Source of the DNA: an uncultured bacterium
GTDB lineage: Bacteria; Patescibacteriota; Minisyncoccia; Phycocordibacterales; CAIZLB01
NCBI GenBank assembly: GCA_903848795.1
Contig: CAINHC010000001.1
Span: 14,915-78,914 of the forward strand
DNA: 64,000 bases
Direction of reading: 5' to 3'
Shown piece after piece: positions 1 to 64,000 of this stretch. The notes under the pieces were generated by a model. That model saw only the letters and a program-made list of their open reading frames with translations, did no database searches and was not told the origin of the DNA. Positions within the stretch are counted from its first letter, which is position 1, and the number at the start of each line of letters is the position of its first letter. The translations under genes were made by a program, and so were the position numbers.

Positions 1-134
1 CCTATTTGAGCTTTTTAATTAAAGACTTTTTCAGTTTTTGCATGTCCTTTTTTCTGTCTTTTAGATGACTTTTTGAAGTCTAAAAGACATGCGCCAGTGC
101 CTAAGAAGATTACAGTAATCAAAACTATACCAAA

Positions 135-1040
135 CTACGCCAAGATGTATTTACTCCATCTTCTTTCCCCCACCTTTCTAAGTACCCCATCATATATAAG
201 AGTATTAAGCTCTCTTTGAATTGTCTTTTCACTGCAATCCTTAATATTGTCAGATATGTCTTTAATAGATGATTCCCCTATCTCCTTAATTATACCAAGT
301 ATAAGTTGTTGCCTTTCATTCTTTTGCATTACAGACTTCACCTCAACAGCGACAGCTGTATTTTCGATAATGACTTCCTCCTTAGGTCTTTTGTCTATAG
401 AAACTTTTTCTGATCTGAATACCTTTTCTGAAACACTTGGCATTATCGGTGAAGGTGTAGACTTATATGTAGGTACGGGTGTGGGTGTATGAGCAGATGT
501 AGATGTGGGTGTAGATGTAGATGTGGGCGCAATCGTGGATGCAATAGAAATAGAAGATGAATGAACTTCAGACTTTACACCAAGGACATCATCATTAAGG
601 ACAAAACCTTGCCCTGTTGTACTTGGTCTCTCTCTGTCCTCAATAACCGATATGAAGTTCTTAACCTCAGACTCTAGGACATTGTGATTAGGGATTGAAG
701 TCATGCCTACATTAGATGCAATCTTAGACAGTGAGACAATCTCAACACAAAGGCGACTGATTGAATTTAACACTTCCTTTCTGCATGGAGACGATGCTGT
801 TATTAAGGACAGCGACACTCTCAACAACTCTGCGCCCGATTTTCTCAAGTTGTCCTTTATGGAATCCCCCGCTGGGAAGAAGTCCGTTATCAGATAGATT
901 GCCATGCAAAGCCTTTCTGATTTCTTATGTACAAAGTTAAAATATGGATCACCGTTAAAGAAACTGAGCGACGCTAAATCAAACGCCTTCTCGACTTCAT
1001 TATTTCCATTATTTAATTCATTGTCTCTTAGATTATTCAT
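135..1040 (-). CDS. hypothetical protein with C-terminal winged-helix-like DNA-binding segment and Thr/Pro/Ser-rich linker
   Basis: 301-aa ORF. C-terminus (…SIKDISDNIKDCSEKTIQRELNTLIYDGVLRKVGERRWSKYIL) resembles DeoR/HTH_11-type winged helices. Central TSTSTPTSTSAHTPTPVP low-complexity linker. No recognisable catalytic motif. Confidence 0.35.
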   Translation of the reverse strand: MNNLRDNELNNGNNEVEKAFDLASLSFFNGDPYFNFVHKKSERLCMAIYLITDFFPAGDSIKDNLRKSGAELLRVSLSLITASSPCRKEVLNSISRLCVEIVSLSKIASNVGMTSIPNHNVLESEVKNFISVIEDRERPSTTGQGFVLNDDVLGVKSEVHSSSISIASTIAPTSTSTPTSTSAHTPTPVPTYKSTPSPIMPSVSEKVFRSEKVSIDKRPKEEVIIENTAVAVEVKSVMQKNERQQLILGIIKEIGESSIKDISDNIKDCSEKTIQRELNTLIYDGVLRKVGERRWSKYILA

Positions 1041-1257
1041 AGTCTTTTATTATGTCTTTTAAACATTCCGTCACCACCCCATCTTTGTCTTCACTTTTGT
1101 CCTTGATAGATTTGCCCCAAAAAGTCAAAGCTGGGTGGCAAGTTCAAAGACATTATATATAAGTCAGCACCAATGACAAGTCCCAGAGTATAGGACAATG
1201 TGTTTTAATTTGCATTAATTTTTAACCTTAGATAATACATGTTAAAATAAAGGGAAT

Positions 1258-3759
1258 ATGGCAAACAGAGACAAGAAAAAAAATAAAAGAGAGAAGGATG
1301 TATCCCCTAAGGAATATAAAAGAGGGCCCTACAAGTTATCCACAGAAGAAGATGTAATTGAACAAAAAGTACTAAAATCAAGCACTGTACAAAGTGTCTG
1401 GGGAATAGCCATGTTTGTGTTGGCGATCTTCTTCTTATTCGCCTCACTTAATAAAGGGGGCTCTTTGGGGAGCGCGGTCTATAATGCATTCTCCAAACTT
1501 TTGGGACTTGGATACTATTTGATACCCATAACTTTTATCCTACTTGCTATTGCCTTTTTTGGGGAAAGGAACAAAAAATTCTATCTATCCAAGTCCCTTG
1601 GTGCCCTACTATTCCTTCTCTCATCTTTAGGAATCATTAGCTTAATCAACCTAGACAGCGGAGGTTACGTTGGAAAAATGGTCGCAATACCTCTAGTTAA
1701 ACTTTTTGACTATCCAACGAGTTACGTCATTACTATCGCCCTTGCCATAATCTCAATTTTAATAATATATGACTCATCCATCAAAAAGGAGCATTTAATG
1801 TTCTGGAAATTCTTTAGCAAAAAATCTGACGCCGAAGCTCTAGCGTTGGTAAACGATGGAACAATCAAAGAGACTGAGGATGAAAAGATTTCCAAATCTA
1901 TCAAAGATGCTGAGGCTAGCGCTGCGGGCAATAAAGCTGTTCTTGATGCGACAGCTACAAAACCAGGAAACCAAACTGGTAGCACGGACGCCAATGGAAA
2001 TCTAAAGACTCAAGATCAAAACAAGGCAGGTTCTCCTGATGGAAAATCATCGAAAGATAAGGAAGATGAATCAATTGACCTTAAAGCAAAACATACTTGG
2101 AGTGGAAAAGCTTTTGTTCCTCCCCCACTATCAATACTAGAGCAAGACAAAGGAAAGCCGGGGGTTGGAGATATTAAAGCGAATGCAAATATCATCAAAA
2201 GAACTTTGCAGAATTTTGGAATTGACGTTGAGATGGATGAAGTTTCAATTGGTCCATCAGTCACAAGATATGCTCTTAAACCAGCAGAAGGTGTGAAGCT
2301 ATCAAAAATTCTAGGACTTCAAAACAATCTTTCCCTTGCACTCGCTGCTCACCCAATAAGAATCGAAGCTCCAATCCCAGGAAAATCCCTGGTTGGAATC
2401 GAAATTCCAAATACAATCAAGACCACAGTTGGACTTGGCTCCCTTCTTGCACAGGAAGAATATCAAAAATCAGAAAAGCCACTAATGGTCGCACTTGGAA
2501 AAGGTATTTCAGGTAGATCATATTTTACAAATCTTGCAAAAGCTCCCCACATGCTTATTGCCGGAGCAACTGGTTCTGGAAAATCAGTTACAATTCACGC
2601 CATCATTGCTTCCCTTCTATATAAGAACTCATCAGACAATCTTAAGTTCATAATGATTGACCCAAAGAGAGTGGAGCTAACAATGTATAATAAGATCCCT
2701 CATCTCCTAACTCCAGTTATTACAGATGCCAAGAAATCCATCCTTTCTCTTAAATGGGCAGCAAAGGAAATGGAAAGGAGATACAACATTCTTGAGAAGC
2801 ACGGTATTCGTGATATCGATTCATACCACAAGAATATCCTTAAACCGTTACTAGAGAAACGCAAGAACGATGGATTTGTAAAAGGAGAGGAAGCACCTGA
2901 GACAATGCCATATATTGTGATTGTTTTGGACGAGTTAGCAGATATTATGCAGGCCTATCCAAGAGAATTGGAATCTGGAATTGTTAAACTAGCTCAGATG
3001 TCTAGAGCTGTTGGAATTCACCTTATCATTTCTACACAACGCCCTTCCGTTAACGTTATCACAGGTCTTATTAAAGCTAACGTTCCAGCGCGTATCGCCC
3101 TTCAAGTTGCTTCTCAAATTGACTCAAGAACAATTCTTGATATGAGAGGAGCTGAAGAACTCTTGGGAGCTGGAGATATGCTATTCCTTTCAGGCGATAT
3201 CCCAACACCCATTAGAATTCAATGTGCCTATGTTACAGAGAATGAGACCAAGAAATTGGTAAAGTACTTGATAGACTCAGCTGATTCATTACCACAAGAG
3301 ATATCATTCAACGGTGATCAAGGTGCTTCCCCTACCCCTGACCCAGTATTTAACTCATCCTTTGGAGGAAGTGATGATGAAGACGAAGATGATCTCTATG
3401 ATGAGGCAAAACAACTTGTTATAGAAGCGGGACGCGCATCAACTTCGTATTTACAAAGAAAACTACGTGTTGGATACGCTCGCGCCGCAAGATTAATGGA
3501 TATTCTGGAAGACAAGGGTGTTATTGGGCCATCCGATGGTTCAAAGCCAAGAGAGATATTGAGCTATAGTGGAAATCAAGGAGGTAATAGCGGGGATGGC
3601 GGAAACGGAAGCGGTGGTGGTCAGGCTGGAGGATATAACAATGGAACAAATAATGGCAGTAATGATATACTAGATAGTGGATATAATACTAGTACGCCAA
3701 AAAGTAACGATAGAGATGAGAATGATGATATAATAGAAAATAAGGTCGAGGAAGATTAA
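1258..3759 (+). CDS. ftsK: DNA translocase FtsK/SpoIIIE
   Basis: N-terminal TM segments, then Walker A GATGSGKS and Walker B VIVLDELAD. C-terminal gamma/winged-helix domain (LYDEAKQLVIEAGRASTSYLQRKLRVGYARAARLMDILEDKGVIGP). Ends in a Gly/Asn-rich tail. Confidence 0.9.
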   Translation: MANRDKKKNKREKDVSPKEYKRGPYKLSTEEDVIEQKVLKSSTVQSVWGIAMFVLAIFFLFASLNKGGSLGSAVYNAFSKLLGLGYYLIPITFILLAIAFFGERNKKFYLSKSLGALLFLLSSLGIISLINLDSGGYVGKMVAIPLVKLFDYPTSYVITIALAIISILIIYDSSIKKEHLMFWKFFSKKSDAEALALVNDGTIKETEDEKISKSIKDAEASAAGNKAVLDATATKPGNQTGSTDANGNLKTQDQNKAGSPDGKSSKDKEDESIDLKAKHTWSGKAFVPPPLSILEQDKGKPGVGDIKANANIIKRTLQNFGIDVEMDEVSIGPSVTRYALKPAEGVKLSKILGLQNNLSLALAAHPIRIEAPIPGKSLVGIEIPNTIKTTVGLGSLLAQEEYQKSEKPLMVALGKGISGRSYFTNLAKAPHMLIAGATGSGKSVTIHAIIASLLYKNSSDNLKFIMIDPKRVELTMYNKIPHLLTPVITDAKKSILSLKWAAKEMERRYNILEKHGIRDIDSYHKNILKPLLEKRKNDGFVKGEEAPETMPYIVIVLDELADIMQAYPRELESGIVKLAQMSRAVGIHLIISTQRPSVNVITGLIKANVPARIALQVASQIDSRTILDMRGAEELLGAGDMLFLSGDIPTPIRIQCAYVTENETKKLVKYLIDSADSLPQEISFNGDQGASPTPDPVFNSSFGGSDDEDEDDLYDEAKQLVIEAGRASTSYLQRKLRVGYARAARLMDILEDKGVIGPSDGSKPREILSYSGNQGGNSGDGGNGSGGGQAGGYNNGTNNGSNDILDSGYNTSTPKSNDRDENDDIIENKVEED

Positions 3760-3827
3760 TTATTACTACATTTTAAATTTGGAATTTCTTTAGAAATTCT
3801 TCACAGAAGCATTAACCCAATAATAGT

Positions 3828-4331
3828 ATGATAGGAACGCGCAAAAACATTAGAGAAGGAAAAACAATAATTAGAAACGCTCTTATTGTTATTATAATTT
3901 GCGCAATTGGCGGATACGCAGGATTTCAATCAAAAAAAATAATTAGTGGTCCTCAAATCACAATACAAAGCCCCAGCTCAACAAATGCAAATGATGGAGC
4001 AGTGGATGTGTCAGGTGTAGTCAAAAATGTTTCTGTTGTAACTTTGAACGATAGATTAATACCAATAGATGAAGCGGGTCAATTTAAAGAAAAAATTCTT
4101 CTTTATCCAGGATATAACGTTATCAAACTAAAGGCGACAGATAAATTTGGAGCTTGTGTAACAAAGGAACTTCAAGTGGTTTACACTGACAAAAAGGATG
4201 GTGCCGGCGATCAAGCCAATCCTAATCAGAGCGACCAAAGTGAATCTGACACTGCAACCACATCAACAACCACTGCTGTAGCAAGCACAACTATCGCAAC
4301 CACTAGCGCAGGTAGTACGCACAGTAAATAA
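3828..4331 (+). CDS. hypothetical membrane-anchored protein with Thr-rich C-terminus
   Basis: 167-aa ORF with N-terminal TM helix (ALIVIIICAIGGYAGF), beta-rich middle, TTSTTTAVASTTIATTS tail. No homology recognised. Confidence 0.35.
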   Translation: MIGTRKNIREGKTIIRNALIVIIICAIGGYAGFQSKKIISGPQITIQSPSSTNANDGAVDVSGVVKNVSVVTLNDRLIPIDEAGQFKEKILLYPGYNVIKLKATDKFGACVTKELQVVYTDKKDGAGDQANPNQSDQSESDTATTSTTTAVASTTIATTSAGSTHSK

Positions 4332-4433
4332 TTTGGATTGATTCGAAAGTCCGTAGCGATTATCTCATTATCAAAATTAAGAATCGGTTTTATTCGGTTT
4401 TATATAAATTAAATAAATAATTTTATTAATATT

Positions 4434-5693
4434 ATGGCAAATAAAAAAGTAGAAATTAGTAAGAAAGTTACAGAAAAAAAAGCGGATGAAAAAGTCGCAA
4501 AAAAAGCTGTGATTAAAGAGCTTGGTAATAAGCCAGCCAGAAAGGAAATGGATGAATTAGAAGATGTAAAAAAAGCTCTCGCTGAAGCACCCGAGGAATC
4601 AATGCCTGAGACTGCAGAAGACGAGGATGATGGAGAAGACGATGAGTCCCCTTCCTCCAAGCCATCTTCAAAATCTTCTTTTGGTTCCAAGAAAAAGGGC
4701 TCGAAAGAAAAGAGTAATGATTCATCGATCAAAGACACTATCGCACAAATCAAAACAAAATTCGGTGACGATGCAATTATGCGTCTTGGAGAAAAACCAA
4801 GAGTTGACGTTAATGCAATTCCAACTGGATCAATCGGACTTGATGCTGCTCTTGGCGTCGGAGGTCTTCCTCGTGGACGTATTATAGAAATATTTGGACC
4901 AGAATCTTCTGGTAAGACAACGCTTTCTCTTCACGTCATTGCGGAAGCGCAGAAGAAAGATGGAATCTGTGCATTTATCGACGCAGAGCACGCAATGGAT
5001 CCAGAATATGCAAAGCGACTTGGTGTTAAGATTGATGAACTTTTAATTTCACAACCAGACACTGGTGAGCAAGCATTGGAGATTGTTGAGAGTTTAGTTA
5101 GATCAGGAAAGCTAGATGTTATTGTCATCGACTCAGTCGCAGCCTTAACTCCAAAGGATGAAATTGAGGGAGATATGGGTGCATCGCACATGGGTAAGCA
5201 AGCAAGATTAATGTCTCAAGCCTTGCGCAAGCTGACTGCAATCGTTGCACGAAGTAAGACTATCGTAATCTTTATCAACCAAATCAGAATGCAAATTGGT
5301 GTTATGTTTGGTAATCCAGAAACAACTCCAGGAGGAAAGGCTCTTAAGTTCTATACTTCAGTTAGATTAGACATCAGAAGAATTGCTCAAATCAAAAAGG
5401 GTGAAGAAATAATGGGAGGACGTGTTCGAGTTAAGGTTGTAAAGAATAAGGTCGCTGCCCCATTTAGACAAACTGAGTTTGATTTAATGTACAACGAAGG
5501 TATTTCAAAGGAGGGAGAGATTATCGCACTAGGCGAGAAGTTGGACATCATCAACAAAAGCGGAACAAGTTATTCTTATGGAGAAGAAAAGCTGGGCCGT
5601 GGATATGATGCAACTCGTCAATTCCTACGAGCTAATACAAAGATTAGTAACGAGATATTAAAGAAGATTAGAGAGCATTTGAAGGAGCTTTAG
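4434..5693 (+). CDS. recA: recombinase RecA with ~95-aa Lys/Glu/Ser-rich N-terminal extension
   Basis: Core motifs [40 protein letters not shown] (Walker A) and VIDSVAAL. RecA-like sequence only begins around [18 protein letters not shown]. No in-frame ATG/GTG/TTG close to the canonical start, so the extension appears translated. Confidence 0.9.
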
Positions 5694-5896
5694 AACCTTC
5701 AAATTTAGCTTGATCTAGTGTGGGGACCAGCGGAACTTGACAGTCAAAAAGTTTTTGGTAAGCTTTAGATACCTTTCAGATTAGTAGCAATATTAATCTT
5801 TTCGATTCTGACCTACTCGTTAGGCAGATGACAATTAATTAAGGACAGTTTGGGGAAACCCCGTCGAAAGTATGCAAATACTTTTATTTTAGCGAT

Positions 5897-5925
5897 TAAA
5901 ACACCATTTGCTTGGTGTTTTTTTC
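5897..5925. terminator. bidirectional rho-independent terminator (between recA and mazF-like gene)
   Basis: aaaACACCAtttgctTGGTGTttttttt hairpin flanked by an A-run and a T-run. Confidence 0.5.
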
Positions 5926-5935
5926 GTTATATATA

Positions 5936-6331
5936 TTATATATATTTGATAAGTTGAATATATCTATCTATTATATTTTTTAGTTCATCTTCAGGTAAGT
6001 AACCCATAATTTCTTTTAATCTATTTATATCAATAGGTCTTATTTGATTTAAAATAACAAATGACTCATTAAACGAAACCTTTATATACCAGTTACCGTC
6101 ATGTTTTTTAGTTGTCAGCGGTGCCGCCAAGAAGAAATTATCAGAAAATACGTTAATTATAACAACAGGTCTAACCAGATTAGGACCAACCCCATTTTGT
6201 TCATACCCCACATTAATACCAAGATAACACCAAAAAATATCACCCAGTCTTATGAAAGTCTTTTGTTGGGGACATTTGTCTTGAGTATTAAAATCGGTCT
6301 TTATTTCTATCTCCATTTTTGTTCCGCCCAT
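5936..6331 (-). CDS. mazF: MazF/PemK (EndoA-type) family endoribonuclease toxin, no cognate antitoxin recognised
   Basis: RLGDIFWCYLGINVGYEQNGV…RPVVIINV…AAPLTTKK…ILNQIRPIDINRLKEIMGYLPEDELKNIIDRYIQLI parallels B. subtilis EndoA/YdcE and E. coli MazF (GD-I/V…G-EQ-G…RP…V, QIRTID-RL). Confidence 0.6.
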   Translation of the reverse strand: MGGTKMEIEIKTDFNTQDKCPQQKTFIRLGDIFWCYLGINVGYEQNGVGPNLVRPVVIINVFSDNFFLAAPLTTKKHDGNWYIKVSFNESFVILNQIRPIDINRLKEIMGYLPEDELKNIIDRYIQLIKYI

Positions 6332-6479
6332 TCTAACAAACCAACCCCGAATTTCCCGTAAAGATTTTCTAAAGAATTTCGAAAGTTTTTATATCCAAAT
6401 TTACCTGCCAAACCAAAACCAAAGAAGATCCGACAGAAGCATGGACATCTCCCCTCTTATGGTCTACAATGGCCATATT

Positions 6480-7043
6480 ATGTATGATTATAATGAAATT
6501 ACAGTAAGAAAGTTTATCGTTTTCGAGGGTGAGCCATATGAAGTTATGAGTTCTCATATTTTCAGAAAGCAAATGAGAAAGCCGGTTAACGACACAAAAT
6601 TAAAAAACTTATTAAACGGTAGAATTGTAGAGCATTCATTCGGTGCAACTGACAAGGTATATCAAGCAGAAATCGACTCAAAGAAAATCAAATTCCTATA
6701 TTCAAATAAGGGAGAATGGTGGTTCTGCGAAGAGAACAATCCAGCAGCTCGTTTTAAGATAGACGAGAGCGTACTTGGAAACAGTGGCAAATTCCTCAAG
6801 CCAAATACCGTGGTTGAGGCCTCAGTTTTTGATGAGCATATCTTTAGAGTAGATCTACCTATCAAGGTTGAACTGGTTGTTAAAGAAGCTCCCCCAGTTC
6901 TAAGAGGCGACTCTTCAAAAAGTGGAAACAAGCTTGTTGTTCTTGAAACTGGAGCAGGACTTAACGTCCCAATGTTCGTAGTTGAGGGAGATGTTGTTAG
7001 AATCAACACAGAGACAGGCGAATATGTAGAGCGAGTTAAATAA
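6480..7043 (+). CDS. efp: elongation factor P
   Basis: ORF track starts at 6441. EF-P-like sequence begins at internal Met (MYDYNEITVRKFIVFEGEPYEV…). KOW/OB-domain layout ~188 aa. Terminator follows. Confidence 0.85.
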   Translation: MYDYNEITVRKFIVFEGEPYEVMSSHIFRKQMRKPVNDTKLKNLLNGRIVEHSFGATDKVYQAEIDSKKIKFLYSNKGEWWFCEENNPAARFKIDESVLGNSGKFLKPNTVVEASVFDEHIFRVDLPIKVELVVKEAPPVLRGDSSKSGNKLVVLETGAGLNVPMFVVEGDVVRINTETGEYVERVK

Positions 7044-7109
7044 GCCTTAGCTCAGCATGGCATATCGGCATACTGGCACAGAACCCCAAACTGTCAGCAC
7101 CAAAACAAA

Positions 7110-7145
7110 AACCCCAAGATTTAACTCTGGGGTTTTTGTTTTATC
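7110..7145. terminator. bidirectional terminator between efp and rpsR
   Basis: AACCCCAagatttaactcTGGGGTT then TTTTGTTTT. A-run upstream serves the opposite strand. Confidence 0.6.
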
Positions 7146-7190
7146 TTCTACAATGAGGCTTAAAGATAGTCCTAATCGGGCCTAAACTGC

Positions 7191-7394
7191 CTATTGAGCG
7201 ATGAATGGCAGTATAGCCATAAATCTAGCTCTCTTCACAGCCAAAGCCAGCTTACGTTGGCTCTTAGCACTAACGCCAGTTTTCTTTCTTGAAAGAAGTC
7301 TTGCATGTGGATTAAGAAACTTCTTTAGAAGCTCTGTATCTTTGTAGTCAACATGTTTAATGTTGTTTTGTGAGAAATAACAATGTTTTGTCAT
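7191..7394 (-). CDS. rpsR: 30S ribosomal protein S18
   Basis: YKDTELLKKFLNPHARLLSRKKTGVSAKSQRKLALAVKRARFMAILPF matches the S18 consensus. Sits in the rpsF-ssb-rpsR arrangement. Confidence 0.85.
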   Translation of the reverse strand: MTKHCYFSQNNIKHVDYKDTELLKKFLNPHARLLSRKKTGVSAKSQRKLALAVKRARFMAILPFIAQ

Positions 7395-7470
7395 ATTTTT
7401 AATTTAATTTTCCTATTTAATTTTCCTGTAAGTATCTGGACCGAGCTGTATCGGTCAAGATTGCGCTAGA

Positions 7471-7977
7471 TTAGAATGGAATATCCTCTGGATTGATTTC
7501 TTCCTCTGGATATTCTATTGAATCCAATTGATTTAGTGCATTTCCTGTATCGTCTGCTTTTTTAGCTGAACCAGCGCTAAATCCTGCGCCCGCTCCAGTA
7601 TCAGATCCTGCTCCTGCGTTTCCGTAAGAACTTGAACCTCCAGCTTCTCCAGGTCTGTTTCCAAATTGAATATTGTCTGCGATAACCTCTGTTCTATAAA
7701 GCTTCTTTCCATCAGCACCATCCCAAGAACGAGTCTGCATTCTACCTTCAACTAGTACGCTACTTCCCTTTTTAAGATATTGAGCGGAAGTCTCAGCTTG
7801 ACGACCGAACACCACAACGTTGTGGAAGTCCACTGCTTCTTGCTTTGCTCCGTCCTTGTTCTTCCAAACTCTGTTTGTAGCAACAGAGAATGATGTAACT
7901 GTAATTCCTGATGGCAAAGCCTTAAGCTCTGGATCACGAGTTAAATTTCCGATAATTATTGCTTTGTTTAAATACAT
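7471..7977 (-). CDS. ssb: single-stranded DNA-binding protein
   Basis: OB-fold N-terminus (NKAIIIGNLTRDPELK…VVVFGRQAE), Gly-rich linker, acidic C-terminal tail ending DIPF. Confidence 0.9.
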   Translation of the reverse strand: MYLNKAIIIGNLTRDPELKALPSGITVTSFSVATNRVWKNKDGAKQEAVDFHNVVVFGRQAETSAQYLKKGSSVLVEGRMQTRSWDGADGKKLYRTEVIADNIQFGNRPGEAGGSSSYGNAGAGSDTGAGAGFSAGSAKKADDTGNALNQLDSIEYPEEEINPEDIPF

Positions 7978-8016
7978 AATGCTTATTATATAATACTTTA
8001 GGTTTGATTAATACCA

Positions 8017-8583
8017 CTATTCAGTTGCAATATCAGCCACTTTTTCAGTATCTACAATTTCACTAACGGCATCATCAGGTGTTGCGACAGTTGTAACTGC
8101 ATCTTCTGCAGGAACTTCAGTAGCATCATCTTCTGTTGTTATATCCTCAACTGGCTCATCGGCAATCTTAACGATCTTTGATGATGAATCAGCCTTAATC
8201 TCGGCAACTGCTCCAAGGAAAGTATTTTCCCTAACAGTCTTGATTAATAGAAAACGAAGCATTGGACCAAAGGCCTTTATCTCCTTCTCTAGTGGAACTA
8301 TCTCCTCAGGATTAATTTCAAACTTAACCCATCCGAAATATGATGTTAAATAATTCTTTCTATCCGCCTTTACTGTCTTACTTATTGGATACGCAAGGTT
8401 TTTAAACTTAGGCATTTCTTCTGCGATAAATTGTCCTCCGCGCTTCTCAATAAGTGACTTAAGGTGCGAGAATTGTACAGCGACCTCGTCCTCAACTATT
8501 GTTGAGACAAAGTGAAAACCGAGTTCATAGACTCTGTTTTCAAGCTGTTGGTCCTCTTCTATAAGTTCAACTTTTTTTGCCAT
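8017..8583 (-). CDS. rpsF: 30S ribosomal protein S6 with acidic C-terminal extension
   Basis: YELGFHFVSTI…LAYPISK resembles S6 (YEIVFMV…LAYPINK). Located upstream of ssb-rpsR. Long D/E/T-rich tail. Confidence 0.7.
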   Translation of the reverse strand: MAKKVELIEEDQQLENRVYELGFHFVSTIVEDEVAVQFSHLKSLIEKRGGQFIAEEMPKFKNLAYPISKTVKADRKNYLTSYFGWVKFEINPEEIVPLEKEIKAFGPMLRFLLIKTVRENTFLGAVAEIKADSSSKIVKIADEPVEDITTEDDATEVPAEDAVTTVATPDDAVSEIVDTEKVADIATE

Positions 8584-8778
8584 GTCAGAAGACTAACACA
8601 AATGGCCGATATGAGCAAATTTGGGGTCAGGCGATCCTCGATCGTAGTGGCGACTACCCCGAATCGCAAAAAAGTGTGTTGTAATTTGAGGGTACACCCA
8701 TGTTTGAACCATCAAGCCCCATAATATGCAATTAAATGTGATGCTTAAAAATTCCCTAATTACAACACATTTTTTGCT

Positions 8779-9612
8779 TTATACACGGGGCCTGACCCCA
8801 AAAAACATCCGCCCTACATTCGCCCCTATCTGCTCCCTCGCCTCCTCTACAGAAATACCCTTAATTTCGGCTATTTTTTGAACTACCAACTTAACGTGTA
8901 AAGGTTCAGCCCTCTTGCCTCTAAACGGAACAGGCGCAACATATGGGCAATCCGTCTCAGAAAGAATTTTATCTAAGGGTATTTCCTTGATTATGGATTC
9001 GTAGTCCTTAGCAAAGGTAATAACCCCCGTGAATGAAATTGTAAATCCGCAACTAATGAATGCTTTTGCTTGCTCTATTGAACCAGCAAAGAAGTGTGCA
9101 TTCCCTCGCAATCTTACACCTTGGACCCTAATGTAATTATTAAGAATTTCTAAAGTTTCGTCATAACTGTCTCTACAATGCAACATTAAAGGTTTGTCAA
9201 TAGCTATAGCGATGTCAATTTGTCCTCTAAATATTTTCTCCTGTATTTCTTTAACTTTTAGGACGTCTATATCCGGATTATATTCAGCTAATTTGAAGAA
9301 ATCCAACCCACACTCTCCTATTCCAATAACCTTTGGATGTTTTGCTAATTCCTTGAGTTCAGCAAGCGTACTTTCTACCGCCCCCGCCGTATCCAAATCC
9401 ACTACCTCGTGCGGATGAATTCCAACAATTGCATAAACTCCTTCATCATATTTTTCGGCAATGCTAATGGCCCGCTTTGAAGATTCAATATCAGTTCCAA
9501 CATTTACCACAAAAACGCCTTCATCTAAGGCCCTCCTTAAAACATCTTCCCTATCCGCATCGAACTCAGGAAAATTGACGTGTGCGTGAGTATCTATGTA
9601 TTGGAAATTCAT
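8779..9612 (-). CDS. tatD: TatD family metal-dependent hydrolase/DNase
   Basis: N-terminal IDTHAHVNFPEFD metal-binding motif, internal HCRD, ETDCPYVAP near the C-terminus. ~277 aa, typical of TatD. Confidence 0.85.
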   Translation of the reverse strand: MNFQYIDTHAHVNFPEFDADREDVLRRALDEGVFVVNVGTDIESSKRAISIAEKYDEGVYAIVGIHPHEVVDLDTAGAVESTLAELKELAKHPKVIGIGECGLDFFKLAEYNPDIDVLKVKEIQEKIFRGQIDIAIAIDKPLMLHCRDSYDETLEILNNYIRVQGVRLRGNAHFFAGSIEQAKAFISCGFTISFTGVITFAKDYESIIKEIPLDKILSETDCPYVAPVPFRGKRAEPLHVKLVVQKIAEIKGISVEEAREQIGANVGRMFFGVRPRV

Positions 9613-9782
9613 ATAATTATGTCTTTTATTTGTATTATATATTAGTTAGGTTCTTATACAAACTTAAGTCGCACCTAATACAAAATGATACCCGAATTCG
9701 GAAAATCCGCATTTTGAAGACCCAAAATCCCGATTATCGGAAGTGGCATTGCTGATTTTCAGGATTTTGCTATAATATAGCC

Positions 9783-10931
9783 ATGAAATTCATAAACAGA
9801 GATATAAGCCTAAAAATAAAGAGCCTATCGAATACCCCAGTCATTACAATAACTGGGGCTAGACAGACTGGCAAAACAACCCTGGCTAAGGAACTGTTTC
9901 CTGATTATTTGTATGTTAACCTTGAATTCCCCGACGTAAGAGCTACTGCCAAAAACGATCCGAGGAGCTTTTTACAACAATCAGACAAAATGATAATAGA
10001 CGAGATACAATGGGTACCTGAATTGTTCTCATATATACAAGGTTTTGTAGATGAAGATAAGGATAAAAGATTTGTTCTAACTGGATCAAACAACTTCAAC
10101 CTGCTTCACAAAATATCCCAATCATTAGCTGGAAGAGTCGCTTTGTTTTCCATACCCACACTTTCGCTACATGAGATTAAAACCTCTGATAATCTATCAG
10201 AAAATCTATACCAAAGTATCTACAATGGAGGATACCCTAGAATAATCAATGGCCAAGAAAAACCCGAAGATTGGTATAAGAGTTATGTTCAAACATACCT
10301 GGAAAAAGATATACGAGATACAGCCTCGATACACATGATTGATAGATTTTTTATTTTTTTGCAAATCTTAGCAACAAGAGTTGGGAGTATTATTAATTAT
10401 ACAAGTATCGCAAATGAAGTTCAGGTATCTGCTGGAACAATACGAGACTGGGTTTCCATTCTTGAAGCAAGCTTCATTATATTTAAAATTAATCCTTATC
10501 ACAAAAACATCAAAAAGAGATTGGTTAAATCGCCTAAGGTGTATTTTAACGATACAGGTCTACTGTGTTCCCTGCTTAACATAAAAAGCCCGAGCGACAT
10601 ACAAACACACCCGTTCTCAGGTTTTATATTTGAAAATTATATAATCAATGAATACCTTAAAATGGAATCCTTGGAAAATAATTTACATAGCTTGTTTTTC
10701 TATAGAGACCATGATGGAAATGAAGTAGACCTTATAATAGAACGCGGGGTGGATAAACTAGAAATGTGTGAGCTTAAATTACATAAAACTTTTTCAAAAG
10801 ACTTCACTAAAGGGTTAGAGTTTTTATCTAATGAACTAGCAATAGACGTCACTAAGAATGTAATATACGGTGGTGATGAAAATCAAAAATCAGGAGACGT
10901 CAATATAATTTCTTGGAAAAACATACAGTAA
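9783..10931 (+). CDS. AAA+ ATPase (AAA_14 / DUF4143 family)
   Basis: Walker A ITGARQTGKTTLAKE. ~380 aa with DUF4143-like C-terminal half. Paralog of the 26496-27620 gene. Confidence 0.65.
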   Translation: MKFINRDISLKIKSLSNTPVITITGARQTGKTTLAKELFPDYLYVNLEFPDVRATAKNDPRSFLQQSDKMIIDEIQWVPELFSYIQGFVDEDKDKRFVLTGSNNFNLLHKISQSLAGRVALFSIPTLSLHEIKTSDNLSENLYQSIYNGGYPRIINGQEKPEDWYKSYVQTYLEKDIRDTASIHMIDRFFIFLQILATRVGSIINYTSIANEVQVSAGTIRDWVSILEASFIIFKINPYHKNIKKRLVKSPKVYFNDTGLLCSLLNIKSPSDIQTHPFSGFIFENYIINEYLKMESLENNLHSLFFYRDHDGNEVDLIIERGVDKLEMCELKLHKTFSKDFTKGLEFLSNELAIDVTKNVIYGGDENQKSGDVNIISWKNIQ

Positions 10932-10952
10932 TCCACGACCTCTATTTAAGCT

Positions 10953-12449
10953 TTAGTCCTTTCTCAAAAACAATGGAGCCTCTGGCATCTTATGATTTGT
11001 AATGCAATCAATAATTAAAGATGAAGTATTTGGCATTACAATAGAAAGTTTATAAGCGCCGATTAATAATTGTTCTTGCAAATGAATCAAATCCTTACGC
11101 GCCAATTCCGGCTCAACTTTAAATTTCTTGAATGGTTGTTCTTCTTGAATAAATCGATCCAGCTTTGTAAAGTTATCAAAAATTTCTTGAACATAGAGAT
11201 CTAATCTAAAGTCCTCGATATGTTTATTTTCTTTTCCATTTAGAATATCAACTGACGACTTAGCACCCTGTATTTGTTCTTCAGTTAGTTTAGACTCATA
11301 AGAAACTGCCATCTTCATAACCCTTGAAACTAGATTTCCGATTCCATTTGCAAGGTGGGCATTATAAACTTCCTTAAACTTATTCATCGCAAAAGGTGAA
11401 TCTTCAAATGGCTGAAGCTCTTTTGTAACAAAGAATCTAAGTGCATCGGCTCCATACTCTTCAACAACTTCAGTTGGATTGACTGTATTTCCCAATGACT
11501 TTGACATCTTTACCCCGCCTTCGCCAGTTATCCAGCCATTTATAATAATCTTATGAGTATTAGGTAGACCAGCCGCCAAAAGCATAGATTGCCAAGTTAC
11601 AGCTTGGAATCTAGTATTATCCTTTCCACAATATTGAACTGGATTTCCATCTCGCCAATATTTGTTAAAATCGCTGTCCGAGCCATTTTCATTCTCCGGC
11701 CAACCTAAAGTAGAGATATAGTTTGTAAGAGCATCAAACCAAACATACATCACATGATCATTATCCTCCGGTACATCAATTCCCCAAGGCATTTTTACCT
11801 TCAGTCTTGAAATACTAAAGTCCTCCAATCCCCTTTTCACAAACTCCTTCATCTCATTTAGTCTTGATTCTGGAATGACAATTTGTGGATTCGATTCAAA
11901 TAGAGTATATAGCTGATCAGCGAGCGCCGATAGTTTAAAGAAATAATTCTCTTCGTCAATGATTTCTATATCACGATTTGGGTGAACTGGGCATTTACCG
12001 TCCACAAGCTCTGAATCAGTTTTATTTTCTTCACATCCAACACAATATTTGGTCTGATAATTCTTTTTATAAATGTACCCTCTTTCTTTAACACTATTCC
12101 ACAGCGTTTGAGAACTAGTTATATGATGCTTATCTGTAGTTCTTATAAAGTGAATATCTGACAAAATATCAAGATCTCCAATAAGATTCTTAAACTTTGA
12201 AGAAGCCTTGTCCAAAAAATCCATTATATCCATCCCCCTTTCTTTTGCCGTCTCATACAATTTGAGACCATGCTCATCTGTTCCAGTATTAAAAAACACA
12301 TCAAAGCCTAACGCTTTTTTGTATCTAGCAATAACATCCGCTCTAATTATTTCCATCGCAAATCCAATATGAGGATCACCATTCACATAAGGAAGGGTTG
12401 TAGTAATATAAAAGCTTTTCTTATCTTGATTTTTTGTATTTTGAGACAT
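10953..12449 (-). CDS. metG: methionyl-tRNA synthetase, minimal form lacking C-terminal tRNA-binding domain
   Basis: Class I motifs P-Y-VNGDPHIGF (HIGH-like) and KMSKSLGN. Zinc-knuckle CVGCEE…CPVH. 498 aa with no Trbp111-like C-terminal extension. Confidence 0.9.
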   Translation of the reverse strand: MSQNTKNQDKKSFYITTTLPYVNGDPHIGFAMEIIRADVIARYKKALGFDVFFNTGTDEHGLKLYETAKERGMDIMDFLDKASSKFKNLIGDLDILSDIHFIRTTDKHHITSSQTLWNSVKERGYIYKKNYQTKYCVGCEENKTDSELVDGKCPVHPNRDIEIIDEENYFFKLSALADQLYTLFESNPQIVIPESRLNEMKEFVKRGLEDFSISRLKVKMPWGIDVPEDNDHVMYVWFDALTNYISTLGWPENENGSDSDFNKYWRDGNPVQYCGKDNTRFQAVTWQSMLLAAGLPNTHKIIINGWITGEGGVKMSKSLGNTVNPTEVVEEYGADALRFFVTKELQPFEDSPFAMNKFKEVYNAHLANGIGNLVSRVMKMAVSYESKLTEEQIQGAKSSVDILNGKENKHIEDFRLDLYVQEIFDNFTKLDRFIQEEQPFKKFKVEPELARKDLIHLQEQLLIGAYKLSIVMPNTSSLIIDCITNHKMPEAPLFLRKD

Positions 12450-12539
12450 AACTTTATTCTTAATTTATCAACATTCTTAATTTAACAATTTCCACGCCGC
12501 AACAGCAGAAAATTTCTGCAAAATGTAAACTTCTAAGCT

Positions 12540-13628
12540 TTACATATTCAGATTTTCCACCCCAGTAGCAGAATCCTTTTTACGTCTCTCTACATCATCT
12601 ATGTATTCCATGAGTGCAACAGAGACGGGAACAGCGAGAATAGCGCCAACAATACCAGCAAGCTCAGCACCAGCAACAAGAGCAATAATTACAAGAAGTG
12701 GCGGAACACCAACCAACTTCTTAACAACTAGTGGATAGAAAACGTGAGCTTCAATCTGTTGAACAATCAAATAGAGTCCAACAATAAACAAACCAACGCC
12801 AATTCCACCATCTAGTATTCCTAGGAAAAATGCAGGGATCGCAGAAAGTGTCATTCCAACGACCGGAATCAATTCAAATACCCCAGCAATTAACGCGAGT
12901 AACAATGCGTGCTTCACACCTATTATCATTAATCCAATATAGATAAACACGAACACGACAAGACCTAGCACCAATTGCCCCTGCATCCATCGTGCGATTT
13001 TTGTCTCCGATCTTTGCCATAGTCCTCTTACATATTTTTCCTTTTCTGGAGGAGTGACAATTGAGAGGAACTCTCCCACCCCGTCTTCCCTAACAGATAG
13101 ATAGAAGGCAATCACCATAACTAGGATGGTGCTAATAATTCCACCAAAGAATCCCGCAACAGTGTCGAACATTCCTCCAGAGAAATTGGAAACGGTATCG
13201 GTTACCTTTGAAATAATATCTCCAACAGAAATTGTACTTGGAATATCTGGGAAAAAGAGCTTTGTGCTAGAGTATGCGTTTTTATTTATTGGGCTAAATA
13301 TATCAATTGTCTTAATATATTTTGGAATACTGTTAACAGCTGAAACTGTCTCGCCCAGGAGTATCGGAACAGCAAAGGAAAATAACACTGATATTGCACC
13401 TATAATCAGAGCGTAAACAAAAATTGCAGCCAGTGCTCTTGGAACATTCTTCTTAACAAAGTATTTAACTGCAGGCTCAACAACTGAGGCAATAACGATA
13501 CCTGTAAGAATTATTAATCCCAAGCCCCGAAGAGCAAATAGGAAGTATACACCCAACAAAAATACAGCTATTTTGAAGAGTGTCTTGAAGCTTATATTTA
13601 AATTTATTGAATTAGTCTTATCAGTCAC
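12540..13628 (-). CDS. AI-2E family transporter (UPF0118) membrane protein
   Basis: 362 aa with ~8 predicted TM helices and the characteristic length and hydrophobic pattern of PF01594 proteins. Confidence 0.65.
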   Translation of the reverse strand: MTDKTNSINLNISFKTLFKIAVFLLGVYFLFALRGLGLIILTGIVIASVVEPAVKYFVKKNVPRALAAIFVYALIIGAISVLFSFAVPILLGETVSAVNSIPKYIKTIDIFSPINKNAYSSTKLFFPDIPSTISVGDIISKVTDTVSNFSGGMFDTVAGFFGGIISTILVMVIAFYLSVREDGVGEFLSIVTPPEKEKYVRGLWQRSETKIARWMQGQLVLGLVVFVFIYIGLMIIGVKHALLLALIAGVFELIPVVGMTLSAIPAFFLGILDGGIGVGLFIVGLYLIVQQIEAHVFYPLVVKKLVGVPPLLVIIALVAGAELAGIVGAILAVPVSVALMEYIDDVERRKKDSATGVENLNM

Positions 13629-13770
13629 AATTAAAGAATACCACTAGTTGGCTTCTACTGCAAAGGCCAATTCTGTCTATCACAAAGATCTTCTAATTGA
13701 CATAAAGAAAATTAGAGCTAATATTTAGCTGGGTAACCTAAAACCAACAACAATTAACAAAGGAGATTAT

Positions 13771-13992
13771 ATGAAAGAACATGTAGTAAGTCGCTTAGGG
13801 TGTGGGCTGATTGAATTCGAAGGAGGGGCGGCGGCAGAAATTGACCCTCCACCCAAACTCGAAGTTGGTGACACCGTACAAATTGAACTCCATGGCGTTA
13901 GTAGAGTAGGCGTCTATTGGATGAAATGGACAGACAAGGAAAAGGGGGAACATTTCATCAGATACGACATCGATGGTAATCCCATCAAGTAA
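13771..13992 (+). CDS. small hypothetical protein (73 aa)
   Basis: Good SD (aaaggag) 8 nt upstream of ATG. Strong terminator immediately downstream. No homology recognised. Confidence 0.45.
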   Translation: MKEHVVSRLGCGLIEFEGGAAAEIDPPPKLEVGDTVQIELHGVSRVGVYWMKWTDKEKGEHFIRYDIDGNPIK

Positions 13993-14014
13993 TTCAAGGT
14001 CACCGCTCCTCACG

Positions 14015-14041
14015 AAAACCGCTCGTGTCACGAGCGGTTTT
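14015..14041. terminator. bidirectional rho-independent terminator
   Basis: AAAACCGCTCGtgtcaCGAGCGGTTTT, a perfect 11-bp stem with A-run and T-run flanks. Between the small ORF (+) and glyQS (-). Confidence 0.7.
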
Positions 14042-14107
14042 CATTTATATAAAACAATATTTGAATCTAAATTTTGCTTGCCAACACAAAAAAGTTAGAC
14101 AATTCCC

Positions 14108-15463
14108 CTAAAGCGCCATTTTCACCACATCCACAATCTGCTCAATAGACAATCTATCTTGTGTAGCCGAATCTCTATATCTCAAAGTCATGGTTTGATC
14201 CTTTTCTACTGTGTCAAAATCCACGGTTATACAATATGGTGTACCGATTTCATCTTGTCTTCTATATCTTTTACCAATGTTTCCATTATCATCAAACATT
14301 ATTCTTCCAGGGAATTCCTTCTTCAGCATTGAATACACTTCCCTAGCCTTCTCGACTAGTTGTGGCTTATTTTTTAGCAATGGAGAAACCGCAATCAAAA
14401 CTGGTGCAATCCTTGGTGACAACTTTAGATAAACTCTTTTCTCTCCGCCAACTTCATCTTCAGAATAAGCATCGGTAAGCACCGCTAACACTGTTCTGTC
14501 CACTCCAAGTGATGGCTCAATACAATGTGGAATAAATCGCTCTTTTGTTTCCTCATCAAAGAAAGACAGATCGGTTCCCGATGCATCAGAGTGACTCTTT
14601 AAATCGAAGTCTGTTCTATAAGCAAGACCGTAAAGCTCTTTTTGACCCATTGGAAAATCAAACTCAAAGTCTATTGTGCGCTTTGAATAGTGAGCTAGGT
14701 CCTCGGGTGCAATTTCTACATCGTGAATTTTAGCAGGAGTTAGACCAACATCATCAGCGAAAGCGTGCACCTGTTGTCTAAAATGCTCAAAAGACTCTTC
14801 CCAACTATTTGGATTAACAAAATACTCTATTTCCATTTGCTCAAACTCACGAGTTCTGAATATAAAATCACGAGGAGCAATCTCATTTCTAAATGCCTTT
14901 CCGATTTGTGCCATACCAAATGGTAGCTTCGGATGGAATGAGTCTAGGGTATTCTTGAAGTTTACAAACATTCCTTGTGCAGTTTCTGGGCGAAGATATG
15001 AGACAGAATCTTCATCTTGATTTGCACCAACATGCGTTGTGAACATCATCTTGAATTGTCTAACATCGCCAAGCGCATTACCTTCTGGACTCTTAATTCC
15101 CTTTTCTTTGATAGCAGAGTCCATTTCCTTAAGTGACATTCCTTTGATATCAACACCGGCCTCTTGTAGTAAGTGATCAGCTCTGTATCTTTTGTTAGTT
15201 TTTATATCATCAACAAGTGGGTCAAAGAATCCCGCAACGTGACCACTCGCCTTCCAAACATTTTGATTCATTAGAATTGCAGCATCGACTCCATACATAT
15301 CGTCTCTATCTAGCACAAAACGCTTCCACCAAGTGTTCTTGATGTTGTTCTTTAGTGCAAGTCCTAGATGCCCATAGTCCCAAGTTCCAGCGAGACCTCC
15401 ATAAATTTCCGAACCTTGGTATATAAAACCTCGTCTTTTAGCTAATGCAATTATTTCTTCCAT
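14108..15463 (-). CDS. glyQS: glycyl-tRNA synthetase (class II, alpha2 type)
   Basis: N-terminal MEEIIALAKRRGFIYQGSEIYGGLAGTWDYGHLG…, class II core and C-terminal anticodon-binding domain. 451 aa. Confidence 0.9.
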   Translation of the reverse strand: MEEIIALAKRRGFIYQGSEIYGGLAGTWDYGHLGLALKNNIKNTWWKRFVLDRDDMYGVDAAILMNQNVWKASGHVAGFFDPLVDDIKTNKRYRADHLLQEAGVDIKGMSLKEMDSAIKEKGIKSPEGNALGDVRQFKMMFTTHVGANQDEDSVSYLRPETAQGMFVNFKNTLDSFHPKLPFGMAQIGKAFRNEIAPRDFIFRTREFEQMEIEYFVNPNSWEESFEHFRQQVHAFADDVGLTPAKIHDVEIAPEDLAHYSKRTIDFEFDFPMGQKELYGLAYRTDFDLKSHSDASGTDLSFFDEETKERFIPHCIEPSLGVDRTVLAVLTDAYSEDEVGGEKRVYLKLSPRIAPVLIAVSPLLKNKPQLVEKAREVYSMLKKEFPGRIMFDDNGNIGKRYRRQDEIGTPYCITVDFDTVEKDQTMTLRYRDSATQDRLSIEQIVDVVKMAL

Positions 15464-15486
15464 ATATTGATATAGTAGCAGTTTTT

Positions 15487-15528
15487 TGAGGAAAGCAAAA
15501 CACCGCGTCCCTGGGGAGGGACGCGGTG
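15487..15528 (-). terminator. rho-independent terminator for the GC-rich small ORF
   Basis: CACCGCGTCCCtggggaGGGACGCGGTG 11-bp stem followed on the minus strand by TTTTGCTTTCC. Confidence 0.55.
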
Positions 15529-15554
15529 TGGTTTGTTACCACCCAAGACTGTCG

Positions 15555-15863
15555 TTACAGACGAGCGAACAGGGTGACAACGACTACGACGATAACCAGA
15601 AAGCTGGCGACTGCAATCCTCACCGTCCAACGGAAACCCCAATAGTCTTTCCAGGATGCACAAATATCAGACCAGATCGATCCGAGACTCTTGTTGGGTG
15701 TGAGCACATTCATGACGAAGTGTTGAATCACTACCACGGTGGGCAGGAGGGTTGTAATGGCGAAAGTTAACAGGATAAGGAGTGTTGTGTTCAAGTAGTT
15801 TGTCTTTCTTGCCAGAGTGTAGGACGATGGGCGACGTGCCGTTCCAGAAGGTTTTACCCCCAT
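15555..15863 (-). CDS. small two-TM membrane protein encoded in a GC-rich (~50%) island, possible horizontally acquired gene
   Basis: 102-aa ORF with two hydrophobic helices (LLILLTFAITTLLPTVVVI and IAVASFLVIVVVVVTLF). High-GC codons (CTG, GTC, CGT) atypical for this genome. Followed by a terminator. Several overlapping ORFs in other frames reflect GC-richness. Confidence 0.4.
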   Translation of the reverse strand: MGVKPSGTARRPSSYTLARKTNYLNTTLLILLTFAITTLLPTVVVIQHFVMNVLTPNKSLGSIWSDICASWKDYWGFRWTVRIAVASFLVIVVVVVTLFARL

Positions 15864-15983
15864 GAAAACTCATCAATCCAGTTCAGTTTTGGCGGTACTG
15901 TTCCACCTAGAATATAAACATAACTCGCCATCGCTGTCAAGCAGGCAGACTTTTGCACCATACAAACCACATTCAAAACCAAG

Positions 15984-18059
15984 CTACTTCCCTAACACCC
16001 TATCCAAACTCATGTCATATTTTGAATCAGACTTTATTTGAGTATTTAGAGAGTATCCATTTGCGCTAACGACAGTGTTTGTAAAACTATCTGTTCCAGC
16101 AATCTTTTGGGAGTTAACGATAATCGGGGATTGATTAACTTGTGAGAGACTTGGTAAAAACTCAACTTGATAAGACATTTCCTTTGGATTAGAAATATAT
16201 CCAGTTCCTGGTGCAATGTCTCCAGCCTTCCAAGTGATTGTTCTATTAGCTGAATCGTACACAACAGTTGAACTAGCAGTTTCTGGTGAGACCTTACCCA
16301 ACCAATTAACATAAATTGGAAGTTTTGCAGTATAAATCAAACCCTTAACACTGTTGTATGAATTGCTAATTTTTACATTAACTGTATATGTTGTTTTAAC
16401 ATTTGCCTTGGTTGGCATTGGACCGGTGTTTGTGAATGGACCATCATAATAAAGCAAACCTGTATCCAGCCCGAGATCACTAACTATTCTAATCTTACGA
16501 GATGATTGTGATGTAACCTCTTCGGTAACCTTATTCTCATTCAATCGATTTCCTTTAACTGTAAAATTTAAAGTAATTTCAGGTCGTCTTATATTTGAAG
16601 CCAAGTCTTTTGTCAAATCAAAGATCTTCATATTGAAGTTCGAGGTTCCGCTTTTGTTTGGCGCTACATCTTCCATTTGAGGATCGTTACTCTTTTCCCA
16701 GTAGAGTGTATCGTTGTCAGACTTGTAAAATCCATTGGGGACCGCCACGCTATCTCTATCAACCATCAAACCAGAAAGTTTACCTTCAATGGAAACGTCG
16801 TGAATTGAAACATCGAGATTGTTTTTCCATAAAATTTCACCTTGCAATAATTGACCACTATTTGCAACAACAATTTCATCTCCACTTCCATTAACAGCGA
16901 CATCCGCACCCAAAAATGGTGCACTCAAATTAATTGTACTTATTGCTGAAGCAAAAGTTGTATCTATCTCATTGGGATTTTTATTCTGTGCAGTTCCTGC
17001 AAAAAATCTAACCGTTCGCTCTTGATTTGTTTGACCAAATATCTTTGCATTAATTTCAATCTTTTTAACCTCCCCTGGTGCAATATCCCCTAATCTCCAG
17101 TGATCAGTCGCCAAAGATGGATCTGGATCGGCAGAAACATAATCAAAGCCAAATGGGTATTCGGCACTAAGGACAACATCTTTAATAACATCAGCAGAGT
17201 TGGATTTAACAGATACTACAAATTTTGTAGCCTGCTCTGGAATAATTTCCTTCACAAAATCTACAGTGATTGAAACAGGCCCTGCCCCAATACCTATTGG
17301 ATAAGTCTTTTGCTTGGCGAATAAACTATTTGTCCCAGGAAGTTTGTATTCCAATGAAACGCTAATATTCTTTGTGGAACCTTCTTCGCCTAGGATAATA
17401 GACTTAACAGTCGTCCTTTGAGTTCCGCCAGCGGCTATAGTGCCGAGTGGAATTCTGTCAGTCACAAGACTTGTTACTTTATCATCTGCACGTCTTGTGC
17501 CGTCCGGATATGTCATTATCAAATCAACACCCTCCAATGCATCCGAATTGTTATTGAACACATTTACATCAAGCGACAATTCCTGTCCGGCGGAAATTAT
17601 AATTGGACCAGAAACACTGAGCTCAATATTGCTACCAGATATTATATTTGGGTTTATTGTAAAGTAGTAATAAGCGACCCCGGCGGCGATAATCAAGAAA
17701 ACAATAGAAAAGACTGTTAGACCTTTTAGAAAGGAGTATATTTTGGAGGCGTCGCTGTTTTTGTCGATGGACTTTGATTTTTCCGAAATTGCATTTCTAT
17801 TTGCCCTATTATCTAAATTGGAAACTGAAAAAGGGTCTTCTTTTTTCTTATTCTCTTCAATGGGTTCGCTATTCTTATTTCCTTCCTCATCATCCCAATC
17901 TCTATTTACAGAAACATGATGCTCATGCATTTTTACATGCTTCATCTTTGGCAAATCACCAGATGTAGAATCTAGTTTCTTTTTTAATTCCTCCATTTTT
18001 CCTTCGTCTTTCATGCGATAAATTATATCACCCTTTGGGTAATTAAGTACAATCACCAA
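15984..18059 (-). CDS. large cell-surface protein with beta-rich CARDB/DUF11-like repeats, hypothetical
   Basis: 691 aa. Charged N-terminus, one TM (VFSIVFLIIAAGVAYYYF), then an extracellular beta-rich region with repeated T-V-x-V-N-x-G patterns. No catalytic motif. Confidence 0.45.
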   Translation of the reverse strand: MVIVLNYPKGDIIYRMKDEGKMEELKKKLDSTSGDLPKMKHVKMHEHHVSVNRDWDDEEGNKNSEPIEENKKKEDPFSVSNLDNRANRNAISEKSKSIDKNSDASKIYSFLKGLTVFSIVFLIIAAGVAYYYFTINPNIISGSNIELSVSGPIIISAGQELSLDVNVFNNNSDALEGVDLIMTYPDGTRRADDKVTSLVTDRIPLGTIAAGGTQRTTVKSIILGEEGSTKNISVSLEYKLPGTNSLFAKQKTYPIGIGAGPVSITVDFVKEIIPEQATKFVVSVKSNSADVIKDVVLSAEYPFGFDYVSADPDPSLATDHWRLGDIAPGEVKKIEINAKIFGQTNQERTVRFFAGTAQNKNPNEIDTTFASAISTINLSAPFLGADVAVNGSGDEIVVANSGQLLQGEILWKNNLDVSIHDVSIEGKLSGLMVDRDSVAVPNGFYKSDNDTLYWEKSNDPQMEDVAPNKSGTSNFNMKIFDLTKDLASNIRRPEITLNFTVKGNRLNENKVTEEVTSQSSRKIRIVSDLGLDTGLLYYDGPFTNTGPMPTKANVKTTYTVNVKISNSYNSVKGLIYTAKLPIYVNWLGKVSPETASSTVVYDSANRTITWKAGDIAPGTGYISNPKEMSYQVEFLPSLSQVNQSPIIVNSQKIAGTDSFTNTVVSANGYSLNTQIKSDSKYDMSLDRVLGK

Positions 18060-18130
18060 CTAGATACTGCATATCAAAATACCGCACAAGTGTTCGGCTT
18101 CAAAAGCGAATGCTCAAACACCTGGAAAAT

Positions 18131-18727
18131 CTACAACTGAGTCTCCGCCAACACCGACGCCGATTCCCTTTTCAGCTCTTCAATCAAATCTACCGCAACA
18201 CCTCTAATCTCAGTATTCCAAAGCGGAGAATAAACTATATCCTTTAACTTTTCACTAGGAGTTCCATAACCAAAGTGATGTGCGATTCTAAGATACGCAA
18301 GATTTTCGATGGAAATTAAATCATCATGGTTTCTAATAAACCTCGTCGCGGTCAACGCTTGATACATTCTACCGAATTCTTCAAACACCACCTTATTAAC
18401 CGCCTCCCCCGGGGAAAGTCGTTTTATAAAGTTCAAAACACGAGCAAGAGATTGTTTGACCTGAACTGGAATATTTTTATCATAAATATTCGTAATCTTC
18501 TCAGCACCAGTAATTCTCCATATTTCTTTACCTCGGACCAATGCGAATTTAGCAAATGTTAAATCCTGCAAACTATATCTAAGTTTTGATTGTAATTTAC
18601 GAACGCCTTGAGCTGTTGCAATAATAGTCCCCAATTCACTCGTTAGAATAGTAAAGGTTTTATTAGATTCTCCCGAATCTCCACTATCTATAATATAACC
18701 TTCTGTGTGATAAATTCTATATGACAC
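18131..18727 (-). CDS. recO: DNA repair protein RecO (short form)
   Basis: N-terminal OB-fold pattern TEGYIIDSGDSGESNKTFTILTSELGTIIATAQGVRKLQSKLR resembles RecO N-domain. 198 aa. Confidence 0.5.
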   Translation of the reverse strand: MSYRIYHTEGYIIDSGDSGESNKTFTILTSELGTIIATAQGVRKLQSKLRYSLQDLTFAKFALVRGKEIWRITGAEKITNIYDKNIPVQVKQSLARVLNFIKRLSPGEAVNKVVFEEFGRMYQALTATRFIRNHDDLISIENLAYLRIAHHFGYGTPSEKLKDIVYSPLWNTEIRGVAVDLIEELKRESASVLAETQL

Positions 18728-18736
18728 ATTTGTTAT

Positions 18737-21700
18737 TTATTTTACAGGTCTAATAATAAACCTTACCTCTTGATCACCCACAGATACAGCTTCCCCTCCC
18801 TCAAAATCCTGAAGGATTAGACTTTCAGCCAGCACAGTTTTAGAAATCATCTTGGAATATTTTTCTATCAACATCTTTCCAACATTCGAATCTTCAATTT
18901 CCAAAATTATTTTGTCTTGTGGAGAAAAACCAAATGCTTTTCTAGCTTCTTGAACAGCTCTAATTAAATCTCTGGACATTCCCTCTTCTTTCAAATCTTC
19001 AGTTAATGCAGTATCAAGTATAATTTCATTTCCAATAGCAACACTTTTTACATTCAACTCGTCTTTTATAATTTCTTCCAAATCCTTACTCAATGACTTA
19101 CCTTCCTTGTTATTGTAGATGAAGGATGCTAAAGGTTGTCTAACCTTCAATTGAGACTTAGCACGAAGTGACAATCCAGCTTCAACCAAAGCTCTTGCTG
19201 ATTCCATATTCGAAAGTAGTATTTCCTCCTTTTCAGAAAGCGCACCCAAATCTGGCCATTTTTCTAAGTGAACACTTAGCATTCCGTTCTCTGTATTTGC
19301 GGATGCATTTATTTGGTCACAATCGACAACTTTAACTTTCTGATACAAGTCTTCAGCAGAAAATGGCACAGCTGGTGCTATCAATTTTGAAAAATTTAAC
19401 AAAACAGCACGGAGGGTGGATATAGCAAAATCTCTATCAACAACATTGTCACCCTTGAATCTATCTCTAGATCTTCTTAAGTACCAAGTAGATAAATCAT
19501 CAATGAACGAAGCAATTGGTCGAATCGCTTTAGAAATCATATAAGCATCCAAATCTCTGGTCATATCAGAATTCAACTTTTTCAATCTTGCCCAAATCCA
19601 TTGATCTAGAACATTTTCAGATTTAAGTGAACAGAAGCTGTGCACGGAATCCTCCCCAGACATCTCTGAATATGTTTTATAGAATGTATAAACATTATCC
19701 AATCTATTAAATATTTTTTTATTAATCTCGTCCAGTGACTTTTCAGAAAAAGAGACTTCCTCTGCAGTTACCGCAGGAGAAGTAACAAGGAAATATCGAA
19801 GTGAGTCTGCACCATACTTCTCAACCACCCCCATTAACTCTGGATAGTTATTCAAGCTCTTCGCCATCTTTCTTCCATCTTCCGCCAAAATCAAACCGTT
19901 TACAGAAACATTTTTGAATGGAGACTTACCAAACAAGCTCACTCCCAAACATAGTAGCGAATAAAACCAACCACGAGTCTGATCTAGTCCCTCAGCAATA
20001 AAGTCAGCTGGAAATAGTTTACTATCAGCCTTTTCAAACTCTTCTTTGTTTTCAAATGGATAGTGTTGTGAGGCAAACGGCATAGATCCAGAATCGTACC
20101 AAACATCAAAGACATCGGGGATTCTTCTCATGATTTCTCCGTCCTCATTTTTCCAAGTAATGGAATCAATTAGCGGTCTGTGAATATCTAACTCAAAGTT
20201 TTCAGTATGAGGCCATTGCACAAAATCAATATAGTGAAGTGAGCCATTTGGATCGGATGCATCGTGCCATCCACTTCTAATCATGTCTCGTGTCGTTCTT
20301 CCATTAGCAACCTCCTTCATCATTCTAATTGGCAAACCGTGGGCGACAATAAGAATGTTCTCATCCTTGTTTACTGAATCTATTTCATACAAACACTCAG
20401 CTACACGTCTTTTAACTTCAGCAACAGACTCGCCTCCTGCAGGTTTTGCAAAAATTCTCTGATCTTCTGTTTTAAAATCTGCCAACCTTTCATCCCAAGA
20501 ACGACCCTCCAACTCTCCTCCGTCACACTCCCTGAGGCGTACATCATAAATTATTTTTGATTCCTCCAACCCAAGAGCTTCTGCAATAATCTTTGCAGAC
20601 TCTTTTGTTCTTCTAAAATCAGAAGCGTAGATTTTTGTTATTGCACGATTATTGCCACTAGCTACGACGTTTTCAGATACCCCACTATTCTTTAATTTAT
20701 CCGCAGATTCCTTAATTTGCGTAATCCCCTTTTCAGTTAAACCATAGAGATTCAAATCATGGGAATTTATAATACCCCTTACATTTGACTCGGCCTCTCC
20801 ATGTCGCATCAGAACATATTTATTATTATTTGAACCCTGCCTAATCTTTTCTTTCAGCTCTGCAAAAGATCCGATTATTTCTGTCTTACCACTTTCAGAT
20901 TTCCACATTGGAACAGGAGCACCCCAATATCTGGTCCTTGAAATTGCCCAGTCTCTTATGTTTTCCAACCACTCACCAAAACGGCCAGAGCCGATTTCTT
21001 TTGGCACCCAGTTTATTTTATTATTTTCTGTGATCAATTCGTTTTTCAAAGACGTAGTCCTTACAAATAAACTTGTTGTTGCAAAGTTTATAAGCGGAGT
21101 CTCGCATCTCCAACAATGAGGATACGAGTGAATCATCTTTTCTTTTGCAAGAAGAACTCCCTTACCCGCCAAGATTTTTATTATTTCAACATCCGCACTT
21201 TGATGATCCTCTTTTGGCTTTGCTGGCTTACCCTTCATTTCAGTTATTAAATCAACAAAACATCCATCAAATCCAACGTGCTTAATGACAGGAAGATTAT
21301 TAGCCTTAGATAGCTTCATATCATCATCCCCATAAGCTGGCGCGATATGTACAATTCCAGTTCCGTCTTCCGCTGTGACAAAAGCAGCGTCGCAAACCTT
21401 CCAAATATTTTGTCTATTCTTTTCAGACGTTTCTAGTGTCCCCTCTTTTTTATAATAGTCAAAAACAGGCTCGTATGAAATACCAACCAAATCTTTTCCA
21501 AGTAGTGGCTTATTAAAGTCTATTAAAGGAAACACGACACAATCCTCAGGAATTACCTTTTTATTTTTTAAAGTTTCCAAAAGACTTTCTGCAAAGATAT
21601 AATTTTCTGCGCTAACTACGCCATCCGCGCCAGCTGGCGCCTTAACAGAAACACAAACGTAATTCAATTCTGGGTTCACTGCAAGAGCTACGTTTCCAGG

Positions 21701-22570
21701 GAGTGTCCATGGGGTTGTTGTCCAGGCTACAAAAGATGTTTTGGAACCTGCCGTCGAACCGTCACCTAGATTATAAAAAGATTTAATAACGCCAAGCGAG
21801 TCTTCCTTGATTTCAAATTTTACAAAGACTGAAATATCAGCAATGTCCTTATAGCCCTGTGCCACCTCAAAGTTTGAAAGTGGAGTTCCACAACGAGGGC
21901 AAATTTGCATCACTTTGTAGTCTTCGAATACCAAACCCTTTTTATTCAACTCACTAAATGACCACCAAACAGACTCTGTGTAACTTGAGTCCATTGTTCT
22001 GTAGTCATTGTCCATATCAGACCACCTACCAATTCTTTGCATTCTATCTTTCCACTCTCCTGTGTATTCCAAAACACTTTCTCTTGCAGCATTGTTAAAT
22101 TTATCAATACCGTATTCTTCAATAGCTTTCTTATCCTTCAAGCCAAGCTTTTTTTCTATCAAGTTTTCAATAGGTAGACCGTGACAATCCCACCCCCACT
22201 TTCTATCAACATGAAATCCACGCATGGTTTTATATCTCGGCATTAAATCCTTTAGGGAATTTGGCAAAATATGTCCGTAGTGAGGAAGACCTGTTGCATA
22301 AGGAGGTCCATCATAAAATACGAATTCCCCAAATGGTGCGTCCTTTTTAAGAGTTTGTTCAAAAATATGATTCTCATTCCAGAAAGCAAGTACGGCTTTT
22401 TCTTTTGTTGAAATTGCACTAACCGCAGTATCTGTGGTACCCGTAGCGTTTGTAATGTTTGCGGAATTTGTGACACCAGCTTTTTTATTAGTCTCAGACT
22501 TAGTTTGAACGGGTAGCCCTACCCCGTTTTGGCTTTTATCTTCGGCCAAATCATTTTGTTTTGAAGTCAT
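18737..22570 (-). CDS. ileS: isoleucyl-tRNA synthetase carrying an inserted histidine-phosphatase (PGM-like) domain and N-terminal low-complexity extension
   Basis: PPYATGLPHYGH (HIGH), CP1 region, WAISRTRYWGAPVP, DVWYDSGSMPF, KMAKS. Between aa ~583-782 (nt ~20225-20824) sits a ~200-aa segment beginning NKYVLMRHGEAESN, the RHG catalytic motif of histidine phosphatase branch 1. Single uninterrupted ORF of 1277 aa. Confidence 0.9.
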   Translation of the reverse strand: MTSKQNDLAEDKSQNGVGLPVQTKSETNKKAGVTNSANITNATGTTDTAVSAISTKEKAVLAFWNENHIFEQTLKKDAPFGEFVFYDGPPYATGLPHYGHILPNSLKDLMPRYKTMRGFHVDRKWGWDCHGLPIENLIEKKLGLKDKKAIEEYGIDKFNNAARESVLEYTGEWKDRMQRIGRWSDMDNDYRTMDSSYTESVWWSFSELNKKGLVFEDYKVMQICPRCGTPLSNFEVAQGYKDIADISVFVKFEIKEDSLGVIKSFYNLGDGSTAGSKTSFVAWTTTPWTLPGNVALAVNPELNYVCVSVKAPAGADGVVSAENYIFAESLLETLKNKKVIPEDCVVFPLIDFNKPLLGKDLVGISYEPVFDYYKKEGTLETSEKNRQNIWKVCDAAFVTAEDGTGIVHIAPAYGDDDMKLSKANNLPVIKHVGFDGCFVDLITEMKGKPAKPKEDHQSADVEIIKILAGKGVLLAKEKMIHSYPHCWRCETPLINFATTSLFVRTTSLKNELITENNKINWVPKEIGSGRFGEWLENIRDWAISRTRYWGAPVPMWKSESGKTEIIGSFAELKEKIRQGSNNNKYVLMRHGEAESNVRGIINSHDLNLYGLTEKGITQIKESADKLKNSGVSENVVASGNNRAITKIYASDFRRTKESAKIIAEALGLEESKIIYDVRLRECDGGELEGRSWDERLADFKTEDQRIFAKPAGGESVAEVKRRVAECLYEIDSVNKDENILIVAHGLPIRMMKEVANGRTTRDMIRSGWHDASDPNGSLHYIDFVQWPHTENFELDIHRPLIDSITWKNEDGEIMRRIPDVFDVWYDSGSMPFASQHYPFENKEEFEKADSKLFPADFIAEGLDQTRGWFYSLLCLGVSLFGKSPFKNVSVNGLILAEDGRKMAKSLNNYPELMGVVEKYGADSLRYFLVTSPAVTAEEVSFSEKSLDEINKKIFNRLDNVYTFYKTYSEMSGEDSVHSFCSLKSENVLDQWIWARLKKLNSDMTRDLDAYMISKAIRPIASFIDDLSTWYLRRSRDRFKGDNVVDRDFAISTLRAVLLNFSKLIAPAVPFSAEDLYQKVKVVDCDQINASANTENGMLSVHLEKWPDLGALSEKEEILLSNMESARALVEAGLSLRAKSQLKVRQPLASFIYNNKEGKSLSKDLEEIIKDELNVKSVAIGNEIILDTALTEDLKEEGMSRDLIRAVQEARKAFGFSPQDKIILEIEDSNVGKMLIEKYSKMISKTVLAESLILQDFEGGEAVSVGDQEVRFIIRPVK

Positions 22571-22613
22571 GGAAACATACTAGCATAAAAAATGAGTTTT
22601 GTTACCTGAGAGC

Positions 22614-22958
22614 TTACAAATGGTGGGCCTGCAAATATAAACAGATTTTGTTTTGGGCATCATGGATACTGCCGTTGATAGTTTTCCAGACCATTTTAAT
22701 ATCTATACTGAAATAGTCATGAGAAACTATATCTCTTAATCCCGTTATTTTCTTCCAAGGTATTTCAATTTCAGACAAAACGTCTTCCGGAATTCTTTTT
22801 GCTAATTCTCCAATTATTTGCAATTGCATAAGTACGGCGCTTTGAGTTTTTGAATCAATAGAAAATGAATCATAATCTAAACCTTCAATATATAGACCTA
22901 TTTTATTCATAGCCCCTAAAATAAGTTTTAAATAAGCTAGACTATCCTTGTTTTTCAT
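22614..22958 (-). CDS. hepT: HepT-like (DUF86) nucleotidyltransferase-substrate-binding toxin
   Basis: Rx4HxY motif (RDIVSHDY). ~114 aa. Overlaps the upstream MNT gene by 17 nt. Confidence 0.75.
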   Translation of the reverse strand: MKNKDSLAYLKLILGAMNKIGLYIEGLDYDSFSIDSKTQSAVLMQLQIIGELAKRIPEDVLSEIEIPWKKITGLRDIVSHDYFSIDIKMVWKTINGSIHDAQNKICLYLQAHHL

Positions 22959-23250
22959 CTTTATATAGAGGAATTAGATCTTTATAAATATAATCATGAA
23001 AATGAGAAATTACAGCGTCCTCGGACACCAAATCAACCTTTTTAGATAAAACCGCTTCTAATTTTTCTCTCAAATCAAAGAAATCTAATAGATCTATAGG
23101 TTTAGATATTTTAATCAAAATATCTACGTCACTTTCTGTATTATTATCTCCCCTAGCAAAACTACCAAACAAAGATGCACGCAAAACAAACTCCTGTTCC
23201 TTTAAGATTGGAGTGATTTTGTCTTTAATGTTTTGTATTTCATCTGTCAT
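22942..23250 (-). CDS. mntA: MntA-type minimal nucleotidyltransferase antitoxin
   Basis: LFGSFARGDNNTESDVDILI (GS…DxD NTase motif). Start moved to internal Met (MTDEIQNIK), because the first 20 codons of the ORF-track call are encoded by tandem direct repeats. Confidence 0.7.
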   Translation of the reverse strand: MTDEIQNIKDKITPILKEQEFVLRASLFGSFARGDNNTESDVDILIKISKPIDLLDFFDLREKLEAVLSKKVDLVSEDAVISHFHDYIYKDLIPLYKDEKQG

Positions 23251-23266
23251 GGTGAGATTATAGCAC

Positions 23267-23343
23267 CCGGTGGACGATTCTCCAAAATCGTCGTTTGGAC
23301 GATTCTCCAAAATCGCCCAGTAGGTGATTCACCAGAATCATCG
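23267..23343. repeat. tandem and palindromic GATTC-N-GAATC-type repeats upstream of mntA-hepT
   Basis: ggaCGATTCTCCAAAATCG occurs twice 26 bp apart, followed by GGTGATTCACCAGAATCA palindrome. Homologous ~100-bp block at 33229-33335. Confidence 0.6.
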
Positions 23344-25164
23344 TTACATCCTACTTGGCACCTTAATTCCCAAAACATTCAAACCATTAGTTAATACAGT
23401 CAGTACCGCCTTAGTTAGCAGAACCTTATATGGAGTCAAAATATCTCCCTCTACAACAATTTGAGTATTAGCATAAAAGGAATTAAATTCAGATGCGATG
23501 TCCAGCAAATATTGTCCAACATAATGGGGGGCATGTTCAGTCTCAGATCGCAAAAGGACCTCAGGGAATCTTACAAGCATCTTTTCTAACTTACCTCCCG
23601 CCCAATCTAGTTGGCAGATTTTTGGACTATTTGCATTATTCAAATCATTGTTCAAATCTCCTAGATTAATATCCTCCACGTTAATTGAAACACCCTGCTT
23701 CTTTGCTTTTTCTAATACAGATTTAGCACGCACACAAGAATATTGAAGGTATGGTCCCGAGTCACCCTCAAATGAAAGGGATTTTTGTGGATCAAATATT
23801 ATGTCCTTTCCAATTGTTTGTCTAAGTATCGTATATTTGATTGCCGCAACAGCGATTTGCTCTGCAATTTCCTTTCGCTCCCCAGCCCCAATCTCACGTT
23901 CTTTCATTTTTTCTAGTGCCAACTCAGTCATGTCATGCAGCATCGATTCCCCCGTAACAACATCTCCGGTTCTTGAAGACATCTTTCCTGTAGTCAGACG
24001 GAGCATTCCGTGTGATAGGTGAAAATTCTTCTTTGCAATTTCTGGATAAATTTGTTCAATGGCTTTATAAGAAACAGCCAAGACATTATCTTGTTCGTTA
24101 GCAGTAATTGTATAGGAAATATCGTATGGATCTTTATTGTATTTTAGAAGTGCCAAACCTACTTCCTTTGCCTCATAAGTCGGTAGACCAAATTTGTTTA
24201 TGAATACACGAGTGTTTAGTCCATAGTTTTCTCCCTTAAAGATAATAGCCCCTTCACTCTCTTCAAAAATCCCACTCTTTATTCCTTTCTGAACTTCCTC
24301 AAGCCCCACCACCGAGCTATCACTCTCAAAGAAATACTCGTTGAATTTAGTTCCAAGTACTTTGTAAATTTCCTCGAAGTGATCCATGCTCCATTTCTTT
24401 CCTAAATCATACAGAGCATTCATTTCGAAATCAGACTTATCATAAATCTTTTTATTTATTTCTTGAACAATAGCTTCATCCTCTGGATGATCCTTAAAAT
24501 GAGTTGCGCCTTTTGCGTATATTTTCCCCAAAAAGGCAACTTTATCGCTAAGTGACATTGAATCACTTGGCCACTCCATTCCCTCTTCCTTTTTTAGTAA
24601 ATCAAAACCGTAGAATGTAAAAGCAACATGCCTACCAACGTCCCCCTGATAGCAATATCTTTTAACATTTCCCCCAGACCACTCCCCAATTCTAGCCAAA
24701 GACTCACCGATTGCATTCGACATAAGATGCCCAATATGAAATTGTTTAAATGGGTTAGGGTCTGTATACTCGTAAATCATTTTCTTGCCATTGTGCAAGT
24801 TTGATTTTCCATAATTTTCTCCTCCTGACCCACCCTTAGTTTCATCCAATATTTCTTTTATCAATTCCAACGTAACCTCCTCCGTCATATAGAAGTTAAT
24901 GAATCCAGGACCCGCCACTTCAACTTTTTTAACACCACTCAATGAACCCCCAGAAATAAACACCTGAAGCTTTTCTAAAATTTGATTCGCTAACTCCACC
25001 GGCTTCACGCCAAGCTTTGGCGCCAATATCATAGCTACATTTGTCGAATAATCTCCATGAGATAAATCCCCCGGTCTGTCCAGTAGATTCTTTCCAGTCA
25101 AAAAATCGTCCTGCCCATGCTCTGAGACGGCCCCTAATATAGCTTCAATAATAACTTTATTCAT
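23344..25164 (-). CDS. argS: arginyl-tRNA synthetase
   Basis: 606 aa. HIGH-region (FHIGH-like LMSNAIGES…), ArgRS N-terminal add-1 domain, C-terminal DALR anticodon-binding domain ending in Met. Confidence 0.85.
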   Translation of the reverse strand: MNKVIIEAILGAVSEHGQDDFLTGKNLLDRPGDLSHGDYSTNVAMILAPKLGVKPVELANQILEKLQVFISGGSLSGVKKVEVAGPGFINFYMTEEVTLELIKEILDETKGGSGGENYGKSNLHNGKKMIYEYTDPNPFKQFHIGHLMSNAIGESLARIGEWSGGNVKRYCYQGDVGRHVAFTFYGFDLLKKEEGMEWPSDSMSLSDKVAFLGKIYAKGATHFKDHPEDEAIVQEINKKIYDKSDFEMNALYDLGKKWSMDHFEEIYKVLGTKFNEYFFESDSSVVGLEEVQKGIKSGIFEESEGAIIFKGENYGLNTRVFINKFGLPTYEAKEVGLALLKYNKDPYDISYTITANEQDNVLAVSYKAIEQIYPEIAKKNFHLSHGMLRLTTGKMSSRTGDVVTGESMLHDMTELALEKMKEREIGAGERKEIAEQIAVAAIKYTILRQTIGKDIIFDPQKSLSFEGDSGPYLQYSCVRAKSVLEKAKKQGVSINVEDINLGDLNNDLNNANSPKICQLDWAGGKLEKMLVRFPEVLLRSETEHAPHYVGQYLLDIASEFNSFYANTQIVVEGDILTPYKVLLTKAVLTVLTNGLNVLGIKVPSRM

Positions 25165-25331
25165 AGTGGTATATTATCATGCAATCGCAGAATCACAATA
25201 TCTATTTTGAAAAAATTTGACGATTCTGTTGAAAGTGCTATTATATATGAGTTCCCTTTATGGGGCTTTTAAGACCTGGTAAAACAGGCACGGTATAGTA
25301 ACGGCGAAAGCAAGCCAACTATACCGTCTAG

Positions 25332-25360
25332 AAAAAACCGTCTTGTACGGTTTTTTCTTT
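25332..25360. terminator. bidirectional terminator
   Basis: AAAAAACCGTcttgtACGGTTTTTT. Confidence 0.55.
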
Positions 25361-25411
25361 TGAATATTTTATAAATAGTGACGTATGATATTAGAAATAC
25401 TCACTTTTATT

Positions 25412-25798
25412 CTATAATCGATGAGCTTTTTTGACCGCATCTTTTACGGATGACAATAAATCGGGATCAATTTCTGGGGAACTCCTCAATCCTGTTTTAG
25501 AATCCCTAACGAGATATAGCCTCTCCAAACATACAACATTTATCATATCGCATTTTATCCAAGACTTTTTATTGTCTAGATGAATTGAACAAAACAGTGG
25601 ATCCATTTGTATGTGATAATCAAGCATTGGATCTGGCTTTGTTACACTTATTGGAACAACACTTATTAATTCTCTTGTTGTGCCTATGTTTTGAAATAAC
25701 AATCACAGGTCTTTTCTTGACCATTTCTGGCTCTATAAAACCTTCATAGTCACAATAGACTACCGACCCTGGTTTTGGTTGAAAATTTAACATTGCTC
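25412..25798 (-). pseudogene. frameshifted MazF/PemK-family toxin gene
   Basis: Frame A (from ~25798) encodes MLNFQPKPGSVVYCDYEGFIEPEMVKKRPVIVIS, a MazF N-terminus. Frame B (25412-25702) continues TTRELISVVPISVTKPD…CDMINVVCLERL, the MazF middle and C-terminal part. The frames join at an A4 run (tcaaaac, ~25690). No antitoxin ORF adjacent. Confidence 0.5.
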
Positions 25799-25938
25799 AC
25801 AATAATATTATATTTTTTATAAAACGTAAAATATAAAACAAAATCTAATCGTTTTATCACAAAGTATTGTTTCTAAATTATAGTACACAGCATTAGAACC
25901 TATTTATTTTAATCCATTGTTATATAATTTTTAAAAAA

Positions 25939-26277
25939 TTATTTTACATCAACAAACTTCCCGTTCTCAACCTTATACATTTCATACGCCGCCTCGGTTA
26001 GATCACCGTTTTTGTCAAAACCTATTGGACCGGTTGCACCCCTAAAATCTTTTAGGTCATAAAGATTATTTTTAAAACATTCGGAATCTGGTTTTTTACA
26101 TTTAGATAAGACACTTCCAATAGCCATGAGTGCATCATAAGATCTAGCGCCAACAGCCTGATTAATACTTGGGTAATCACTATAATACTTCTTGAAAGAA
26201 TCCTCAAACTTTTTAGCCTCTGTGGACAAAGAAGCACTCGGACCAAACAGGGGCGTGTTATTGTCGGCACACCTCAC
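25939..26277 (-). pseudogene. C-terminal fragment of a LivK/branched-chain amino-acid-type periplasmic binding protein
   Basis: 112-aa ORF with …FRGATGPIGFDKNGDL…YEMYKVENGKFV typical of the C-terminus of Peripla_BP_6 proteins. N-terminal ~250 aa absent and upstream region non-coding. Confidence 0.4.
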
Positions 26278-26495
26278 GGTTTGGTATCACAGCAAAAGAC
26301 TGGAGAGATACAAACCCGAAACTTGAAGGTAACATCAGAGACTATGCAAACGTTGTGTAAATACTTTCTCTTGCTTATAGGGGTTATTTCATCATTTGCA
26401 CGGCTCAAAATAAGCTTATGGTAGGTTATACAGCGATATTGTAGTATGACACTACAATACTTGCGTCACATTTGTTTATTTGATATACTAAATAC

Positions 26496-27620
26496 ATGTA
26501 TATAAACAGATTTCCAAAAATTGAAGATAAAATAGAGGCCGGCAAAGTGCTAGTTATTTATGGTGCCAGACAAGTAGGTAAATCTTCTCTTGTAAAACAT
26601 TACCTAGGTGGATTAGATGAAAAATACCTATTTTTCAACGGAGAAGACGTAAATGTTCAATCCATCTTTTCCTCTATGAATCTCAAGACACTAAACGAAG
26701 CTATTGGGAACACCAACCTGATCATCTTGGATGAAGCTCAAGTTATACCTAATGTTGGCACATCTCTTAAACTTCTAGTTGATACACACCCAAACCTAAA
26801 AGTAATTGCGACCGGATCTTCATCTTTTGAACTTTCAGGTCAAATTGGAGAACCCCTTGTTGGCAGAATGAATGTCATCACCCTATTCCCTTTTTGGGAA
26901 AAGGAGGTTGCAGAATCTCATTTAAATGATTTTATAGATAACATGGACTTCGCCTTACGCTTTGGTAGATACCCTGCAGTTGTAAAAACACAAATTATTG
27001 ATGAAAAAAAAGAAATCCTAACTAACATAGTCAATGGATATTTGCTCAAAGATATATTAGCCTTTGAAAGGGTTAAAAACTCCAAATTGATTTTAGATTT
27101 GCTCAAACTTCTCGCTTATCAAGTGGGAAGCGAGGTTTCTATTCACGAGATTGCCACCAGATTATCCATAGCGAGGGATACTGTAAATAGATTGCTTAAT
27201 TTGCTAGAACAAAACTTTATTATATTTTCCCTACGTTCTTATGCAAAAAACTTAAGAAATGAGATACGGAAGAAAGAAAAATACTATTTTTACGATCTTG
27301 GAATAAGAAATACTTTAATAGAGAATTTCAACGAGATAAGCACCAGAAATGATATGGGTGCCTTGTGGGAAAATTTCTTAATAGTAGAAAGGATTAAGAG
27401 AAATAAATATATAGAACCATATAAATCAATATATTTCTGGAGAAAATCTACTGGAGCAGAGGTTGATTTTATAGAAATATATAACGACACGATCAGCGGT
27501 TATGAATTCTCCATTAAAGAAAAGAGAAATAACAAATCCAAACAGTCCTGGGTCAATGACTACCCTAAATCTACATGGAAAAATATAAATATGGAAAACT
27601 ATAACGAGTTTATTATCTAA
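26496..27620 (+). CDS. AAA+ ATPase (AAA_14 / DUF4143 family), paralog of 9783-10931
   Basis: Walker A YGARQVGKSSLVKH. Same domain layout as the other copy. Confidence 0.65.
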   Translation: MYINRFPKIEDKIEAGKVLVIYGARQVGKSSLVKHYLGGLDEKYLFFNGEDVNVQSIFSSMNLKTLNEAIGNTNLIILDEAQVIPNVGTSLKLLVDTHPNLKVIATGSSSFELSGQIGEPLVGRMNVITLFPFWEKEVAESHLNDFIDNMDFALRFGRYPAVVKTQIIDEKKEILTNIVNGYLLKDILAFERVKNSKLILDLLKLLAYQVGSEVSIHEIATRLSIARDTVNRLLNLLEQNFIIFSLRSYAKNLRNEIRKKEKYYFYDLGIRNTLIENFNEISTRNDMGALWENFLIVERIKRNKYIEPYKSIYFWRKSTGAEVDFIEIYNDTISGYEFSIKEKRNNKSKQSWVNDYPKSTWKNINMENYNEFII

Positions 27621-27717
27621 ACCTACAAAACCTCACGGTTTTGTCCATGAGGTTTTGTTATGAGACCTTTACAGGCTCGATCAGGCTCGATTCCGAGTCC
27701 TATATAGAATAGGAAGA

Positions 27718-28143
27718 TTATGCTACAACGTCAATTCCCAAAGAAGCACATGTTCCCTCTATCATCTTCATGGCTCCTTCTATATCCTTTGAGTTCAGGT
27801 CAGGCATCTTTCTCTCTGCGATTGCCTTAACTTGAGCTTTTGTAATCTTTCCAACTTTCTTTGTATTTGGGTGACCTGATCCCTTCTCAACTCCAATTGC
27901 CTTTAGAACAAGAGAAGCTGCGGGAGGAGTCTTAAGAACAAAATCAAAAGTTCTATCCTCAAAAACTGAGATTACAACAGGAATAATGTCGCCTACCATA
28001 GTAGCTGTTGCATCGTTGAATCTTTTTACGAATTCACCAATGTTAACACCAGCTTGACCAAGTGCAGGACCTACCGGTGGAGCAGGATTTGCCTTTCCAG
28101 CAGGAATTTGTAATTTTAATGATTTGATTATTTTTTTTGCCAT
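27718..28143 (-). CDS. rplK: 50S ribosomal protein L11
   Basis: [35 protein letters not shown]…, highly conserved L11 N-terminus. No rplA follows. Confidence 0.9.
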
Positions 28144-28231
28144 AAATATATATTAATTGTTTTTCTTTATTTATGGCCACAAGACGCGAGAGAAGCGCAG
28201 GCGTATCTGGCCAAAGTTCTTATAAAATACC

Positions 28232-28774
28232 TTAAATTGTCTTAACTTGCAAGAAGTCCAGCTCAACAGGTGTCTCACGACCGAACATTGATACAAGGAC
28301 CCTAACCTTTCCTCTATCTGTATCAACCTCTGAAACCTTGCCTTCTAGGTCCTTAAATGGGCCGTCAGCCACCTTAACAAGGTCTCCGATGTTTAGATTA
28401 ATGGTGTGTTTTATGTTATCACTAGACATTCTTCTGAATAATTCCTCAACCTCCTTCTTCTCAAGAGGAACAGGAGTTGTACCAGAACCTACGAATCCAG
28501 TAACTCTAGGTGTATTTCTAACCATATACCACGTATCATCGTTCACGATCATATCCACCAAGATATATCCTGGGTAAATTTTTTCATCCTCCTCTATTCT
28601 TTTACTTCCCTTTATCTTAATCTTCTTTTCTGTTGGAACAATTACATTGAATATACGATCGTCCATACACAATGACTCAATACGCTGTTTGAGGTTTCTC
28701 ATAACGGCGTTTTCATATCCAGCGTATGTGTGAATTGCATACCAATTCCTCTCTCCTTGTTCTTGTTTTGACAT
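28232..28774 (-). CDS. nusG: transcription termination/antitermination factor NusG
   Basis: NGN domain (WYAIHTYAGYEN) and C-terminal KOW (GDLVKVADGPFKDLEGKVSEV). Confidence 0.9.
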   Translation of the reverse strand: MSKQEQGERNWYAIHTYAGYENAVMRNLKQRIESLCMDDRIFNVIVPTEKKIKIKGSKRIEEDEKIYPGYILVDMIVNDDTWYMVRNTPRVTGFVGSGTTPVPLEKKEVEELFRRMSSDNIKHTINLNIGDLVKVADGPFKDLEGKVSEVDTDRGKVRVLVSMFGRETPVELDFLQVKTI

Positions 28775-28794
28775 GGTTATTTAAAAATTAGCTT

Positions 28795-28983
28795 TTAAAA
28801 TGAACGTAATATAAAGCTTTTGAACAAGCCTGTAAAAACGGTATCAAGACCAGAAACATACAAAGCAACAACCAACGAAACAACAATAACTAGTGTTGTG
28901 TAAACAATAGTCTGCTTTCTTGTTGGCCAGCTTACATGTTTCATTTCTGATGTTGTCTCACTTATATATTGTTTTATTGACAT
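28795..28983 (-). CDS. secE: preprotein translocase subunit SecE
   Basis: 62 aa with KHVSWPTRKQT motif plus single TM. Directly upstream of nusG. Confidence 0.7.
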   Translation of the reverse strand: MSIKQYISETTSEMKHVSWPTRKQTIVYTTLVIVVSLVVALYVSGLDTVFTGLFKSFILRSF

Positions 28984-29220
28984 ATATTTTGGTATTTTAA
29001 AACACCCTTTCGGGCGCCTTTAGTTGTTATTTTAACACAAAGAAGTATATAGTGTAAAATGTCAAAAGTCAATATTTGACATTTAAATCGAATATTGCAT
29101 ACTAGCATATAGTTTTAGTACCATAGACAAATTTACTATACAAATCAGTCCCCCACCATCCTCCCCGAGGTTGGAAAATTGAGAGATTGAGAGTGTAGTC
29201 AATTCCACCAATTTAATAAA

Positions 29221-29454
29221 ATGTTCCAAAAATTTATTTCAAGCCCACAAGAAGTGATCACAGTTATGATTTCAATATCGTTTCTAATTGGATTTATAAA
29301 TTTTTTTGGCTATTGCCATCACAAGAAAATCAACCCAATGACGATGAATATCACCCACTTCCTCAAGATGTTCTTCGGTTTCGTGCTGATGGGACTATTT
29401 GGCCTAGCTATATATTTTACCATGAAGGATGACGAAGAGACCCATCATGGATAG
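29221..29454 (+). CDS. small membrane protein (77 aa, 2 TM), hypothetical
   Basis: Two hydrophobic helices. Followed by strong terminator at 29476-29505 (AACCCCGCCattcGGCGGGGTT + T-run). Confidence 0.4.
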   Translation: MFQKFISSPQEVITVMISISFLIGFINFFGYCHHKKINPMTMNITHFLKMFFGFVLMGLFGLAIYFTMKDDEETHHG

Positions 29455-29475
29455 AACTCAAAAGTGTCTTACACT

Positions 29476-29505
29476 TAACCCCGCCATTCGGCGGGGTTAA
29501 TTTTA
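29476..29505 (+). terminator. rho-independent terminator
   Basis: AACCCCGCCattcGGCGGGGTTaatttt. Confidence 0.65.
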
Positions 29506-29591
29506 TACCAAAACAAAAAAGACCATTCTATTAAGGTCTTTAATGAATTTGTATCATGCAGACGCAGATGTCGAGCTGACACTGAATAAAT

Positions 29592-30554
29592 CTATTTTAT
29601 ACTATAAGTAACACTCACATCAGACGTAATTTTATCTTCCCCAACAGGTAAATTAGCAGACAATGAATCAGCTGCGCCTACCATTTTTTCACTCATCATA
29701 ACGGGGTATGGATATCCACCACCTGCATTTTCAGAAAAAGATGTTACCTTACCCAATTTTACCCCCAGGGCGCTGGCGATATCGACGGCCTGAAGTTTTG
29801 CTTTTTGAATAGCCTGACCCTGAAGAGATTGTTTTATCTTATCCATATTATCTACAAAGCTTGCAAGGTCATTGACAGTAACCCCAGCATTTCCAACCAA
29901 ATTAACTAAAGTACCAGCCAAATCTGGATTTTTACTTATTTCTGTGATTTTTACTTCCATCGATTGATTGGTCTCGTATCCAACAATCTCTGATGTTCTA
30001 TCGACACAGGCAGAAACAGAAGACACAGATGGAGCAACCTGAATAGTTGATACTGAGGTGGGTGCACCAATCATCTTACTTGCAGAAACCGCAGAAGGAG
30101 CTTTAGCAGAAGAAATTAAGGTCGCCACCTTCCCCTTCACAACAGTCGCTTGGGCTGATGAACAAGAAGTAGTTCTCGAACTATATTTTGGATATGTATT
30201 AAAATTTAATGTCTTAATATTTTTATCTAAAACTCCATTTTGTTTTAGGATAACAATAGCAGAATTTATTTTATTTGTCGTAGCATCTTGCGATGACTTA
30301 ATATCCTTTCCAAATTCTGTTACTGATATTGTAAATTTTGTAGTGTCTGGCTTCACGCTAATTTCACTATGACCTGATACAGTGATAGTATTTTGATTTA
30401 TATTCCCACCCCCCTTGTCTTCTGTTGAAATTTTAGATATAGCAAGAATGGTTACTGACAATATGAATAAAATTGAAACGAATTTTAATAATGAATTTAG
30501 TTCTAGGATTTTTTTTGACTCATTAGTATTTTTAATATCTTTTTTGATTACCAT
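29592..30554 (-). CDS. SIMPL domain (DUF541) protein, membrane-anchored
   Basis: ITVSGHSEISVKPD motif typical of SIMPL/BP26 family. N-terminal TM. Start set at MVIKKD (30554) to avoid 52-nt overlap with folD. Confidence 0.55.
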   Translation of the reverse strand: MVIKKDIKNTNESKKILELNSLLKFVSILFILSVTILAISKISTEDKGGGNINQNTITVSGHSEISVKPDTTKFTISVTEFGKDIKSSQDATTNKINSAIVILKQNGVLDKNIKTLNFNTYPKYSSRTTSCSSAQATVVKGKVATLISSAKAPSAVSASKMIGAPTSVSTIQVAPSVSSVSACVDRTSEIVGYETNQSMEVKITEISKNPDLAGTLVNLVGNAGVTVNDLASFVDNMDKIKQSLQGQAIQKAKLQAVDIASALGVKLGKVTSFSENAGGGYPYPVMMSEKMVGAADSLSANLPVGEDKITSDVSVTYSIK

Positions 30555-30561
30555 ACATACA

Positions 30562-31557
30562 TTATAGCAGAGAATCATGAAAAGATTCAAATAAGTTTTC
30601 AAAGAGAGACGCAACTGTCAGTGGACCAACACCACCTGGCACTGGAGTGATAGCTTTCGCAACATTAGAAACATCATCAAACGCAAAATCTCCACATATC
30701 TTTCTAAGATTTTCACTTTCGCCGACTGAAATATCAACAGACGTAATCCCAACATCAATTAAAATTTGATCATAAGATAAAAAACTCTTATCAATAAAGC
30801 CGGGAGCTCCAATTGCTGATATTAAAATGTCCGAGGCTTTAGTTATTTCTTTTAGATTAAAAGTTTTAGAATGACAAATCGTAACGGTTGCATCTTTCGC
30901 CAACATAACAAGAGCAATCGGCTTGCCCACCAAAACAGATCTTCCAATTATGCAAACTCTTTTACCTACAACATCAATATCATATTCATTTAACAAACTC
31001 AAAACCCCCTTGGCCGTTGCTGGAATGAAGCCTTTAAATATAGTTTTTTTAAATTTATCTATTTTTTCATTCAAGAACTCAGATGCATTGAAAGCCTGAA
31101 CTGAAAAAATAGAGGTCTCACTGTCGCCCACAGATTCATCTGCTTTAAAATTTCTTTGAACCAATAGCCCAAGACTCGTACTACTTAATCCATCTACATC
31201 TTTTCTGTAATCAATTGCGTTCGTAATGTTATGAACCAATAGGTGCCTTGGCAGTGGTAGCTGAACAATTATTCCATGTACAGAATCATCATTATTATAG
31301 TTTTGAATCTCCGCAATTAAATCAGATTCACTTACATACTCCGGTAACATAATATGCAAAACTTCTGCACCGATATACTCAGCAAACTTTTTCTTTTGAC
31401 CAATATAAACAGTAGAAGCTTTATTGTCCCCTATTTGAAATATTACGAGCGTTGGAGGAATAAAACTATCCCCCTCTCTTTCTTTTATCTCATTAATACG
31501 AGAACGTAAATTCTCTTTCTTATTATCTCTGATATCTATTCCTCGAAGTAAAATCAT
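30562..31557 (-). CDS. folD: bifunctional methylenetetrahydrofolate dehydrogenase/cyclohydrolase FolD (with ~40-aa internal insertion)
   Basis: …STVYIGQKKKF…GIIVQLPLP…YRKDVDGL…VCIIGRSVLVGKPIALVML…GITPVPGGVGPLTVA conserved FolD blocks. 331 aa versus ~285 typical. Confidence 0.85.
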   Translation of the reverse strand: MILLRGIDIRDNKKENLRSRINEIKEREGDSFIPPTLVIFQIGDNKASTVYIGQKKKFAEYIGAEVLHIMLPEYVSESDLIAEIQNYNNDDSVHGIIVQLPLPRHLLVHNITNAIDYRKDVDGLSSTSLGLLVQRNFKADESVGDSETSIFSVQAFNASEFLNEKIDKFKKTIFKGFIPATAKGVLSLLNEYDIDVVGKRVCIIGRSVLVGKPIALVMLAKDATVTICHSKTFNLKEITKASDILISAIGAPGFIDKSFLSYDQILIDVGITSVDISVGESENLRKICGDFAFDDVSNVAKAITPVPGGVGPLTVASLFENLFESFHDSLL

Positions 31558-31596
31558 TTTGTTGAATTTGAAATTTGAAATATCTATTAAAAATAC

Positions 31597-32328
31597 CTAT
31601 TTAATTTGAAACGAAGCCTTGACTGTAACCATCACATCTTTGTCGATAGTTGAAGTATCATAAGATCCATAATCAGACACATCATTAGAACCAGAAGTCA
31701 TAACCTGAACAACACCCGCTCCTGCTGATTTTATTTTTCCAACCGAGCTTCCTGCCGGTTTAACAATTGCATCAGCTCTTGCTTTAGCGTCCTTAAGTGC
31801 TTCTGGTAATAAACTAACCTTAATGTCCTGCAGACCGGAGAAATAATATTCAGGATTTTGTGGAGAAACAACAACACCAGCAAAAATCAAATCTTTTATA
31901 TTCTTAGACATAGTATCAACCAACTTAACATCACTCGATGAAATACTAATTGTCTGACTAAGATTGTACTTTTTTACTGATGAACTTGGATTGCTTTCGT
32001 AAACTTCATTCATAAGAACTGGAGTAATTTTCAAATCAGCTTCATTGAAACCATTTTTAACAAAAAAAGCTTTAACTATTTTCAAATCGCTATCCATTTG
32101 GGTATACCCGTCCTTTACTGTATCAAGCGTCACCGGTCTCATAAAATTAATTGACCACTTAGCTTGATCTGCAATAACGCTCTTTCTGGCGGACCCAGTC
32201 ACTGAAACCGAATCATCCATCGCCTTTATACTATAAAAAGCATAGGCACCGATAATGGCCGATAAAAGTATTGCAACACCAATTACAAAACTTGATTTAA
32301 ACATTTGAGATTTATTTTCTGTATTCAT
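31597..32328 (-). CDS. SIMPL domain (DUF541) protein, second paralog
   Basis: SVSVTGSARKSV SIMPL motif. N-terminal TM. 243 aa. Confidence 0.55.
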   Translation of the reverse strand: MNTENKSQMFKSSFVIGVAILLSAIIGAYAFYSIKAMDDSVSVTGSARKSVIADQAKWSINFMRPVTLDTVKDGYTQMDSDLKIVKAFFVKNGFNEADLKITPVLMNEVYESNPSSSVKKYNLSQTISISSSDVKLVDTMSKNIKDLIFAGVVVSPQNPEYYFSGLQDIKVSLLPEALKDAKARADAIVKPAGSSVGKIKSAGAGVVQVMTSGSNDVSDYGSYDTSTIDKDVMVTVKASFQIK

Positions 32329-32410
32329 ATCTAAAGTCTATAACACAAAGGTATATAATACAATGAAGAGCGCGCAATACGAAATACCGCAAGACATGTC
32401 GAGTTTAGAC

Positions 32411-33211
32411 CTATAATCCAAAGGCAGACAGCAGAATCAAAAACAAGACACCGACGATAATTCTATAATAGGCAAATCCAATAAAATTATGCTTCTGGAT
32501 GTAACTTATAAATCCCTTGATTGCCAAAATAGCAACAATGAAAGCTGTAATGAAACCTGTTGCCAATAGAACAATCTCATTGTGACCAATTTCCCCTACC
32601 CCCTTATACAAATCCAAAAAAGATGCAGCTAGCATTGTTGGTATAGCAAGAAGGAAAGAAAATTCTACGATGTCCGAACGAGAGACTCCAGAGATTTGTC
32701 CTCCAATGATTGTTGCAGCAGATCTTGAAACCCCAGGAACCATAGCAATCGCTTGGTAAAAACCAACCTTAACAGCTTGCGTGTAGCCAACATTTAAGTC
32801 ACCATTCAGACCATGCTGAATATTTAATCTGGACTGATACTTTGCATTGCGTTTCTCAAACCAAATTATCAAGATACCACCGACTATTGATGAGATGGAG
32901 ACTACCCAAGAACTACCGAGCAAATACTTCTTGACTACACCATGTAGTGCCAAACCGAGAATTGCTGTAGGGATAAACGCGACAATCACCTTTTTTATTG
33001 TATCTTTAGAGGTTATCAATCTTTTAAAATATAAGACAACAACGGAGAGTATTGCACCAAGCTGAATAAATATTTCAAAGGTCTTCAAAAAATCTGTCTC
33101 TTGTAACCCCAATAACTTGGAAGCTAATATCATATGACCAGTGGAGGATATCGGTAAAAACTCTGTAACACCTTCAATTATACCTAAAATTATTGCGTGG
33201 ATTATATTCAT
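32411..33211 (-). CDS. uppP: undecaprenyl-diphosphatase UppP/BacA
   Basis: GVTEFLPISSTGHMIL N-terminal motif. 8 TM. 266 aa. Confidence 0.9.
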   Translation of the reverse strand: MNIIHAIILGIIEGVTEFLPISSTGHMILASKLLGLQETDFLKTFEIFIQLGAILSVVVLYFKRLITSKDTIKKVIVAFIPTAILGLALHGVVKKYLLGSSWVVSISSIVGGILIIWFEKRNAKYQSRLNIQHGLNGDLNVGYTQAVKVGFYQAIAMVPGVSRSAATIIGGQISGVSRSDIVEFSFLLAIPTMLAASFLDLYKGVGEIGHNEIVLLATGFITAFIVAILAIKGFISYIQKHNFIGFAYYRIIVGVLFLILLSAFGL

Positions 33212-33228
33212 AGAGACATTGTATCATC

Positions 33229-33335
33229 AGGTGGGCGATTCTCAAAAATCCCCCACTGAAAGAGAATGCTGGCGATTCTGCTGAATCGTAACCAAAATTA
33301 TTATTTGGGTGATTACCCAAAATATTCGTGATAAA
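33229..33335. repeat. intergenic block of palindromic repeats homologous to 23267-23343
   Basis: gggCGATTCTCAAAAATC …tgGCGATTCTGCTGAATCG… GGGTGATTACCCAAAAT, same order of three units as upstream of mntA. Confidence 0.6.
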
Positions 33336-33908
33336 TTAATCATTATTTAACTCCCTCTTTTTAAAGAAGTTCTCAAATATGAAAACGGAAATGGATGAAA
33401 TTAGTAATCCAAGAACAATACCCACTATTACATCGCTCAAATAATGAACAGATAAATATACCCTACTAAACGCAATGGTAAGTGCCAACAGTGAAAGAAT
33501 TATAATAAACAACATTCTTAAAAAAATATTTCTAATGTGATCCTTGTACGCAAATATTAGCAATGAACAAAATAGGGTTGCGATAGCTGCATGGCCACTT
33601 GGAAATGAATACCCATCAACCTGAACAATTGCTTCAAGTGGACGTGTCCGAGCGATTAAAACTTTCATAATATATACGGTTAAGGCGCCAACTCCCAGGG
33701 TTATAAAAAACTGTAGCAAATAATACGGTTTCTTATACAACCAAAACAACATAGCGGTTGCAATCGTCAATAGTAAAAATGATTGAGGACTTCCCACACT
33801 ACTCACAAATAAAGCCACTTTAACACCAAACGGGGTTATAAAAGATGGCATCCAGCCTATAACATTCAAATCAATTTTATGAGCCAGTAGAAGAAAAAAA
33901 GAATTCAT
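33336..33908 (-). CDS. PAP2 family phosphatase (PgpB-like)
   Basis: PAP2 motifs KxxxxxxRP (KVLIARTRP), SFPSGH, SRVYLSVHYLSD. Multi-TM. Confidence 0.75.
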   Translation of the reverse strand: MNSFFLLLAHKIDLNVIGWMPSFITPFGVKVALFVSSVGSPQSFLLLTIATAMLFWLYKKPYYLLQFFITLGVGALTVYIMKVLIARTRPLEAIVQVDGYSFPSGHAAIATLFCSLLIFAYKDHIRNIFLRMLFIIILSLLALTIAFSRVYLSVHYLSDVIVGIVLGLLISSISVFIFENFFKKRELNND

Positions 33909-33924
33909 ATATTGTTTTATAATA

Positions 33925-34296
33925 TTAAATAAAATGTTTAAATATAATTATCGCCCCCACAGCTACAGCCGAGATAGATGCTAGCAGGACAGAGCCAGCT
34001 ATTGTGTCTTTTATTATACCGACAACAGGATGATGATTCGGTTCCAATTTATCCCAAGTATATTCAATGGCGCTATTTACCATTTCAGCCACCAGCACTA
34101 TTGATATCACAATTATCAGAAGTGCAAAATCAATCCAACTAAAATCTAGATAAAAAGCTGTAAATAAAACAAAGATAGAAATTATAATGTGTAACCTAAA
34201 ATTTCTCTCATTCCTAAGAACATATCTAAGACCTTTTACAGCACAGCCAAACGAATTGAAAAATGGATTTATTTTTTTGTTAGCAAAATTTGTCAT
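33925..34296 (-). CDS. dgkA: diacylglycerol/undecaprenol kinase DgkA
   Basis: 123 aa, 3 TM. EMVNSAIE and C-terminal conserved segments of prokaryotic DAGK. Confidence 0.8.
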   Translation of the reverse strand: MTNFANKKINPFFNSFGCAVKGLRYVLRNERNFRLHIIISIFVLFTAFYLDFSWIDFALLIIVISIVLVAEMVNSAIEYTWDKLEPNHHPVVGIIKDTIAGSVLLASISAVAVGAIIIFKHFI

Positions 34297-34371
34297 ACTT
34301 ATAGTATACTACCTAAATAAACTAAGATGATTTTAGATATCCCCAAATTCAATAAAATTAAGAATCGCACA

Positions 34372-35541
34372 ATGAAATTAGGATTTTTAATAGCCCTAAT
34401 ATCAATAACGACTTCCGCGACAACCGCGACAACCTTAATTGTCCCGACGTCCCCTTTGCACCATTTTTTATCCTCTTTTTTAACAATTAAGCACGCAGGC
34501 GCTACAACCTCACCCTACTCACCTTTCATAGATATACTAAACGCCAGCAGTACCACAAACTATAATTCGCTAAATAACAGCTCGTCTTCAATTATTCAGA
34601 TCAATGCTGTGAAAGTTTGGCAGGAAAACGGAGATTTCACGCGAACACTCAAGAAAGGATCTAAAGGCAATGATGTGTTAGTGCTTCAGATTATTCTCAA
34701 ATCACTAACTAATGACAAAACTAAAAATTCAGCCAATGGATATTTTGGACCAATGACCTACAATAATTTACAGACAGTTCAAGCCAAACTAAATCTTCCC
34801 ATAACAGGCATACTTGACCAAGCCACAAGACTAGCAATTAACGATCTAATGTTTAGAGAGCTTTGTCCAACTGCAATTAGGGTTATAGGCCAGGACAACA
34901 TGGTTGAGAGTGATTTTGACAAAGTATTTGAAAATCTTAATCGATCAAAATCTATTCCACTCAATTATATTCCCCATGATTTGGTAAGAGTTCCAAATTC
35001 AATCAAAACAATTGGCATAATGTGTGTATCAGACAGAATTATTCGACATCTTCAAGAAATGATTTCTGATGCAAAAAAACAAAAACTAGATATTGCCATA
35101 ACATCTTCTTATAGAAGTGCTGATATGCAAAAGTTTTTATACTCGATGTGGATTAATCAAAGTGGCGCTGCAGCCAAAGCTGGAATCGCAGAAGCAGGTC
35201 ACTCTGAGCATCAACTCGGAACAACAATAGACGTCTCAGGAAAAAGTATAGGCAATGCTGGTGTCAGCCCAAGTTTTGCGAATAGTAAAGAAGGAAAATG
35301 GATGGCTCAGAATAGTTATAAATATGGTTTTATTATGAGTTACCCAGACAAAAAGCAAAAGGAGACTGGTTATATTTATGAACCGTGGCACTTTAGATAC
35401 ATTGGTGTAGATAACGCAAACGACATTTTTACAGAAAAAATAACCATTCAAGACTTTTTGAATTTTTCAGAGGCCACCACGAGTACGACATCAAGCACAT
35501 TAACAAGTGCAACATCGACCATGGCGACATCAACAAAATAA
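34372..35541 (+). CDS. secreted D-Ala-D-Ala carboxypeptidase (VanY/peptidase M15B) with peptidoglycan-binding domain
   Basis: Signal/TM, PG_binding_1 (LKKGSKGNDVLVLQIILKSL…ITGILDQATRLAIN), M15 motifs SSYRS, AGHSEHQLGTTIDV, EPWHFRYIG. Start moved to MKLGF. Confidence 0.75.
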   Translation: MKLGFLIALISITTSATTATTLIVPTSPLHHFLSSFLTIKHAGATTSPYSPFIDILNASSTTNYNSLNNSSSSIIQINAVKVWQENGDFTRTLKKGSKGNDVLVLQIILKSLTNDKTKNSANGYFGPMTYNNLQTVQAKLNLPITGILDQATRLAINDLMFRELCPTAIRVIGQDNMVESDFDKVFENLNRSKSIPLNYIPHDLVRVPNSIKTIGIMCVSDRIIRHLQEMISDAKKQKLDIAITSSYRSADMQKFLYSMWINQSGAAAKAGIAEAGHSEHQLGTTIDVSGKSIGNAGVSPSFANSKEGKWMAQNSYKYGFIMSYPDKKQKETGYIYEPWHFRYIGVDNANDIFTEKITIQDFLNFSEATTSTTSSTLTSATSTMATSTK

Positions 35542-35560
35542 TATTTATGTAAGTTGTGAA

Positions 35561-36124
35561 TTATTTTAGAGAAAAGCAGTGAGTGTTGGAGGATGGAGTA
35601 ATGACAGTCACAAATTCGTCAGATGAACTTTCATAGGTAGGCCAATCACTGAAATTAGAGCCCCAAAAATAGTCTGAAATCACAATTATATATTTTGGGA
35701 TTCGAATATCTCCTGTACATCTAAATTTTTGTGCGCCAAGAACATCTGTATTCACAAAAAAGATCCACGCTTCATTATCATCTTTCCCCCTTGGATTAGG
35801 TAATATTTTCATGTATTTTGACATCAATGCCGGTAACCCAGACCCTATAGTTTCAATAGGCGTTTTCTGTGGGTTGTTGAATGCCTGATAAGCATATCTT
35901 TGCGATAATGTAGACTCAAACGGATATTTACCATTATCATTTTTATACATCTCTAAAGCATTAACAAATTGCATAATTTCTGATCTGAAGGCTTTTTCAT
36001 TAGCTTTATTTCTAGCAGTACTTACACCAGCCATAACAATACTAGAAAGAAGTGAGATTATCGACAAAACAACCAAAAGCTCAATCAATGTAAATCCTTT
36101 TTTTGTCTTTTTGTCTTTTTTCAT
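35561..36124 (-). CDS. type IV pilin / pseudopilin (prepilin-type N-terminal cleavage/methylation domain)
   Basis: KGFTLIELLVVLSIISLLSSIV class III signal. Start set at MKKDKK. Confidence 0.65.
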   Translation of the reverse strand: MKKDKKTKKGFTLIELLVVLSIISLLSSIVMAGVSTARNKANEKAFRSEIMQFVNALEMYKNDNGKYPFESTLSQRYAYQAFNNPQKTPIETIGSGLPALMSKYMKILPNPRGKDDNEAWIFFVNTDVLGAQKFRCTGDIRIPKYIIVISDYFWGSNFSDWPTYESSSDEFVTVITPSSNTHCFSLK

Positions 36125-36248
36125 ATAGAAATCTAGGGTATGTGTCTGCATCTTGTTGCATAATTCTATTTTACCCTTCTTTTATTATTCCGTATTTTTA
36201 TAAATTATATACAATTCAGTATATCACAGCATCACTAATAAAATTTAT

Positions 36249-36962
36249 CTATCTGATCTCCTTCCATTCCTCGTCAGATTGCTTAAAGAAAAAAACCATA
36301 ACGGTATTAGAAATCCATTGCCATAAAAGCTTGGGCCATCCAATCTTGTGCGCCCTTCTCCCAGTATGATATACCTTCAATTCAAGCGGTAATTTTGTTC
36401 TACCAATTTTTGCAAGGCGCCAAAACAAATCCATATCCTCACTAACCGTTATTCTTTCATCAAAACCATTAACCGCCAAAAAAGCTTCCCTCTTAATCAT
36501 CTGAAACTCGCCTCCCGCAGCTCCAAACCTGATAAAGTTCAAAAAGGAAAAATAATATGCAACAATTTTAAAGATGATAATATCATAGACATTAGCCATA
36601 TCTTTCAAAACAACACATTCCGCTGTAACCGCAACAAGTTTTTTATCCCTATCAAAATATTTCTCAGCTCGTTTTATAAGATCGTTTATGTCTGGAATAA
36701 TCACGTCGGCATCAACAAATATAACGTACTCCCCCGTCGCTAGTTTAGCCCCATCATTTCTCGCCTGAGAAATTTTTTGTTTCTTCTCTTCATTGTAAAC
36801 AACAATTTTATTCGTATATTTCTTAACAATCTCGATAGTTCTATCCCTACTCCTGCCGTCTGAAATTATAATTTCCTTTTCTCCAGAGAAAGCATTCAAG
36901 GATTTCAATGTGTCCTCAATGGTCTTTTCCTCATTTAATGCTGGGATTACAAAAGAAATCAT
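36249..36962 (-). CDS. family 2 glycosyltransferase
   Basis: ISFVIPALNEE…DGRSRDRT…FVDADV (DxD) GT-A fold motifs. Confidence 0.8.
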   Translation of the reverse strand: MISFVIPALNEEKTIEDTLKSLNAFSGEKEIIISDGRSRDRTIEIVKKYTNKIVVYNEEKKQKISQARNDGAKLATGEYVIFVDADVIIPDINDLIKRAEKYFDRDKKLVAVTAECVVLKDMANVYDIIIFKIVAYYFSFLNFIRFGAAGGEFQMIKREAFLAVNGFDERITVSEDMDLFWRLAKIGRTKLPLELKVYHTGRRAHKIGWPKLLWQWISNTVMVFFFKQSDEEWKEIR

Positions 36963-37039
36963 GTTTATTTTTATATTTTATACTAATTATTCAAACAATT
37001 ATTGGTTTGCAGACTGTCTACAGTTTGTCCATATTAATT

Positions 37040-37648
37040 CTAATATTCCAATTCCTTAGATTTTTTTGCAACATACCTAGAGAAGAAATAAATTGAAGAT
37101 ATAACCACAACAGCCAATATGATCAAAAATAGATCTTTTAAATTATCTGAAATTCCTAAATACAATTCTCCAAAGAAATATCCAATGGAAAGCAATATTG
37201 AAACAAGGAAAAACTCACCGACAAAGTTTATAAGCATATACCTTTTGAAAGAAACCCTTGTCATACCAGCAACTGTCAAAACTCCAACGGCAAAGCCAAG
37301 TCCAAGAGTTAATTTAGAAAAAATCAATATTCTCTCATGATATTTTGAAAATAACCCCTTAATTTTTTCAAATCTTTCTGGAGTTATTCCAATAAACTTA
37401 CCTTGTTTTTTCAGAATAGGGTCTGCAAAATATCTACCCACGACATACCAAAACACATCGCCAACTAAGTCCCCTATAAGAATCGCTATAAAAAGTGGAG
37501 TTAATTCAAAAAAACCAGTTCTGTATAAAAGACCTGAGGCAACCATTAGAACTGGGCCTTCAAAAATTACTCCAACACCAATGAGAGGATATCTAAAGTA
37601 AGAAGCAAAACCTAATAAACCGGTTAAAAATGACATTGTCTGAATCAT
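37040..37648 (-). CDS. DedA/SNARE-associated (VTT domain) membrane protein
   Basis: ILIGDLVGDVFWYVVGRYF motif typical of DedA. Confidence 0.7.
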   Translation of the reverse strand: MIQTMSFLTGLLGFASYFRYPLIGVGVIFEGPVLMVASGLLYRTGFFELTPLFIAILIGDLVGDVFWYVVGRYFADPILKKQGKFIGITPERFEKIKGLFSKYHERILIFSKLTLGLGFAVGVLTVAGMTRVSFKRYMLINFVGEFFLVSILLSIGYFFGELYLGISDNLKDLFLIILAVVVISSIYFFSRYVAKKSKELEY

Positions 37649-37682
37649 TGTACTATTGTACTACATTTTAGATTTAAAATAT

Positions 37683-37946
37683 CTAGTACTTTCCACACTT
37701 TTTATCATTCTTAATTAATTCTAGTTTTTGCTCTTTTTTCCACCTTTTAATTTCCGCCTCCCTACCTCGAGCTTCATTTAGGGTCTGGAAGGTTTCCGAA
37801 TATTTCAAAAATACTGGGCGTCTAATTTTTGTGTAATGCGCGCCGGATTTTAGGTTATTATGTTGATTGAGTCTTTTTTCAAGGTCATTAGTGCAACCGA
37901 CATACAGGGTCTTATCAGCACATTCGAGGATGTAGACGGTGAACAT
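37683..37946 (-). CDS. GIY-YIG nuclease family protein (UPF0213-like)
   Basis: FTVYILECADKTLYVGCTNDLEKRLNQHN GIY-YIG motif. 87 aa. Confidence 0.75.
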   Translation of the reverse strand: MFTVYILECADKTLYVGCTNDLEKRLNQHNNLKSGAHYTKIRRPVFLKYSETFQTLNEARGREAEIKRWKKEQKLELIKNDKKCGKY

Positions 37947-37948
37947 TG

Positions 37949-38023
37949 TGGGGTGCCTAGAGAGAATCGGACTCTCGATACCGGTTCCACAAACCGGAGT
38001 TTTACCACTAAACTATAGGCACC
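37949..38023 (-). tRNA. tRNA-His (GTG) with genome-encoded G-1 and CCA
   Basis: Folded by eye. G-1 pairs discriminator C73, acceptor GTGCCTA/TAGGCAC, anticodon arm CCGGT-TTGTGGA-ACCGG, T-arm GAGAG-TCCGATT-CTCTC. 3' CCA encoded (tgg on + strand). Confidence 0.8.
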
Positions 38024-38193
38024 ATGTATTTGGCGTCACTGAGCATTTACAATACCCACTGACGCCAACTATATATATCATAAATATTGTCTTTTGACGA
38101 GTTTTTTATCCAGCTTTTATCCGCCGTAGTTTTATCCGCCGTAGCCCTATCTCCACACCAAAACCGCATAAAACACAAAAGCCACGCTGACGA

Positions 38194-39444
38194 TTACTTA
38201 GCCACCGAATTCAAATAATCCGCATACTCCTTAAAAGTTACACATTTTACCTTAGGCTTTCCACACACATCCTCAGCAAATGATTTCATGGCCTCCCAGT
38301 ATACACCATCATTCCATGTTGAAAAATGGTGGCCAATTACAACTGGAGCGTGATTTCCTTCGTAATTTTTATTGAAGTAATTCAGATAAGCGCCCTTCAT
38401 TTCATTAAAAAAGCTATTCCAAAGAGGCGTCCCCTTCTTGGCGACGTTCTTCACATGTGATTGCATCATCCAAAAATTATAATCCATAGAAAGAACGTAA
38501 TTACTTTTACCCGTAGTGCTTGGACTATTTAATTGTGAATGCAAATCAGGTGACTTAATAATACCAAGTCCAATATGCCAGACTCCATCCTTATCCTTTA
38601 CGGGATATTTTGTTGGCATCCTTATACCACTAGCATCATATAAATATTTTTTCAGAGATAAAACCTTATACAGACTATTATTAACCCCAAGCTCTGGCGC
38701 TCTAAAACCAACGAATTCAGATATATTAAAAGTCCATGGTGCGATAACCACGTTTGGATTATTCTTTTGAACATTCATTATTATTGAATCAAAAGAGTTA
38801 GATTCTTGAAGCCATTCATCGTAACTCCATTTGGATCCATTGAAGTGACCAACATTGTGTGATCCAATCTCATTTCCCTCAGAATATGCCAAGTTTATTT
38901 GCTCCACCCTATCTTTAACATCTTGCTCACTATCAGCATACCCAATCATGGATGCGCCCATTTTGGCTCGTGGAGGCTGATAGACATACTTAGCGGTCTC
39001 TTTGGTAATTAGATAAATTGGATTAATAAAATAAGTAAAATGAATAGGCTTCCCTTTAGCAATCATATCTTTTGAAAACTGACGAGTTTCTTTCCACATA
39101 CTCAACGATCTCGATCCATCAAAGGAGAAGATAACATATTGAATATCTGAATATGTAGCTGAGGATGAGGCTGATATTTCTGAAGTTCCCGTGGCGTGCG
39201 AGCTAATCTTTTCAACTGTATTAGCAGTATCGGCATCACCTTCAGAAACAGAATCGGCATCACCGTTCGAATACCCCAAAAATTCAGAGGAATTAGAAAC
39301 CCCAGCCCAGCTAATCAATAGGTTACCGCCCTTGTAAACCAAAAAAGATAAGGCCAAAACAAATACAACAACTCCCACAACGGTCCTTATATTTATTAAA
39401 ATTTTTGAATATTTTTTTGTTTTTTTTTCTATATTTGGTGGCAT
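38194..39444 (-). CDS. membrane-anchored secreted protein, possible polysaccharide deacetylase-like (CE4) fold
   Basis: N-terminal TM. FSFDGSRS…H..HF pattern weakly reminiscent of NodB-type deacetylases. Assignment tentative. Confidence 0.35.
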   Translation of the reverse strand: MPPNIEKKTKKYSKILINIRTVVGVVVFVLALSFLVYKGGNLLISWAGVSNSSEFLGYSNGDADSVSEGDADTANTVEKISSHATGTSEISASSSATYSDIQYVIFSFDGSRSLSMWKETRQFSKDMIAKGKPIHFTYFINPIYLITKETAKYVYQPPRAKMGASMIGYADSEQDVKDRVEQINLAYSEGNEIGSHNVGHFNGSKWSYDEWLQESNSFDSIIMNVQKNNPNVVIAPWTFNISEFVGFRAPELGVNNSLYKVLSLKKYLYDASGIRMPTKYPVKDKDGVWHIGLGIIKSPDLHSQLNSPSTTGKSNYVLSMDYNFWMMQSHVKNVAKKGTPLWNSFFNEMKGAYLNYFNKNYEGNHAPVVIGHHFSTWNDGVYWEAMKSFAEDVCGKPKVKCVTFKEYADYLNSVAK

Positions 39445-39563
39445 TTTTGATTTTACTTTATATTTAATTTATTTTGATTTTATAATAACATCATTTAGAT
39501 GATTATGCTTGCCTTATTTATAGCTTTATTTATAGGTGAAATTTCTGTTTTATTCCAACGATC

Positions 39564-40181
39564 TTATTTATAAGAAGGAGAATCCTCAGATAAGCCGTTA
39601 AAATAATTCGCCAATCTCGCCATTACATACAAAAGTGAAGATAATCTATTCAAATATGCAAGTGTCCATTTTCCAATAGATTGTTTTCCATTAGATTCGC
39701 CAAGATACTCATCGGTATTAATATGAGAATGTTTTTTTACATCAACTTCACCAACAATAGCAATCACTCTCCTCTCAGCTCTTCTGACTATAGTCCTAGA
39801 AATATCACAAAGAACCGCCATCTCTGTCCCACCTGAAATGAAGAAACTCTTTATTGGTGGTAATATCTTTTCTCCCTCATCAACATAGGCTTCACACTCC
39901 CTCAGTTTTTCTTCAGTAATTGTCATATCAGAACCAGCGACCTCGGCTTGAATTATAAAAAGGTTTTGCTGTATATCGCTAGTAATTTTATCAAAGGCAT
40001 CCCCAAGTATTTCCATTTTAACCACCCCGCCATCAGCCTTAACTTTAATCAATCCCAAAAATGAATTAATTTCATCAAGCGCCCCAAGCGCCTCGGTGAC
40101 ATTCGAACTTTTTGAAATCCTCTGGTCACAACCAAAGGTCTTTGTTGTGCCCTTATCCCCCTTTCCTGTGTATAATGTCAT
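39564..40181 (-). CDS. ATP:cob(I)alamin adenosyltransferase, PduO/MMAB type
   Basis: MTLYTGKGDKGTTKTFGCDQRISK…EALGALDEINSFLGL matches PduO-type ATR N-terminus. Confidence 0.7.
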   Translation of the reverse strand: MTLYTGKGDKGTTKTFGCDQRISKSSNVTEALGALDEINSFLGLIKVKADGGVVKMEILGDAFDKITSDIQQNLFIIQAEVAGSDMTITEEKLRECEAYVDEGEKILPPIKSFFISGGTEMAVLCDISRTIVRRAERRVIAIVGEVDVKKHSHINTDEYLGESNGKQSIGKWTLAYLNRLSSLLYVMARLANYFNGLSEDSPSYK

Positions 40182-40249
40182 ATTTTTGGTTGTGGTTTTA
40201 ATTAAGTGTCGGGGCTTTTAATAAATTGTGATAATGATATCATACCAAC

Positions 40250-41578
40250 ATGATTAAGAAAGAACAAAACAAAACTCCGATCAATAAAATCCCCAAAGTA
40301 GCGTTTGACCCATATGATTATAAGAAGCAAACATACAGGGGTGTAGATATCTACACAAAAGCCCTTCCTTGGGCCAATTGTACTTTTTTAAAGTGGATTA
40401 TTAACCATGGAGCACAGGATGACAAGATTGGAACAGAAGGGACTGCCCATTTCTTGGAACACATCATGTTTGATGGAAATGACTTATATGGAGATAAGAA
40501 GACGATAGATTTATTTTCTAAAGAGCATTTATTGGACTCTTTAAATGCACACACTCGTTTTACCGACACTTGTTATGTCTGTAAATTCCTACCACAAAAG
40601 ACCGCCCCTGCTCTTGAAGGAATACATCGTCTAATTTTTAAACCACTAATGCGAGATGAGGATATTGAGCATGAGAGAAAGGTTATCACCCAAGAAGGCT
40701 GGGGATATTTATTAAATGAAAAATATATAGATTATCTAAAGAAGTGGAGTAAAAATTTATACAGCGACATTCCAGAAAAAAGTCGAATGTCTTCACCCTT
40801 AGGATGGATTGATACTGTTGCTAAAATAAGCAAAAAGGATCTTAAGTCGGCTCATAAGAATTACGTTAGAGAAAATTCAGCTATAATCTTGGCTGGTATT
40901 GTGAATGACAATACAATCAAGGAAATAAAGCGCATTATTGATCAGCTCCCAACAGGAAAGAAGAGAACTCCATTTAGAATACCAAGCAAAATTAATATTC
41001 CTAAAGAAAAAAGATGGGTTAAGACTTATACCGAAATTGGACGAACGGACAATAAGCAAGCCTTACTTGAGATAGACAGAATATTAGAGATCAAAAAGAC
41101 CGACGAAGATACTCTCGGCCTAATCGAAACTGTTTTAAGAGAAGTTCTGTTTAGACGACTACGACACGATAACAGTTGGTGTTATGGAGTTGGAGTTAAC
41201 TTTTTCAGAAATCCAAAATATGTTTCTCAAAATATCTGGGTTAAGGTTGCTCCAGAAAATTTGAAAGACGCTGAAACTATAATTTGGGATACAATCGATA
41301 GATTTATTAAGGGAGAGTACAAGGAAGATTGTGAACGAGAGCGAAAAATTGTTATAGATAGGACTCTAGCTAGCGAGTTTTTAAGTGGAGACGTTGCAGA
41401 ATCAGCAGAAAGACAAATAGCTTCTGGCAAGAAAATCAAAACAATTAATGAATATTTAGAAAGTGTGGTAAAAGCAAATTATGACAAGGGAGCCAAACAC
41501 CTATCGCTTTATTTCAAAAAGGAGGATGTCTTTACTGAGATAAATATTTCTGAAGAATTTAAGGGAAAGGTTGAATAG
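40250..41578 (+). CDS. M16 family zinc peptidase (insulinase-like)
   Basis: Inverted zinc motif GTAHFLEH plus downstream E. 442 aa. Confidence 0.75.
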   Translation: MIKKEQNKTPINKIPKVAFDPYDYKKQTYRGVDIYTKALPWANCTFLKWIINHGAQDDKIGTEGTAHFLEHIMFDGNDLYGDKKTIDLFSKEHLLDSLNAHTRFTDTCYVCKFLPQKTAPALEGIHRLIFKPLMRDEDIEHERKVITQEGWGYLLNEKYIDYLKKWSKNLYSDIPEKSRMSSPLGWIDTVAKISKKDLKSAHKNYVRENSAIILAGIVNDNTIKEIKRIIDQLPTGKKRTPFRIPSKINIPKEKRWVKTYTEIGRTDNKQALLEIDRILEIKKTDEDTLGLIETVLREVLFRRLRHDNSWCYGVGVNFFRNPKYVSQNIWVKVAPENLKDAETIIWDTIDRFIKGEYKEDCERERKIVIDRTLASEFLSGDVAESAERQIASGKKIKTINEYLESVVKANYDKGAKHLSLYFKKEDVFTEINISEEFKGKVE

Positions 41579-41649
41579 TAGAATATAGACATATGGCCAA
41601 GCTAGAACGGTAGTTGACAATGTAATGACAATTGCATTATACTTCTGAC

Positions 41650-41928
41650 ATGAGTATTCAAACAACTATACAAATAAGAATTGAAGAAGACCTAAAAGAA
41701 AAAGCATCTGACGTACTTAAGAATATCGGACTGGATCTTTCTTCTGGAATCAAACTCTTTCTAAAAGAGGTTGTTACTAGTGAGTCTGTCCCCTTTATCC
41801 CCTCAACGGCAAAAGGTAAGAAACTTCTGAATTATGAGATGCTCAAACAGGAGATTGCTGAAGCAAAGAAGAAAGGTAAGGGGTTTGCAACAAGTGAAGA
41901 AATGTTGGATGACATCTTAAGGAAGTAA
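41650..41928 (+). CDS. dinJ: DinJ/RelB family antitoxin
   Basis: IQIRIEEDLKEKASDVLKNIGLDLSSGIKLFLKEVVTSESVPF closely parallels E. coli DinJ. Confidence 0.7.
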   Translation: MSIQTTIQIRIEEDLKEKASDVLKNIGLDLSSGIKLFLKEVVTSESVPFIPSTAKGKKLLNYEMLKQEIAEAKKKGKGFATSEEMLDDILRK

Positions 41929-41982
41929 AAATTTATATTTTCTTTGGCATTTCTTCAGGGTACAAATGATATCCTATGCATT

Positions 41983-42261
41983 ATGTATAGAATATTTTAT
42001 ACCAACAATTTTAAGAAACAATTGGCAAAAGTCTTGTCATCTGGAAGATATACGGAATCTGAGGTTAATGATGTTATTAATACATTGGCCATGGGAAAGA
42101 TGCTAGATGTGAGGTTTAAGAATCATAAATTAAGTGGTGAATATACTGGTTTTTATGAATGTCATATTCGCCCAGATCTACTGCTGATTTACGAAAAAGA
42201 CAATATTAACATGATATTAACAGCAATATCTATTGGTAGTCACTCGGAATTATTTGGCTAA
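41983..42261 (+). CDS. yafQ: YafQ/RelE family mRNA interferase toxin
   Basis: …HKLSGEYTGFYECHIRPDLLLIYEKDNINMILTAISIGSHSELFG parallels YafQ (…WKGYRDAHVEPDWILIY…RTGTHAALFG). Start set at MYRIFYTNNFKKQLAK. Confidence 0.7.
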   Translation: MYRIFYTNNFKKQLAKVLSSGRYTESEVNDVINTLAMGKMLDVRFKNHKLSGEYTGFYECHIRPDLLLIYEKDNINMILTAISIGSHSELFG

Positions 42262-42632
42262 AAGCCTCCGTCTAAATACTCCTTAATTCTTGATTTGTCT
42301 TCATTCTCTGATTCACCCTTAAAGTATATTTCGATAAAATCCACCGTATTATTCACAACATGGTAAGCATAAATAATACGAATACCGCTTTGTACACCAA
42401 AACCCTTAAGAGCTTTGCATGCAAATTTCCTAATCTTACAAACCTTCAGTTCATTGGTGCAAAAACTTGGAATTAGTTCGACTGAGTTATTATCTATTTT
42501 TTGCAAATGAAATAACTCGATTGCGTTCTTTTTAACAACTTCAATATCACCCTCAAGCGTTCTAAATTTCTTGAGCAATCTTTTCAAATCTTTATCAAAA
42601 ACTGGTGTATTTTTATAAGTTATCAAGTTCAT
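42258..42632 (-). CDS. RelE/ParE-like toxin (downstream of Panacea-domain antitoxin)
   Basis: …ALKGFGVQSGIRIIYAYHVVNNTVDFIEIYFKGE resembles the RelE/ParE C-terminal beta-sheet consensus. Start set at MNLITYK to limit overlap with the upstream gene to ~20 nt. Confidence 0.5.
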   Translation of the reverse strand: MNLITYKNTPVFDKDLKRLLKKFRTLEGDIEVVKKNAIELFHLQKIDNNSVELIPSFCTNELKVCKIRKFACKALKGFGVQSGIRIIYAYHVVNNTVDFIEIYFKGESENEDKSRIKEYLDGGF

Positions 42633-43401
42633 ATTCTCTAACGGAAGTATTCTTTGTACGATAAAACACTGACTCATAGGATAAAGGTTGACCATATAGA
42701 GCGGTAATCCACGGAACATCCTCATGGGAATAATTACTCAGTTCAACTGCGGATTTATCTGAAAGACGAGAAATAACCTCATCAATATGCTTTATTTCAT
42801 TGGCATTTAATACAGAGATGTCGGACGCTCTTCGTGGTAAATACTTTGTTTGTTCATGTAGAAAGTACTTACTCTTGACTGTCTCAAGCTCCCCCTTGGA
42901 CTCCATCAATTTTACAATTTCCTTAAACTCTACTGGAGTTGGTCCAAAATGGTTCTTAATATATGTTGCTCCAATTAGCTGTTCTTCAAATTTTTCATAA
43001 TAGTCAAAATCAATAAAATAAAGGAGTTTATACAAAACAGTCATTCCCACATTGGACTTACTTCCAACTTTTTCTAGGACATACAGAAGCACCTCTTTAA
43101 ACTTCTTTAGATTTTTTTGCGGTACATCAATACGAATTTCTTGTTTTTCTTTCTTCTTGGATTCATTTGATTCATCAGATATATATACCTTAACATCTGA
43201 AGTTTTTTTACCAGAAATAAGATCTTCTAGAGAAATATTAAAAATCTCAGCGATCTTACTCGCCTCTCCGACGGTTAGCTCTTTTGCCCCTTTTTCGACC
43301 TCTATATAACTTGCTCTTGAAATACCAATTTTTTCAGCAACAAAAGCCTGAGAGACGCCTTGGTTGTTTCTAAGTTCTATTAAAAATTTGCCTTTAATCA
43401 T
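42613..43401 (-). CDS. XRE-family HTH plus Panacea (DUF4065) domain antitoxin
   Basis: N-terminal HTH (LRNNQGVSQAFVAEKIGISRASYIEVEKG). C-terminal LYKLLYFIDFDYYEKFEEQLIGATYIKNHFGPTP matches DUF4065/Panacea. Confidence 0.7.
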   Translation of the reverse strand: MIKGKFLIELRNNQGVSQAFVAEKIGISRASYIEVEKGAKELTVGEASKIAEIFNISLEDLISGKKTSDVKVYISDESNESKKKEKQEIRIDVPQKNLKKFKEVLLYVLEKVGSKSNVGMTVLYKLLYFIDFDYYEKFEEQLIGATYIKNHFGPTPVEFKEIVKLMESKGELETVKSKYFLHEQTKYLPRRASDISVLNANEIKHIDEVISRLSDKSAVELSNYSHEDVPWITALYGQPLSYESVFYRTKNTSVREYELDNL

Positions 43402-43489
43402 GACTACATTATATACCCATTATGAATGATGTCAATATAATATACATGCTCATTGTACATAAAACTTACAATCGTAAATATATTCCAAG

Positions 43490-43572
43490 TGCGCGAGAGA
43501 GGATTTGAACCTCCACGCCCTTACGGGCACTACCACCTCAAGGTAGCGAGTCTACCGTTTCTCCACCCGCGC
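43490..43572 (-). tRNA. tRNA-Leu (GAG), long variable arm
   Basis: Acceptor GCGCGGG/CTCGCGC, anticodon arm CTACC-TTGAGGT-GGTAG, variable arm TGCCCGTAAGGGCGT, T-arm GGAGG-TTCAAAT-CCTCT. Confidence 0.8.
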
Positions 43573-43663
43573 ATGGGTATATTATGCATAAAAGCCAACA
43601 ACAAAACAAGATCACTTGAGTGGTCTTGTTTTGTGTTTATCGATAGTGAATGATTTATTTAAA

Positions 43664-44212
43664 TTATTCTGTAGCTGTAGCCTCCTCTGCTGTTGCCTCT
43701 ACTGCCTCTACTACTTCCACCTCAGGCTCTAGCACGGCTGTTGCAGCTTCCTCTGCTTCTAGTCTTGCAGCTTCTGCTTTAGTTAGATGAGATGAATCAC
43801 GCTTTGTCATTTCCATCTTCATTCTCTTACTAATTTCCTTAGCCGCTTTGTCTCTAATGTAGTAAAGCTTAGCACGACGAACCTTGGCACGCTTTGTAAC
43901 TTCTATTTTATCAATATTAGGTGAGAACAACGGGAAGATTCTTTCTACTCCATAGCCTCCTGAAACCTTTCTAACGGTAAAAGTACCTCCAGCTTCACTT
44001 CCATGCTTTCTAGCAAGAACAAGACCCTCAAAAACCTGAAGACGAGTCTTGCCTTTTTCTTGAATTTTTTGATACACCTTAACCGTATCGCCTACGCGCA
44101 TATCAAAATCCTTTCTAGTAGCATCTGTTTTAGCCACCTTAACCTCCTTTTTAACTGTTTTTATAGCTGCTGTCATAGGGAGCAATATAGCAGAGATGCT
44201 GGGTTTTTGCAA
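43664..44212 (-). CDS. rplS: 50S ribosomal protein L19 with Glu/Ala-rich C-terminal extension
   Basis: [36 protein letters not shown]…[28 protein letters not shown]…KLYYIRD matches L19. ~65-aa acidic tail. Confidence 0.85.
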
Positions 44213-44223
44213 ATACGACGCGA

Positions 44224-44319
44224 CCGCCTCTCAGCCCACCCAAGAGCACGCCAATTCTCTGCTGAGAATTGGCTCTGCTCACTGCAGTTCGCAAGTCTCT
44301 TGGGTGGGCTGAGAGGCGG
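44224..44319. repeat. GC-rich perfect 23-bp-stem hairpin with nested TTC-TGCT-GAA mini-hairpin (rplS leader / alr 3' region)
   Basis: CCGCCTCTCAGCCCACCCAAGAG (44224-44246) is the exact reverse complement of 44297-44319. The 50-nt loop contains CCAATTCTCTGCTGAGAATTGG. Homologous loop with different stem at 46681-46794. Confidence 0.7.
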
Positions 44320-44356
44320 CCTTGCTGTTGTGGTAAAACGAGCATTTAATACAAAA

Positions 44357-45499
44357 TCAGACGACAATTCTTTTGATTAAGGGGTTGATTCTGGTGACAA
44401 GCTCATAAATGGACATATTTGCCAAATTAGCCATATTTACCAAGCTATTTTTGAAATTATCATCCAGACCAACTATTTCAACCTCATCACCAACCTTTAT
44501 ATCTGAAACCCTTGTAGCATCCACCATTATTATGTCCATACAAACGTTGCCCAACACCTTACAAGCCATGCCTCTTACATAAACATAGCCAATTCTAGAA
44601 AGAGCACGAGGAAAACCGTGCCAATAACCTATTGGTAAAATAGCTATCTTGGTATCTTTATTTAGTCTTTCAGATAAATCATAACCGACCCCCTCTCCCT
44701 TTTTGACATCCTTAATCTCTGCAACAATTGTTTTCCACGCCAGTACTGGCTTTAGCTTTAAGCTCTTAGATTTATATTTCCTTGCTTCTGTAGACGGCCA
44801 CAAGCCATACATTCCAATGCCAACCCTAATCATGTCGAAATGGGCAGTTTTATAAATCAAACCGCCACCAGTTGCAGATGCATGTCTGATTGGTGTTATA
44901 TTAAATTGACTCGACAAAAAATCAGCCCATTCTGTAAATTCAGCTATCTGCTTGTTGGTGTGAACCTTATCGTTTGGATCTTTTGCAGATGAAAAATGGG
45001 TAAAAATACCCTCAATCTCAACCTTAGACAAAATATTCCTAAGAGTGGAAGACACCTCGGGTATTTGGTTCACGCTGAAACCATGCCGATGCATCCCAGT
45101 ATCCACCTTTAAATGAATCTTTAGTTTTTTGCTAAATTTAGTATTTTGAATTTCTTTAATAGTTTCAAAGGAAGACGCAGCTACACTCAAATCGTTCTCC
45201 TCTGCCACCGCCAACATCTCTGGTAAGACATATCCAAGAACAAGAATCGGTTTCTTAACCCCCTCTTTTCTCAAAGCAACACCTTCAACAACGGAATCTA
45301 CACCAAACCAATCAAGATCTTTATTATTCTTTACAATATTCGCAAAATCCCAAAGACCGTGTCCATAGGCATTAGATTTAACAACGGACATTATTTTGAC
45401 ATTATTGCCAACCAAATCACGAAATGATTTCAAATTATTTAATACTGAATTTTTGTCTATTTCAATCCAAGTTCGAAGTCCCTTAGTTTTACTTTTCAT
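44357..45499 (-). CDS. alr: alanine racemase
   Basis: PLP-lysine motif VVKSNAYGHG. Alr N- and C-terminal domains. 380 aa. Confidence 0.85.
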   Translation of the reverse strand: MKSKTKGLRTWIEIDKNSVLNNLKSFRDLVGNNVKIMSVVKSNAYGHGLWDFANIVKNNKDLDWFGVDSVVEGVALRKEGVKKPILVLGYVLPEMLAVAEENDLSVAASSFETIKEIQNTKFSKKLKIHLKVDTGMHRHGFSVNQIPEVSSTLRNILSKVEIEGIFTHFSSAKDPNDKVHTNKQIAEFTEWADFLSSQFNITPIRHASATGGGLIYKTAHFDMIRVGIGMYGLWPSTEARKYKSKSLKLKPVLAWKTIVAEIKDVKKGEGVGYDLSERLNKDTKIAILPIGYWHGFPRALSRIGYVYVRGMACKVLGNVCMDIIMVDATRVSDIKVGDEVEIVGLDDNFKNSLVNMANLANMSIYELVTRINPLIKRIVV

Positions 45500-45504
45500 T
45501 ATTA

Positions 45505-46386
45505 CTATAATATCGCGTCTGTCGCTTTTTTGAAATCAGCTGGAAGTTCTACCTCGAATTCGCTCATTTCTCCGCTCACCCCACCTTCGTCACCCACTAA
45601 TGCGTTGGATGGTAAAATTAGCTTTAATTTGCGAGCATGAAGCGCTAGGCGATCAAAACCCAAAGCCTTAGGGTGATTCTCGGCATACAAACTATCGCCC
45701 ACCACAGGGTGATTTATGGCCTTAAAATGAACTCTAATCTGATGCGTTCTTCCAGTTAGTGGATGAACCTCAACAAAAGTAAACATCAAGGGTATTTTGG
45801 AATTACCTTTGCCAACCATTATTGCACCTCTCTTCATCACAGGATCTCCATCAAATCTTTTTAGCACTTTATATTCTGTCACCGCGGGACGAAGCTCACC
45901 TCGAGAAAAACGTTGGGCACTCCACTTTCTAAAGTCCCCCTTACTTCTTCCGATGTGTCTGTCTATTACACCCTCATCCTCTTTAACAAAACCCCACACA
46001 AAAGTATTGTATGTTTTTTTGATTATATGATCCTGAAATTGTTTTTTAAGTATTTCAAAAGCCTCTTGATTTCTAGCCACAACCATAACGCCCGAGGTTT
46101 CTTTATCTAGCCTATGAACAACACCTGGTCTTCTTAAAATTGTAGGTTCTTTGTTTGGACCCCTGCCGATTGTCATAGGCTCACCCACATCCTTAGTCTC
46201 TGGAAATTCTTCTTCAATAAAATCACATAAGGTTTTTTCCTTTGTTTTACCATCGCCGTGAACCATAATGCCGGCGGGTTTATTTATGATCAAAACGTCC
46301 TTATCTTGGTATATTATTGATAACATTACCGTTATCATACTCGATATTGATATTATTTCAATAATAGTATATATTATGGGAACCAA
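45505..46386 (-). CDS. RluA-family pseudouridine synthase
   Basis: …LIINKPAGIMVHG… and catalytic HRLDKETSGVMVVAR. True start may be an internal Met since no S4 domain is present. Confidence 0.8.
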   Translation of the reverse strand: MVPIIYTIIEIISISSMITVMLSIIYQDKDVLIINKPAGIMVHGDGKTKEKTLCDFIEEEFPETKDVGEPMTIGRGPNKEPTILRRPGVVHRLDKETSGVMVVARNQEAFEILKKQFQDHIIKKTYNTFVWGFVKEDEGVIDRHIGRSKGDFRKWSAQRFSRGELRPAVTEYKVLKRFDGDPVMKRGAIMVGKGNSKIPLMFTFVEVHPLTGRTHQIRVHFKAINHPVVGDSLYAENHPKALGFDRLALHARKLKLILPSNALVGDEGGVSGEMSEFEVELPADFKKATDAIL

Positions 46387-46390
46387 ATGA

Positions 46391-46463
46391 GGGCGATTAG
46401 CTCAGTTGGTAGAGCAACTCATTTACACTGAGAAGGTCAGGGGTTCGAGTCCCTTATCGCCCA
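46391..46463 (+). tRNA. tRNA-Val (TAC)
   Basis: Acceptor GGGCGAT/ATCGCCC, D-arm GCTC-AGTTGGTA-GAGC, anticodon loop TTTACAC, T-loop TTCGAGT. Confidence 0.85.
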
Positions 46464-46473
46464 CAAAACAAAA

Positions 46474-46501
46474 ATAACAGGAATTTATTCCTGTTATTTT
46501 T
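46474..46501 (+). terminator. terminator after tRNA-Val
   Basis: AACAGGAATttaTTCCTGTT + TTTTTCG. Confidence 0.55.
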
Positions 46502-46652
46502 CGTTTGTGTTGGGGCGATAGGAGGTGCCTTGAGTCACCTCCGCAAGGGACGAGAAAAGCTTTGCTATATTTTCGAGAATCTGAAAGATTCGAGAAAATT
46601 GCAAAGGTGTACTGGGGCTGCGATTCAGCAGAATCGCCTACTGGGTAAGCCC

Positions 46653-46672
46653 CGAGTCCCTTATCGCCCACA
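46653..46672. repeat. direct repeat of the tRNA-Val 3' end (CGAGTCCCTTATCGCCCACA), 20/20 identical to 46446-46465
   Basis: Exact 20-bp copy of T-loop-to-3'-end sequence located 187 bp downstream of the tRNA, an att-like arrangement. Confidence 0.75.
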
Positions 46673-46680
46673 ATTCACTC

Positions 46681-46794
46681 AAAACTCCGCTTCTATTGAA
46701 TGCACACCAATTTTCTGCTGAAAATTCGATTTCCGTCGACAGGAAATCGCCCGCTCGTTGCAACTCGCAAGGCATTCAATAGAAGCGGAGTTTT
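46681..46794. repeat. second perfect 23-bp-stem hairpin with homologous loop (TTC-TGCT-GAA mini-hairpin plus GATTTCC-GTCGACA-GGAAATC palindrome)
   Basis: AAAACTCCGCTTCTATTGAATGC (46681-46703) is the exact reverse complement of 46772-46794. The loop contains CCAATTTTCTGCTGAAAATTCG and ends …CTCGCAAG like the 44224 element. Confidence 0.7.
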
Positions 46795-46950
46795 TCGTTC
46801 ATGGGTATTTTGTAAAAAAATTCGATGATTGGAATTATTTTATCACCCTGCTTTCGCTTTTGAAGCCGAACACTTATCTTATTTTATAAGTAAAAAACTT
46901 CCAAAAAAATCCTCCGCCACAAAAGATAATATCCTTATCCAATGAACGAA

Positions 46951-47073
46951 TTTGTGCTCTCGGTAGGAATCTTCCCCTACGGGGACGGTACAGGTTTCGT
47001 ATTGTGCTCGCTATGCTTCGCACAATATACTCAACCTTTTCGATTCCTACACGCAAGCCGATCAATCGGCTTG
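46951..47073. repeat. tRNA-Arg(TCT)-linked structured insert plus 22-bp copy of the tRNA 3' end (46951-46972), ~90% identical (inverted) to 52553-52685
   Basis: ATTTGTGCTCTCGGTAGGAATC at 46951-46972 equals 47103-47124 (reverse complement of the tRNA 3' end). Intervening sequence forms nested stems (GTAGGAATC/GATTCCTAC, AGGTT/AACCT, TATTGTGC/GCACAATA, CCCC-GTA-GGGG). Confidence 0.7.
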
Positions 47074-47107
47074 CTCTCGAGCCCAAAATTAAAACGCCTT
47101 TCGGCGT

Positions 47108-47179
47108 TTTAATATTTGTGCTCTCGGTAGGAATCGAACCTACATTAACGGCTTAGAAGTCCGCAGTTCTATCCATTGA
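47108..47179 (-). tRNA. tRNA-Arg (TCT), with A31-G39 mismatch in anticodon stem
   Basis: Acceptor GCTCTTG/CGAGAGC, D-arm GTTC-AATGGATA-GAAC, anticodon loop CTTCTAA, T-arm GTAGG-TTCGATT-CCTAC. Terminator hairpin AAAACGCCgaaaGGCGTTTT follows on the minus strand. Confidence 0.65.
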
Positions 47180-47213
47180 ACTACAAGAGCATGCATGTAC
47201 AATAGCATATTTT

Positions 47214-47621
47214 TTAAATTTTACCAGCCCCAGACACCACCCCCGCTCCAGCAGGGCTGGTCGCTGTATTGTTGGTGGTTGATGCATTCGTTGTAGTTGC
47301 CACCACGCCAACCTTAGCACCTGCCGTGGTCGCAGTAGCGACCGTCATCCCCGCCCAAGATGCCTCCTTGCCTTGATACTTCTCAATCACGCTTTTAATC
47401 TCCGCTTCCTTGTCCTTAACTGGAACAAAATCTGTCGCCTCGCCAGAATCAGACATTAAAGATGTCTGAACAGAAAAATAGAAAAAATAACTCCAAATAA
47501 AAACTCCAAGAATAATAGAAAAAGCTACAACCATAATTCTTTGCCAATCTTGGACTGGTCGACTGCCGAATATATACATATTCCTTAATTTATTTCCAAA
47601 TTGTCCTAGTTCTATATTCAT
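47214..47621 (-). CDS. hypothetical membrane protein (downstream of pilM-pilN-pilO, possibly pilus-assembly associated)
   Basis: 135 aa with one TM (IMVVAFSIILGVFIWSYFFYF) and a Thr/Ala-rich C-terminus. Position analogous to pilP, but no homology recognised. Confidence 0.35.
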   Translation of the reverse strand: MNIELGQFGNKLRNMYIFGSRPVQDWQRIMVVAFSIILGVFIWSYFFYFSVQTSLMSDSGEATDFVPVKDKEAEIKSVIEKYQGKEASWAGMTVATATTAGAKVGVVATTTNASTTNNTATSPAGAGVVSGAGKI

Positions 47622-47622
47622 A

Positions 47623-48168
47623 TTATTTTTCTTTGACTACTAATATTTGTAAATCTAACTGCCCTGAACTTGTTGCAACCTGCAACCCACCAGTCTTTGT
47701 AGTCGAATAATTTTTTATCTTTATATTAAAAGGCAGAGACTCGACCTTATCCACAAAATTTGAGACCGACCCCCCCGTACCAGAAACACTTTCCTTTATA
47801 CTTAAATATTCCTTATCTACTTTAGATAAATTATCATCTTGAACAATCTCAATGGCGTTTGTACTGAATGTTAAGCTATTTAATACCGCCAAATCTTCTA
47901 TCGTCTGAACAAATTTTATTGAACCCTCATTATCGACCGGGACAATATATTTCATCAAATCTGCATTTCTCGCGTCTGCATTCTGAGCAACCCTCTTGAT
48001 AGAATTCAAACTGTCCTCCTCCTTTTTTAGATCATTTGATTTCTTATAAATACTGACCAAGTCTCCTCCCATATTTCCAACATAAACCACGGCAAAAAAA
48101 TATCCAGAGATAGATACTAGCGCAAGTATTATTGATATTATTAATGTGTAGTAAGTTTTTTTAATCAT
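47623..48168 (-). CDS. pilO: PilO-like type IV pilus assembly protein
   Basis: N-terminal TM, coiled-coil segment, then periplasmic domain. Gene order pilM-pilN-this. Confidence 0.4.
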   Translation of the reverse strand: MIKKTYYTLIISIILALVSISGYFFAVVYVGNMGGDLVSIYKKSNDLKKEEDSLNSIKRVAQNADARNADLMKYIVPVDNEGSIKFVQTIEDLAVLNSLTFSTNAIEIVQDDNLSKVDKEYLSIKESVSGTGGSVSNFVDKVESLPFNIKIKNYSTTKTGGLQVATSSGQLDLQILVVKEK

Positions 48169-48170
48169 TT

Positions 48171-48722
48171 CTATTTTTTAATAGGCTTAATTAAATTAAA
48201 ATTAAAGGAAAAGCTCAAGTCCTTCTTTCTGGTAAAACTGGTGATTGGTATATTGATACTTGTGAATTCTGGGTTTGAGTTAATCTTTTTTTGTAATTCA
48301 ATTAACTTATCTCTATCTGGAGCCACACCACTTATACTAATCGAAGCGCTATTATCATCAATTAATCCATAAGTGTATCTATCTATATAAGCTCCATCTG
48401 GTAAACTGTTCAAAATTTTATTATATGCTTCCTTGGGAGATAAAATGTTTATTGAATTTTTAAGTGCTTCCAAACTTGAATTTACTAACTTAATTTTATC
48501 TTGAAAATTTTGGTCTCTTAGTGACTGCAAAGACTTCTCTTTGTTTTGATTTTCACTTTTAACTATATTTACCCTACCAGCCGCATATAAATAACTAGGC
48601 AAAAGACACGCCATTCCAACCATTGAGATAAAAAAGACAATCCAACAAACCACTATTACAAGCCTCATTTTGTACTCTTTTATGACCTTTTTCTTTTGTA
48701 ATTCTGGTAGTAGGTGTAACAT
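48171..48722 (-). CDS. pilN: PilN-like type IV pilus assembly protein
   Basis: HLLPELQKK N-terminal motif (cf. INLLP), single TM, coiled-coil periplasmic part. Immediately downstream of pilM. Confidence 0.5.
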   Translation of the reverse strand: MLHLLPELQKKKVIKEYKMRLVIVVCWIVFFISMVGMACLLPSYLYAAGRVNIVKSENQNKEKSLQSLRDQNFQDKIKLVNSSLEALKNSINILSPKEAYNKILNSLPDGAYIDRYTYGLIDDNSASISISGVAPDRDKLIELQKKINSNPEFTSINIPITSFTRKKDLSFSFNFNLIKPIKK

Positions 48723-48726
48723 CTTT

Positions 48727-49848
48727 TTATTGATCTTTTAATAAAGCAAGTCCAAAAGCAGTACCATATCCCAAGGATTCTCGCATGGAAATTTCTGGTA
48801 TCTCATTCTCAAACGATAGAATATTTGTCCAAACATTCGCAACCTCAACTGGAGTCTTTAGTGATATCGCAAGGAAGTCTCTAAACCCGATAACACCAGC
48901 CTCCTTACCAGCTATTAGTATCTTCTTAACTCCAGCAGAGGAATTACCCTTAGTTGGTAATCCTGAAACTATATCAATATTACTTTTAAAATTATTTATA
49001 CTATTCCAGTAAATAAACACCTTTCTGATTTCCTCAACCAACAAATTTGCTGTCGACATTAATGCATTAGAAACGACCTCATTACTAGCATCCCGTGAAA
49101 AACCTTTTTCAAACTTTATTGAAGTAGCAGAATCTTCATCAAGAGATGCTCCTTTCATAATTGCATTGGTAAAATCCTCCGACCCAATAGAAATTGTTGA
49201 TGTAAACTGAACCGCCTCATCATTAACAACAGAAAGAACTGTACTCTTATGGCTAATGTTAACAATGAAATAATTTTCTCTGTCACCTTTTTTTATAATA
49301 GCTCGGGACAATGCCTGGTTTTCAATCAAGAAGGAAATTGGAAACATTCCGCAAGATTCGAATAGCTCAATATATTCATTTATAACAACGGTGGGCACTA
49401 CAGACACAGCAAGAAATTGCATGCCTGTACTCTCATTTTTCTTTATTCTATGATAATCAAAAATTGCATCATCTATCGATATCGGAACATTCTCTTCGAG
49501 ATGCATCTCAATTCTGTTTCTGATTTCTTCCTTTGTTCCATCAACCACCTCAATAGTAAACAAATAGGCCTTTTCTTCTGGAATCGATATTTCTACAAAC
49601 TTTAATTTATATTTCTTCTGAATCTTTTTTAGAATATCTATAAGGTTTTTATTAGATAACAGAGATTCGTTTGGTAACATTGGTGAATCCAGCTTCTCCT
49701 CGGCGCAACACCTTAATTTTAGACCCTTAGCAGTTCTAATAATTTCAGCCATATGAACAGCAGAAGAGCTGATATCAAAACCAGCGTGGGACATTTCTAG
49801 ATAGTGAGATGTTGGAAAATATTTATTTAGTGTATCTAGGTACGACAT
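48727..49848 (-). CDS. pilM: type IV pilus assembly protein PilM (actin-like ATPase fold)
   Basis: 373 aa. Actin/FtsA-like fold signatures (…SVVPTVVINEYIELFESCGMFPISFLIENQALSRA…GYGTAFGLALL). Confidence 0.65.
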   Translation of the reverse strand: MSYLDTLNKYFPTSHYLEMSHAGFDISSSAVHMAEIIRTAKGLKLRCCAEEKLDSPMLPNESLLSNKNLIDILKKIQKKYKLKFVEISIPEEKAYLFTIEVVDGTKEEIRNRIEMHLEENVPISIDDAIFDYHRIKKNESTGMQFLAVSVVPTVVINEYIELFESCGMFPISFLIENQALSRAIIKKGDRENYFIVNISHKSTVLSVVNDEAVQFTSTISIGSEDFTNAIMKGASLDEDSATSIKFEKGFSRDASNEVVSNALMSTANLLVEEIRKVFIYWNSINNFKSNIDIVSGLPTKGNSSAGVKKILIAGKEAGVIGFRDFLAISLKTPVEVANVWTNILSFENEIPEISMRESLGYGTAFGLALLKDQ

Positions 49849-49927
49849 GTACTACTATTCTATCATAACAAAAAGATTTTGTTATAATTATTTTGCAACT
49901 TTTTTAAGCTTTTATTTTTAGTTATGA

Positions 49928-50809
49928 CTATTTCAACTTTGTACCATTTGGCAAACTCTTGCTTGGATTAAGTAGGGCAATATTTTTACCGTCACCTCCA
50001 GCCAATATCATAGCTTGGCTTTCTTGTCCCATCATCATTCTAGGGGCCAAGTTTGTAACAAAGGGAAACTGCTTTCCAACCAGATCTACAGCATCAACAT
50101 GTCTTGCTATTCCAGAAAGAACCTGTCGTGGCCTTTCTTCACCAAAATCAACTGAAAGTTTTAGTAATTTATCAGAACCTTCTATGTTTTCAACTACTAA
50201 AATTTGGCCCATTTTTATCTCTACCTTTAGAAAATCGTCAATCGATATATAATCTGATGTTTTACTGACCCCAGCCTCCGCCTTTGGATTTTCCAATGTT
50301 TCCGTTTGGGTATTATTATCAATATTGTTATCCTTTATTTCTGTATCTTGTGATTGTGTATTCATATTTTTAAATTTTATTCTATCCAAATAACTTTGTA
50401 AAATGATCGCCGCTGCCGATGCGTCTACATTCTTGTTTTCACCCTGGAACTTAGTAGCCTGAACCGTGGAGTATAATTCTGGTTCATAAACAACATTAAA
50501 CCCAGCCTCTTCCAGTTTTGACCCAAAAAATCTAGCATCTACCATGATTGTATTATCAACCCCCTTGAGATCTACTGAGTGTCCAATTATAGCGGTTTGA
50601 GCCTGCCGGTCTTTTAGAATATCAACTACCTCCTGTACAGCCTGCTTTATTCTTTCCTCTCTCTTGTCTATGTCGTGACCAAAACCAGCGACAACAGTCA
50701 ATGGGAAGGCCAACAGTCCAAGCACGTCTCCGACCGCTACGCCAATCCTCTTTGATCCAAAATCTAGGCCAATTATTCTTTTATTTATTTCGGAAACGTC
50801 TTTATTCAT
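49928..50809 (-). CDS. ruvX: RuvX/YqgF pre-16S rRNA nuclease fused to a C-terminal Trbp111/CsaA-type tRNA-binding domain
   Basis: N-terminal IGLDFGSKRIGVAVGD…DASAAAIILQSYLD (YqgF). C-terminal IDDFLKVEIKMGQILVVENIEGSDKLLKLSVDFGEE-RQVLSGIARHV…LVGKQFPFVTNLAPRMMMGQESQAMILAG (PF01588 tRNA_bind pattern). Confidence 0.8.
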   Translation of the reverse strand: MNKDVSEINKRIIGLDFGSKRIGVAVGDVLGLLAFPLTVVAGFGHDIDKREERIKQAVQEVVDILKDRQAQTAIIGHSVDLKGVDNTIMVDARFFGSKLEEAGFNVVYEPELYSTVQATKFQGENKNVDASAAAIILQSYLDRIKFKNMNTQSQDTEIKDNNIDNNTQTETLENPKAEAGVSKTSDYISIDDFLKVEIKMGQILVVENIEGSDKLLKLSVDFGEERPRQVLSGIARHVDAVDLVGKQFPFVTNLAPRMMMGQESQAMILAGGDGKNIALLNPSKSLPNGTKLK

Positions 50810-50953
50810 ATATTATTGGTAGTCTATCAAAAAGAATGATTTGTGGCTAATTATGTCGATAAAATACTGACAAAAAGCCGTGAATGTTGACCGAGCTACC
50901 ATCTTGCCCTCGTCTATTGTTTTTTTCTTTATTTTTGCTAATATGACAAGCAC

Positions 50954-51040
50954 GGAGGAGTGGCAGAGTGGTCTAATGCACTTGTCTTGAAAACAAGAGT
51001 CTCTTTACGGGGACCGTGAGTTCGAATCTCACCTCCTCCG
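50954..51040 (+). tRNA. tRNA-Ser (TGA), long variable arm
   Basis: Acceptor GGAGGAG/CTCCTCC + G, anticodon arm CTTGT-CTTGAAA-ACAAG, T-arm GTGAG-TTCGAAT-CTCAC. Confidence 0.8.
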
Positions 51041-51105
51041 CCGATAATTAAAAAAGCGCCCCCCCCAGGGTCGTTTTTTTATTTACAAGCCATGTGTTAT
51101 TTTAT

Positions 51106-51810
51106 CTACCAAGGCATTCTCTCCTTTCCAAACCAAAAGCCTCCTGTCTCCTTATCTGAAACAATAACACCATAAATACCCTCCGCCGCTTCTTCTGCTG
51201 TTATATCAGCCTCAGACCCACCAAGATCGGTCTTAACCCACCCAGGATGAACTGACGAAACTGTTATATTAGACTTCTTTAATCTCTGCGCCAGAGTACA
51301 TGTATACATATTTAGTCCAGCTTTTGATATTTTATAGCTTGGATAATGATATGGATAATGACTTTCAGCCCTACCTGCTTTTTCTAGCGATCCCGCGGAT
51401 GAAGAAATATTTATAATTTGTCCGCCAGAGTTTATCTGAGAAATTAACCTTTCTGTAAAGTCGATTGGGCCTATTAGATTAACTTCTAATGTTTTTCTAA
51501 GTTTCTCGACAATTACACTAGTATCATCTTCATCAAAAAGCGCGCCTGCGTTGTTTATTAAAATATCAATTTTCGTACCAGCGAAAATTATTTCATTCAC
51601 GCATTGCTCTATACTTTCTGGAGAAGATAAATCAAGCTTAAATATTTTAGTTTTAGGCACCTCATCTCTAGAGCCGACGTCGTTGTCTGTAGCCACCTTA
51701 TCTACGCCAATATAAACCGTCCCTAAAACATTAAAACCTTCTTTTATAAATTTAAATTGGAGCGCCTCCCCTATTCCCCTCGAAACTCCTGTAATTAGCA
51801 CTGTTTTCAT
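51106..51810 (-). CDS. short-chain dehydrogenase/reductase (SDR) family oxidoreductase
   Basis: TGVSRGIGEAL cofactor motif, NNAG, catalytic YKISKAGLN (YxxxK). Confidence 0.85.
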   Translation of the reverse strand: MKTVLITGVSRGIGEALQFKFIKEGFNVLGTVYIGVDKVATDNDVGSRDEVPKTKIFKLDLSSPESIEQCVNEIIFAGTKIDILINNAGALFDEDDTSVIVEKLRKTLEVNLIGPIDFTERLISQINSGGQIINISSSAGSLEKAGRAESHYPYHYPSYKISKAGLNMYTCTLAQRLKKSNITVSSVHPGWVKTDLGGSEADITAEEAAEGIYGVIVSDKETGGFWFGKERMPW

Positions 51811-51930
51811 AATGTAAGCATAGCATGAAACTTTTTAACTTTTAAATTTTAAATTTGAAGAGATATTTATCAAAATACACAATAGGTGATATAGCAATAT
51901 CATCTACTGAGTGATATAATAATTTTAATC

Positions 51931-52413
51931 ATGAACGATGAACCACAAGTCAAATCTATAACCTGGGAAACTTACGAGCACGAACATCGTGAAAAAAGTA
52001 AGGATTGGTATTGGTCTCTTGGAATTTTAATTGTTACAGCTTCTGTTTTATCAATTATTTTTGGTAATTATCTTTTCGGAATATTACTTATTGTCATTGG
52101 CGTATCACTTGCCGTTGTTGGCTCTAAACATCCAAAGTTAACTATTTTTGAATTAAACAAAATGGGTATTAGAATTGGTAATAAATTATTCCCATACGCA
52201 ACTCTTGAAGCTTTTTGGGTTCAAGACAATGAGGAGCACGATAGACCATCTCAGCTTTTAATCAAATCAAGAAAGACAATGGTGCCCTTACTTATAATTC
52301 CAATCGACGGAATTGAGACTCACGAGATCCGGGATTTCTTATTGTATAACCTACTCGAAAAGGAAATGGAGGAGTCACTTTCCCAGATAATACTAGAAAA
52401 TTTGGGTTTTTAG
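51931..52413 (+). CDS. hypothetical membrane protein (2 TM)
   Basis: 160-aa ORF with two adjacent hydrophobic helices. No homology recognised. Confidence 0.35.
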   Translation: MNDEPQVKSITWETYEHEHREKSKDWYWSLGILIVTASVLSIIFGNYLFGILLIVIGVSLAVVGSKHPKLTIFELNKMGIRIGNKLFPYATLEAFWVQDNEEHDRPSQLLIKSRKTMVPLLIIPIDGIETHEIRDFLLYNLLEKEMEESLSQIILENLGF

Positions 52414-52440
52414 CAAATCTGTGGTACTTTTTAGGGTATC

Positions 52441-52512
52441 GCTCTCGTCGTTCAATGGATAGGACATGACTTTGCGGAAGTTAAAATGTAGGTTCGATTC
52501 CTACCGGGAGCA
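52441..52512 (+). tRNA. tRNA-Arg (GCG anticodon)
   Basis: Acceptor GCTCTCG/CGGGAGC, D-arm GTTC-AATGGATA-GGAC, anticodon arm TGACT-TTGCGGA-AGTTA, T-arm identical to the other tRNA-Arg. Terminator AAAAAACACCctaaGGTGTTTTTT follows. Confidence 0.65.
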
Positions 52513-52552
52513 CATGAAAATAAAAAACACCCTAAGGTGTTTTTTATTTTTC

Positions 52553-52685
52553 GGGCGAGCGAAGAAGCTAATTTATTAGCTTCTGTGTAGAAATCGAAAA
52601 GGTTGAGTATATTGTGCGATGCGTAGCGAGCACAATACGAAACCTATACCGTCCCTGTAAGGGAAGATTCCTACCGGGGGCACAA
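52553..52685. repeat. tRNA-Arg(GCG)-linked structured insert plus 19-bp copy (52667-52685, 1 mismatch) of the tRNA 3' end, homologous to 46951-47073
   Basis: GTGTAGAAATCGAAAAGGTTGAGTATATTGTGCGATGCGTAGCGAGCACAATACGAAACCTATACCGTCCCTGTAAGGGAAGATTCCTACCGGGGGCACA is the near-exact reverse complement of 46973-47053 plus the flank. Confidence 0.7.
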
Positions 52686-52699
52686 TATAGGAGTGTGAT

Positions 52700-52990
52700 T
52701 TGAGATTCTATGATAAAATACTGAGTATGAATAATTTATCACTCATAATCCCCGTAATATACCTATTGATATATTGGATAGGGGCATTTTTTATCGTATA
52801 TCACCTACTAAAATATGGTATTACATACTGGCCAAAAAGAATGGCTGGATTGTTTTTGGCTGGATCTATTGTACTCAGCATTCTCAGCTTCATGCTCTTC
52901 ACTCAAATAAATTTTCAACAACTTTTTGGTGGCAAACTACTGCAAAGCAATAATAGTTTCATGGATAATTTTAAACAAAAAACACAATAA
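52700..52990 (+). CDS. small membrane protein (hypothetical)
   Basis: 96 aa, 2 TM. Stop abuts the start of the next gene, so possibly co-transcribed. Confidence 0.3.
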   Translation: MRFYDKILSMNNLSLIIPVIYLLIYWIGAFFIVYHLLKYGITYWPKRMAGLFLAGSIVLSILSFMLFTQINFQQLFGGKLLQSNNSFMDNFKQKTQ

Positions 52991-52991
52991 T

Positions 52992-53678
52992 ATGCCAAAA
53001 ATAGTACTTAGAAAACAAAATTGGTTTTTCGATGGAAAAGAAGATGAAGAAGATGTAATTTTAGTTCTTCATAGACATGTCGTTACATTGGTAGCAAAAA
53101 TAACCATGGTGCTCTTTTTTGCTTTCTTACCTTTTGTTTTTCTCGTTGTTTTTAGTTCACTAATTGTCACATATAACTTAATATCAATTTATTCTTTTGC
53201 TTGGGTTACCTATTATCTATTCCTATGGTTCTGGTTATTCTACGTGATTACAATGTATTCTTTGGACAACTGGGTTGTTACCACAAAAAGAGTCGTCGAC
53301 AGCCTTCAGACAGGATTCTTCAACAGAAGGGTTGCTGAACTTCAGCTTGATAAGATTCAGGACGTATCATACAAAGTACAGGGCCTAATACCGACATTCT
53401 TTAATTATGGACTCGTAGAAATACAAACAGCTAGTAAGGATAACAAGTTTTTCTTTGAGCAGGTTCCTAATCCACAAAGAGTCAAGGATGTTATTATGGA
53501 ACTTATAATCGAAGAGGAGGAAGAAAATGAGGCGGGTGGTGACGGCAAACTCGGCCACCCACATAGACATGTCCTAGTTGAAGACCACGGCATTCCAACA
53601 CACCTTGTGACAGAAAGTTCGGAAGATGCAAATAACGCTGGAAGTGAGGTGGACAATGATATTCAGAACGGAATTTAG
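52992..53678 (+). CDS. membrane protein with bacterial PH (bPH_2/DUF304, YdbS/YdbT-like) domain and acidic GC-rich C-terminal tail
   Basis: Two TM, then WVVTTKRVVDSLQTGFFNRRVAELQLDKIQDVSYKVQGLIPTFFNYGLVEIQTASKD motif typical of bPH_2. Start set at MPKIVLRKQ. Confidence 0.55.
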   Translation: MPKIVLRKQNWFFDGKEDEEDVILVLHRHVVTLVAKITMVLFFAFLPFVFLVVFSSLIVTYNLISIYSFAWVTYYLFLWFWLFYVITMYSLDNWVVTTKRVVDSLQTGFFNRRVAELQLDKIQDVSYKVQGLIPTFFNYGLVEIQTASKDNKFFFEQVPNPQRVKDVIMELIIEEEEENEAGGDGKLGHPHRHVLVEDHGIPTHLVTESSEDANNAGSEVDNDIQNGI

Positions 53679-53730
53679 CCCCACCCCATTCCCGCTCCAC
53701 CGCATTTTCCACCGCAAAATTCAACCAAAC

Positions 53731-53757
53731 AAAAAACACCCTCTGGGTGCTTTTTGT
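53731..53757. terminator. bidirectional terminator between bPH gene and rpsT
   Basis: AAAAAACACCctctGGGTGcTTTTTG. Confidence 0.5.
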
Positions 53758-53778
53758 TTATTAAAAAGACTTGATAAA

Positions 53779-54039
53779 TTAGCCTAATTTCTTAACCATT
53801 TTACTTAGTCTTGACTTCTTTCTATCTGCTGCACCTTTCTTGATAAGACCGTTCTTTGCAGCCTTGTCTAATTCCTTATAAGCCTTAGATAGAGCTGTTT
53901 GAGCAGTAGTTTTGTCTCCCGCAGTAAGAGTCTTAACACCCTTAACGGCGATGTCTACTTTCTTCTTACGACGAACATTAACAATTCTCTTTCTCTCTGA
54001 GCCTCTAAGTGCTTTTTTTGCTGATTGGGTTATTGGCAT
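53779..54039 (-). CDS. rpsT: 30S ribosomal protein S20
   Basis: MPITQSAKKALRGSERKRIVNVRRK…AKNGLIKKGAADRKKSRLSKMVKKL matches S20. Start at internal Met of the ORF-track call. Confidence 0.8.
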   Translation of the reverse strand: MPITQSAKKALRGSERKRIVNVRRKKKVDIAVKGVKTLTAGDKTTAQTALSKAYKELDKAAKNGLIKKGAADRKKSRLSKMVKKLG

Positions 54040-54130
54040 ATGTATTGCAAACAATAGCAGAAAAGTTGTTTTTTGACAACTGCACGATTGACTTATAGGA
54101 ACGGGCGCCAGTAGGTGGTATAATATCCTC

Positions 54131-54748
54131 ATGATTGGATATCTAAAAGGAGACATTATTTATAGGGATTTGAAATTTTTGATAATAAATACTGGGGGTG
54201 ACCAGAACGGCGTTGGCTACAAGGTGTATACAACGCCAGACTTTATTGCAGAGACAGAGAATTTAGACCACGTCGAAATGTGGATTCACACCGTAGTTAA
54301 AGACGACGCCATAGATTTATATGGGTTCAAAAATAAGGGGTCCTTGGATTTCTTCGATCTTCTTCTCAGTGTTTCTGGAATAGGGCCAAAGTCCGCCCTC
54401 AACATTCTCGGCTTGGCAAATACTCAAAACCTAAGGCAGGCAATTGTTTCTCAAGATATTTCATACTTAACGAACGTTTCTGGAATCAGTAAAAAGATAG
54501 CAGAAAAGATAGTTTTGGAATTGAAAGGAAAAGTTCTTGGCGGCGATAATGATGAATCTGATGGAGTTGGAATATTATCCAACAATAAACAGAGTAGGGG
54601 TATTGAAGTTGAGGCACTTGAAGCTCTCAAGGCGTTGGGGTATACTCAGCGAGAAGCAAGGGAGGCGCTAGAAAATGTTCCAAAGGATATTAAAGATTCA
54701 AAGGATATAAGCGCAATATTGAAGGCAACACTAAAGGTATTGAGTTAA
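54131..54748 (+). CDS. ruvA: Holliday junction branch-migration protein RuvA
   Basis: MIGYLKGDIIY… OB domain, HhH motifs (LLSVSGIGPKSALNIL), C-terminal domain III (ALKALGYTQREAREAL). Confidence 0.85.
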   Translation: MIGYLKGDIIYRDLKFLIINTGGDQNGVGYKVYTTPDFIAETENLDHVEMWIHTVVKDDAIDLYGFKNKGSLDFFDLLLSVSGIGPKSALNILGLANTQNLRQAIVSQDISYLTNVSGISKKIAEKIVLELKGKVLGGDNDESDGVGILSNNKQSRGIEVEALEALKALGYTQREAREALENVPKDIKDSKDISAILKATLKVLS

Positions 54749-54868
54749 AACAAATCATTCCCGGGGTTACCCTTACTATATAAAATTGACGGTTTTTTCG
54801 TCAATTTTATATATTAGGCACAAATCTTTTCAGTTTCTCAAAAACCATTATTACAAATTCTCAAAAAA

Positions 54869-55819
54869 ATGCCGGAACTACCAGAAGTACAGACAACCGT
54901 TAATGGTTTAAATAAAAAAGTTAAAGGCGCAAAAATAATTGATGTCTGGAGTATTTATAATAGTCCATATTATAAATCAAAGGAAAATATTAAGGATCCA
55001 AAATTTTTTAAAGAGTTCAAAGATAGAACAATTGGATCTAAAATTATTAATGCTGAGCGTCGGGCAAAAAACATTCTAATTCACCTAGACAATAAAGAAA
55101 CAATCTTGATTCACATGAAGATGACAGGGCATTTGATGTTTGGGGAATATATCAAAGGCTCTGCCGACAAAAATGATCCGTGGAGACCAGTAGACAAAAA
55201 CGATATCGCCCTGAACGACCCATTTAATCGACATATCAGGCTTGTTTTTAGCCTCGATAATAAGCACCTAGTTTTATCCGACACTAGAAAATTTGCGAAA
55301 GTTACCGTAACCAAAACGGACCACATATTTCAATCCCCCGATTTATCTCACCTTGGCCCAGAGCCCCTCACCAAGGAATTTAGTTTTAAGATATTTAAAG
55401 AACAAATAAATAAAAAACCTAACGGAAAAATAAAAACTACCCTTTTGGATCAAACTATAATTGCAGGTATTGGGAATATTTATTCTGATGAGGCATTGTG
55501 GCTTGCAAATATTCATCCAGAGAGTTTGGTTAAAAGCATTCCCGATGCTGAGCTTAAAAGACTTTTTGATGCGGTTTTGACGGTTCTTAAGAATGGAATA
55601 GATTTTGGCGGCGATTCAATGTCTGATTACAGAAACATTGATGGAGAGCGGGGTTCATTTCAAGAGAGACATAATGCTTATAGAAAAACAGGTCAGGCCT
55701 GTTCAAAACCGGCGTGCAAAAAAGAAAACAAACTAAATCCAAAAGTTGGCGTTATTAAAAGGATTGTAGTTGGAGGCCGAAGCACTCACTATTGTGAAAA
55801 TCATCAAACTAAGTATTGA
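54869..55819 (+). CDS. mutM: formamidopyrimidine-DNA glycosylase (Fpg/Nei family)
   Basis: N-terminal MPELPEVQT catalytic Pro2/Glu3, H2TH region, C-terminal zinc finger CSKPAC…C. Confidence 0.85.
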   Translation: MPELPEVQTTVNGLNKKVKGAKIIDVWSIYNSPYYKSKENIKDPKFFKEFKDRTIGSKIINAERRAKNILIHLDNKETILIHMKMTGHLMFGEYIKGSADKNDPWRPVDKNDIALNDPFNRHIRLVFSLDNKHLVLSDTRKFAKVTVTKTDHIFQSPDLSHLGPEPLTKEFSFKIFKEQINKKPNGKIKTTLLDQTIIAGIGNIYSDEALWLANIHPESLVKSIPDAELKRLFDAVLTVLKNGIDFGGDSMSDYRNIDGERGSFQERHNAYRKTGQACSKPACKKENKLNPKVGVIKRIVVGGRSTHYCENHQTKY

Positions 55820-56481
55820 AACAAAACAATACCGGCGGTCACCGAAACATTTAAGGACTCCTTCATTCCATTCATTGGTAACTCAACACACACATCGACT
55901 TTTTCTAGAATTTTCTTGGGTAATCCTAAAACTTCGTTACCAAATACAAAGGCGACCTTTTTATCTAAAGTCTCTACCTCAGACTTAACCCCGGCTTTTT
56001 TCGTCTTGTCTGTGAACAAATCCTTCAAATCTAAATCTTTATAATTTATAGAGTTCTTTGTTTGTTCAACTGCAATAATTTTAAAACCATCCTTTTTTAA
56101 TTTATTTAACAAGGTGGTGTGACTTTCGAAATATTTCCAAACAAGTGTCTTCTCTGCGCCCAGCGCGGTCTTTGTAATTTGAGGTTGAGGTTTATTGAAT
56201 TTGTTTAATGGCGTTGGAGTGTAGCCAGATAGATATATTGTACCGACTCCTGCAGCATCTGCGGTTCTAAAAATAGAGCCAACATTATGGGCACTTCTTA
56301 TGTCGGGCAAAACAACAATCACTTCAAAACCACCCGTCTTAACGGCACTACATTCTGAATTATCAGCCAAATTATAGCTTTTTTTGTTTATTTTGCTTTT
56401 ATCCCCTTTAATATTAGACATTTCTTGTTTTTTTGATATAGTTTTAACATTATTTGATAATACGTACAAGAAATTGAACAT
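55804..56481 (-). CDS. TrmH/SpoU family RNA 2'-O-methyltransferase
   Basis: SpoU motifs HNVGSIFRTADAAGV, VFGNEVLGLP, and C-terminal trefoil-knot region. Confidence 0.75.
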   Translation of the reverse strand: MFNFLYVLSNNVKTISKKQEMSNIKGDKSKINKKSYNLADNSECSAVKTGGFEVIVVLPDIRSAHNVGSIFRTADAAGVGTIYLSGYTPTPLNKFNKPQPQITKTALGAEKTLVWKYFESHTTLLNKLKKDGFKIIAVEQTKNSINYKDLDLKDLFTDKTKKAGVKSEVETLDKKVAFVFGNEVLGLPKKILEKVDVCVELPMNGMKESLNVSVTAGIVLFQYLV

Positions 56482-56494
56482 ATGCCAAATATAC

Positions 56495-56567
56495 CCGCTC
56501 GTAGCTCAGTCGGTAGAGCACCTGCCTTTTAAGCAGAGGGTCGTAGGTTCGATTCCTACCGAGCGGA
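56495..56567 (+). tRNA. tRNA-Lys (TTT), unusual C1-G72 first pair
   Basis: Acceptor CCGCTCG/CGAGCGG + A, D-arm GCTC-AGTCGGTA-GAGC, anticodon loop CTTTTAA, T-arm GTAGG-TTCGATT-CCTAC. Confidence 0.75.
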
Positions 56568-56600
56568 CAAATTTTCCCCTAAAACCACACCGCTACTTTT

Positions 56601-57548
56601 TTACCACTCTCCATCTTCCCTCTCGAGAATTGTAAATCCCGTCATAATTGCATCACACAAATAATCCTCGAATTGGCTATATTCTTCCTTAACTTGAGAT
56701 TTATATAAATAAGTATAATACAGTTGTTTCTTTTCTTGTCGAATAACGGCGGGCGCCATATTTACACTTAACAAAAAGGCATTCAAAAGTAAACGTCCAA
56801 TACGTCCATTTCCATCAGAAAATGGATGAATTTGTTCAAATTTACTATGAAATATTGCTGAGAAGGAAATAATATTTGATTCCTTTTTACTTAAAAATTT
56901 GTCTTTAAATTGCATTAATTCGTGAATATTCTTTTTAACACTCAAATAATTTGAGGTTGGCAAATTTACACCTACAATCCTAACAGCATGATTACGATAT
57001 AAACCAGCATTTGGTATTATGCCGTTCATTAAAATACTGTGTAGTTTAAGTATTAATTCTTCATCTATCTTTTGTTTATTTGCTATATGCTCAAATAAAT
57101 ACAGCAGAGCTGTTTGGTGATTTTTCGCCTCTAGGTGTTCAATTAAAGTCTTTTCGGACATGGCAATATTGTTGAATAGTATGTTGGCAGTGTCCGGTTC
57201 GGTAAGTGTACTACCTTCGATGCTGTTACTGTGATACGTCAATTTTAAAACAAACTGATCTCTAATATCTGGATTATCCAAAATCTCACGCAAAACACTC
57301 TTATAACCCAATGTTTTATATTGTAGAATTTTTCTTTTCTTCTTTAATTCCTCTTCTGAAATTTGCTTCTGGCCAGTAACCTCCAAAAACAAATTATTAA
57401 TTATTTTGTCTTTTTTTGCCCTGGGAGTACTTTTACCAACCAACCAACTATTTAAGGTAGGAAAAGAAACACCAAGCTGTAGTGCAAGCTTAGTTTGGGT
57501 TAGACCTAGTGTCTTTTGTATTGTTTCTAGCTTTTTAGGTATATTCAT
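56601..57548 (-). CDS. Fic/Doc family protein with N-terminal XRE-type HTH
   Basis: N-terminal HTH (LGLTQTKLALQLGVSFPTLNSW). Fic motif HPFSDGNGRIGRLL (HxFx[DE]GNGRxxR). Confidence 0.8.
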   Translation of the reverse strand: MNIPKKLETIQKTLGLTQTKLALQLGVSFPTLNSWLVGKSTPRAKKDKIINNLFLEVTGQKQISEEELKKKRKILQYKTLGYKSVLREILDNPDIRDQFVLKLTYHSNSIEGSTLTEPDTANILFNNIAMSEKTLIEHLEAKNHQTALLYLFEHIANKQKIDEELILKLHSILMNGIIPNAGLYRNHAVRIVGVNLPTSNYLSVKKNIHELMQFKDKFLSKKESNIISFSAIFHSKFEQIHPFSDGNGRIGRLLLNAFLLSVNMAPAVIRQEKKQLYYTYLYKSQVKEEYSQFEDYLCDAIMTGFTILEREDGEW

Positions 57549-57698
57549 AGTCTTTTAGAAGTAAAATAATCAAACCAAGGTTATCATACCAAACTTTATA
57601 AAGTTTTGCAAAAATATCGTAACTTTATAAAGTTACGATATTTTGATGATTTTTTATTAAGTTACAAAATGAGCCTCAAGGTATGAATAAGGCTAGTA

Positions 57699-58430
57699 TT
57701 AAAGCCCTAAAGACATTCCTTCCAACTCCACCATCAAATCTCCCCCACCACGGTGAGCCTCGTGATATATTTCAACCAGTTTATCCAGTAACATGTTTAG
57801 CTCCCTAAGCTCCCAACCCTTAGATAATCTCAAGGCTTTCTGGAAAGAATATGGGGTTAGCCCAGACTCATCAGCGGTCTTTGAAAACTTAGCTAAATAT
57901 ACAGATTTCATTTGCCACCACAACACCCCATGTATTTCCTCCCCCGCAAGCTCCGCTTCTTTTAGTTTAATAAATTCACTCCACGCCCCTACTTTATTTT
58001 TACCCGCAAACTGTTCTGCAAAATCAAAAGCAAGTGGTCGCTTTTTTTCAGCACCCTGCACACCGGCACCCGCAGGCTCATTAAAATCAAAAACTTTATA
58101 CGCAAACTTTTCTATTTTTTTAAGATTAGGAGCAGAAACCTTATCTTCTAGAATTATCCAAGCATGCTCACTCTCCTTCATTTCTTCTAGCAACCCAATA
58201 ACATCCGCGCCAATCTCCTTATCTTCCAACACTTTATCCAAGGTCACAATGTATTTTGCTAAAAATAAACCTTGGCTTCCCAATAATTCTTCCAATGAAA
58301 AATCTTTCCAGTTTTCAGTAGTTACTCGATAAACAGAAACATTGGGTTGTTTACTCTGCATAATACCAACAAGTTCTTTTTGTTTGGCCCTTATTTTATT
58401 TGTATTTGTTCCGTAGATTAAATAAAGCAT
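57699..58430 (-). CDS. holA: probable DNA polymerase III delta subunit (HolA), short form
   Basis: LYLIYGTN… N-terminus and C-terminal helical region resemble delta subunit. Located immediately downstream of polA. Assignment tentative. Confidence 0.45.
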   Translation of the reverse strand: MLYLIYGTNTNKIRAKQKELVGIMQSKQPNVSVYRVTTENWKDFSLEELLGSQGLFLAKYIVTLDKVLEDKEIGADVIGLLEEMKESEHAWIILEDKVSAPNLKKIEKFAYKVFDFNEPAGAGVQGAEKKRPLAFDFAEQFAGKNKVGAWSEFIKLKEAELAGEEIHGVLWWQMKSVYLAKFSKTADESGLTPYSFQKALRLSKGWELRELNMLLDKLVEIYHEAHRGGGDLMVELEGMSLGL

Positions 58431-58452
58431 TTTGGTTTGTGTTTTTTGTATT

Positions 58453-61056
58453 TTATTGCTCAGCCATCTCTCCCCAATTCAATCCAATATTTGAAGATGT
58501 TACAACCGGCACCCCCTTTGATTGTTCATCAGTTAAAATGTTCTGCATAATATCTTGAATCTTTTTAGAGATTTTCTTTATAAATTCTTTATCATCCTCC
58601 ACCTCAAATACCAATTCGTCATGAACCTGTAAAAGCATCTTTACTCTTCCATAAACTTCCTTATTTTTTGAATCATTTATATAATCATAAATTTTTCTCA
58701 TGCTAATCTTTATAATGTCTGCTGAAGTTCCCTGTATTGGGGCGTTAATGGCCATACGCTCAGCGGCAGCTCTGATGAATGGTAGTTTAGACCTTATACC
58801 CTCAAAGTATCTCCTGCGGCCAAATAGCGTCTCTGTATAACCATTTTGTTCAGCAAATCTTTTGGTTTCCTCCAGAAACTCTGCGACCCTACTAAATGTT
58901 CTAAAATATTCATTATAAAAAGTTTGAGCTTCGTCTTTCGTGCTTCCAAGATTGGTCTTGAGTGCATTTACTCCCATTCCATAAAGAATTCCGAAGTTAA
59001 TCACCTTAGCTTGTCTTCTCATATCTTTTGTAACCTCATCTTCTTTTACACCAAACACTCTTGAAGCAACACCAGTGTGAACATCTTCGCCTTTCTTAAA
59101 TATGTCTATCAAATTTTTATCACCGGACATTATGGCCGCAATTCTAAGTTCAATTTGAGAATAATCAAATGATAACAGAACGCAACCCTTTTCTGTGATA
59201 AAACCACCCCTAACCTTTCTACCTAAATCTGTCTTTGTTGGAATATTTTGAATATTCGGATTTTGAGAAGACATTCTACCTGTCGTTGTACCAGCCTGCA
59301 AAAACTTTGCATGCAGTCTATCTTTTGAGTCTGTGAGAAGTGGCAATGGATCAATGTAAGTCGAAAGAAGCTTGGCTAGCTCTCTATATTCCAATATTTT
59401 ATCAATTATCGGATGCACTCCTTTAAGTTTTTCTAATTCCGATTCTTTTGTTGAACGTGCGCCTCCAGCTGTCTTTTTGAGACGCTTCGCACCCATTCCC
59501 TCTCCAAGATTCATTTCATCAAAAATAACTACACCTAGTTGTTTTGGAGAATCGACATTAAATTCACGTCCTGCCATTTTCCAGATCTCACCTTCAAGCC
59601 TACTTAATTCTTTGTGATAATCTTCAGATAATTTCTTTAAATACTTCCTATCGAGCAATATTCCATCTTCCTCCATTTTAGAAACAACTGGAATAAGTGG
59701 CCATTCAATTTCTTTTAAAACATATGTCAGACCCTGTTTTTCAATTTCTCCCAGGAGATATTTTTCAATTTGTTCGTATTTTTTAGATTTTGTATATTTT
59801 AAAACATCCTCATACGTTGGGGAGGTTAAGCTGGAATTCAGAACCCACAAAGCGATACACACCCTAGATTTTTGTTCTTCTGTTATATCCTCCGCCGGCT
59901 CAATTTGTGCTTTTGCCTGATTCACCCCAGATGTTCCACCACCACCCACAACACCAACGCCTCCAAACAAACCACCCGGTTCCGAATTTGCACCAGAAAC
60001 ATCAACACCGTTTCTACTCATAATATTCTTTAACCGCGTACCAAGGGTTCTAAATTCAAACTCATCAAATATTTGCTCCGCCTTATTTATATCAAAGGAA
60101 TCCTTCCATGTTTTTTCTGGAAGTTCAAATTTAATTGGGGCATCTCGCCTTATTGTTGCGAGCATCTTACTGAACACTGCTTCATCTTCGCCTTTTTCAA
60201 GTAAATCAATAATCCTGTCGGTGATTCCAAGTTTCTTAATTTCATTTGGCCCACCCTCCTTTTTTAAAGTCTCGTATAGTTTTTCAATCGTATGAAAATG
60301 AGAAATTAATGTCGTTGCTGTCTTTTCGCCAATTCCAACAATTCCAATAATGTTATCTGATGTGTCACCTCGCAATCCCTTATAGTCTGGTAGATATTCC
60401 GGATGAAAACCAAATCTTTCAACAACAGCATCTTCATCATATGTGACAGTATCCTTTATTCCTTTCTTTAAGGTAAAAACTTGCACTTCTTTGTCACGCA
60501 CAAGCTGTAATGTGTCCATGTCCCCTGACGCAATCACAACTTTCAAACCCTTAATATCTTTTGTTTGTTCAACAATGGTTCCAAGCATATCATCAGCTTC
60601 AAATCCAGGCTTATCAAACATTGGAATATTAAAGTTCTCAAATATCTTTCTAGATGATTTTAGTTGATCCACCAGCTCATCATCACTCTTTTTTCTTCCA
60701 GCTTTATAATCCTTATAAGCCTCATGCCTATATGTCGGCTGAGGAAGATCATAACAAGCAACAATATAATCTGGATTAAACTTCTCGATTATTCCAATAA
60801 GCATGGAGGAAAGACCGTAAAGTGCCCCCGTCGGTACACCATGGGATGTAGCAAAATCAGGAAGAGCGTGATATCCGCGATGAATGATTGCGTGGGAGTC
60901 TAATAAGACCAAGGTTTTATTTAAGGCCTCCTTTTGGACCAAGTTCTTTTTATCCAGCTTCTCCAAGCTCTCATTTTTGTCTGTTGTTGGTGTTTTTTTC
61001 ACTTCGGGTACATTATACCCCATTTGTCTTTTTGACTGAACCTTATAAAAAACCAA
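58453..61056 (-). CDS. polA: DNA polymerase I
   Basis: 5'-3' exonuclease domain (LVLLDSHAIIHRGYHAL…), polymerase motifs A (DYSQIELRI), B (RRQAKVINFGILYGMG) and C (QVHDELVFEV). Confidence 0.9.
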   Translation of the reverse strand: MVFYKVQSKRQMGYNVPEVKKTPTTDKNESLEKLDKKNLVQKEALNKTLVLLDSHAIIHRGYHALPDFATSHGVPTGALYGLSSMLIGIIEKFNPDYIVACYDLPQPTYRHEAYKDYKAGRKKSDDELVDQLKSSRKIFENFNIPMFDKPGFEADDMLGTIVEQTKDIKGLKVVIASGDMDTLQLVRDKEVQVFTLKKGIKDTVTYDEDAVVERFGFHPEYLPDYKGLRGDTSDNIIGIVGIGEKTATTLISHFHTIEKLYETLKKEGGPNEIKKLGITDRIIDLLEKGEDEAVFSKMLATIRRDAPIKFELPEKTWKDSFDINKAEQIFDEFEFRTLGTRLKNIMSRNGVDVSGANSEPGGLFGGVGVVGGGGTSGVNQAKAQIEPAEDITEEQKSRVCIALWVLNSSLTSPTYEDVLKYTKSKKYEQIEKYLLGEIEKQGLTYVLKEIEWPLIPVVSKMEEDGILLDRKYLKKLSEDYHKELSRLEGEIWKMAGREFNVDSPKQLGVVIFDEMNLGEGMGAKRLKKTAGGARSTKESELEKLKGVHPIIDKILEYRELAKLLSTYIDPLPLLTDSKDRLHAKFLQAGTTTGRMSSQNPNIQNIPTKTDLGRKVRGGFITEKGCVLLSFDYSQIELRIAAIMSGDKNLIDIFKKGEDVHTGVASRVFGVKEDEVTKDMRRQAKVINFGILYGMGVNALKTNLGSTKDEAQTFYNEYFRTFSRVAEFLEETKRFAEQNGYTETLFGRRRYFEGIRSKLPFIRAAAERMAINAPIQGTSADIIKISMRKIYDYINDSKNKEVYGRVKMLLQVHDELVFEVEDDKEFIKKISKKIQDIMQNILTDEQSKGVPVVTSSNIGLNWGEMAEQ

Positions 61057-61064
61057 TTTAAGTG

Positions 61065-61622
61065 TTAGTTTGTTTCTGTATTGTCTTCGCCCAGCAATTC
61101 CATAGTATTTTGAGACGGACTAAAGTACATCTTCCTGGTATTTTCATCAACAAATTCAAATTCAACAATCGGAGCGTCTTGTGGAAGAATATTCATATCA
61201 GAAACCATTTCTGGCCACTCAAAGCAGATTAGGTTTTTGGGGTCTTTTAGAGTTTCTTCAAAATTAATAGCTAATATTTCATTTCCGGATTCTAGCCTGA
61301 AAGCATCGATGTGAATTAAGGTCTCCAACCCACAAATTTCGAGTGTTTCTTTATATTCAAACGAACTGTGCTCGGGGTGTATTTTATACCTCTTTTCTAT
61401 TGAAAAAGTTGGACTAGTTATTTCTTCACTAACACCCAATATCTCGCCGATACATTTTGTAAACGCGGTTTTTCCAGAACCGAGGTCTCCTTTCAATACC
61501 AAAACAGTGGCTTTATTTTCACCACCATTAGTTATTTTTACCCTGTTGTTTAAAACCTCCCCCAACACAAGCCTTGCAAACTTTTTGGTATCTTCGAGTG
61601 AATATGATGTGATTTTGTACAT
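61065..61622 (-). CDS. tsaE: tRNA t6A37 biosynthesis protein TsaE (YjeE ATPase)
   Basis: P-loop LKGDLGSGKTAFTK. ~185 aa. Confidence 0.75.
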   Translation of the reverse strand: MYKITSYSLEDTKKFARLVLGEVLNNRVKITNGGENKATVLVLKGDLGSGKTAFTKCIGEILGVSEEITSPTFSIEKRYKIHPEHSSFEYKETLEICGLETLIHIDAFRLESGNEILAINFEETLKDPKNLICFEWPEMVSDMNILPQDAPIVEFEFVDENTRKMYFSPSQNTMELLGEDNTETN

Positions 61623-61743
61623 TACTGATTTTTATCTGAATTTTATATAATATTCATATTATATACCGTATTTAATTAAAAAACACCAAAAACAAAACAA
61701 GGTTTTTAGGCCTTGTTTAGTGTTTTCTTGCTGTGTAGGTGAA

Positions 61744-62061
61744 TTATTCTTCTGCTGGAATATCATTTAATATTTTATCTTCTGTGGCCATTTCAAGCGC
61801 TGCGTTGTTTAGATCCATGTCTAATTGTTTCTCTATCGTATCAATTACCTCATTATCCTCCCCTATTATATTAGCTCCATCAATTTTCGGCATGGCTACT
61901 ACCTCATCACAAATTGGCTTAAGTACTGCATCCACTTCTGCAATTCTGTCTTTATATCCCTGCAGTCTTTGACTTAATGCCTGCTTAAGTTCATCTCCAT
62001 GAAGTTTGCTTATTTCATCAGCGGTTAACGGGTTTGAATTGTTGTTTGGTATTGGATTCAT
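61744..62061 (-). CDS. small acidic hypothetical protein
   Basis: 105 aa, pI very acidic. Immediately downstream of the large coiled-coil protein (4-nt gap). Confidence 0.35.
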   Translation of the reverse strand: MNPIPNNNSNPLTADEISKLHGDELKQALSQRLQGYKDRIAEVDAVLKPICDEVVAMPKIDGANIIGEDNEVIDTIEKQLDMDLNNAALEMATEDKILNDIPAEE

Positions 62062-62065
62062 GTTT

Positions 62066-63934
62066 TTATTTTAGTTTACTTATTTGTTCAAAGACACCCG
62101 ATCCTTTTTTTATAAATTCTTTATTATTGTCTGTAATAACACCACCATCTTCTTTTGCCTTTGTTAAAAATTGAACAATTATTGCTCCGGCATCTTTAAA
62201 CAACCTTGTTTCTTTTCCATCAAAATCAGCATCTTCTTTTACAACAAGAAAACTACGGGCTAATTTTTCAGCGACACTTTGAATGGTTGGGCTAGGGGTA
62301 GATGCTGACTGCTTTTCACCCTTAAACACCTGACGGAACTTCTCAATTTCATCTTTTAATTTTGTCAGTTTTTCTCCACGTCTTTTTTCAACCTCTGGAT
62401 TTATCACGTCCTCTGACTCTGGTTCTCGTGATGGCTCAAATGTTGGTGCCGAAGCTGGGGTTGTCTCTGACACCGCGGGTGTTGTTACAGATTTTGGTTG
62501 TTTTTGTTTTAGAGTGGATGATGGTAAAGGTGGTGGTGTTGAAGACGGTGTAGAATTTGATTTTGAGGCTGAAATTATTTGTTTAACAACTCCACCATTA
62601 TCAATTTTTTCTTTCGACCTGTCTCGCTCCCCTACATATTTATCTTTTAAACCATCAAATCTTTTTGTCCTATTGTCTGTAAGTTCTATAAAACTACCGA
62701 GATTATGCCCCGCCTCTTCATAAAGGCTGAGTTTTGATTTACTTTCATTTACTGCAAATTCATATTCATTGATTGCACTCTTAATCTCAGCGCGATCCAC
62801 CCTGTTTTTTGTGGATGCCAACGCCTTTTTTAGACTTATAATTTGACTATCTGTTTCTGCAATAACACCCTGCATCCTGTTTGTCTCTGTATTTATTATT
62901 TTAAGCTTTGAAATGTTCTCGTAATAATTTGTTTTTTGTCTAATCTTTTCTGTCTCTATCTCAATACTGGCAATAAAATTATCCATTATCGAAATCTTTC
63001 TCTCGTTATACCATCTGAGCTGTTCATTTAAGGCGTTCTTTTCTGTCTGAAGCTGATCTCTTTTGTTTACCACATTTTCCACAATAGTATTTCTTGCTTC
63101 CGTCAAAGTTCGTACCATATTTAGGTCTCCTCGAGCTTTCGCCTCCTCAATAGACTTATCTATTCTATCAACATTTTCTCTACCCAATCTTTCATTTGCT
63201 GGATTGTTTATTTCTTGTCGTATTTTTCTATCAATACGAGTAATTTCATCCTTTTTCCTTATAATCAGGTTGTCATTTGAAAAGGTATCATACATCATAT
63301 CCACCTTAACTTCCGTGTTTAAATCAGAAAAATTACTAACGTCCTCAAACCATCCCATTTTTATTTTAAATTTATTAAAATTAGATTTAAACCAGCCGAC
63401 CTCAGAATCAATCTTTATATCATTGACAACCTCTGTGGTAAGTCTATTTTCTCTGTGAATCCTACCTAATAAAGAGTTATTTTCTTCTGGGATATTGGAA
63501 TTAACACCCAAATCCTCTTTTGAGACTTCTTGTGTTGACGGAACAGCATCTCTAGAATTAGGAGGCGATGGAGGAATCATTGGAATTTTTTCTGGAATAA
63601 TCACCTCTGGTGTAGTTGGTGTGGGTGCAGGTGTAGGTGTTGGTTCACTGTCACTCTCTGGATGCTCCGATAATAATCCCTCCCCCTCACTTTCGTTATC
63701 AAGGGGGTGTGTATCAAAATTTCTATTTATTTTATTAACACCCAAAGTATAAACATCTGGAGTTAAATCTATTTCATCCTCCAAAACCCCCTGATCATTT
63801 GAGAAACTTTTTCCACCATCTTCTGTTGAGACAACCTGTTTCTCATTGGGAACAACAGTTGGATTGGAAGCTATTTTAATCGCTTCTGGTCCAACCGCCA
63901 TACGCTCATCTCTATTAGAATACTTATCAACCAA
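62066..63934 (-). CDS. large coiled-coil / Pro-Thr-rich hypothetical protein (N-terminus may extend beyond the window)
   Basis: 622+ aa. TPTPAPTPTTPEV linker, long heptad-like segments (…NALNEQLRWYNERKISIMDNFIASIEIETEKIRQK…). No catalytic motifs. Confidence 0.4.
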   Translation of the reverse strand: MVDKYSNRDERMAVGPEAIKIASNPTVVPNEKQVVSTEDGGKSFSNDQGVLEDEIDLTPDVYTLGVNKINRNFDTHPLDNESEGEGLLSEHPESDSEPTPTPAPTPTTPEVIIPEKIPMIPPSPPNSRDAVPSTQEVSKEDLGVNSNIPEENNSLLGRIHRENRLTTEVVNDIKIDSEVGWFKSNFNKFKIKMGWFEDVSNFSDLNTEVKVDMMYDTFSNDNLIIRKKDEITRIDRKIRQEINNPANERLGRENVDRIDKSIEEAKARGDLNMVRTLTEARNTIVENVVNKRDQLQTEKNALNEQLRWYNERKISIMDNFIASIEIETEKIRQKTNYYENISKLKIINTETNRMQGVIAETDSQIISLKKALASTKNRVDRAEIKSAINEYEFAVNESKSKLSLYEEAGHNLGSFIELTDNRTKRFDGLKDKYVGERDRSKEKIDNGGVVKQIISASKSNSTPSSTPPPLPSSTLKQKQPKSVTTPAVSETTPASAPTFEPSREPESEDVINPEVEKRRGEKLTKLKDEIEKFRQVFKGEKQSASTPSPTIQSVAEKLARSFLVVKEDADFDGKETRLFKDAGAIIVQFLTKAKEDGGVITDNNKEFIKKGSGVFEQISKLK

Positions 63935-64000
63935 TTCATTCTGTGAATATTCTGGATGTTCTTTGATGTAGTTTTCTAACCATTCTGATTTTGGAGAATA

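Follow-up and report, generated by a model that had tools for sequence, protein, structure and literature searches.

How an RNase-H-fold nuclease of the RuvX/YqgF family comes to share one reading frame with a tRNA-binding domain, and whether the two halves of the product work together, is the question raised by a gene in the 64-kb stretch of DNA analyzed here (the window). Many bacteria cannot live without RuvX/YqgF, to which the roles of Holliday-junction resolvase, 16S rRNA 5'-end RNase and antitermination factor have been ascribed; it serves pre-16S 5' maturation in E. coli and is a Mn-dependent 5'-3' exo/endoRNase in D. radiodurans, and its role is debated. Also debated is the role of the free-standing Trbp111 proteins, which have been proposed as tRNA chaperones, protectors of the CCA end and possibly deacylases. 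A preliminary description of the window had read the gene as RuvX joined by a polar linker of about 40 residues to an OB fold of Trbp111/CsaA type, had considered this architecture unusual, and had suggested that it could tether the nuclease to structured RNA. The gene and its parts are located as follows.

49928-50809, minus strand: whole fused gene ruvX-trbp, a single open reading frame of 293 aa plus stop codon with an ATG start, matched by both Pfam domains
50384-50779, minus strand: RuvX/YqgF RNase-H-fold nuclease domain (aa 11-142), by PF03652, TIGR00250 and Foldseek
50261-50356, minus strand: disordered polar linker (aa 152-183), pLDDT <50
49931-50251, minus strand: Trbp111/MetRS-C-type tRNA_bind OB-fold domain (aa 187-293), by PF01588, TIGR00399, phmmer and Foldseek, with both terminal segments (N and C) that build the dimer interface of Trbp111

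Both domains were recovered above the curated Pfam cutoffs. The RuvX domain (PF03652) was matched at aa 11-142 over model positions 2-133 of 134 (E 8.6e-23, 81.6 bits versus a cutoff of 29.2), and the tRNA_bind domain (PF01588) at aa 198-291 over positions 1-96 of 96 (E 6.1e-23, 81.2 bits versus a cutoff of 27). Among the NCBIfam models, TIGR00250 scored above its cutoff on the RuvX half (48.7 versus 43.25), while TIGR00399, named 'metG_C_term', fell short by one bit on the OB half (115.7 versus 116.65 bits). Residues 146-293 also aligned with positions 507-648 of the methionyl-tRNA synthetase (MetRS) model NF008900, including the polar region that precedes the OB fold, with a total score on this model (120 bits) far under the MetRS cutoff of 598. 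Of the NCBIfam models, those of the MetRS C-terminal region came nearest to the C-terminal half of the protein.

An AlphaFold2 model built with 43 homologues agreed with the profile matches, with pLDDT >90 in both domains, <50 at residues 152-183, and a pTM of 0.52. The linker is therefore taken as about 32 disordered residues, and the OB module, counted with its N-terminal dimer-interface segment, begins at about aa 187 rather than aa 190; the linker is polar, as described earlier. The pTM and the disordered linker together suggest that the two domains have no fixed arrangement, and in the model the protein appears as two beads on a flexible string.

Foldseek searches of the PDB matched the N-terminal domain to D. 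radiodurans YqgF (7w89, TMt 0.88), E. coli YqgF (1nu0, 0.79; also 1nmn), B. subtilis YrrK (1vhx, 0.74) and M. tuberculosis RuvX (7ess, 0.72), with which it shares the RNase-H-like fold and three carboxylates on beta1, beta5 and alpha3. Those proteins consist of a single domain of about 130-160 aa, whereas the window's protein carries in addition a predicted RNA-end-binding domain at its C-terminus. The C-terminal domain was matched to A. aeolicus Trbp111 (8vtz/1pyb; 42-44% identity, TMt 0.87-0.89; phmmer E 8e-26), 1mkh (0.93) and 2cwp (0.91). Its best NCBIfam matches were to the tRNA_bind domain at the end of full-length MetRS from bacteria and archaea (1mkh, 5h34, 9shc; NF008900, NF001100, TIGR00399), from which it differs in being joined to no synthetase core. 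The export chaperone CsaA of B. subtilis (2nzh) shares the OB fold (TMt about 0.9, 30-34% identity), but the scores on the CsaA models were far under their cutoffs (NF007496, 57.2 versus 171; TIGR02222, 42.9 versus 119.65), and identity as a CsaA was rejected. The top Foldseek matches named 'MITF bHLHLZ' (7d8s, 7d8r) are engineered MITF-Trbp111 constructs and were rejected as a biological similarity.

Most related species carry the two halves as separate open reading frames, as would be seen if two genes had been joined here by an error of sequencing, assembly or gene calling. We regard such an error as extremely improbable and as already effectively refuted. At least 20 contigs, drawn from independent NCBI, ENA and Logan assemblies and samples, carry an identical 293-aa reading frame, which excludes a hidden frameshift or assembly artifact, and 20 clusters at 60-100% identity have the same architecture with linker insertions and deletions that preserve the reading frame. 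The window thus holds one gene, as first described. No second copy of RuvX or tRNA_bind was found in the 64-kb window by tblastn. A promoter and terminator scan of positions 49600-51200 returned 8 promoter-like sites, against 4.4 expected, and 0 terminators, and was uninformative.

Both modules look active, since the key residues of each half are conserved in 43 fused proteins; dimerization, CCA-end binding and nuclease activity are predicted from these residues. In the RuvX half, G14, D16, G18, K20, G23, E109, P110, E111 and D129 were invariant or nearly invariant among the 43 fused homologues, with D16, E111 and D129 invariant in all. The model places D16 on beta1, E111 at the end of beta5 and D129 on alpha3. 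By fold position these three residues correspond to D22, E106 and D122 of D. radiodurans YqgF (DrYqgF), and RNase activity is impaired or abolished in the D22A, E106A and D122A variants of that protein (PMC9601230). D16 and E111 also align with D9 and E96 of the E. coli protein (EcYqgF). The 'DER' motif of YqgF reads 'EPE' in the fused protein, with the Glu retained, the preceding Asp changed to Pro, and an extra Glu two residues upstream. By homology, the first module would be an RNA-processing nuclease with three catalytic carboxylates.

In the OB half, K214, R257, S264 and M267 align with K33, R75, S82 and M85 of Trbp111. A Trbp111-tRNA co-crystal study from 2024 found that these four residues form the pocket for C75-A76, that tRNA binding depends on them, and that the fold grips the single-stranded 3'-terminal CA of tRNA and not the tRNA body (PMC11286949). 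Of the five pocket positions that matter in mutagenesis, four were conserved, with F78 of Trbp111 replaced by M260. The second module would be an OB fold with a preformed pocket that catches the single-stranded 3'-terminal CA of mature tRNAs. Trbp111 is an ultra-stable dimer held together through its N- and C-terminal segments (PMC11286949). The corresponding segments of the fused protein (aa 187-201 and 272-293) were present, conserved and confidently modelled in the single-chain prediction, and through them the fused protein would probably form a homodimer. The product is best described as a probably dimeric two-module protein of RNA metabolism, whose nuclease might be targeted to CCA-ended RNA.

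The tRNA_bind domain is missing from the MetRS encoded elsewhere in the window, as the preliminary description had noted.

10953-12449, minus strand: metG, MetRS core without the C-terminal tRNA_bind domain, 498 aa, matching positions 2-477 of 648 of NF008900, PF01588 match absent

All 120 of the nearest MetRS relatives (55-95% identity, 477-506 aa) also lacked PF01588. The absence of the C-domain is therefore class-wide; it was not created by the fusion and is not peculiar to the genome of the window. MetRS without the C-domain alongside a free OB protein is the class-wide state, like that of MetRS and Trbp111 in A. aeolicus. Trbp111 of that species (1pyb, 8vtz, 8vu0; deposited as 'methionyl-tRNA synthetase beta subunit') has the same OB fold and dimer-interface segments, shares the pocket residues K33, R75, S82 and M85, and likewise occurs beside a MetRS without the domain; the window's version differs in being covalently joined to a nuclease by a disordered linker and in having Met at the positions of both F78 and I77. 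The OB module may serve MetRS, or all tRNAs, in trans, and in a clade with such a MetRS it would act as a general cofactor binding tRNA 3' ends. A gene-neighborhood link between the pair and metG was rejected, with no MetRS match within 6 kb of the ruvX/trbp pair in any of 80 loci. A Trbp-like OB fold deacylates Ala-tRNA in the eukaryotic proteins MCP1 and Arc1p (PMC12021450).

To place the fusion among its relatives, one genome per GTDB species was scanned and the best 80 loci were re-analyzed with purpose-built domain HMMs. In 54 of these 80 species of Paceibacteria-type Patescibacteria, ruvX was followed immediately by a separate tRNA_bind gene of about 110-165 aa with its own ATG. Only four species besides that of the window had a fused reading frame. 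Both genes were nearby but non-adjacent in six, RuvX was alone at the locus in ten, and the OB gene was alone in another six. The deposited labels of these loci include Kaiser-, Taylor-, Adler-, Nomura-, Lloyd-, Staskawicz- and Zambryskiibacteria, Paceibacterota and Minisyncoccia, with many metagenome-assembled genomes labelled 'uncultured Candidatus Saccharibacteria'. The split pairs, such as those at L087, L012 and L032 in other Paceibacteria, match the window in domain orthology, in domain order and in their ruvX-trbp-(dedA)-pilMNO neighborhood. They differ from it in encoding two polypeptides instead of one: a stop codon ends ruvX and the second gene opens with an ATG of its own, frequently in an ATGA overlap.

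We also considered whether the split relatives could be explained by readthrough of the stop codon, by recoding or by an alternative genetic code, and rejected this. Apart from one truncated locus (L010), the second gene always had an ATG of its own, its frame relative to ruvX was the same in 16 split loci, +1 in 18 and +2 in 20, and the stop codons were a mixture of TAA, TAG and TGA. Nine split loci had an ATGA start/stop overlap. The evenly spread frames, mixed stops and ATGA overlaps mark these as ordinary separate genes; the overlaps in addition suggest translational coupling of the two.

About 81 clusters (90% identity) carrying both Pfam domains, down to 36% identity to the window's protein, were found in a search of 5.8 billion proteins. 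Where named, the fused clusters belonged to Patescibacteria or Paceibacterota and were annotated 'RuvX' or 'MetRS subunit beta'. When 1.84 billion cluster representatives were searched exhaustively with a profile, 17 full-length fused clusters (50% identity) ranked at the top, and beneath them were hundreds of close relatives with one domain each, RuvX (about 130 aa) or tRNA_bind (about 110-150 aa). Linker length varied from 0 to about 45 aa across the fused homologues. The closest relatives of the window's C-terminal domain were themselves stand-alone proteins of about 165 aa (50-58% identity), with a polar N-terminal tail of 40-60 aa that corresponds to the window's linker. One split relative, L087, has ruvX (156 aa) separated by a 73-nt gap from trbp (164 aa), with pilM next in order.

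These relatives point to a simple origin. The starting state would have been a tightly packed pair, ruvX followed by a free-standing OB-fold gene of the Trbp111 or 'MetRS beta chain' type. In the lineage of the window ruvX would have lost its stop codon, and the disordered linker of about 32-40 aa would have come from the polar tail at the N-terminus of the OB protein. Loss of the stop codon in a packed pair is the simplest origin because the nearest split relatives combine a 73-nt gap with a polar tail matching the linker. On balance we favor, with some reserve, a lineage-specific fusion of neighboring genes that yielded two autonomous modules whose tethering is tolerated, over one that serves substrate targeting. 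Tethering would at most raise the local RNA concentration modestly, and most relatives, with two separate proteins, do without it.

The number of fusions was estimated on a neighbor-joining tree of the concatenated domains from 146 sequences. Fused proteins formed 10 maximal all-fused clades, between which split forms were interspersed, and Fitch parsimony gave a 'split' root with at least 10 changes; since the tree has no support values, the count is approximate. Domain identity went down to 58% in the largest fused clade (39 members) and to 67% in that of the window (20 members). Linker length and sequence differ between the clades, which fits independent fusion events. The fusion is the less common form of a widespread ruvX-trbp pair, and appears to have arisen repeatedly, on the order of ten times.

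Such recurrence bears on whether the halves cooperate. By the Rosetta-stone principle, recurrence and retention of a fusion are expected for proteins that interact or act in the same pathway. We therefore weighed functional coupling, in which the OB fold recruits substrate for RuvX by gripping a 3'-terminal CA, of a tRNA CCA end or another CA-ended RNA, and so places the flexibly tethered nuclease beside the paired 5' end. The targets of RuvX would then be precursors of tRNA or rRNA, or it would take part in RNA quality control, and the two proteins of split species would act as a non-covalent complex. Adjacency of the two genes is kept in 58 of the 80 species, often with the ATGA overlap, the fusions appear to be independent at least 10 times and always place RuvX at the N-terminus and the OB fold at the C-terminus, and the catalytic and CA-pocket residues are both conserved in the fused proteins. 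The micromolar affinity with which Trbp111 holds the 3' CA of tRNA would suit hand-over to a catalytic domain, as in aminoacyl-tRNA synthetases, where fused Trbp-type OB folds boost catalysis through a higher local tRNA concentration (PMC11286949).

Several observations nevertheless led us to consider functional coupling unlikely. In the fused protein Met takes the place of Trbp111 F78, which stacks on C75, and the linker is disordered and unconstrained in length (0-45 aa). RuvX lacks an adjacent OB gene in ten of the 80 species and the OB gene lacks a nearby RuvX in six. The adjacency is also no better conserved than that with pilM, an unrelated gene, which together with a pilN-like gene gives the locus its context but does not bear on its function.

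48727-49848, minus strand: pilM (PF11104, PilM_2), directly downstream of the fused gene
48171-48722, minus strand: pilN-like gene, downstream of pilM in the same block

The block ruvX-(trbp)-(dedA)-pilM-pilN-pilO was syntenic across the class, with pilM downstream and in the same orientation at 61 of 75 loci. At the RuvX-only loci, trbp was absent from between ruvX and dedA/pilM, which remained downstream. Nor are the two domains faithful to each other. RuvX was also found fused to the membrane protein DedA (RuvX+VTT/DedA, in three 50%-identity clusters), and the OB fold to desulfoferrodoxin (Dfx+tRNA_bind, with no ruvX nearby), to PCD (Pterin_4a+tRNA_bind) and to GreA_N (GreA_N+tRNA_bind) in the clade, where a PilM+PilN fusion also occurs. 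Fusion to unrelated partners makes the fusion alone weak evidence for cooperation of the halves, and neighbor fusions with unrelated partners (DedA, PilN, desulfoferrodoxin) are frequent in these compact genomes, which, if the fusion is neutral, would make Rosetta-stone inference unreliable there.

The tolerated fusion of autonomous modules, which we prefer, has points against it as well. The fusion is recurrent and retained, down to 58% domain identity in its largest clade, and both modules are predicted to act on RNA. A substrate-binding site or module of its own has not been identified for YqgF/RuvX (PMC9601230). Given recurrence, retention, the ATGA overlaps, two modules acting on RNA and a RuvX with no known substrate-binding module, the fusion is no more than probably neutral. 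A stronger version of coupling makes the ruvX-trbp pair and its covalent form a dedicated RNA-end machine of Patescibacteria, in which the OB dimer would hold the 3'-CCA of a tRNA, or the end of another CA-ended RNA, and present the neighboring 5' end to the tethered RuvX 5'-3' exo/endonuclease; we think this a speculative and quite unlikely outcome.

Finally, the OB fold could be a dimerization device, its stable homodimer pairing two otherwise monomeric RuvX domains into a Holliday-junction resolvase with two active sites that would work with the RuvA encoded nearby, and with RuvB. A ruvA gene does lie 3.3 kb from the fused gene.

54131-54748: ruvA

It was also present near ruvX in 22 related loci, and two other partners of the OB fold, desulfoferrodoxin and PCD, are oligomeric enzymes. 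Trbp111 is itself the ultra-stable dimer described above (PMC11286949), with both interface segments present and confidently modelled in the fused protein, and MtRuvX and HpDprB need to dimerize for Holliday-junction resolution (PMC9601230). On the other hand, DrYqgF and EcYqgF are monomeric RNases with no Holliday-junction activity (PMC9601230), paired cleavage would have no defined geometry across more than 30 aa of disordered linker, and RuvX is unfused in most relatives, so that dimerization by fusion is no general requirement. We judge a dimerization device to be very improbable. No RuvB, RuvC or RecU was found among the 10 size-matched candidate open reading frames scanned in the 64-kb window, which is part of a genome.

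Searches of the literature for a YqgF and tRNA-binding domain fusion, RuvX with Patescibacteria, PF03652 with PF01588, and a ruvX-trbp gene pair found no paper. A survey of ribosome biogenesis in the CPR reported yqgF as patchily conserved and did not mention the fusion (PMC12641178). Both domains belong to textbook families and their combination is already present in sequence databases under one-domain names; we regard the fused architecture as a modest undescribed variant and not as a new kind of system.

For specialists in RuvX/YqgF the fused protein is a mild surprise and a concrete handle on its debated function. A clade in which the neighboring genes have been fused about ten times supplies a testable hypothesis, that RuvX works on CCA-ended RNA, and a compact protein with which to test it. 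If the RNA-end machine were real, RuvX would gain a defined physiological substrate, whether in maturing the 5' ends of tRNA or rRNA or in the surveillance of mature tRNA, and the free-standing Trbp111 proteins would gain a catalytic partner. If the fusion is neutral, it becomes a warning case for Rosetta-stone inference in compact genomes. The clade also shows the C-terminal module of MetRS persisting in the genome-reduced Patescibacteria as a mobile and promiscuously fused domain.

The Trbp-type OB fold that forms the C-terminal part of the fused ruvX-trbp product was also observed with other partners in related Patescibacteria, where it was joined to desulfoferrodoxin, pterin-4a-carbinolamine dehydratase or a GreA N-terminal coiled coil (proteins P0103, at 5001-5723 of the related locus L085, P0279 and P0112), and in every case occupied the C-terminus. 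By its behaviour in these relatives, the domain behaves as a promiscuous C-terminal add-on, and it may serve as a dimerisation module. RuvX was likewise found with a second partner. Relatives carrying dedA instead of trbp after ruvX included fusions of RuvX to a VTT/DedA membrane domain, observed in three separate 50%-identity clusters (proteins P0287, P0290, P0342; loci L028, L046, L061, L071, L073), and such a product would be a membrane-anchored RuvX.

Several stand-alone trbp genes contained an insertion within the OB fold, 3' of the DFGEE strand. This insertion measured approximately 14 aa in P0087, P0090, P0091 and P0093 and approximately 25-50 aa in loci L016, L026, L044, L054, L064 and L076, where the domain HMM match was broken into two stretches. 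In one species (locus L010, a short contig with a truncated second ORF) an in-frame TAG (670-674) was observed between RuvX and the OB domain, with no start codon ahead of the domain; it may reflect readthrough, an error in sequencing, or a nonsense mutation that a fused gene acquired recently. The related locus L087 carried a split ruvX-trbp pair with a PilM-PilN fusion directly downstream (4549-6234, one 561-aa protein), whereas PilM and PilN are two genes in the window (48727-49848 and 48171-48722).

On its other side, the fused gene is separated from an SDR gene by a 296-nt gap containing a divergent tRNA gene, 145 nt upstream of the ruvX-trbp start codon. The 3' CCA is absent from the tRNA gene sequence (which reads ...CTCCTCCG CCGA), and a C-run followed by a T-run was observed after the gene. 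Both ruvA and rpsT lie approximately 3.3 kb from ruvX in the window, and 22-24 of about 75 related loci had the two genes approximately 3.3-3.5 kb upstream of ruvX. A scan of 10 window ORFs of matching size detected neither RuvB nor RuvC.

50954-51042, + strand, tRNA-Ser(TGA)
53779-54039, - strand, rpsT (S20)
54131-54748, + strand, ruvA (RuvA_N, HHH_5, RuvA_C)

Elsewhere in the window we observed a toxin-antitoxin cluster (41650-43401), with coordinates carried over from locus L001, which is identical and was annotated with Pfam, and an ORF for ribosomal protein S6 with ssb as the next gene.

about 41650-41928, + strand, RelB
about 41944-42261, + strand, YafQ-family toxin
42613-43401, - strand, HTH and SocA_Panacea protein
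8017-8583, - strand, ribosomal protein S6 (188 aa)
7471-7977, ssb

The Pfam S6 domain covered only aa 19-115 of the 188, and the S6 of the window thus has a C-terminal extension of approximately 70 aa.

Follow-up and report, generated by a model that had tools for sequence, protein, structure and literature searches.

A folded, gene-less insert of about 170 bp at the 3′ ends of tRNA-Arg and tRNA-Val genes in a small-genome bacterium

Partial copies of tRNA genes flank integrated elements, and the integrase-less cis-mobilizable elements (CIMEs) keep both attL and attR (bioRxiv 10.1101/2020.12.28.424599; PMC5704250). The insert described here resembles the tRNA-targeting integrative elements (tyrosine-integrase prophages, islands, and tycheposons) in that it follows a tRNA gene and is framed by direct copies of the tRNA 3′ segment, provides the functional end of that tRNA while displacing the old one, and occurs among relatives in which empty and filled alleles coexist. 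However, it carries neither integrase nor cargo or gene remnants and comprises only about 170 bp; unlike such elements and CIMEs, it also has a conserved, covarying interior fold that base-pairs with the att copy, and its minimal form recurs at several sites. To our knowledge, the described CIMEs are gene-sized or larger and, should the insert be mobile, no smaller site-specific integrating unit is known.

A different kind of site is used by the CTX phage and by integron cassettes, in which folded hairpins leave a direct/inverted/direct topology after integration. By analogy, the insert could be compared with integron attC and CTX-phage attP(+), since it presents the order direct core, body, inverted core, spacer, and direct core, and an imperfect hairpin stem that reproduces the target duplex and whose sequence is free to vary if pairing is kept. 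In contrast to these sites, it harbors no GTTRRRY/RYYYAAC core and no dif-like site, its target is a tRNA gene, the shared segment has about 20 nt instead of about 7, and a dependence on IntI or Xer would be only hypothetical. The tRNA-like domain of tmRNA and the Y-RNA-like YrlA offer another likeness, in which the 5′ and 3′ ends pair and an acceptor-like stem is set on a T-stem-like helix, most clearly in the tRNA-Val insert; the 3′ end of the insert body is tRNA-like as well, and includes CCA in the contig L069. However, the insert differs from these RNAs in lacking a T-loop, in replacing the D- and anticodon arms by one hairpin, in its invisibility to ARAGORN and Rfam, and in the degenerate acceptor helix of two Arg copies out of four. 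Finally, MITEs and small palindromic repeats share with it the small size, the absence of coding sequence, the folding, the inverted-repeat ends, and the variation between strains, but its flanking repeat of 18–22 nt is a functional part of a tRNA rather than a short target duplication, its fold is branched rather than a simple hairpin, and only one to three copies were seen.

The window analyzed in this study, a stretch of 64,000 nucleotides with a GC content of about 37%, is part of the chromosome of an uncultured, small-genome bacterium known from metagenomes of lakes and probably akin to the candidate phyla radiation. The neighboring genes encode PilM-type pilus proteins, a RuvX/tRNA-binding fusion, S20, RuvA, Fpg, several aminoacyl-tRNA synthetases, and RecA. 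A class I tRNA synthetase of the isoleucyl/leucyl type with 1277 aa (18737-22570, minus strand) contains a histidine-phosphatase domain (His_Phos_1) inserted at residues 586-769, and the fusion of RuvX (YqgF) with a tRNA-binding domain (49928-50809, minus strand) was found in the window and in most relatives, whereas in L005 (4133-5011) both parts are separate adjacent genes.

The tRNA-Arg(GCG) gene (52441..52513, plus strand) forms an intact cloverleaf (ARAGORN; 58.1 bits with the Rfam tRNA model) and ends in ...GGGAGCAC, and the tRNA-Arg(TCT) gene (47118..47190, minus strand), also intact (ARAGORN; 66 bits), ends in ...GAGAGCAC; as read directly from the sequence, CCA is encoded in neither of them. 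Both methods assigned the isotypes and anticodons Arg(gcg) and Arg(tct). The GCG anticodon had been pointed out as unusual in the preliminary description, and indeed it replaces the usual ACG; however, it was found in every recovered relative carrying the gene, which makes it characteristic of the lineage and independent of the insert. tRNA-Arg(GCG) has its D-arm, T-arm, and acceptor stem in common with tRNA-Arg(TCT).

At both Arg loci, the insert follows the same order in the sense of the tRNA: the tRNA, a terminator hairpin, a body of ~134 nt, and an 18–22-nt copy of the tRNA 3′ end (hereafter, the tail). This agrees with the initial proposal that the second tRNA-Arg carried a homologous insert of ~130 bp plus a 3′-end repeat, and the insert, of about 170 bp, extends beyond the block first described to include the terminator hairpin beside the tRNA. 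Three tRNA genes of the window carry one (Arg TCT, Arg GCG, and Val). At the GCG locus, the first part of the insert is a terminator-like hairpin (52517..52550, plus strand; a 94% palindrome, recovered also by DNA folding) composed of A-rich and T-rich arms (AAATAAAAAACACCC TAAG GGTGTTTTTTATTT). Its counterpart at the TCT locus (47088..47113, minus strand) was detected by a terminator scan and by DNA folding (z-score −6.4), and the alignment of both hairpins revealed one compensatory change from G-C to A-T. The arms of the TCT terminator extend into the gene, the GAGC of the tRNA pairing with the GCTC at the start of the element.

The body at the GCG locus (copy 2; 52552..52685, plus strand) scored 157 bits with covariance model R1 and presented a fold z-score of −4.75, being delimited also by alignment and pair counts. 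It comprises hairpin 1 (52563-52584), the 5′ strand of P2, a T-stem-like helix (52587-52595), P3 (52600-52645), P4 (52652-52664), and the 3′ strand of P2 together with the tail (52666-52685, plus strand). The body at the TCT locus (copy 1; 46952..47085, minus strand) reached 167 bits with the same model and a folding energy of −57.1 kcal/mol (z-score −6.9), with hairpin 1 at 47053-47074, P2 formed by 47042-47050 and 46963-46971, P3 at 46992-47037, P4 at 46973-46985, and the tail at 46952-46971 (minus strand). The TCT body ends in an exact copy of the 3′ end of its own tRNA (GATTCCTACCGAGAGCACAAAT, 22/22), and the GCG body ends in GATTCCTACCGGGGGCACA, with one mismatch to its own tRNA. Direct repeats of 18–22 nt from the 3′ part of the tRNA flank the inserts of Arg(TCT), Arg(GCG), and Val, as well as those of L058 and L069, and the shared segment spans from the T-loop to just past the discriminator base.

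A repeat search identified the two Arg copies as inverted arms of 137 nt (46952-47088 and 52549-52685) with 85% complementarity. Pairwise alignment showed 113 identical positions out of 134 between the bodies (84%) and 93 out of 101 (92%) in the core (46952-47052 and 52585-52685), so that the identity of ~90% first proposed holds for the core. The tRNA-Arg genes are identical at 53 of 73 positions (73%), differing mostly in the anticodon arm and variable loop, which confirms that the insert is more conserved than the tRNAs. The 5′ third, with hairpin 1 and the terminator, is far more diverged than the core, with its pairing kept. A 28-mer of the core occurs twice in the window, against zero expected in shuffled sequences. 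Since the locus was 100% identical in five independent assemblies (L010-L014), the arrangement is not an assembly artefact. The only open reading frame overlapping the inserts, a 70-aa frame with a TTG start across the TCT copy (46874-47086), is taken as spurious, and the insert is devoid of coding genes.

The preliminary description had further presented the element as targeting tRNA-Arg; however, the element is not Arg-specific, as an insert with the same layout was revealed by repeat search and blast at tRNA-Val(TAC) (46391..46464, plus strand). This gene encodes no CCA in the window, and in L001 and L002 its CCA is encoded and the insert is absent. The tRNA-Val insert (46465..46673, plus strand) contains a long terminator hairpin (46470-46501) and a body of 162 nt (46512-46673), both on the plus strand. 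The body starts with GGGGCGATA, which matches the 5′ acceptor strand of tRNA-Val, and its last 21 nt (46653-46673) repeat the 3′ end of tRNA-Val exactly. Its predicted fold (−71.9 kcal/mol, z-score −6.9) is composed of an 8-bp acceptor-like stem, one hairpin, a 6-bp T-stem-like helix, and two hairpins in the place of the T-loop, and the palindrome of this insert runs into tRNA-Val. In each insert, the terminator hairpin reaches with its arms into the acceptor strand of the tRNA, and the order is tail, hairpin, anti-tail (the strand pairing with the tail), structured spacer, and tail. The layout is kept in the Val insert, with the arms re-matched to tRNA-Val. Sequence homology between the Val and Arg bodies was suspected and then rejected, as their local alignment was no better than that of shuffled sequences; because the layout is shared without significant sequence similarity, the common descent of these bodies is at most putative.

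The Arg and Val bodies folded better than shuffled controls, with z-scores ranging from −4.7 to −6.9. A structure model was obtained by aligning the four distinct Arg copies, resulting in four helices, hairpin 1, P2, P3, and P4. P2 is a long-range helix between GUAGGAAUC and GAUUCCUAC, the second strand being the tail, and P3 has an apical loop of 12 nt, partly conserved, as well as a GA/GA internal loop, for which hammerhead, K-turn, and loop-E interpretations were considered and received no model support. In the four-helix structure, 96% of the cells were paired, against 30–45% when the partners were slid. Among these four sequences, both sides had changed in 10 of 41 pairs, a number reached by none of 500 shuffles, and RNAalifold independently recovered the same helices, with 11 covarying pairs. 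These compensatory changes, together with the fact that the TCT ortholog of the sister genome is better conserved than its flanks (see below), indicate that the fold is under selection. Since its closing helix pairs tail with anti-tail, the fold imitates the stacked T-stem/acceptor helix of its tRNA; in the fold model, a two-hairpin module occupies the place of the T-loop, and one hairpin replaces the D and anticodon arms.

The covariation is equally compatible with folded DNA and with RNA, and the fold would have been kept by selection either as a recombination substrate or as a transcribed tRNA-like small RNA. The second possibility leads to an explanation that we consider unlikely, in which the insert would be a resident small-RNA gene, whose product, a tRNA-like ncRNA, would be transcribed together with the tRNA through read-through, or else derive from it by processing. 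The closing helix would then confer tRNA-type processing of the 5′ and 3′ ends and stability, a local duplication of the tRNA 3′ region would have given rise to the gene, and loss and allele exchange, rather than mobility of its own, would account for its patchy presence. The strong compensatory change with conserved loop sequences, the conservation of the orthologous copy above that of the flanking DNA, the CCA at the end of the L069 tail, and the clean 8-bp acceptor helix with a 6-bp T-stem in the Val body are in favor of such a gene. In addition, L001 has a second terminator after the body, resembling the native one of L002; when read as a circle, the insert would have the form of a complete small transcription unit (body, tRNA-like 3′ end, and terminator), and this circularly permuted succession of body and terminator also speaks for a small-RNA gene. 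However, no sigma-70-like promoter was predicted before any copy, and each body is preceded by a terminator. Moreover, helix 1, the acceptor-like one, is only 75% paired, being poor or absent in copy 2 and L069, and no Rfam, tRNA, or tmRNA model matched. The single-sided changes gave G-U pairs twice on the sense and twice on the antisense strand, favoring neither of them; a sense-strand RNA, initially deduced from two G-U pairs in L001, was withdrawn when the inclusion of L069 and copy 2 resulted in this 2:2 split. Lastly, transfer between sites is still required to explain why the cores are nearly identical at two unlinked tRNA-Arg loci and in a distant relative.

The distribution of the insert was assessed in syntenic contigs of relatives, fetched by means of the neighboring 160-aa and 87-aa proteins. 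Both Arg loci were empty in at least seven distinct syntenic relatives (L002-L005, L007, L008, L067/L068, and L072/L073), and the GCG site, the sole Arg locus recovered from L006, was also empty there. In L002, only 44 bp separate tRNA-Val from tRNA-Arg(TCT). Because syntenic relatives have empty sites, the inserts are insertions. In the sister genome L001 (= L058), of about 84% DNA identity, the TCT site was filled and the GCG site was empty; its TCT copy was 92.5% identical to that of the window, against 83.6% for the surrounding 5.6 kb, and its 10 differences either fell in loops or left the pairing intact. Such conservation in place, above the background, speaks against mobility alone and for a role of the insert at its locus. 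L069, in which the neighboring protein is 72% identical to that of the window, is a distant relative with a full element at the GCG site only, whereas closer relatives are empty. Besides these, L009 presented the left end of a diverged element at the GCG site, where the contig breaks off, and L066 presented a degenerate relative of the element. The preliminary description had argued for independent insertion, gene conversion, or a functional RNA rather than for duplication of a tRNA locus, and this is supported by the empty sites, the presence at TCT only in L058, the presence at GCG only in L069 with closer relatives empty, and the compensatory changes in the fold. With such a patchy presence, the insert has the behavior of an integrating element of unusually small size or of a small-RNA gene that is mobile. 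Part of the patchiness could derive from repeated losses of an old insert by way of its direct repeats. The metagenome contigs L009 (3520-3600) and L071 (755-824) both end inside the element, which suggests that it disrupts assembly and that those populations contain it in several copies or in polymorphic form.

A direct repeat of a tRNA 3′ end with an element-borne tRNA end is the classic signature of tRNA-integrating elements, and other small repeats crowd the spacer that separates tRNA-Val from tRNA-Arg. Both features would be in line with an inert scar, in which conventional prophages or integrative elements, once integrated into these tRNA genes, lost their interior and left only the joined left and right arms. 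We regard this origin as very unlikely, since the same minimal, cargo-less form was found at every site, in a count of five full copies in four genomes plus the left end of a sixth (in full at the TCT, GCG, and Val sites of the window, the TCT site of L058, and the GCG site of L069; in part at the GCG site of L009). Furthermore, ten compensatory pair changes and a conservation above that of the flanks would not be expected of a decaying scar, and remnants of an integrase ORF are lacking.

The junctions of the insert are informative on how the tRNA end is exchanged. In L069, the near copy, which is part of the tRNA, reads ...GGGAGCAC and passes directly into the element (GCAC/ATCAAC) without CCA, and the far copy reads ...GGGAGCACCA (GCACCA) and is followed by flanking DNA. 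The filled allele of L009 and the empty allele of L008 are 99.8% identical over 2.7 kb; of the five mismatches, four are confined to the final 30 nt of the tRNA, beyond which the divergence is complete. From the L069 junctions and these mismatches, it follows that the insert brings along the 3′ end now used by the tRNA and displaces the former one. As the L009 mosaic extends to positions upstream of the T-arm, it fits homologous allele replacement better than a fixed crossover site. The insert-bearing tRNAs have no CCA, and most empty alleles in relatives encode it. However, CCA loss as a mark specific to the insert proved only partly true, since most tRNAs of this genome lack it: six of the seven tRNA genes of the window (43489, 46391, 47118, 50954, 52441, and 56495) do not encode CCA, tRNA-His being the only one that does, and several relatives encode CCA on the same tRNAs. 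L058, at its GCG gene, and L008 are empty and yet also devoid of CCA, and these could represent former insertion sites.

The reading that we favor, at about even confidence, is that of a miniature non-autonomous cassette of ~170 bp, inserted at tRNA 3′ ends, with a body mimicking the acceptor/T-arm helix of the tRNA. Such a cassette would enter by recombination within the shared segment of ~20 nt, whereby the tRNA would gain a CCA-less 3′ end and a terminator, and the old 3′ end would be pushed to the far side, where it would close the fold. This topology is of the Campbell type, as for integrase elements targeting tRNA genes. Upon integration, the tRNA and the body would exchange their terminators, and the recombining enzyme would have to act in trans. 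A double-stranded circle of 165 bp would be implausibly small as an excision product. Since the repeats that bound it match the target exactly, the insert could also be spread or removed by the uptake of foreign alleles or by homologous gene conversion from one tRNA gene to another, and gene conversion through these repeats would explain both the spread among tRNA-Arg genes and the L009 mosaic without a dedicated enzyme. Taken as a whole, the cassette is real, selected, and accessory, and it is best filed as an extremely small form of the tRNA-integrating elements.

The succession of a direct copy, a short body, an inverted copy, a structured spacer, and a direct copy is also the post-integration topology of a folded-hairpin site, and the arms are re-matched between the Arg and Val versions with the layout kept. 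By analogy, the tail and anti-tail might act as the specificity determinants of a structure- or RNA-guided cassette, a reading to which we attach a slim probability. In its DNA form, a folded single strand would rebuild the target duplex, as in integron attC and CTX-phage attP; in its RNA form, a scaffold similar to the TnpB omega RNA or the IS110 bridge RNA would be followed by ~20 nt at the 3′ end matching the tRNA after the GGTTC of the T-loop, and the combination of a stem-loop, 2 nt, and a 20-nt segment identical to the target does resemble a guide-RNA design. However, these resemblances are topological, and the segment that would serve as guide is engaged in base pairs of the fold. The window ORFs scanned included no recombinase, TnpB, or IS110 gene, the attC core motifs are absent, and the Rfam models of transposon-associated RNAs gave nothing. 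A related proposal, which we hold to be improbable, is that of a cassette without protein genes that encodes its own target, in which tail and anti-tail would rebuild the T-stem/acceptor duplex as DNA or RNA and a recombinase provided in trans would carry out the exchange between this copy and the actual tRNA gene, so that re-matching the two arms, as between Arg and Val, would retarget the cassette. If true, tRNA genes of a reduced genome would be subject to a logic like that of attC or of a bridge RNA, and the cassette might in addition be a mobile small RNA that mimics tRNA.

Rfam, at gathering and permissive thresholds on both loci, returned only tRNAs and chance matches, and neither ARAGORN nor the Rfam tRNA and tmRNA models (clan CL00001) matched any body at E-values up to 1–10. 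No recombinase or transposase was found in the insert or among the 28 window ORFs scanned with Pfam, which also revealed no tnpA or tnpB, and no known transposon-associated RNA was matched in Rfam. Group II intron fragments and retron RNAs were rejected, as there was no Rfam match and no reverse transcriptase among the scanned ORFs. Direct reading of the sequence showed no attC cores (RYYYAAC/GTTRRRY), the insert ends being tRNA-derived (GTAGGAATC / GATTCCTACC...). An exact 28-mer search of species genomes, too strict for diverged copies, matched only the sister L001, and the metagenome pattern CGAAAAGGNNGAGTAN{20,45}ACGAAANNCC gave 21 chance matches and no element, being blind to divergent copies because GAGTA is not conserved, as shown by L069. 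These two narrow scans, the latter of which would miss even L069, yielded no larger autonomous relative. Four scans of viral contigs returned nothing or chance matches only, and blastn against phage and plasmid collections returned nothing relevant. In 234 kb of relatives, model R1 recovered the known copies only, plus weak alignments of 10–14 bits to tRNA-Arg genes.

Other small repeats and insertions were observed around these tRNA genes. The spacer between tRNA-Val and tRNA-Arg(TCT) has 653 bp in the window, all of it inserted material, compared with the 44 bp of L002. It includes a second structure, element B (46674-46800), in which a perfect inverted repeat of 23–27 bp (AAAACTCCGCTTCTATTGAATGC ...) surrounds three small hairpins and the motif GCTCGTTGCAACTCGCAAG, with a fold z-score of about −8 on both strands. 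A homologue of element B with a covarying stem lies directly after tRNA-Arg(GCG) in L066, and in both the window and L066 the element abuts a tRNA-type 3′ end (CAC/AATTCACTCA); it has the appearance of another small palindromic insert, of a second type, that targets tRNA 3′ ends. The region between the Val and Arg tails (46674-46950) has inverted AATTC..GTTCATKGG ends, one of which is interrupted by element B, and the segment 46853-46875 recurs at 18088-18110. A family of short hairpin repeats (GGCGATTC-NNNN-GAATCGCC) was found at 23271-23345, where it forms three tandem 25-nt units, and at 33232-33330, 14096-14120, and 46616-46638; one copy is nested in hairpin P4 of the Val element and another in the degenerate element of L066. 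In L006 (1-9979 and 10590-11596), an island encoding a large serine recombinase, ParB-methyltransferases, and an SduA_C-domain protein replaces the region upstream of the 160-aa gene, and the DNA after tRNA-Arg(GCG) is foreign too, including a 196-aa ORF without a Pfam match.

Partial tRNA copies are routinely taken for the scars of integrated elements. Here, the whole "element" is a conserved and covarying structure of ~170 bp that base-pairs with the att copy it carries, and its arms are matched to each of the three tRNA genes at which the insert recurs. The inserts swap the encoded tRNA 3′ end, removing CCA, and add terminators, and thus affect the annotation of tRNAs; they also coincide with contig ends in metagenome assemblies (L009 and L071). 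If the insert is mobile, it would offer a compact system for finding out what a tRNA-targeting recombinase recognizes. If it is instead a small RNA, it would constitute an undescribed tRNA-mimicking RNA in a reduced-genome lineage with few known non-coding RNAs.
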